A stretch of 26,015 nucleotides of DNA, from NCBI GenBank assembly GCA_003345545.1, contig PRDH01000071.1:1-26015 (forward strand), written 5' to 3'. The translations under genes were made by a program, and so were the position numbers. The notes beneath the pieces were generated by a model that was given only the letters and a program-made list of their open reading frames with translations, was not told where the DNA came from and ran no database searches. This document shows, in pieces, positions 1 to 26,015 of the stretch. The DNA comes from Candidatus Thorarchaeota archaeon. GTDB taxonomy: Archaea > Asgardarchaeota > Thorarchaeia > Thorarchaeales > Thorarchaeaceae. Each line of letters begins with the position of its first letter. Positions within the stretch are counted from its first letter, which is position 1.

Positions 1-2
1 AG

Positions 3-452
3 TTTGGTAACTACATGAGGCCGACGATGGTCATGGTCAATTTGATGCTCGTCAATCCTTTGAACAACATCACCATGGTCCTTGTCTGGGCAGGAGCTGG
101 CTTTGTCGGAGGAATGATGGCCGGAACCAAGAAGGGCGCCTTTGTTGTGGGGCTCGTGACTTGGCTCTCTTGCTTTGGTTTGATTGTACTCTGTGGATAC
201 CTACTCCTTCAGGGAGGTTTTGCACTCGGAGAGATCGTAGTTCCACCTGGTGAATCAATTGCCTATATTCTATCAATTCCCCTAATCTCGGGAGCCATTG
301 AGCAGATTTTACCATTAATCTCCGGTCTTGGCGGAGGTTTGGATATCATGGCACTATTGACACCATTGATAATCTGGTTCTTGACTCCCGTCATTATTGT
401 CATCATTGCTGCGATTCTAGGGGCAGTAGTGAGGAAAAAGGAGGCACTCTAA
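3..452 (+). CDS. Integral membrane protein of unknown function, probably 5'-truncated by the window edge
   Basis: The frame is open from position 3 (TTT GGT AAC TAC ATG at 15). About 4 hydrophobic segments and a basic C-terminus (RKKEAL). The stop is 1 nt before the next ATG. Confidence 0.75.
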   Translation, partial: FGNYMRPTMVMVNLMLVNPLNNITMVLVWAGAGFVGGMMAGTKKGAFVVGLVTWLSCFGLIVLCGYLLLQGGFALGEIVVPPGESIAYILSIPLISGAIEQILPLISGLGGGLDIMALLTPLIIWFLTPVIIVIIAAILGAVVRKKEAL

Positions 453-453
453 G

Positions 454-2109
454 ATGAGACCTAATCACAAGCACGCAATAATTGCGATGATTGCCATAAG
501 CTTCTTGCTTGCCGCACCAAATGTGGCTGCAGCCGATTCAGCCGGAGCTGCACTATCTCAGGAATTCGATGAGGACTTCTTCACTGGCCTTCTTGAAAAC
601 GGCGCTGAATTGGTCTTCGCAGCTATCGGGCCACAGGGCGAACCTGCAGTGATCTATGCACAGCTGGGTATTCCGTCAGATGCGTTAGGCCTGACCGAAC
701 CTATGTACGCAGACTGTATGGTGATGGCGCTAGTTGCTACGCAGGGTGAGCTTCTGGATTACATAATCGACTTCATAGGTTCAGATCTTCTCAATATCAC
801 CGGTGGCACTGGAGAGTTCTCTGCAACTCAGTTCGGAGAGGGTGGTCTCGATGTGAATTCATTGCTTGCCATGCTCGGAACTGATTTCAGCCTTCTCGTC
901 AATATCTTTGCGAATGCAGAGGCAGCAGCTGCTCAGACGAATATGGCAGCCATAAAGGCTCATCTCAATCTTGCCTTCGGGTTCGTGTTCTCAGACCTAC
1001 TCAATCTGAGGATTGATGAGAGCTTCTTCCCGCCAGAAATGAATGTCACATTCCCCTTCGAGAGCATTGATGTATTCATCTCTCAAGTCAGCAATACGTT
1101 TGGAGATGCTGTCAGCAGCGTGTTTAGCGTGATGGACGACTCAGGTTTTCTGAGCTCTATTAATGAAACGATCTTCTCTGAGGCTCGAGCCTCAGGGGCC
1201 GGGCTTGTGGCCATACCTGACCTCGGTGCGTTGGCAGACCTCTTTGGTGGCTTTACGAACAGTACGCCTTCAGCGTCGTCATTTGCACTCTCGCAGATGC
1301 CTGAGCTCGATGGTCCACTTGCAGTCGTCTTTGCAGGATACATCGGGGACCAGGTCCTGACCACTTCGTCGACAGAACTCAATATCTTTGAAGATCTTCT
1401 TGGCAAGCCGCCCAGTGGTACAGTTAACGGCATAGATGGTGGTCAATCATTCGTGGTATGTGCAATGCCCCAAAGCGTGAACATCACATCCTACAGTCCT
1501 GAGGACGAAGCTCTGAATCGAACACACTATGACAACGAGTCAGGTTTCGTATTCTGGAACGCAACATGGTACGCAGACCAACAGGACTACACCATCAACT
1601 TCGATGCAGGCGATTTCCCACCTCTCGTCACCATTACACGTGAGTTCAGTCCTGCCTCTATAACCCCTGGAGAATCTGTCGATGTTGTCGTTGCAGTACA
1701 TAACGAAGGTCCCGAAACAATCACCAATGTCACAGTTGTAGATGCCACGATTGGAGCGACATACGATTCCGTCAACGTGACAGGCGATACATCTGCAGCC
1801 ACAGGCAGCATTCCTGCAGACGGGTGGCTGAATTTCACGTACACAGTGACATTTGCGTATGAAGGTGGCTATGCATTCGCGCCTGCCAAGATGATCTACA
1901 CCTACAATGCAACTACCTACACGAAGTCAACGCACATCGACGGCTACACTGTCAGCGCTGACCCCTTGGGTCTCTTGACTCAGATGTTCAATGACGGTAT
2001 GCCATTCACAGGTATTGCAGTTGGTGTAGTAGGACTAGGTGCCATTCTCAACATTGCCTTGATGGTTCGAGGCAGGGGCTCTCACGGTGGCGCATCGTAC
2101 CAAGTGTAA
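454..2109 (+). CDS. Secreted, C-terminally membrane-anchored cell-surface glycoprotein with an Ig-like (BatD/DUF11-like) domain
   Basis: Signal peptide (MRPNHKHAIIAMIAISFLLAAPNVAA), acidic composition and about 12 N-x-S/T sequons. Ig-like segment (ITREFSPASITPGESVDVVVAVHNEG...NVTVVD...FTYTV...PAKMIY), then a C-terminal TM helix and a short tail. Confidence 0.8.
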   Translation: MRPNHKHAIIAMIAISFLLAAPNVAAADSAGAALSQEFDEDFFTGLLENGAELVFAAIGPQGEPAVIYAQLGIPSDALGLTEPMYADCMVMALVATQGELLDYIIDFIGSDLLNITGGTGEFSATQFGEGGLDVNSLLAMLGTDFSLLVNIFANAEAAAAQTNMAAIKAHLNLAFGFVFSDLLNLRIDESFFPPEMNVTFPFESIDVFISQVSNTFGDAVSSVFSVMDDSGFLSSINETIFSEARASGAGLVAIPDLGALADLFGGFTNSTPSASSFALSQMPELDGPLAVVFAGYIGDQVLTTSSTELNIFEDLLGKPPSGTVNGIDGGQSFVVCAMPQSVNITSYSPEDEALNRTHYDNESGFVFWNATWYADQQDYTINFDAGDFPPLVTITREFSPASITPGESVDVVVAVHNEGPETITNVTVVDATIGATYDSVNVTGDTSAATGSIPADGWLNFTYTVTFAYEGGYAFAPAKMIYTYNATTYTKSTHIDGYTVSADPLGLLTQMFNDGMPFTGIAVGVVGLGAILNIALMVRGRGSHGGASYQV

Positions 2110-2124
2110 GTCTAGCTAAAGAGT

Positions 2125-2170
2125 AATCCCAGTGAGAGTCCTTATCTCCTGGGATTCCCTTCTTCTTTTT
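2125..2170 (+). terminator. Hairpin plus pyrimidine/U-tract, putative terminator after the surface protein gene
   Basis: AATCCCAG-t-GAGA-gtcctta-TCTC-CTGGGATT (2125-2156) followed by CCCTTCTTCTTTTT, starting 16 nt after the stop. Confidence 0.6.
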
Positions 2171-2224
2171 CTGCTCTTTGATTGCATAGCATTGCTTATC
2201 TTGCTCCTGAGTTTCAGTTGAACT

Positions 2225-3142
2225 ATGCCCCTAAGAAACGAACTCAACGGTTACCTACGATTGCCGCGAACATTCTTTGGCATTCCTCCGCCCACGAAAG
2301 GTGAACCTGACGTTGGCATTGTTGGGGTGCCCTACGATCTTGCTTCTAGCTACATGCCAGGCAATCGCTTTGGTCCTGATGCCATACGGCAAGCCACGGA
2401 TAGTGAGAGGTCGCACAGCTATCCACTCTCTATTGGGGATAGAGCATCATCACGAAAGCCGCTTTCCAAACTCATCACTCTCGAAGATGTAGGCGACCTC
2501 GAAGTTGTTCTGCGTATGCCAGATGCCGCAGCAATTGACATTTCTGAAGCATGCGCGAAACTTGCCACTCGACCGAGCTCTCTCGTCTTCTTGGGAGGTG
2601 ACCATTTCATCACGTACCCAATAATGAAGGGGCTGAAGCGAGGCATGCCTTCGAAGTACGGCCTAGTCTACCTCGATGCCCATGCAGACCTCTATTCAGA
2701 TATGGGTGGATATCAGCTCTCGCATGCTACTACGATGAGACGAATCATTGACAACGGAATTGCGAAGACAAGTGATATTGTCGCATATGACATTAGATCA
2801 GCTGTACCTGAACAACGTGAGGAGCTCAATGGGAACAGTGAATCCCCTATCACGACCCGTATCAGTGAACTCGGACAACGGGTGGACATACTCTACGTAT
2901 CTGTTGACCTTGATGTACTCGCACCTCAAGTCGCTCCGGGAGTAAGCCATCCCGAATCAGGCGGTCTCTCAATGCAGGAACTGGTGAAGCTGCTCCAAGC
3001 TGCGTTCTCAACTGGAAAGGTCAGATATGCAGATATTGTGGAGCTCAATCCTCTCGTGGATTCGACAGGAATAACTGCAATCGCTGCACGAGACGTTTTG
3101 AAGGAGCTGCTTGCTGGATTCGCACTTTCACAAGAAATATAA
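2225..3142 (+). CDS. speB: Ureohydrolase (arginase/agmatinase family), probably agmatinase
   Basis: GVPYD...PGNRFGPDAIR, GGDHF, YLDAHADL, SHAT, SVDLDVL, PGVSHPESGGLS and DIVELNP: the full set of binuclear metal ligands. Substrate is inferred. Confidence 0.85.
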   Translation: MPLRNELNGYLRLPRTFFGIPPPTKGEPDVGIVGVPYDLASSYMPGNRFGPDAIRQATDSERSHSYPLSIGDRASSRKPLSKLITLEDVGDLEVVLRMPDAAAIDISEACAKLATRPSSLVFLGGDHFITYPIMKGLKRGMPSKYGLVYLDAHADLYSDMGGYQLSHATTMRRIIDNGIAKTSDIVAYDIRSAVPEQREELNGNSESPITTRISELGQRVDILYVSVDLDVLAPQVAPGVSHPESGGLSMQELVKLLQAAFSTGKVRYADIVELNPLVDSTGITAIAARDVLKELLAGFALSQEI

Positions 3143-3157
3143 GTAGCAAAAACTACT
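3131..3157 (+). promoter_or_regulatory. Putative BRE/TATA followed by an inverted repeat (candidate TrmB operator)
   Basis: CAAGAA-ATATAAG about 30 nt upstream of ATG 3173, followed at once by AGTAG-N6-CTACT (3142-3157). Confidence 0.4.
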
Positions 3158-3172
3158 CACAAAGGATAGACT

Positions 3173-3907
3173 ATGACCTCTTCAAGTGATACGATGGCCG
3201 ATGAGGTCAGGATCCGAGCAAGTTCGTGTCTACGTGAATTGGGCTTCGGTGCTCATGAAACTGCAGTGATTTTGGCACTAATCGGTCAAGAATCAGCAAC
3301 TGTTGCTGATATTTACGCAGAAACCGGTATTTATCATGCAAATCTGTATGCCGTTCTTGACACCCTAATTGGGAGAGGGCTAGTTGTTCTTCAGCAAGGT
3401 AGACCGAAGGTGTACCAATTTGCGCCCCTCGCTCATATTGAGGAGATGTTTTCTTCCAAGTTAGAGCAGCTTCTTCGGGATTTGAAATTCCTACAAGAAT
3501 CCAGCAAATCAAGGATTACGACGCATGCCCTAATCTATACTATCAGAGGCAGCACAGACGTTCTTGCGAAAATAGTCGCCATGATTGGTAGAGCGGAGAA
3601 ATCGATATTCCTTGTTGCCCCGGACCTTGACTCTCTGGGTATGATGGTTCGTGAGAAGCTCCTAGAGGCGAAGGAGCGAAGAGTCAAGATTCGAGCCATA
3701 CTCGGAAGGAAACTGGATACCTCGGAACTAGGAATACCGTATCGTACAAGAACAGATACTCAAGCGGTTGATTTAGTGATAGATTCAATAGAAGCATTAA
3801 TCTCAATGCCTGATTTAACAGTGTGCGGCTGGGCCGATAATGCCTTGATCTCAACGCAACTTGAAGGGTTTCTCGAACAGAGTTGGAAGTCATCAGGGAA
3901 GGAATAG
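3173..3907 (+). CDS. TrmB-family transcriptional regulator
   Basis: N-terminal wHTH (LRELGFGAHE...ATVADIYAETGI...LYAVLDTLIGRGLV...GRPKVY), coiled linker, and a C-terminal PLD-like effector domain (MIGRAEKSIFL...LVIDSIEALI). Confidence 0.88.
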   Translation: MTSSSDTMADEVRIRASSCLRELGFGAHETAVILALIGQESATVADIYAETGIYHANLYAVLDTLIGRGLVVLQQGRPKVYQFAPLAHIEEMFSSKLEQLLRDLKFLQESSKSRITTHALIYTIRGSTDVLAKIVAMIGRAEKSIFLVAPDLDSLGMMVREKLLEAKERRVKIRAILGRKLDTSELGIPYRTRTDTQAVDLVIDSIEALISMPDLTVCGWADNALISTQLEGFLEQSWKSSGKE

Positions 3908-3909
3908 CT

Positions 3910-5280
3910 ATGTTTGACTATGACGTAATTGTAGCAGGCGCTGGTACTGGGGGTGCAACGACTGCATATACACTAGCCAAGAGAGGGCACACAGTTCTGC
4001 TAATTGACAGAAAAGAACGTGACAGTATTGGGAAGAAGACTTGCGGTGATGCTCTAGGGTCTCATCACATTCATGAACTCAGGGAACTAGTCGGTATACC
4101 TGAACTCCCCAAGGACATTGTGGAATACCAGGTGAACGGAATTGATCTCATTGCTCCAGATAGAAACCACAGAATGCGAATGGCAGGACCCACGACGACA
4201 GGTATGTCACTCAACAGGCTCAAGATGGGGCAATGGTTTGTTGGCCTTGCTGAGAGTGCAGGAGCTGAGGTCATGTCGTGTACTCGTGTCAATAAGCTGC
4301 TTTTCAAGGGCGGCAAGGTATCGGGTCTAAAGGCTACTAGAGAGGGAGAATCAGAGAAGGAATTCACCTCACACATTGTTGTCGATGCCACTGGAGCTTC
4401 AGGTCTGCTAAGAAGGCAGATGCCGGAATCGTCGCCAGTAGAAAGGGAAATCGCGAATGAAGACAGGATGGTCGCTTGGAGAGACATCTACGAAACTCCT
4501 GACTTCGACTTTGAAACCCCCGATATACTCGAGATATTCTGGAACCAGCAAGAAACACGAGGCGGGTACACATGGGTCTTCCCTCAGGGTAGAAATCGGG
4601 TCAACGTTGGAAATGGCGTTATGACCATAGATGGTCACCGCAATCCAAAGGACATTCAATACGATTTCGTCAAGAAGACATGGATAGATACGTGGGGAGA
4701 GATTAAGGTCCTTGACAGTAGTGGTGGAATCGCTCCAATTCGTAGACCGATTGATACGATGGTCGATGACAACTTCATGCTTGTCGGAGATGCAGCGTGC
4801 CAGGTGAATCCCGTTCATGGAGGTGGCATCGGATCTTCGATGCTTGGAGGAGCACACGCAGGGATTACAGCTTCAGAGGCCCTAGAGCGAAATGATACCT
4901 CAATTGGGTCACTTTGGCCATATAACCCTAGATATCACAAGAGCTATGGCTCGAAGCAAGCAGCCTTGGATATATTCAGGTGGTTCTTGCTTAATGTCAC
5001 AAATGAGGACATTGACTTTGCTTTCAAGAAGCAAATAATCAAGGCAAGCGACCTCCTTGACACATCAATGACTGGAGAAGTCAAGTTCGGTGCGGGTGAG
5101 AAGTTCAAGCGATTGGTCGCTGGTTTTGGTAAGGTGCCCCTCTTGCTTCGTGTATCTAAGGTTGCCAAATTGATGAGTGATATTCGGGCGCTCTACGCTC
5201 AATATCCTGATTCTCCAAAGGGCCTTTCAGCATGGAAAGAGAGGTTAGCACTCATCTATGATGCAGCCAAAGTCATTTAG
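3910..5280 (+). CDS. Digeranylgeranylglycerophospholipid (geranylgeranyl) reductase, Sulfolobus-type
   Basis: YDVIVAGAGTGG FAD motif, IGKKTCGDA, DATG, GGYTWVFP, VNVG, PIRRP, GDAACQVNPVHGGG and YGSKQAALDIFRWFL. Colinear with crenarchaeal GGR as I recall it. ATG 3910 is preferred over the track start at 3883. Confidence 0.88.
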   Translation: MFDYDVIVAGAGTGGATTAYTLAKRGHTVLLIDRKERDSIGKKTCGDALGSHHIHELRELVGIPELPKDIVEYQVNGIDLIAPDRNHRMRMAGPTTTGMSLNRLKMGQWFVGLAESAGAEVMSCTRVNKLLFKGGKVSGLKATREGESEKEFTSHIVVDATGASGLLRRQMPESSPVEREIANEDRMVAWRDIYETPDFDFETPDILEIFWNQQETRGGYTWVFPQGRNRVNVGNGVMTIDGHRNPKDIQYDFVKKTWIDTWGEIKVLDSSGGIAPIRRPIDTMVDDNFMLVGDAACQVNPVHGGGIGSSMLGGAHAGITASEALERNDTSIGSLWPYNPRYHKSYGSKQAALDIFRWFLLNVTNEDIDFAFKKQIIKASDLLDTSMTGEVKFGAGEKFKRLVAGFGKVPLLLRVSKVAKLMSDIRALYAQYPDSPKGLSAWKERLALIYDAAKVI

Positions 5281-5354
5281 GAGGTAGATGGCATACTCAT
5301 ATTGATTGGGCATGCATGGATTTCTCAACAGCTAGAAATGAGGAGGCTGATCTG

Positions 5355-6341
5355 ATGCGCATCGTTGCAGCCGCGCAGGGAATAGAGATTCGAGCTCCAG
5401 ATGATGCCTACTTCTCCTACTTCAACAGCCCATACATTGGGCATAGTCTCGGAACTGCTGTCGATATCTATCCTCGACACCAGGAATGGGGTGGTCCTGT
5501 TCCAGCTCCTGTTTCAGGTCGAGTAACAAGAATCAAGAAGCTACACATGGGAAGCATCAAACCATTTCCCACAGACGATTTCGATTATGGTATTGCGCTC
5601 GCACCAGAGAATGCAGAATCAGATATCGTGCGAGTAATGCATGCTGAACCTGCGGTTCGTGAAGGTAGCAAGGTCGACGAGGGTGATGAAATCGGGCGTA
5701 CGATTCGGTCTCGATACTTCAACTACTGGACAGGTCCGCACTATCACGTTGAGGCAATGCCGGCAAGCAACTTCACACGCTCGAGCAAATCAATACCTCT
5801 TGACGTCCGAATGGAGATTGAGCCTCATCAAATAGGCACTGCTCCATCAAACATAGAGATGACAATCACAGAGGTCACTGATGATCATGCCATTGGATAT
5901 CCTCAAGAAGACATTCACACAGAAATTGGTGATCTCAGTGGTCTTTCCGCGCAAGATGCAAGCGGCTCTGCAATGGGCATCATCGATGGGGGACTGTCGC
6001 ACTACCAGCATGGTGGTGTCTTCGGCAGATACAACACTGATGTCGGGGAAATTGTCTGCGTAGCGAACAACCAAGTAGGTACTGCTGCTTCGAGTAGAGG
6101 TCTAGTCACTTACTTCAGGAGAGGTCCTTCAATAAGGGCTTCGATTGATGGAATTGAGTTGCGTGGATTGTCCTGCTTCCTCTATCCGCCTCAGTACAAG
6201 AAGAGGGGCATGCCTCAACTCATCCTTATTCCAAAACGTTATGGGGGTTTCAGACACCTCCTTGAAGACGATAGTAGCGGCACACTAAGAATAGAACCTG
6301 GACGAGATCGAATAAGGCATGAAGATCGTCATGAGAGTTGA
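5355..6341 (+). CDS. M23/LAS-like Zn metallohydrolase-fold protein, no signal peptide, function unknown
   Basis: H-x6-D (GHSLGTAVDIYP), APVSGRV, MHAEPAVREGSKVDEGDEIG and TGPHYHVE (compare M23 STGPHLHFE). SD GAGGAGG precedes ATG 5355. Confidence 0.7.
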   Translation: MRIVAAAQGIEIRAPDDAYFSYFNSPYIGHSLGTAVDIYPRHQEWGGPVPAPVSGRVTRIKKLHMGSIKPFPTDDFDYGIALAPENAESDIVRVMHAEPAVREGSKVDEGDEIGRTIRSRYFNYWTGPHYHVEAMPASNFTRSSKSIPLDVRMEIEPHQIGTAPSNIEMTITEVTDDHAIGYPQEDIHTEIGDLSGLSAQDASGSAMGIIDGGLSHYQHGGVFGRYNTDVGEIVCVANNQVGTAASSRGLVTYFRRGPSIRASIDGIELRGLSCFLYPPQYKKRGMPQLILIPKRYGGFRHLLEDDSSGTLRIEPGRDRIRHEDRHES

Positions 6342-7324
6342 TACTAGTGGTTGAGAGAGTGCGTCTATCCATAGGAACAGCTATCGAGTTTGGATTAGAG
6401 ACAGGTACTTCAGACCCATATTTCACGACTGCCTTTCTGATGACCTATCGTGACAGCAAATGCGAATCGAACTGCGCGTTTTGCCCTCAAGCTAGGGACA
6501 GCTCTTCTGTATCGGATAGACTATCCAGAATATCTTGGCCGGACTATGATATCGATAAAGTCATAGGAGCCTGGCCTCAACGCAGTCAGTTCAGGCGTAT
6601 CTGTATTCAGACTCTCTGCTATGCATCTGTCGTGGAAGATGTAGTCGATATTGTGCGAAGACTTCGTGAGGTGGCTCAGCTCCCGATATCGGTGGCAATT
6701 CATCCCGTAGACAAAGACGACCTCAACAGAATGAGAGGGGCAGGAGTAACGAATATCGGGATTGCGCTTGATGCGAGTACCCCATCACTCTTCGAAGAAA
6801 TAAAGGGCAAAAGACGTGCCACTCCGTATCGATGGGATCGCCATGTTAATGCGCTACGAGAGGCACTAGAGGTCTTTGGCAGGGGAAAGGTCACAACACA
6901 TCTCATCATTGGTCTCGGGGAAACTGAAAAAGAGGCAGCGGATGTCATTCAGATGATGTACGGAATGGGGATTGGTGTTGGGCTCTTTGCATTCACTAGT
7001 GTCAGAGGTACTTCACTGGAGAGTTCCGAACCCCCATCTCTATCTTCGTACAGAAGGATTCAAGTCGTCAGGCATCTCACCTCCAAGGGAGTCCTTCGCT
7101 CCAAAGAGATCGGAACAGATGACAACGGAAGACTAACGATAGATATCGAACACAAATCGATGCTTAGCGCTTTGTCTTCCGGAGAAGCGTTTCAGGTGAC
7201 TGGATGCGAAGGATGCAACCGGCCATATTATAACGAGAGACCTCGAGGTCCAATGTACAACTATCCAAGACCCCTGAACAGGAAGGAGGTCCTTGCTGCA
7301 ATTAAGGAAACCCAGCTGGTGTGA
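6338..7324 (+). CDS. lipS2: Radical SAM protein, LipS2-type subunit of the archaeal two-component lipoyl synthase
   Basis: CESNCAFC (CX3CX2C), LSRISWP, RRICIQ, THLIIGLGETE, and C-terminal TGCEGCNRPYYNERP, a variant of the LipS2 TxGCPxC(N/D)RP motif. Adjacent to lplA/lplB. True start may be GTG 6347. Confidence 0.8.
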   Translation: MILVVERVRLSIGTAIEFGLETGTSDPYFTTAFLMTYRDSKCESNCAFCPQARDSSSVSDRLSRISWPDYDIDKVIGAWPQRSQFRRICIQTLCYASVVEDVVDIVRRLREVAQLPISVAIHPVDKDDLNRMRGAGVTNIGIALDASTPSLFEEIKGKRRATPYRWDRHVNALREALEVFGRGKVTTHLIIGLGETEKEAADVIQMMYGMGIGVGLFAFTSVRGTSLESSEPPSLSSYRRIQVVRHLTSKGVLRSKEIGTDDNGRLTIDIEHKSMLSALSSGEAFQVTGCEGCNRPYYNERPRGPMYNYPRPLNRKEVLAAIKETQLV

Positions 7325-7327
7325 GCG

Positions 7328-8095
7328 ATAGAAGAATTCCGATTCATCGACCTGAAAGCACATGCAGCCTTTGAGAATATGGCTATCGATGAAGCAGTCA
7401 TGCTCTCTATGAAAGATGGCAACGTAGGTCCGACGCTACGACTGTACCGATGGTTTCCTTCTGCAGTATCGATTGGTACTTTTCAGGGTATGATGGACGA
7501 GGTGGATACACAATTCTGTCATTCTCAGAACATTGATGTTATTCGGAGGATAACAGGCGGCGGAGCAGTCTATCACGATTACGCTGGAGAAATCACGTAT
7601 AGTATTATCATTCCCAGAGAACACAGATTGGGACCAGATGACATTATCAACTCTTATCGAATCCTGTGCAATGGTCTGATTTCTGCACTTGGTCACCTAG
7701 GTATCAAATCGGAATTCAAGCCAATCAATGATGTCATAGTAGGGGGAAAGAAAGTGTCAGGTAATGCTCAAACGAGGCGGCATTCCTGCATACTTCAACA
7801 TGGAACAATACTGCTAGACCTGGATGTCAACATGATGTTTCAGGCCTTGAAGGTTCCCAAGGAAAAGATCTCTGACAAGATGATAGCTGACGCAAGACAA
7901 CGCGTGACCTCGATTAGAGAAGTTCTTGGCAGAAACGTTTCAATGAATGAACTTAGAAACGCCTTGCGGAATGGCTTCTCGGAGGCGCTAGGAATAGAAC
8001 TGGTTCGAGGACATCTCACCAAAAACGAACGGGACACAGCTGGTCGTCTGGTTGCAGAGAAATACTCAACTCGAGAATGGAACTTCAAGAGGTAG
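7328..8095 (+). CDS. lplA: Lipoate-protein ligase A, catalytic subunit
   Basis: NMAIDEA, PTLRLYRW, RRITGGGAVYHD, PINDVIVGGKKVSGNAQ, QHGTILL and KYSTREW. The conserved N-terminus (EEFRFIDLKAHAAFEN) lies upstream of ATG 7379, implying an ATA start at 7328. Confidence 0.92.
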   Translation: MEEFRFIDLKAHAAFENMAIDEAVMLSMKDGNVGPTLRLYRWFPSAVSIGTFQGMMDEVDTQFCHSQNIDVIRRITGGGAVYHDYAGEITYSIIIPREHRLGPDDIINSYRILCNGLISALGHLGIKSEFKPINDVIVGGKKVSGNAQTRRHSCILQHGTILLDLDVNMMFQALKVPKEKISDKMIADARQRVTSIREVLGRNVSMNELRNALRNGFSEALGIELVRGHLTKNERDTAGRLVAEKYSTREWNFKR

Positions 8096-8101
8096 ACTTC
8101 C

Positions 8102-8383
8102 ATGAAGGTCGCTGACTACAAAGTCCAGGGAGGAAAGATGTTGAGAGTCAAGATGAGCCTAGAGGGCAGGATGATCAAGTCGATAACAATACTAGGCGAT
8201 TTCTTTCTCCACCCGGAATCAACCATTGAAGCAATAGAAGACAAGATAGTTGGCTGCAGCATAGACGTTCAGATTCTGTCCTCGAGAATCCAGAGCGTTC
8301 TTGATGAGCACAAAGCAGTTCTCATCGGTGCGACCAGCATTGATATTGCCAGAGCAATCGAAAAGGCTTCAATGAGTAATTAG
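8102..8383 (+). CDS. lplB: Lipoate-protein ligase accessory subunit (stand-alone LplA C-terminal domain)
   Basis: KVQGGKMLRV...IKSITILGDFFLHPE; 93 aa; 6 nt after lplA. Confidence 0.85.
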   Translation: MKVADYKVQGGKMLRVKMSLEGRMIKSITILGDFFLHPESTIEAIEDKIVGCSIDVQILSSRIQSVLDEHKAVLIGATSIDIARAIEKASMSN

Positions 8384-8392
8384 CTGTTTCTT

Positions 8393-8920
8393 TCATTTAT
8401 CCAGAGAAGTAATCACTATGCGAAGTCGCGAACGACCGACATCACGAATATTCTCTATGAGAATCCTGCACTTATCGAGTTCTAAGGAAAAGCACTTCTC
8501 CACGCCAAAGTACACGTTGGCCAGTTTTTCGATTTGCTTTTGCTCAGCCTCCGGTTTCTCACTCAGATAGAGGATTCTGTCTGCCGAACCCGAAAGACCC
8601 CAAATCGTAGAGATCACTGAGCTTGCCTTCTCTTTGTCAACCGGATGCGTCACTGCTTCGACAAAGCTCTTGGCCAAATCCTTGCCAAAGGGATTGATGG
8701 TCATAGGTCCGCCAATCCAATCCCGATCGAGAACAAGTGTGCCTTCATGGACTCCTTCTGATCTATCAACCTTCATTGCAACATCTATGAATTCCTGAAA
8801 ACCACCGGGTTTCAGATGGATCTCCATCATGCCACTCGATTGAGCCCTACGTCCAATCTCTGTGAAGTTGAAGAACGAAAACAGCTCTGTTTCTTTGAGC
8901 TTGCTGTACTCCAAGAGCAT
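8393..8920 (-). CDS. Hypothetical soluble protein
   Basis: 175-aa ORF with natural composition and no competing long ORF; no motif recognised. Confidence 0.7.
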   Translation of the reverse strand: MLLEYSKLKETELFSFFNFTEIGRRAQSSGMMEIHLKPGGFQEFIDVAMKVDRSEGVHEGTLVLDRDWIGGPMTINPFGKDLAKSFVEAVTHPVDKEKASSVISTIWGLSGSADRILYLSEKPEAEQKQIEKLANVYFGVEKCFSLELDKCRILIENIRDVGRSRLRIVITSLDK

Positions 8921-9101
8921 AGTCCCTTCAAGATTACGGATGGGAAAGTGACACTTTAGTCTTTCTCAAGCGTGAAAGGTGCATTTCTGCGATGGTCTGG
9001 ACTGCAAGATGGAGCAGCGTATGACCAACATCGATGATTCTCTACTCCCGGCAATCTTAGTTCCTATGCCCTTCCAACCCGGAACGCACAATTAACACTA
9101 A

Positions 9102-10043
9102 TCACTGCCCTTCGCCTTTTCGTCTTGCCTGAAGAATCTGTACGGCAGTTATTCCTATCATCAAGAGAATGAGACCTATCCAGTCTGTAAAATCGGGATA
9201 CTCTCCTAAGAACATAATCGATAGGAGGACAATCTGCGGCATCATTGTGCTGTTTATGAGGGTGGTATCAATCGCTCTCAGTTCACGCATTGCTCTGTTC
9301 CAAAGCGTAAACGCTATTGCAGTATTCACGACCGCCAACCAAAGGATGGACAACCAAGACGTTGGAGAAATGACATTGATCGTTTCAGATGCGAACCCGA
9401 ATGCTAGAAGCATCACCGAACCTATGGTCATACTAATCCCGGTGACTACGATGGCTGGCGTGTCCTGTGCTCGATTGACTGCTCGACCTATGATGGCCGA
9501 AACTGAATTTGCTGCGAGACTAATAATCCCAATCAGGAGTCCGATGACGGAAAGTCCAACCAGATCTAGAGGGTAGAAGTAGATCAGAACGCCAGCTATT
9601 CCGATGATGATAAAGAGAATCTCGAGCAGGGACGGAACTTCCCTGAGCCACGCAATCGCCATCACTAGCACAAAGATAGGCGTGAGGTTCAACAGAAGTG
9701 CGAGTGTTATAGCAGGGAGATACTTCAATGCAACGAATTGCGTTCCCTGAGTTACTGCAATGTAGATCCCACCGTAGAGGAGCAAAGCAAACCACCATCT
9801 TCTTGGCCTTCCTCGCAAGGATACTCGCGTGCTAGAACGAGCTCCAATCACGGCCAGAAGAAACACGGAAGCGATGGAGTACCTAAGTCCCGCAAAGAGC
9901 AGAGGGGGTATTTCTACAAGCCCGTATTTTATGATTACCCATGAGGTGGACCAAAGGAAAGCCACAAAGCATGCCTCAACGACAGCAATCAGTCGAGATC
10001 GTGGATTCGTTTCTTTCGATTCAGGCACAGATTCAATCAACAC
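9102..10043 (-). CDS. EamA/DMT-family transporter
   Basis: About 10 TM helices in two repeats; LWSTSWVIIKYGL..IPPLLFAGLRY, LTPIFV, AFTLWNRAM and FLGE. Confidence 0.9.
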   Translation of the reverse strand: MLIESVPESKETNPRSRLIAVVEACFVAFLWSTSWVIIKYGLVEIPPLLFAGLRYSIASVFLLAVIGARSSTRVSLRGRPRRWWFALLLYGGIYIAVTQGTQFVALKYLPAITLALLLNLTPIFVLVMAIAWLREVPSLLEILFIIIGIAGVLIYFYPLDLVGLSVIGLLIGIISLAANSVSAIIGRAVNRAQDTPAIVVTGISMTIGSVMLLAFGFASETINVISPTSWLSILWLAVVNTAIAFTLWNRAMRELRAIDTTLINSTMMPQIVLLSIMFLGEYPDFTDWIGLILLMIGITAVQILQARRKGEGQ

Positions 10044-10125
10044 TCGTGGCTCCGGGAGTATCTTGATCTATCGATAACCTAAAGTGGGGATATACCTATA
10101 CCCGTCGTAAGACGGGTGCTTAATT

Positions 10126-10788
10126 ATGATAGAAGCGATACTCCAAATCGCATCAGAAAACTACTATTCATGTGAGATTACTCGAGCCATTCCAGTCAGG
10201 GTAAGTCTCATCGCAATCAACGGACCAGAGGGATTTGGTATCATAGAATCACTTGATGGTACAGAGACCCCTCTGAAGCAATATGTCAAATTCATGAAGC
10301 GCTCAAAGAGCATTCGCGAGTTTGAGATCTCTCATCGATCTGAAACAGAGTACTGGACGAGAGCGATTCATCATATGAAGAACAAGTCGATTCACGAAAC
10401 CGTGTTGGAAAGCGGATGTATGACACGACTTCCCATCATCATTGCGGATGGAAAGCAGACACATACAATTCTTGCTCCATCGCAAGAGGAGTTCTCTAGA
10501 TTGTATGACAATCTCCGAAGAAGGTTCACCTCAGTTGTACTGGAGGGCATAGGCAGGCATCCGAGAGGTATGAGTACCAGGCTGCTGACGAGCAAGCAAG
10601 AGGAAGCGTTCAGGATTGCCTACACGAGAGGGTATTATGAGATGCCTCGCCAATGCGAGATCGAACAACTTGCTGATGATGTTGGAATCAGACGAGTTGC
10701 CTTTCAGGAACGCCTAAGACGAGCTGAGAGGACGATAATGGGGGAATTTGCTCTCTCCTCTGGCTTAACAAGCCTGAGTGAAACTTAG
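10126..10788 (+). CDS. HTH-10 (bacterio-opsin activator-type C-terminal HTH) transcriptional regulator
   Basis: LTSKQEEAFRIAYTRGYYEMPRQCEIEQLADDVGI...ERLRRAE; divergent from the EamA gene. Confidence 0.88.
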   Translation: MIEAILQIASENYYSCEITRAIPVRVSLIAINGPEGFGIIESLDGTETPLKQYVKFMKRSKSIREFEISHRSETEYWTRAIHHMKNKSIHETVLESGCMTRLPIIIADGKQTHTILAPSQEEFSRLYDNLRRRFTSVVLEGIGRHPRGMSTRLLTSKQEEAFRIAYTRGYYEMPRQCEIEQLADDVGIRRVAFQERLRRAERTIMGEFALSSGLTSLSET

Positions 10789-10830
10789 GTAAAAGTGAAA
10801 TACCTCAGTGTTCATGGTTGCACGATTGCT

Positions 10831-11313
10831 ATGGTCGATTCAGAATATTCGCACGACAAGAAAGTGGAGAAGGTTGATGCCGATATCAGGACGTTCAAGA
10901 CGGACCTTCAGAGGGAAGAGATGGAACTAGAGGGACTTGAGTCGAAACTTGACGCTGAGCTAGCGCCACATGCAGCGGCAGTCAGCTCAAAGAGAGAGGC
11001 ATACGAGTCTCTCAGAAGTCGATTGAAATCTGTTGAGCAAGAATGGCGAGATGCAGAGAGAAAATACGAAGAGCAGTTGAAGCGAAGAAACAAGACTGCA
11101 TCGGACAAGAAGAAAACAATTGAGGTTCTTAAAACACGCATCAAGGACGCTGAGAAAGTCAAGGAGAAACGCTTCCGTGAACTCGACAAGGAAAAAGAGA
11201 GGCTTGTTGAGAGAGCCAAGAAAGATAAGGCCAGAGAGATGGAGGAGCAAAAGGCACGCGAGATAGATCGCGTTGAAGAAGAGAAGCGTAGGGAACTAGG
11301 ACTAGACAAATAG
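10831..11313 (+). CDS. Highly charged coiled-coil / single-alpha-helix protein
   Basis: Very E/K/R-rich, with heptads in the first two-thirds and ER/K runs at the C-terminus. ATG 10831 preferred over GTG 10795. Confidence 0.75.
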   Translation: MVDSEYSHDKKVEKVDADIRTFKTDLQREEMELEGLESKLDAELAPHAAAVSSKREAYESLRSRLKSVEQEWRDAERKYEEQLKRRNKTASDKKKTIEVLKTRIKDAEKVKEKRFRELDKEKERLVERAKKDKAREMEEQKAREIDRVEEEKRRELGLDK

Positions 11314-11341
11314 GGTTTCAAGAAACAGGGGAGAGCACGCT

Positions 11342-12334
11342 TTGAACGCATACTTCATGATTGTGATATTAGGTGTAGGTCTTTTCTTCCTGGTCTGGGC
11401 ACTGGGATGGCTGCTCGAGAAACTCTCACATACTCTACTTAGAACAACACAAGAACCAGGAACACGATCATGGTTCATGTTGGTAGGGCCTGGTGTTGCA
11501 TTACACGAAACATCGCACTTTCTCGGATGCAAAGTCACAAGAACAGAGGTTGTGGAATTCAAGCCCATCAACATTGAAGTTCAAGGAGACCAGGTCATTC
11601 TTGGTTATGTGAAGTATCACAAACCCACGAGTAGTCTCAAAAATGCGATCATCAACCTTGCTCCAGTCATGGTTTCACTTCTACTTCTGATTGTCTTTGC
11701 TCTTGGTGCTACCTATTTTGTTCCAATTTCACCCGGGCTTGGCGGCGATGCCCTAGAATTGATTAGTAACCTAATCGGAGCTAAGGCCAATCCTGACTCA
11801 TTCTATCCATTCGCTTTGATTGGTGGCTTTGTCTACCAGTTCCTTTACACTTTCTCAGAACTCACAGTAATCAATCCAGTGTTCTGGATTGTAGCGTTTC
11901 TAGCAATGACAATAATGTTCTCAAATGCTCCTTCAGGAGCTGACATTCGTAACGCTTCTACGGGATTGAAAGCCATTATCCTGTTCAATCTTATCTGGCT
12001 CGCCATTGCGTATCTTCTGCCTGATGCTGGGTGGCTTTTGTTCGGTCTATATGAGACCCTTGCAGTCTTTTTTTCACTCTCGCTTGCCTTTGCGGCTGTT
12101 GGCTACGGCTTCTTTATTCTGATTGCAGCAATGTCGAAACTGAGGTCGCCATGGCAGGTCATACCGTTCGTCGCCAGCCTAGCGACTGGAGGTATACTCT
12201 TGTATCTCACAAGCACGGGGATTCTGAGCCTTGCAGCCTTTACATTGGCTTTGCAGACAATTATATCTCTGGGAGTATTCATAGGCGTTACCCTCCTCAT
12301 GCTTTTGATACGGCCCTTGGGAAGGTCTCAGTAA
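11342..12334 (+). CDS. Membrane-embedded HExxH metalloprotease-like protein (M50/zincin-like)
   Basis: PGVALHETSH, LGYV, INLAP and APSGADI; 8 or more hydrophobic helices; TTG start after GGGGAG. Confidence 0.75.
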   Translation: MNAYFMIVILGVGLFFLVWALGWLLEKLSHTLLRTTQEPGTRSWFMLVGPGVALHETSHFLGCKVTRTEVVEFKPINIEVQGDQVILGYVKYHKPTSSLKNAIINLAPVMVSLLLLIVFALGATYFVPISPGLGGDALELISNLIGAKANPDSFYPFALIGGFVYQFLYTFSELTVINPVFWIVAFLAMTIMFSNAPSGADIRNASTGLKAIILFNLIWLAIAYLLPDAGWLLFGLYETLAVFFSLSLAFAAVGYGFFILIAAMSKLRSPWQVIPFVASLATGGILLYLTSTGILSLAAFTLALQTIISLGVFIGVTLLMLLIRPLGRSQ

Positions 12335-12382
12335 TACCCACTATCTTATTGGTCTGGACGACCCAGTACACAGGTTCTGAGT

Positions 12383-12730
12383 ATGGCAAAGATTGAGTTG
12401 GTCCGCAGACCCTCTTTGATAAGTCCGAAGCATCTCTTGCGCTATGTCTTTTTTACGGAGATGCAAGTTGAGCAAGCAGCCAAGATACTGAATACACTAA
12501 TCGCCAATGATGGGAAGATGCCCGACACTGATTGGGAAAGATTTGTGTTATCAAGCAGGGGTCTCTATGTCAAGGTCATGAGAAAGCTACGAGATGTTGG
12601 CATGGTGGAGAAGAAGATGGGCTACTTCAGCATTTGTGAGGATTTCTCGCATGCCGTCACAAAGCTAGCAGAATATTGGACCCAGATTGTGCAGTCCCAT
12701 ACGGAAGGGGACAAAGGGATACAATTCTAA
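12383..12730 (+). CDS. Small winged-helix-like protein
   Basis: 115 aa; SRGLYVKVMRKLRDVGMVEKKMGYFSI fits a recognition helix plus wing; basic. Confidence 0.65.
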   Translation: MAKIELVRRPSLISPKHLLRYVFFTEMQVEQAAKILNTLIANDGKMPDTDWERFVLSSRGLYVKVMRKLRDVGMVEKKMGYFSICEDFSHAVTKLAEYWTQIVQSHTEGDKGIQF

Positions 12731-14307
12731 TCGAGCTTGACTTCTCCCTCTTTGATCTTCAACTTACGAAGTGTTGAGAGTACCTTATCTCCTTGTATCT
12801 TTAGGACACCCAGTTTTTCGAGCTCGCGGGCATACTTTGTGGCCAATCCCACGGGAGTACCCAAGGACTTGCCGAGCTCTGTAAACGATATTGAGCCAAC
12901 TTCATCTACAAGCAAAAGAACTTTGGTATTGTTCTCCATTCCGAGGACTTGTATATACCTCTGGGTACGTTCATCAGAGATGTCTCGCTGCTCAAGCGCA
13001 ATGTCACGCTCCTTCTCCATAAGACGCGTGGCTTTCTCGAAGGCTTCCTTCTGCATTTCAATGATAGGAATCTTCTCTTTCGTTTCCTTCAATTCCCTAT
13101 CCAAAGAGTGTATCTTTTCATCGAGGCTCTTAACCTCAGTTATTCTTTCCTGCATGGAATCCAGTTCTTTCAGGTGTGATTTTGCCTGCTTCTCAGCAGC
13201 AGTCTTTTCAGCAAGCGCATCCTTGACTTTCAGTTCAAGTTCCTTAATCCTTGCAACTGACGCATCGGCCTGCTTTCTCTTTTCTTCGAGTGTGTTTTCA
13301 AGGAGTACTACCTTGGACTTCATGGCTTCGCTTTCAGCCACTGACTTCTCGGACCGAGGTTTTGCAACCGCTGCTTCGGCCTTGTATCGACCAACTTGAG
13401 TTTCATACTCCCCGACCTGAATTCGCAGTTCTTCAATCTCACCCTTGGCATTCTCGAGATCCTTTGATCGTGCGTCAACCATTGCATCTTTGATGAGTAG
13501 GTCATCTCTGAAAGATCTCACTTGCCCATCGAGGTCCGCAATCCTTCGCTCATACTCCGCAGTTGTGGCACTAGCTTGTCGATCCTCGGTGATTCTACTC
13601 TGGAGATTTCTTACTTCCAAGTCCATTTTCGTCAATTCTGCCTGCTTCTCGGCGAGCTCCAACCTCTGAGCAGCAGTTTCTTCTTCTAGGCTCTGCATAA
13701 AAGATCGAACAACGTCTTGTTGTTCAACAATGGTACTACGAAGGTCGACTTCAGATTCCCGAACCCTCTGGGCGAATTCTTTGAAGCGCTCTTGGGTCTG
13801 CTCCACAATCTTGTCCACTAGTTCCTTCTCAAGCGCTGCGAATTCATTATCAACGATATCGACGAAAGTTGTTTCGATGAATTGCTTGAAGAACTTCATT
13901 CTAAGCCTTTCAACCATCTCTTCAGAGATGCGTGATTTGAGCTCGACAACTTTTCCTCTGAATGTGAGTAGCTGTGCTGCAAAGACGCCTACAACACCCC
14001 TTTGCAGTTGGGAAATATCAGAACGCAATGTTTCCAACTTCGCCAGAAGAGCATCGAACCCTGCGACTGCATCGCTGCCACCACGTCGCTCAACTGGTGC
14101 GGTGGTTTCAAGTCCTTCTACAAAGTTGAGGGCGAGGGCCGCAGCATCGATAAGTTCTCCACCGTCTTCAACGGACCTAATAGTTTCCCCAGATTCGTCA
14201 ACTCCCACAGCCATTCGCTCCAATTCAGCATCGGAGAGAGCCGCGCTCTTTAGGGCCTCTTGCAGAGCATCTTTTTCCTTGTCGGTGAGCTTCTTATCCG
14301 AAGACAT
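12727..14307 (-). CDS. Long coiled-coil protein with C-terminal winged-helix domain
   Basis: About 370 aa of heptad-rich helix. The last 70 aa (KVLLLVDEVGSISFTELGKSLG...KYARELEKLGVLKIQGDKV) fit a wHTH. No Walker motifs or TM helix. Confidence 0.85.
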   Translation of the reverse strand: MSSDKKLTDKEKDALQEALKSAALSDAELERMAVGVDESGETIRSVEDGGELIDAAALALNFVEGLETTAPVERRGGSDAVAGFDALLAKLETLRSDISQLQRGVVGVFAAQLLTFRGKVVELKSRISEEMVERLRMKFFKQFIETTFVDIVDNEFAALEKELVDKIVEQTQERFKEFAQRVRESEVDLRSTIVEQQDVVRSFMQSLEEETAAQRLELAEKQAELTKMDLEVRNLQSRITEDRQASATTAEYERRIADLDGQVRSFRDDLLIKDAMVDARSKDLENAKGEIEELRIQVGEYETQVGRYKAEAAVAKPRSEKSVAESEAMKSKVVLLENTLEEKRKQADASVARIKELELKVKDALAEKTAAEKQAKSHLKELDSMQERITEVKSLDEKIHSLDRELKETKEKIPIIEMQKEAFEKATRLMEKERDIALEQRDISDERTQRYIQVLGMENNTKVLLLVDEVGSISFTELGKSLGTPVGLATKYARELEKLGVLKIQGDKVLSTLRKLKIKEGEVKLD

Positions 14308-14352
14308 TATAGAATCGCCTGAACCGTGATAGGTCTGTACAGTGCAGGGACA

Positions 14353-14368
14353 CTATAAAGTTTTGCCG
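14353..14368 (-). promoter_or_regulatory. BRE + TATA box of the coiled-coil gene
   Basis: Minus strand reads CGGCAAAA-CTTTATAG, about 45 nt upstream of ATG 14307; SD-like AGGCGA lies between. Confidence 0.55.
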
Positions 14369-14439
14369 ATAAATCTAGCGCGGTTAAACTAGCAGGACTG
14401 TTAGAAAGAAGGCCATGCCTGACGGATACTTCGCATTTT

Positions 14440-15195
14440 TCACTTTGCTGTGAACAAGAGAAGTGTATAATGCCCCAGACGACTCATTGTTCCTGGCTCT
14501 GCATCCTTCTCGACGAACGTGACTTCCTTTGTAGACAAATCAACATCGAATCCCTCGAGAAACTCAAAACCGGATTTCTCCAGCGCTGCAACGTTGTTCA
14601 AGACATAGAGAGAACAAGGCATAGTCACTGCCAAGAGACCCCCTGTGCGTATCGAACTGCGAACCTTCTGAAGGCCAACTATAACATCACTATGAGTCTG
14701 GTAGTATTCCAGCATGTAGCCAATTATGTCGTTATTGAGTACACCCAGGTCAAAACATTCCGGAGGAAAGCGATTTTCTTCAATCAGGAAATCATCAAGC
14801 CATATCGCTGTGTCTGGGTGTTCTTGAATGAACTCAGTCATTGCAGGTCTCATCGCTGCATCTTGATCCATTGACTCTATCTTCGCACGCACAACCCTTG
14901 CTCTGTCCAAGAGATGAGATTCCTCATGTTTCCCCAACAGACTATCCAATCGGAGACTATGCAAATCTATACTGTAGACATAGACTTTACCTATCGATTC
15001 ATCTTGAAGCCCGAGGAGTCTAGGGAGATGCCTAATGAAGAACGAGGGGACTCTATCATGCTCTCCTGAGGCGAAATCTGCTATAGTGATATCCTTTTTC
15101 GCTTCTTTGAACAACTTCGTCATGAAGTCAGTGAATGCAGGACTAACTGTAATCCAGGAAATAGGATACACGAAGTGAATTTCGTTGTCTTCCAT
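14440..15195 (-). CDS. Class I SAM-dependent methyltransferase-like protein
   Basis: Motif-I-like TIADFASG, VYSIDL, FDLGVLN, IRTGGLLAVT and LEKSGFE. ATG 15195 preferred (track start 15222). Substrate unknown. Confidence 0.65.
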   Translation of the reverse strand: MEDNEIHFVYPISWITVSPAFTDFMTKLFKEAKKDITIADFASGEHDRVPSFFIRHLPRLLGLQDESIGKVYVYSIDLHSLRLDSLLGKHEESHLLDRARVVRAKIESMDQDAAMRPAMTEFIQEHPDTAIWLDDFLIEENRFPPECFDLGVLNNDIIGYMLEYYQTHSDVIVGLQKVRSSIRTGGLLAVTMPCSLYVLNNVAALEKSGFEFLEGFDVDLSTKEVTFVEKDAEPGTMSRLGHYTLLLFTAK

Positions 15196-15475
15196 CTTGA
15201 AACAACCGACTTGAGAATGCAACTATAATTACGTTTCCATGGTGCTCATGTTATTCTCTACTGCGAGATTCTTCACGTTCCACCGATGTGCAAAACAACT
15301 TATCAGGTATTCTAAAGGAGCCTCAGAAGGTTCATCGGCCCTTATGGCGGTCTGATGAGCATCTCCTCATCCAGTATCAAGAGAGAACAGAGTCGATTCC
15401 TCATTCCAATGCCATATATTGAGCAAAGCTTAATCAGTAATATAGAGTATGTTGATGATACCTGAGGTGAGGTCA

Positions 15476-16504
15476 TTGCGTACTTGCGACAAGTGTGGGA
15501 AAGCTAATGAGCCTACACGAAAATTCTGCATTAGATGTGGAGCATCTCTAATCAAGCCGGAAAAACCTCGAACTCCATCTGCCCCTGCGAAGTCGGCAGT
15601 CCCTGAAACGGGACGAACAACTATCGGATCCAGGGAGCGTTCCAGTGCTGGCTCAGGAGAGGCATCGCCTCCTGCAACTCAGGATAGATTCATTAGGCCT
15701 AGCGAGGTAAGTAAGGACCGTGTTCGAACCGCGGGAGCTTCAAAACACAAGTCAGAGCTCGACAAAGCACGAGAAGCCTTTGCAAAGGCAGAATCCGTGG
15801 GTATCGATGAAGCAGATGGATCAGGAATCGTTGAAACCCGAATGCTTCGAGCAAGTGAGGTACGAGAACTATTAGAAGGGCCAGGCGCGATGGCAGGCAG
15901 TGACGAAGTCCCCGCGCCGCGCATGATGGAAGGTAGTGAACCCTTACCCCCTGAGGCAGAGGGCATGATGGCTCCCTCTGCTCCAACATCGTCGCAGTTG
16001 GAGGAGTCTATACTTGGTTCCAAGTCTGCATTTGTTGAGAAGCAGGGTCATGGAACGAAACATTTGTCTTCCGACACGCCCCAGGAACAGAGCCGAGTGT
16101 CGCCGAGCCTTTCTGCTGACTTCTCTTCGTCAAGGTATGACCAAGAGGGAGAGAAATCCCAGAACGTTGAAGATGCCGGAGAGATTGCATGGTCTTCGCC
16201 AGAGGAACCGGCAGCATCTGCAAAACCCTCTAAACAGGTAGTCGACGAGGCGGTAGACCTGGTCATCACTTGCCCGGACTGTGGCAAGACCATCAATGTC
16301 GACATGTTCGAGTACCCTCGAGAAGTGTACAGTGCCATGGCAGCTGCACGCATGAAACAGGCTAGATTCTTCATTGTTCAGGGCAAGGGAGATGAGGCAC
16401 TCCGTGTTGTCAAAATTGCCTATGCGCTCTATAACAAAGCTGGAGACAAAGTAGGTATTCAGGAAATCAGGAAGCTCATAGACACCCTCGCAAAGAGAGT
16501 CTAG
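15476..16504 (+). CDS. Zn-ribbon protein with long disordered linker, lone CxxC and C-terminal TPR-like helices
   Basis: CDKC-x10-CIRC at the N-terminus, about 230 aa rich in S/E/P/A, CPDC, then a helical hairpin. TTG 15476 follows a perfect GAGGTGA SD. Confidence 0.8.
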   Translation: MRTCDKCGKANEPTRKFCIRCGASLIKPEKPRTPSAPAKSAVPETGRTTIGSRERSSAGSGEASPPATQDRFIRPSEVSKDRVRTAGASKHKSELDKAREAFAKAESVGIDEADGSGIVETRMLRASEVRELLEGPGAMAGSDEVPAPRMMEGSEPLPPEAEGMMAPSAPTSSQLEESILGSKSAFVEKQGHGTKHLSSDTPQEQSRVSPSLSADFSSSRYDQEGEKSQNVEDAGEIAWSSPEEPAASAKPSKQVVDEAVDLVITCPDCGKTINVDMFEYPREVYSAMAAARMKQARFFIVQGKGDEALRVVKIAYALYNKAGDKVGIQEIRKLIDTLAKRV

Positions 16505-17292
16505 GCTGATTTCCAAAGGGCAAGGAACTTCCTGCGTTCTTCCAGAAATGCGCTGGGATCAGAGCAGCCCATCAGGAAGCGAGCATCATACTGATACTCT
16601 TTTAGAGATGCGAAGATATGGACAAAGTCGAGTTTTCCCTCACCTATGGGCATATGTTCGTCACATTGCCGACCCAATTCTCGTAATTCCTCTCTGGAGA
16701 TGGAGGCAAGCGACCTACTGCTCAGTACCTCTCTATATCTGTCGCCCGCGTTATTATCATGAACATTCACCATCTCAATGTGATTCTGGAAAGTCTCGAT
16801 ATGTCCCAGAGCTCGATTCTGCATGGAGAGGATTTGCCCGTGTCCGATATCAAGAACCAGTCGTACCTCAGGGAATTGGTCGAAGAACAGCGTTAGCTCT
16901 GTGAAGCTGTGGCACAGAGTTTCGACAGCGAGGGTAACTCCCGATTCTCTAGCCGCATCGTAGGCAAGAGGGAAAGATTCCAGAAAATCATCAATTACCT
17001 CATCGCTATAGAAGAGTGACGAAAGTGGAGAGTGAAATGTCACTAACTCAGCTTCAATTGTTCCGCCTAGTTCAAGGTATGGGACAATGTCGCGGCTGAT
17101 ATCAATGGGCTCCCACTCAGGATTGCTCGGTAGATGCAGAGTGCAGGTAACGCCTGCTTTGCTCAAGGCAGGTTTCACCAGAGAGAAATCAAACGTGTGT
17201 TCATAGTCTAGCCTGAGATCAACGAAATCAGGATTGCTTTCTAGACCCCGGATGACTTGTTCAGTGGTGCGAGCAAAGGTTCCAATCTGCAT
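16501..17292 (-). CDS. Sugar phosphate isomerase/epimerase (xylose isomerase-like / AP endonuclease 2 TIM barrel)
   Basis: TLHLP, VTFH, LAVET, LDIGH, VHDN and DEHMPIGEGKLDF. ATG 17292 gives a family-typical 263 aa (track start 17418). Confidence 0.8.
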   Translation of the reverse strand: MQIGTFARTTEQVIRGLESNPDFVDLRLDYEHTFDFSLVKPALSKAGVTCTLHLPSNPEWEPIDISRDIVPYLELGGTIEAELVTFHSPLSSLFYSDEVIDDFLESFPLAYDAARESGVTLAVETLCHSFTELTLFFDQFPEVRLVLDIGHGQILSMQNRALGHIETFQNHIEMVNVHDNNAGDRYREVLSSRSLASISREELRELGRQCDEHMPIGEGKLDFVHIFASLKEYQYDARFLMGCSDPSAFLEERRKFLALWKSA

Positions 17293-17420
17293 CTTCTCGA
17301 CCTGCCCATTTAGGCTGCCACTTCCACTTTTTTGGCTTTTGGTGAGAGTTATGAGTACTGGAGGATTCTCTCTGCCAGCCTCATTGAGGGCGATAGTGTT
17401 ATTAGATGATTGGCTCAAAC

Positions 17421-17433
17421 AACGAAATATAAC
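17421..17433 (+). promoter_or_regulatory. Putative BRE/TATA for the small GTPase pair
   Basis: AACGAA-ATATAAC just upstream of the first GTPase gene. Confidence 0.4.
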
Positions 17434-17447
17434 GCTTCAAGTGGGGT

Positions 17448-17996
17448 GTGCTGGCTCTGGCGGATAGTGCTGCGTATCTCTTCAAGATAGTCTTCCTCGG
17501 TGAGGGGGCCGTGGGCAAGACTTCGCTTGTTGGCAGATTTGTATACAACTCATTTGAGGGTGACTACCTCGCGACCATTGGAACCGACATCCATCTAAAG
17601 ATGGTTCAAGTTGAGGATACGTTGGTCAAATTGGTGATTTGGGACATTGCAGGTCAGGACAACTTCTCACAACTCCGCCGAGCGTACTACCAGAATGCAA
17701 GCGGTGCGTTTTTCGTCTTTGACACTTCACGCCCTGAGACCATTGGACGAATAGACGAATGGCTCAAGGCCCTTCATGCAGTAGCCGGGGATATACCTCT
17801 CGTCATGCTTGAGAATAAGGTAGACTTGAAGAGTGCAGTTACGAAAGAACAGAAGGACCAGATAATCAAGAAATACGGTCTCAAAATCATTCCGACGAGT
17901 GCGAAGGAAGACACAAACGTCGAAGATGCTTTTCAAGAGATGACGCGTAAGATACTGACGAAAGCGCGTAGCAAGGGGATGAAGACTCTAAAGTAG
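17448..17996 (+). CDS. Rab-like small GTPase (Ras superfamily), copy 1
   Basis: G1 GEGAVGKTS, G2 YLATIG, G3 WDIAGQ, G4 NKVD, G5 SAK; RabF-like IGTDI, KLVIW and YYQNA. Confidence 0.93.
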   Translation: MLALADSAAYLFKIVFLGEGAVGKTSLVGRFVYNSFEGDYLATIGTDIHLKMVQVEDTLVKLVIWDIAGQDNFSQLRRAYYQNASGAFFVFDTSRPETIGRIDEWLKALHAVAGDIPLVMLENKVDLKSAVTKEQKDQIIKKYGLKIIPTSAKEDTNVEDAFQEMTRKILTKARSKGMKTLK

Positions 17997-18019
17997 AACT
18001 ATGTCAAGGGTGTTTCAAA

Positions 18020-18541
18020 TTGTCTACGAGGAATCCGGATTTTGTGCATAAACTAGTTTTTCTAGGCGATTCACAAGTAGGCAAGACATCACTCATACAG
18101 CGCTATGTGTATGACACTCTATCGCCAGACATGACGAGGACGATTGGTGCAGTACTGCATATCAAGACATTGGAGTTGGATGGCGAGTTCCATAAACAGA
18201 TCATCTGGGACCTTGGAGGAGAAGAATCCTTCGCGCAGCTTCGAGAGCAATATTGCGCAAATGCATCCGGGGCGTTCTTCGTCTTTGACCGAACGAATTT
18301 GAAGTCGCTCGAACATATCGACAGATGGCTCAACTCTCTCTACGCAGCAGCTGGAAAAGTAGCTGTCGTCGCAGTCGAGAACAAGATCGACCTTGAGTCG
18401 GTGATTACCGACGCGCAGATAAGAGGCATCTTGGAGGCTCGAGGGCTTAAGCACATTCAAACGAGTGCACTTGAGAACAAGAATGTCGATGTCGCGTTTG
18501 AAGAGCTTGTGAAGAAGATTCGTGAGAGAGGCAAGTACTAG
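18020..18541 (+). CDS. Rab-like small GTPase, copy 2 (G3 Gln replaced by Glu)
   Basis: G1 GDSQVGKTS, G2 RTIG, G3 WDLGGE, G4 NKID, G5 SAL. Confidence 0.92.
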   Translation: MSTRNPDFVHKLVFLGDSQVGKTSLIQRYVYDTLSPDMTRTIGAVLHIKTLELDGEFHKQIIWDLGGEESFAQLREQYCANASGAFFVFDRTNLKSLEHIDRWLNSLYAAAGKVAVVAVENKIDLESVITDAQIRGILEARGLKHIQTSALENKNVDVAFEELVKKIRERGKY

Positions 18542-19236
18542 ATATCTATAGCAACATCGCTGACATCATCGGTTCCCTTGTAGGCTAGACCGAGTTTCCT
18601 TCTCTTGCCAGTCACCAGAAAGACTGCGTACTCAGCGATGGAGATTGCTTGGTCTGCGGTACGTTCAAAGTATCTCCCAACAATGACGTATAACATGGCG
18701 ATATTGCTGATACCTCGCAGATGACCAAGATAGTTTGCAATCTCTTGGAACATGTCAGCGGACTCACTGTCACTCTGTGCATCCAGTTTCTCAAGTTCAT
18801 CAATCTCACTCAGGTCCTCGTCAATTACCGCGCGCATGCTAATACTTAGAGCAGCAGTGGCAAGCTCAGCGAGGTAGGGCAATGTGATGAGCTCTTTGAA
18901 ATGATCTAAGCCTTCGCTCATTTTCACTATCTCTGCGATTTTCGTAGCGAAACGGCCCACGCTTTGGAGACCATTGGAAGTGTTCAGATATGCAATGAAA
19001 CGACGTAGTTCTTTGTCTCGTGGTTGGTGTGATGTTATGGCTTCAAAGATCTTGTCTTCTATGGCATGGTGGTTTTTCTCTATGTAACGAGCCTTCTTCG
19101 TGATTGAATCAGCCAAATCGCTATCGAAGTCCTCAAACGCCTTCATGGAACGCTCCAAGGCTGTAGCAACAGTCTCGTAGAGGTTCTCCAAGAGAGCCTT
19201 GATTTCCTTCTTTACAACATCCAGAGTTGAATCCAT
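18538..19236 (-). CDS. phoU: Phosphate uptake regulator PhoU, paralog 2
   Basis: Two PhoU repeats (HQPRDKELR; ERTADQAISIAE..VFLVTG); downstream of the pst operon. Confidence 0.88.
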   Translation of the reverse strand: MDSTLDVVKKEIKALLENLYETVATALERSMKAFEDFDSDLADSITKKARYIEKNHHAIEDKIFEAITSHQPRDKELRRFIAYLNTSNGLQSVGRFATKIAEIVKMSEGLDHFKELITLPYLAELATAALSISMRAVIDEDLSEIDELEKLDAQSDSESADMFQEIANYLGHLRGISNIAMLYVIVGRYFERTADQAISIAEYAVFLVTGKRRKLGLAYKGTDDVSDVAIDI

Positions 19237-19302
19237 ATGGATGTCACCGGCCTGAGTAACAGAGTATTCATAAGATTAAGATATTGCGATTGAGCATCAG
19301 AA

Positions 19303-19989
19303 TCAGTGTGGCGCTTGGCTTGATTGCCCTTTGTACGCAAGGCCGAGTTTCACTCGTCTTCCCGTTACCATATAGACAGCACGTTCAGCTATTGAGAAGG
19401 CATGGTCCGCTGCACGCTCGCAATAACGACCGACTATGACATAGAACATAGCCATCTTGGTGATGTCATTTCTCTTTCGCAAGTAGTCTGCTATTTCCTC
19501 AAACATATCGGAGGTTTCCTTGTCGCTAATTGCCTCGAGCTTCTCAAGCTCGCCTATGTGGGTGAGGTCTCTATCCAACACAGCCCTCATTGCTATGTCA
19601 ATTGTCTGCTTGGCCAATTCAGCGAGATAAGGAAGTGAAACAAGCTCTTTGAAGTGCTCCATACCCTCACAGAGTCGCACGATGTGGGAAACCTTGTAAG
19701 CATAACGTCCTATTCTGTAGAGATGATGTGCAACTGAAAGATAAGTTGCGAGTTCACGCAGGTCCTTTGCGACAGGCTGTCTTCTTGCGATTGTTTCAAA
19801 AACGTTGTCCTCGATGCCCAGAGACTTCTGCTCGATTATCTCTGAAGTCGAGCGTACCTCAGCTGCAAGATTCTGGTCGAGGGCCTCGAATGCTTTCATG
19901 GCATTCATGAACGCGCCTGTGGACATTTCGGCCAGTTCTCTCACTTTGTCATTGATTGATTTCATGTGCTTTTGTAGTTGTATAGACAT
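19303..19989 (-). CDS. phoU: Phosphate uptake regulator PhoU, paralog 1
   Basis: IARRQPVAKDLR and ERAADHAFSIAERAVYMVTG. ATG 19989 follows an AGGTGA SD (track start 19998). Confidence 0.92.
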   Translation of the reverse strand: MSIQLQKHMKSINDKVRELAEMSTGAFMNAMKAFEALDQNLAAEVRSTSEIIEQKSLGIEDNVFETIARRQPVAKDLRELATYLSVAHHLYRIGRYAYKVSHIVRLCEGMEHFKELVSLPYLAELAKQTIDIAMRAVLDRDLTHIGELEKLEAISDKETSDMFEEIADYLRKRNDITKMAMFYVIVGRYCERAADHAFSIAERAVYMVTGRRVKLGLAYKGQSSQAPH

Positions 19990-19998
19990 GACATTCAC

Positions 19999-20763
19999 CT
20001 ATCCTATGCGTCCTGTAATGAATGCCTCGGTTCTCGCGTCTGCCGGCGCCTCGAGGATTCTCTTTGTTTCATCGAACTCCACCAACTCGCCCAGATACAG
20101 AAATGCAGCCTGATCTGACACTCGGAATGCTTGTTGAACATTGTGAGTCACGAGAATGATTGTATAGTCCTTCTTCAGTTCCACAATTAACTCCTCAATC
20201 TTGGCTGCGCTTATCGGATCCAATGCGGACACGGGTTCGTCCATCAACAGGACTGGCGGGTCAACAGATAATGCTCTCGCAATACATAGTCTTTGCTGTT
20301 GACCACCGGATAGATTGGGAGCAGGATGCTGCAGTTCATCTTTTACTTCATCCCAGAGGGCCGCTTTGCGAAGTGAATTCTCTACAATCTTCTCCAGCTC
20401 ATCCTCATCCTTTGTACCATGGAGCTTTGGTCCATAGGTAATGTTATCATGTACACTCATTGGAAACGGGTTTGGTTTTTGAAAAACCATCCCGATGTGT
20501 TTTCGCAAATCGTACACACTCGAGCCCGTTCCATAGATGTCTGTTCCTCGAAACAGGACAACTCCTTCATGGCGAAAACTAGGCACAAGGTCATTCAACC
20601 TATTGATCGTCCTCAATAACGTTGATTTGCCGCACCCGCTTGGACCCATAATCGCAGTCACTGAATTGTCTTTGAAGGTGCATGTGATATCCTTCAGGAT
20701 GTGTTTCTTTCCAAACCATGTTGAAAGCCCTTTGATCTCTATATGATGTTCATATTCTGACAT
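19999..20763 (-). CDS. pstB: Phosphate ABC transporter ATP-binding protein
   Basis: GPSGCGKST, VFQKPNPFPMS, LSGGQQQRLCIARAL, LLMDEP, VTHN and ITGRIG. Confidence 0.97.
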   Translation of the reverse strand: MSEYEHHIEIKGLSTWFGKKHILKDITCTFKDNSVTAIMGPSGCGKSTLLRTINRLNDLVPSFRHEGVVLFRGTDIYGTGSSVYDLRKHIGMVFQKPNPFPMSVHDNITYGPKLHGTKDEDELEKIVENSLRKAALWDEVKDELQHPAPNLSGGQQQRLCIARALSVDPPVLLMDEPVSALDPISAAKIEELIVELKKDYTIILVTHNVQQAFRVSDQAAFLYLGELVEFDETKRILEAPADARTEAFITGRIG

Positions 20764-21702
20764 CTATACGATCCTCCTTGTTACTTTTCTTGAGATGAGA
20801 TTCGCAATCAGATCGACTGCCAGCACCATCATCATGAGCGCTAGTGCAGTTCCGTGCGCCTTGACTTGGAGGTACTCACGAGGGTCGCTGATATAAGCCC
20901 AGATTGTGTAGGGCATAGAAGCAACCCAGGAGCCGGGACCTGTCAATTCCGTTGGAACGATGAGGCTATTTCCAGCCGTGAAAATCAAGGGGGCAGTTTC
21001 ACCCATGACCCTGCCGACCGCTAGCAGCACTCCTGTGATGACTCCAGGGAATGCGGCGCGAAGAGTCACACTCCAAGTTGTGGACCACTTGGTCGCTCCA
21101 AGTGCGAGTGAGGCTTCTCTCAGAGACATCGGTACTGCGCGAAGAGCCTCCTCAGTGGTTCTGAGAATAGTTGGTATCATCATGAATGCAAGAGTAAGAC
21201 TCCCAGCAACAATACCCATTCCTAGATGAAGGAAGTCAACAAGGAAGGCAAAACCGAAGGCTCCCAAGACAATGGAAGGTATCCCTGCCAACACATCTGA
21301 GGTGAACTCGATTATCTCTCTAATGCGACCAGGCCGTGTGTACTCAATGATATACGCCGCCCCACATACACTTAGAGGAATGCCGACTATAGATGCCAAG
21401 ATTATTAGCTCCACAGTGCCAACAAAGGCATTTCGTATCCCTCCCATGAGACCTGCCCCCGGAAATGTAGACAGGAATTCAAGACCCTGCCCAGGTCCTG
21501 TTCCAAAGACTTGTGAGAATCCAACCCCCGTAACCTGAATCAGAATCAAGAAGAAGGGCAGTACAATGATGACGACTAATATGCCCAAGATAATCCTGAA
21601 CAGATAGTCCGAGAGGTGGCGTCGGGATTTTGCCGCATCTCGAAGTCCAATGCGTCCATAAAGCCTTTGGAGACTTGACTCTGAATCAAGTTTAGCTGTC
21701 AT
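20764..21702 (-). CDS. pstA: Phosphate ABC transporter permease PstA
   Basis: LAGIPSIV.G.FG, TEEALRAVP..LREASLALGATKW and GETAPL. Confidence 0.94.
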   Translation of the reverse strand: MTAKLDSESSLQRLYGRIGLRDAAKSRRHLSDYLFRIILGILVVIIVLPFFLILIQVTGVGFSQVFGTGPGQGLEFLSTFPGAGLMGGIRNAFVGTVELIILASIVGIPLSVCGAAYIIEYTRPGRIREIIEFTSDVLAGIPSIVLGAFGFAFLVDFLHLGMGIVAGSLTLAFMMIPTILRTTEEALRAVPMSLREASLALGATKWSTTWSVTLRAAFPGVITGVLLAVGRVMGETAPLIFTAGNSLIVPTELTGPGSWVASMPYTIWAYISDPREYLQVKAHGTALALMMMVLAVDLIANLISRKVTRRIV

Positions 21703-22710
21703 CTAGATGTACCCCCGTGTCTTCATACCCCATCTGATGAAGAGCTTGGCTGTCAGTGTGAAGCAGACTGACATGATGAGCAGGATGAAAGCAACAGCGA
21801 ATAGTGCGGACCTCCAGAGTGGGAACACAAACGCATACCCTAGCTGGTTTGTGATGATGCTTGTCATTACGTAGGTCGGATCAAAGAGGGAATAAGGAAT
21901 CTGAAGCGAGTTGCCCGTCACCATGAGCACAGCCATGGTTTCGCCAACAGCTCTTCCAAGTGACAGCACAACTGCTGCCCCAACACCTGGAAGAGCTGCA
22001 GAGAGAACTACTTTCCGCGATGTTTCACTCTGAGTTGCTCCGAGAGCAAGAGAGGCCTCACGAAAGCTCATAGGCACTGTCTGAAGGGCATCAGCGGATA
22101 TCGTAACCACTGTCGGAAGCAACATAATTGCCAGGATTAGACCGCCTGCCAACAGTGAGAGACCGTTGGACGTACTCTGTGCCAAGGGTGCAATGTTGTT
22201 CTTGACAAATGGCACAAGGACGAGGTATGCCCATAGACCGTAGACGATTGAGGGAATCGCAGCCATCATCTCAATGATCATCTTGATGGGCTGCCGAAGC
22301 CGAATGGGGCAGAACTCGCTCAGGAAGAGTGCTCCTCCAATTCCGAGAGGTACGGCCAGGCCAACTGCAATCCCAGTGCACATCAGAGAACCAACTATGA
22401 ATATGGCAATTCCGTAGAGATCTCTATTAGGATCCCACGTCGGGCTGACGATGATTCCAGGGCCTCCAATTGGACTGACGAATATTGGAACAGATTCATA
22501 CCAAAGAAAAGCAAGGATGAGAACGATGATGAGTGTGCTCGCGACTGCAGGGACAAGGAGTCCGATGCGACCAATGCGGTCTATCTTGCCAGGTCTATCT
22601 GCATTACGGAAGTCGGATATAGACTTAAAGAATGCCCCTCTAACACTTGTCATTAATGCCCTGTTTGCTTCATCATCCTTTATATTAGCACTCTCATTCT
22701 GTTCTACCAT
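21703..22710 (-). CDS. pstC: Phosphate ABC transporter permease PstC
   Basis: WDP...YG, AAIPSIVYGLW, REASLALGAT and GRAVGETMAVLMVTGN. Confidence 0.94.
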   Translation of the reverse strand: MVEQNESANIKDDEANRALMTSVRGAFFKSISDFRNADRPGKIDRIGRIGLLVPAVASTLIIVLILAFLWYESVPIFVSPIGGPGIIVSPTWDPNRDLYGIAIFIVGSLMCTGIAVGLAVPLGIGGALFLSEFCPIRLRQPIKMIIEMMAAIPSIVYGLWAYLVLVPFVKNNIAPLAQSTSNGLSLLAGGLILAIMLLPTVVTISADALQTVPMSFREASLALGATQSETSRKVVLSAALPGVGAAVVLSLGRAVGETMAVLMVTGNSLQIPYSLFDPTYVMTSIITNQLGYAFVFPLWRSALFAVAFILLIMSVCFTLTAKLFIRWGMKTRGYI

Positions 22711-22740
22711 TGTTCTATCGCCGCTTCTAGATTCATGATT

Positions 22741-23805
22741 TCATGATATGTTCTGGGCAAGGTCGGTCACAACGCTGAGCGAGTAAGTCTGAACAGATGT
22801 TCCATTGATCGGCACATAGCCCACCTGCGACACATGAATTTGACCCTGCAAGAGACACCAGGACAGATATGTGACTGCATAGGTTCGAAGATAGTCACGA
22901 TTTACCAGGTAGAAGAGCAACCGGGCAATTGGATATGCTCCATCTATGTTTGCGTTCATTAGATCCAGCCCAGGACTTGTGAGATTAGCTGGAATCGCCT
23001 TGACGGCATTCGCGACCGATGGCGTCACCCATTGATTGTTTCCGGGATTGTATAGGTCGACGATGACAGCCTCCTCCATGAAAGCCAGACTCACGTACCC
23101 GATTGCATGGTCATCAGAGAGTACTCCTGATGACACGCTCGGGTTTCCATCAACAGAGTTTACGCCAGCTGGAAATGAGAGAGCCTCTTCGTGTCCAAGT
23201 CGCCATTCGTACTCTGCTCCGTTTTCATTGATGTTCTCATCTGCGGTTTCAAGCCATTTGGCAAAAGTAGCGGTCGTACCACTGGCGTCGGACCTAACGT
23301 ACACACTTATTATCCCCGTCTGGACAATGCCAACGCCAAAGGTCGCGGCAAAGCTCTCCCAAGTTGTTACATTTCTTTGAAACACTGCAACAGCCATATC
23401 ACAGTCCATCCTGAACTCGGAACCATTTACTCCCTCGTTCACAATGACTGCAAGGGCGTCTGCAGATACGGGAAGTATCTCAACTGCAGGATTCTTGTCA
23501 ATGTAGTCCTGTTTTGGATAGGAACTTGAGGCACCAACATCTATGAGCCCCTGACTGATGAGGGACTGTCCGAGGCCGCTTCCGCCAGAGCTTGGATTCA
23601 ATGACAGGCCAGGATTGTCTGTAGAGAAGTACGTTGCCCAGACCTGCGAAAGGGGATAGACCGTCGAGGACCCTGCAGTAGTCACGGTCGCAGTGATTCC
23701 TCCTTCAAATGGCGGACTGAAGAAGACCAGGCCTCCTGCACCAAGAGCGATTCCTAGTATCAATCCGGTCATCAGTGCAGTCTTTTGTTTCCAGATGGAT
23801 ATCAT
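22741..23805 (-). CDS. pstS: Phosphate ABC transporter substrate-binding protein
   Basis: N-terminal membrane anchor, AGSSTVYP, GGSGLG, RSDASGTT, AIGYV and YPIAR. Confidence 0.93.
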   Translation of the reverse strand: MISIWKQKTALMTGLILGIALGAGGLVFFSPPFEGGITATVTTAGSSTVYPLSQVWATYFSTDNPGLSLNPSSGGSGLGQSLISQGLIDVGASSSYPKQDYIDKNPAVEILPVSADALAVIVNEGVNGSEFRMDCDMAVAVFQRNVTTWESFAATFGVGIVQTGIISVYVRSDASGTTATFAKWLETADENINENGAEYEWRLGHEEALSFPAGVNSVDGNPSVSSGVLSDDHAIGYVSLAFMEEAVIVDLYNPGNNQWVTPSVANAVKAIPANLTSPGLDLMNANIDGAYPIARLLFYLVNRDYLRTYAVTYLSWCLLQGQIHVSQVGYVPINGTSVQTYSLSVVTDLAQNIS

Positions 23806-23819
23806 CGCCGATTGCTCCC

Positions 23820-23832
23820 TTATTATATATTA
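23820..23832 (-). promoter_or_regulatory. AT-only tract upstream of pstS (candidate TATA box or regulatory site)
   Basis: Minus strand TAATATATAATAA, 15-27 nt upstream of the pstS ATG; conspicuous in otherwise GC-balanced sequence. Confidence 0.4.
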
Positions 23833-24020
23833 GCACCATGAAGTATCTTGAATTAAGTTCATCGGAAATCATGAGGAGTCATAGGGGACCCAGCTTTCAA
23901 TTCATCGCGGGAGGATCGTCACCAATTGTGCCAATGTGATTGAAGCCGGGATGAAAGGAATGACTATGTCACATCTTTAAGAGCTAGACTTATGACTCCT
24001 GAACAGTCATTAGTTTACAG

Positions 24021-24860
24021 GTGATGTTTTTGGCACGTACTCAGATGAACACTCTGAATGACCTTGAAGCAAGAGAGTGGGTGAAATCCACGAAGTCGTG
24101 GTTCATTGTAAATCCCCGTTCAAGAACAACTGAGCAGATGGATCACCCGGCCAAGTATCCAGAGGAACTTGTGCAACGCTTCATCAGTTTTTTCACCAAG
24201 AGAGGGAGTTGGGTTCTCGACCCGTTCGCGGGAGTTGGGAGTACACTCATTGCATGCAAGGAGTTGTCACGAAATGCTGTTGGCATTGAGCTACATGGAG
24301 AATTCGTGGAGTCTGGACTGAAAATGCTCCTGGAAACAAAGGGGTCTGGAGAGCAGCATTTCCTTATGGGAGATGCAAGAGAGTCAATGAGTATTATGGC
24401 TGAGCAATTCGGAGAATCTTCACCTGCCTTTGACTATCTGATCACTTCCCCGCCCTATTGGGATATGCTTCGGAAGTCCCGTGGAGGAAATGACTCGGCT
24501 CAAAGGGCAAGGGGCCGACGGGGACTGAAACAGTACTACAGCGACTCTGAGAAGGACCTTGGAAACATCACGTCATACTATGAGTATATCGAGGCTCTGG
24601 GCTCATTGTTCAGTGGATTGAGACCATTGTTGAGAAACAAGGCGTATCTCACGATTGTTGTTCAAAACATGAGAAATGTCGACGGACTATTGAAACCTAT
24701 TGCATGGGACCTGGCAAGGAGAGTGTCTGACGATTATGACCTGCGCCAAGAGATGATCTGGTGCCAGGACAACAAGAAGCTCGGCTGTTGGGGCTACCCG
24801 ACTACGTATGTTTCAAACGTCCATCATCACTACTGTCTCATATTTCAGAAACCTGCTTGA
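24021..24860 (+). CDS. Orphan amino-DNA methyltransferase (N4-cytosine/N6-adenine family)
   Basis: HPAKYP, VLDPFAGVGST (motif I), GIEL, GDAR and ITSPPYW (motif IV). No restriction endonuclease recognised nearby. Confidence 0.88.
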   Translation: MMFLARTQMNTLNDLEAREWVKSTKSWFIVNPRSRTTEQMDHPAKYPEELVQRFISFFTKRGSWVLDPFAGVGSTLIACKELSRNAVGIELHGEFVESGLKMLLETKGSGEQHFLMGDARESMSIMAEQFGESSPAFDYLITSPPYWDMLRKSRGGNDSAQRARGRRGLKQYYSDSEKDLGNITSYYEYIEALGSLFSGLRPLLRNKAYLTIVVQNMRNVDGLLKPIAWDLARRVSDDYDLRQEMIWCQDNKKLGCWGYPTTYVSNVHHHYCLIFQKPA

Positions 24861-24954
24861 TGCAGTAGAGCCATGCCACGCCAGCCATTACTAGAACCAC
24901 TCGAATCCGTACTGTCCTGAATTGCCTCTTCTGGTGCGTCCCATTTCTCGGACT

Positions 24955-25461
24955 TCATTCTGCAACAGCCGACACGATTCTGTTGCAGTTCTGACACCTG
25001 GTCTTTCCTTCGCTGTCAACCAACCGGCGAGACACGAAGTAAGAGGCACCGCAGCTGGGACACTTGAAACTCAGTCCGCGCCAGCCCAAGTCTCCGCTGT
25101 ACTGTGCTCTCACTACAGCTAGTGTTTCTTCCTTGCACTCGTCAATGGCATCGCGAAGTTTCTTCTCTCCATGCACCCATTCCGAAGGACCACCGAGTCC
25201 TACGAGCGCTGTCATGTGGATTCTCATCGTCGCTCTGTTTGTATCGTTGTCGTGTTCTGTCAGAATGACTGCGACGCCCTGCGATCCGATACTGTAAACG
25301 TGAACCCCGAATAGCAGGTTACCCTTTTCGCCAAAGTTGCGCAAGAGAGGATTCATTCCCCGATCAAAAACGCCGCTCTTCTTCTCCCAGATTGATGGGA
25401 CCTCATCGATAAAGGCTCGCAGTTCCTGCCTGTTCATGCCAGCTAGCTCCACGATCTCCAT
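24955..25461 (-). CDS. Hypothetical protein with C-terminal Zn ribbon
   Basis: CPSC...CQNC at the C-terminus; SD GAGGCGGA upstream of the ATG. Confidence 0.75.
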   Translation of the reverse strand: MEIVELAGMNRQELRAFIDEVPSIWEKKSGVFDRGMNPLLRNFGEKGNLLFGVHVYSIGSQGVAVILTEHDNDTNRATMRIHMTALVGLGGPSEWVHGEKKLRDAIDECKEETLAVVRAQYSGDLGWRGLSFKCPSCGASYFVSRRLVDSEGKTRCQNCNRIVSAVAE

Positions 25462-25622
25462 ATGACATCCGCCTCGAATATTCCTCTGTTCTGAGAGAAT
25501 AAGACGTTAGCGGTGGCATACTTGCGAAACACGGAATTGACCTCGAAAGAAGCACTAGTTGGATACTGTCAAAGGAATCCATTTCATACGGTTCTTAAGC
25601 AACACATGCAGACCAGATTTGC

Positions 25623-26015
25623 ATGCCAAGTAAACTCCGCGAACTGACCATCAAAGACCAAATCCAGGTCGACAGTCTCTGCGCGACTATTGGGGATGGC
25701 AATGACTATGTTCCGACTGCCTTCCCGACATGGGCCAATGACCCCCATGATAATGTAATCGGTATCTTTGAGGGAAAGGAGCTCGTTGCACTCTGCAATC
25801 TTGGAACCATCGACGGAACAAACATTGCTTGGGTACAGGGACTACGAGTAAGGGAAGCGTCTCAACAGAAAGGTTATGGCACCAAGATCACCGAAGCCAT
25901 CGTTCAACTTGCGAGGGAGAAGCAGGTGAGAACGCTATGGTATGTCACTGGTTCTCAGAATGAAGGGTCGCAGAAGGTTGCAGAGAGGCTGGGTTTCCAT
26001 AAAGCCAATAGCGTC
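25623..26015 (+). CDS. GNAT-family N-acetyltransferase, 3'-truncated by the window edge (not in the ORF track)
   Basis: Manual translation: MPSKLRELTIKDQIQVDSLCATIGDGNDYVP...AWVQGLRVREASQQKGYGTKI...NEGSQKVAERLGF. Acetyl-CoA motif A (QQKGYG) and motif B (N..S..VAERLGF); 131 open codons. Confidence 0.88.
   Translation, partial: MPSKLRELTIKDQIQVDSLCATIGDGNDYVPTAFPTWANDPHDNVIGIFEGKELVALCNLGTIDGTNIAWVQGLRVREASQQKGYGTKITEAIVQLAREKQVRTLWYVTGSQNEGSQKVAERLGFHKANSV

Follow-up and report, generated by a model that had tools for sequence, protein, structure and literature searches.

Protein lipoylation is essential for the 2-oxoacid dehydrogenases and for glycine cleavage, and the archaeal LipS1/LipS2 route to it was worked out only between 2020 and 2023. 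Enzymes that release swinging-arm cofactors include the amidase-signature lipoamidase Lpa of Enterococcus faecalis, the sirtuin-type delipoylases, and vertebrate biotinidase. M23/LytM enzymes such as lysostaphin, LytM, and EnpA (PF01551, LAS metallohydrolases) belong to another setting, being normally secreted or envelope-associated enzymes that act on peptidoglycan. Gene clusters for the Lpl(AB)-LipS1/LipS2 route have been described in Thermococcus kodakarensis (Lpl-N/Lpl-C, TK2109/TK2248) and in bacteria, as sLpl(AB)-LipS1-LipT-LipS2 (PMC9585515, PMC10332631); their descriptions include LipS1 and list LipT, LipX, and LipY as accessory genes, but no M23-like protein. The window analyzed here, a stretch of 26,015 nucleotides from a Candidatus Thorarchaeota archaeon (contig PRDH01000071.1), shares LipS2, LplA, and LplB with those clusters, whereas it lacks LipS1 and encodes, immediately ahead of the shared genes, an M23-like protein of the Pfam family DUF8155.

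The DUF8155 gene (positions 5355 to 6341, 328 amino acids) is followed by genes for a LipS2-type radical-SAM lipoyl synthase subunit (6338 to 7324), the large, catalytic subunit of a lipoate-protein ligase, LplA or Lpl-N (7328 to 8095), and the small ligase subunit, LplB or Lpl-C (8102 to 8383), all tightly packed on the plus strand. The first open reading frame may begin at 5316 or 5355, and the latter is the likely start because a GGAGG lies 8 nt 5' of the ATG at 5355 and relatives of the protein have approximately 322 amino acids. A sequence-only reading of the window had described four co-oriented genes spaced by about -4, +3, and +6 nt. The shared orientation is borne out, as are the 4-nt overlap between the DUF8155 gene and lipS2 (TTGA, whose TTG is the LipS2 start, with an in-frame GTG at 6347 as the alternative) and the 6 nt between lplA and lplB. 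The +3 spacing between lipS2 and lplA applies only if the noncanonical ATA at 7328 serves as the LplA start; the first ATG lies at 7379, the open frame extends back to 7328, and LplA relatives have about 255 amino acids. The DUF8155 gene is cotranscribed with lipS2-lplA-lplB and is probably also translationally coupled with them.

The identities that had been proposed for the three partners are supported by equivalog and Pfam matches. LipS2 scored 343.7 bits against NF053743 (cutoff, 270) and matched PF04055, and LplA matched PF21948 (186.7 bits, E = 6e-55) and NF053750 (218.6 bits). LplB matched PF10437 with 29.6 bits (cutoff, 24) and fell just under the cutoff of 65 for NF053749 with 61.2 bits, so that a split ligase, consisting of catalytic LplA plus LplB, is present in the window. 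LipS1 is absent from this cluster, and the best match to it genome-wide reached 20 bits in an assembly that is 92.9% complete. Since seven of eight genus relatives encode a LipS1-like gene (approximately 211 bits; cutoff, 230) on other contigs, the missing LipS1 is probably an assembly gap.

Upstream of the module lie genes for a TrmB-family transcription regulator (3173 to 3907, plus strand; PF01978, E = 4e-11) and a geranylgeranyl-reductase (GGR)-family flavoprotein (3883 to 5280, plus strand), which stands where LipT stands in the bacterial lipoate clusters. The TrmB-family gene overlaps the start of the GGR-family gene, the same position is filled in relatives L001 and L023, and this regulator may head the operon. 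The flavoprotein scored 198.6 bits against TIGR02032 (cutoff, 158.8) and 438 bits against NF041080, below the cutoff of 580, and the source genome holds approximately 10 GGR-family paralogues. Instead of a lipid reductase, it may be an electron donor similar to LipT, which is described in PMC10332631. GGR was also considered as the true partner of DUF8155 and was ruled out, since the two genes adjoin only in Thorarchaeota; outside that lineage, the homologues do not track with GGR.

The sequence-only reading had called the first gene product uncharacterized. This stands for its function, but the family was already catalogued, and precomputed annotation assigns the window protein and its relatives to DUF8155/DUF8155_C (PF26482 and PF26483). 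In the ESM Atlas, 100% of the members of the matching clusters (TM scores, 0.86 and 0.75) are annotated with DUF8155. An AlphaFold2 model of the whole protein reached a pLDDT of 93.8 and a pTM of 0.92. In this model, DUF8155 is an M23/LytM-fold, metallohydrolase-type domain (approximately nt 5355 to 5810) packed against a family-specific all-beta domain (approximately nt 5835 to 6314). The N-terminal domain superimposed on EnpA (6smk_A) with a VIA Z score of 13.2 and a root mean square deviation of 2.4 Å over 116 residues, followed by LytM (Z = 11.7) and lysostaphin (Z = 11.1). The best matches were all M23 peptidases, and 29 of the 30 matches with a Z score of at least 8 had the M23/LytM or the related EIIA-Glc fold. 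Foldseek likewise matched lysostaphin and LytM with a probability of 1.00.

The protein carries FSYFNSPYIGHSLGTAVDIY (H-x6-D) and TGPHYHVE, and in a profile alignment its LH and PHxHVE line up with the catalytic His and the HxH of M23, respectively. DUF8155 would share the M23 residue set in the same order, namely, two His and one Asp as metal ligands, two catalytic His, and a TGPHxHxE motif. The candidate Zn and catalytic codons are H30 (5442 to 5444), D37 (5463 to 5465), H96 (5640 to 5642), H129 (5739 to 5741), and H131 (5745 to 5747); all five residues were kept by every one of 53 relatives, which represent more than 10 lineages, and were invariant (40/40), or nearly so, in a separate alignment of 40 sequences. 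Judged from these alignments, the putative metal and catalytic site is complete and strictly conserved, in line with the Zn site that had been read from the window. DUF8155 differs from M23 in its first metal motif, which is H30-x6-D37 rather than HxxxD, and it scored 20.4 bits (E = 6e-4) against PF01551, below the Pfam gathering threshold of 28.7. The highest 19-residue Kyte-Doolittle hydropathy of the protein is 0.78, indicating that it has neither a membrane helix nor a signal peptide and is cytoplasmic, in contrast to the secreted or envelope location of M23 enzymes; we know of no peptidoglycan in the host.

The C-terminal domain, of approximately 170 amino acids, also folds confidently when modeled alone (pLDDT, 93.1), as expected from the extra domain noted earlier, and it takes the place of the SH3b, LysM, or coiled-coil modules that accompany M23 domains. 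Structural searches with this domain yielded no convincing known fold: VIA matches, to a SETX barrel, the AlaX-M N-terminal domain, and FAD-binding barrels, were weak (Z at most 5.1), and the best Foldseek match was picornain 3C (E = 0.03). A second catalytic triad in this domain, formed by the conserved residues D211, H216, and S273, was considered and dropped, as the motif is absent in ANME-2 and L020-type members. No fused forms of DUF8155 were found among longer proteins, which is weak evidence only. A complex prediction for DUF8155 and LplB, both supplied as alignments, gave a score of 0.00 without controls and counts neither for nor against binding.

LytM domains are not always enzymes, and DUF8155 might be a nonhydrolytic assembly, scaffold, or regulatory partner of LplA-LplB or LipS1/LipS2, in the manner of EnvC, NlpD, and SpoIIQ. 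The LytM domains of SpoIIQ, DipM, and EnvC are indeed among its structural matches (Z scores of 10 to 12), the C-terminal domain has no enzymatic look-alike, and the overlap or close spacing with lipS2 or lplB suggests expression at equal stoichiometry. Nevertheless, the known noncatalytic LytM domains have lost metal ligands, whereas DUF8155 keeps all five positions across phyla, which argues for retained chemistry and makes a purely structural role improbable.

We then considered the gene neighborhoods of the family. Of 80 loci from named genomes, 46 have a lipoylation gene no more than 3 kb from DUF8155, as do 29 of the 44 loci flanked by 3 kb or more of sequence on both sides; our rough estimate of the chance expectation is 1 to 2%. 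The arrangement differs between lineages. In Thorarchaeota, the order GGR-DUF8155-LipS2-LplA-LplB was found in 10 of 11 genera, and the DUF8155-lipoate order persists where catalase, Fur, and ferritin genes part GGR from DUF8155. Jord- and Freyarchaeia have a DUF8155-LplB pair that overlaps by 4 nt, in which LplB is the only stand-alone LplB of the genome and the stand-alone LplA is located elsewhere. In Bathyarchaeia, DUF8155 either precedes LipS2-LplA-LipS1 or is convergent with LplB-LplA, and in Hadesarchaea and Synergistota bacteria it adjoins LipS2-LipS1-LplA-LplB, as confirmed by NCBIfam equivalog scores. ANME-2 loci show DUF8155 flanked by radical-SAM genes and two GcvH genes, and on a haloarchaeon-like contig it is divergent from an LplA/LipL-type gene. 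Across about ten deep lineages, bacteria among them, the genomic link of DUF8155 to genes for the lipoate ligase, synthase, and carrier is thus recurrent and resistant to rearrangement. The partners of DUF8155 are cytoplasmic cofactor-attachment genes and not the cell wall genes found with M23. The colocalization that the sequence-only reading had pointed to was recovered. The family is not purely archaeal, given the Synergistota bacteria that have DUF8155 beside the same cluster. Cotransfer to Synergistota is suggested by the identical gene order only, because in the DUF8155 tree their copies fall into an unresolved polytomy that also contains those of Hadesarchaea and other groups.

About 40% of DUF8155 loci have no lipoate gene nearby; adjacent lipoate genes are missing in families f9 and f16, in Sifarchaeum, and in part of Bathyarchaeia. 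No other common theme emerged at these loci, whose neighbors include histidine kinases, Tpt1, nitroreductase, PurP, and NAD synthase, among others. These loci would suit a peptidase that acts outside lipoylation, in cytoplasmic peptide turnover or at the cell envelope, and that adjoins lipoate genes through inherited synteny. The strong synteny within Thorarchaeota, which spans the whole neighborhood from arginase through TrmB and GGR to EamA, would suit it as well. However, the link recurs across the deep lineages in varied orders and orientations, it outlasts gene insertions, the protein has no signal peptide, and the phyletic nesting in LipS2-positive genomes mirrors the link. We therefore consider an unrelated peptidase very unlikely.

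This nesting was evaluated in 301 Asgard genomes, among which DUF8155 occurs in 99 and LipS2 in 204. LipS2 was found in 95 of the 99 DUF8155-positive genomes versus 109 of the 202 DUF8155-negative ones, although related genomes are not independent and these counts overstate the support. DUF8155 is missing from all 11 families that are LipS2 negative (78 genomes), and about half of the LipS2-positive families sampled also lack it (e.g., f12, 0/19; f27, 0/11; f24, 0/7), which shows that DUF8155 is accessory to, and dispensable for, the lipoylation pathway. The earlier proposal of a missing enzyme of the archaeal lipoate route is partly supported: the association with Lpl and LipS genes holds well outside Thorarchaeota, and the suggested roles as a lipoamidase, in proofreading, or in precursor supply are inferences.

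A role in providing the acyl precursor should also be weighed. DUF8155 might cleave an amide- or ester-linked octanoyl or lipoyl conjugate, that is, a storage, transport, or degradation form and not protein acyl-lysine, and so provide free octanoate for LplA/LplB where ACP-based fatty acid synthesis is absent. Ligase subunits are its tightest recurrent neighbors (the DUF8155-LplB pairs and the convergent LplB-LplA), its nesting in LipS2 genomes places it with the octanoate-dependent route, the conserved residues R118 and R142 might hold a small anionic compound, and the origin of archaeal octanoate is called open in PMC10332631. No candidate conjugate is known, however, M23 enzymes hydrolyze peptide or isopeptide bonds, and the many LipS2-positive genomes without DUF8155 rule it out as a general source of octanoate. 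On balance, precursor supply seems unlikely.

Overall, DUF8155 probably functions in lipoylation. The reading that we prefer, with a probability of roughly 0.55, is that this cytoplasmic protein belongs to the Lpl(AB)-LipS1/LipS2 system as an accessory component and is a candidate octanoyl- or lipoyl-lysine amide hydrolase for salvage or editing. Its substrate is the more tentative part, and an acyl-lysine amide is put forward as a candidate only. A Zn-activated water would attack an amide bond in the cofactor branch, most likely that of N6-octanoyl- or N6-lipoyl-lysine. In salvage, free acyl-lysine or acyl-lysine peptides would be cleaved, as by biotinidase; in editing, the targets would be wrongly or incompletely modified carrier domains. 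The freed octanoate or lipoate could then be religated by LplA/LplB, and the C-terminal domain may serve in substrate or partner recognition. The proposed reaction would be the same as that of the lipoamidases and biotinidase, hydrolysis of an N6-acyl-lysine amide on a swinging-arm cofactor that enables recycling. Those enzymes have unrelated folds and chemistries (a Ser-Ser-Lys amidase, an NAD-dependent sirtuin, and a nitrilase-type Cys enzyme), whereas DUF8155 is a candidate Zn-dependent enzyme with the M23 fold. A point against a removal role is that it is not obvious why a cell able to make lipoyl groups should strip them. The most specific version, in which DUF8155 is a Zn-dependent, M23-fold N6-acyl-lysine amidohydrolase that edits or recycles octanoyl and lipoyl groups for Lpl(AB)-LipS1/LipS2 and has spread with the pathway from archaea into Synergistota, is possible but doubtful. 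As the sequence-only reading had supposed, no such component of the lipoate pathway was found in the literature searched: there was no paper on DUF8155, nothing relevant on lipoate with M23 or on lipoamidase with LplA in archaea, and no mention of M23 or peptidase in PMC10332631 or a 2026 preprint.

The family touches gaps in the pathway, namely, where octanoate comes from, how the ligases select their substrates, and how the cofactor is turned over. A conserved hydrolase-type family, catalytically intact as far as its sequence tells, travels with ligase and synthase genes in Asgard archaea, Bathyarchaeia, Hadesarchaea, ANME-2, and Synergistota, and DUF8155 is probably a so far undescribed enzyme that assists protein lipoylation. 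If so, the M23 peptidoglycan hydrolase fold would have been reused in the cytoplasm of organisms without known peptidoglycan. Were the acyl-lysine amidohydrolase reading also true, DUF8155 would represent the first cytoplasmic, non-peptidoglycan function of M23 and a formerly missing step in archaeal lipoate metabolism.

Six tightly packed genes lie on the plus strand of the window between positions 3173 and 8383. They encode a TrmB-type regulator (3173 to 3907), a geranylgeranyl-reductase (GGR)-family flavoprotein (3883 to 5280), the M23-like DUF8155 protein (5355 to 6341), the lipoyl synthase subunit LipS2 (6338 to 7324; NF053743, 343.7 bits, cut-off 270), the catalytic subunit of lipoate-protein ligase, LplA (7328 or 7379 to 8095; PF21948, E 6e-55), and the small subunit LplB (8102 to 8383; PF10437, above the cut-off). 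The sequence-only reading had placed an M23-like gene in a LipS2-LplA-LplB module, and the genes, their spacing, and the site agree with it: the DUF8155 stop shares TTGA with the TTG start of lipS2, and 6 nt separate lplA from lplB. The proposed gap of 3 nt before lplA holds only with an ATA start at 7328, from which the frame is open, so that the full-length N terminus has no canonical start; the first ATG, at 7379, gives 238 residues, compared with about 255 in relatives. This suggests a noncanonical start or a slightly truncated product. Since GGAGG is located 8 nt 5' of the ATG at 5355 and relatives are about 322 residues long, 5355 was taken as the start of DUF8155, and residues are numbered from this methionine.

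The Pfam M23 match of the protein is weak and under threshold (E 6e-4), and more recent Pfam models, whose matches are precomputed in the protein database, assign DUF8155 and DUF8155_C to it. The family is small, with 218 clusters at 50% identity among 1.8 billion representatives; nearly all span 290 to 340 residues with both domains, and a search for longer fused forms found none. An AlphaFold2 model built from 40 relatives was very confident (pLDDT 93.8, pTM 0.92), and its residues 8 to 152 superpose on EnpA (Z 13.2, 2.4 Å over 116 residues), LytM (Z 11.7), and lysostaphin (Z 11.1). In a profile-to-PDB alignment, the LH and PHxHVE motifs align with the M23 catalytic His and HxH, and all 53 sequences compared, drawn from more than ten lineages, keep H30, D37, H96, H129, and H131, together with S25, P26, G55, G114, and R142. 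The first metal motif has the LAS-type x6 spacing and not HxxxD. The 170 residues at the C terminus were modeled with confidence as an all-beta domain (pLDDT 93.1), for which no convincing solved look-alike was found (best Z 5.1; Foldseek E of at least 0.03), and neither a signal peptide nor a membrane segment was detected. These analyses uphold the site, x6 motif, extra domain, and lack of a signal peptide read from the sequence, and show that the N-terminal domain of this cytoplasmic protein has an M23 fold in which the metal-binding and catalytic residues are all conserved. DUF8155 shares this fold with ordinary M23 peptidases, but was not filed as one because of its subthreshold score, altered motif spacing, lack of an export signal, and lack of a peptidoglycan context. 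The C-terminal domain carries the conserved motifs LDGGxPHY (D211 to Y217, window 5985 to 6005) and RGLS (S273, window 6171 to 6173), which are missing from ANME-2 and L020-type members; D211, H216, and S273 are each shared by 50 or more of the 53 sequences.

The whole neighborhood is syntenic within Thorarchaeota, which by itself proves little about a link to lipoylation. Nevertheless, an insertion of catalase, Fur, and ferritin genes separates GGR from DUF8155 in one relative without breaking up DUF8155-LipS2-LplA-LplB, and gene orders differ outside the group. In Jord- and Freyarchaeia, DUF8155 overlaps LplB by 4 nt; this LplB is the only stand-alone copy in the genome, and a stand-alone LplA adjoins LipS1 elsewhere. 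Bathyarchaeia show DUF8155-LipS2-LplA-LipS1, DUF8155 convergent with LplB-LplA, or LplB-LplA-x-DUF8155, and Atabeyarchaeum has DUF8155 4 kb from LipS1-LipS2. In ANME-2, LplB, radical-SAM genes, DUF8155, and two GcvH genes lie opposite LplA and a dihydrolipoamide-dehydrogenase-like gene, and on a haloarchaeon-like contig DUF8155 is divergent from an LplA/LipL-type gene. In Hadesarchaea and two Synergistota (Acetomicrobium and Synergistaceae), DUF8155 adjoins LipS2-LipS1-LplA-LplB, as confirmed by NCBIfam equivalog scores. Since the link survives both the insertion and the differing gene orders, it exceeds local synteny.

One alternative is that DUF8155 lies beside lipoate genes by coincidence, for which we estimated a chance expectation of 1 to 2%, assuming about five lipoylation genes per 2- to 3-Mb genome. 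A lipoylation gene was found within 3 kb in 46 of 80 named genome loci, and in 29 of the 44 whose flanks both reach 3 kb or more; the loci with no lipoate gene nearby had no other theme common to their neighbors. GGR adjoins DUF8155 only in Thorarchaeota, so homologues outside that group do not track with GGR, and the neighborhood pattern that would have refuted the sequence-only reading was not seen.

Among 301 genomes drawn evenly from the phylum, the DUF8155 profile matched 99 (30 of 70 genera) and LipS2 matched 204. Comparing the two lists by hand, LipS2 was present in 95 of 99 DUF8155-positive and 109 of 202 DUF8155-negative genomes. All 10 DUF8155-bearing families had LipS2, and none of the 11 LipS2-negative families (78 genomes) had DUF8155 (hypergeometric p of about 0.003 at family level, with families not fully independent). 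Several LipS2-positive families carry no DUF8155 (f12, 0/19; f27, 0/11; f24, 0/7). DUF8155 is therefore nested in the LipS-type pathway, yet not required by it. LplA-type catalytic domains, present in 20 of 22 genomes, are almost universal and thus uninformative. In a maximum-likelihood tree, 53 DUF8155 proteins group mostly by taxonomy (Thor, Jord/Freya, and several Bathyarchaeia clades), which argues for an old family that has retained its link to lipoate genes, or regained it, on many occasions.

Gene order in the Synergistota loci L081 (Acetomicrobium sp., 8007 to 11776) and L088 (Synergistaceae, 8001 to 11834) is that of the Hadesarchaea MAG locus L085, suggesting that DUF8155, LipS2, LipS1, LplA, and LplB moved together from archaea to these bacteria; the tree does not resolve the pair against Hadesarchaea and leaves the donor undecided. 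The ANME-2 locus (MAG GCA_014237115.1, L024, 1404 to 10621) is a lipoyl-carrier island in which a PemK-toxin insertion interrupts a pair of LipS-type radical-SAM genes and which also holds a third, weak radical-SAM gene. On the haloarchaeon-like metagenome contig (L018, 5262 to 5948), the best, though weak, NCBIfam match of the divergent LplA-B_cat protein is a LipL-type octanoyl-[GcvH]:protein N-octanoyltransferase. In Jord- and Freyarchaeia (L012, 9525 to 10838; L026, 7243 to 10829), DUF8155-LplB adjoins the coenzyme A biosynthesis genes for CoaBC, a GHMP-type (pantoate) kinase, and phosphopantothenate synthetase; at other loci, riboflavin kinase/FAD synthetase (L014) or NAD synthase (L016) is a neighbor, and together these make a loose cofactor neighborhood. 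The relative genome G003 holds two GGR-DUF8155-LipS2-LplA-LplB regions (C166:17950-18951, L006; C61, L017), and one of the two DUF8155 genes is interrupted by four in-frame stops; this reflects either decay of a duplicated region or mixing of genomes in the bin.

The GGR-family flavoprotein lies directly 5' of the module and is co-conserved with it in Thorarchaeota. It scores under the DGGGPL-reductase equivalog cut-off (438 versus 580 bits), is one of about 10 paralogues in the genome, and may correspond to LipT, the flavoprotein encoded in LipS1/S2 clusters of bacteria. Neither LipS1 nor LipA was matched in the window's genome (92.9% complete), though LipS2 is present; in seven of eight genus relatives, a LipS1-like gene that scores about 211 bits, marginally under the cut-off of 230, lies apart from the cluster, sometimes near a contig end.

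Genomic context shows a functional link of DUF8155 to ligase, synthase, and carrier genes, and we put the probability that the protein functions in lipoylation at roughly 80%. The fold, the conserved site, and this link stand from the earlier interpretation, and the lipoamidase role remains a proposal. Some M23 enzymes cleave the amide linkages that side-chain amino groups of diamino acids form in peptidoglycan cross-links, which makes an N6-acyl-lysine amide a chemically natural target. DUF8155 is probably an active Zn amidohydrolase, although an acyl-lysine amidase specifically is a tentative assignment; it could instead release a precursor from another conjugate or, its conserved site notwithstanding, act as a non-hydrolytic partner. 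Among its recurrent partners the ligase subunits are the closest, which fits a salvage or an editing enzyme. In salvage, an amidase would make or recover the ligase's free acid substrate from acyl-lysine or peptides, for which biotinidase, which recovers biotin, is a model; in editing, it would clear carrier domains of acyl groups that are incorrect or incomplete.

Accessory genes of published Lpl(AB)-LipS1/LipS2 clusters are LipT, LipX, and LipY (PMC10332631), and the cluster described here differs in adding DUF8155. An M23-like protein is mentioned neither there nor in an October 2026 preprint on ligase specificity, and our literature search found no paper naming the family. Overall, DUF8155 is clearly a real, uncharacterized accessory gene of lipoate assembly in archaea and Synergistota, and as a candidate hydrolase it would represent a functionally new form of the M23 fold.
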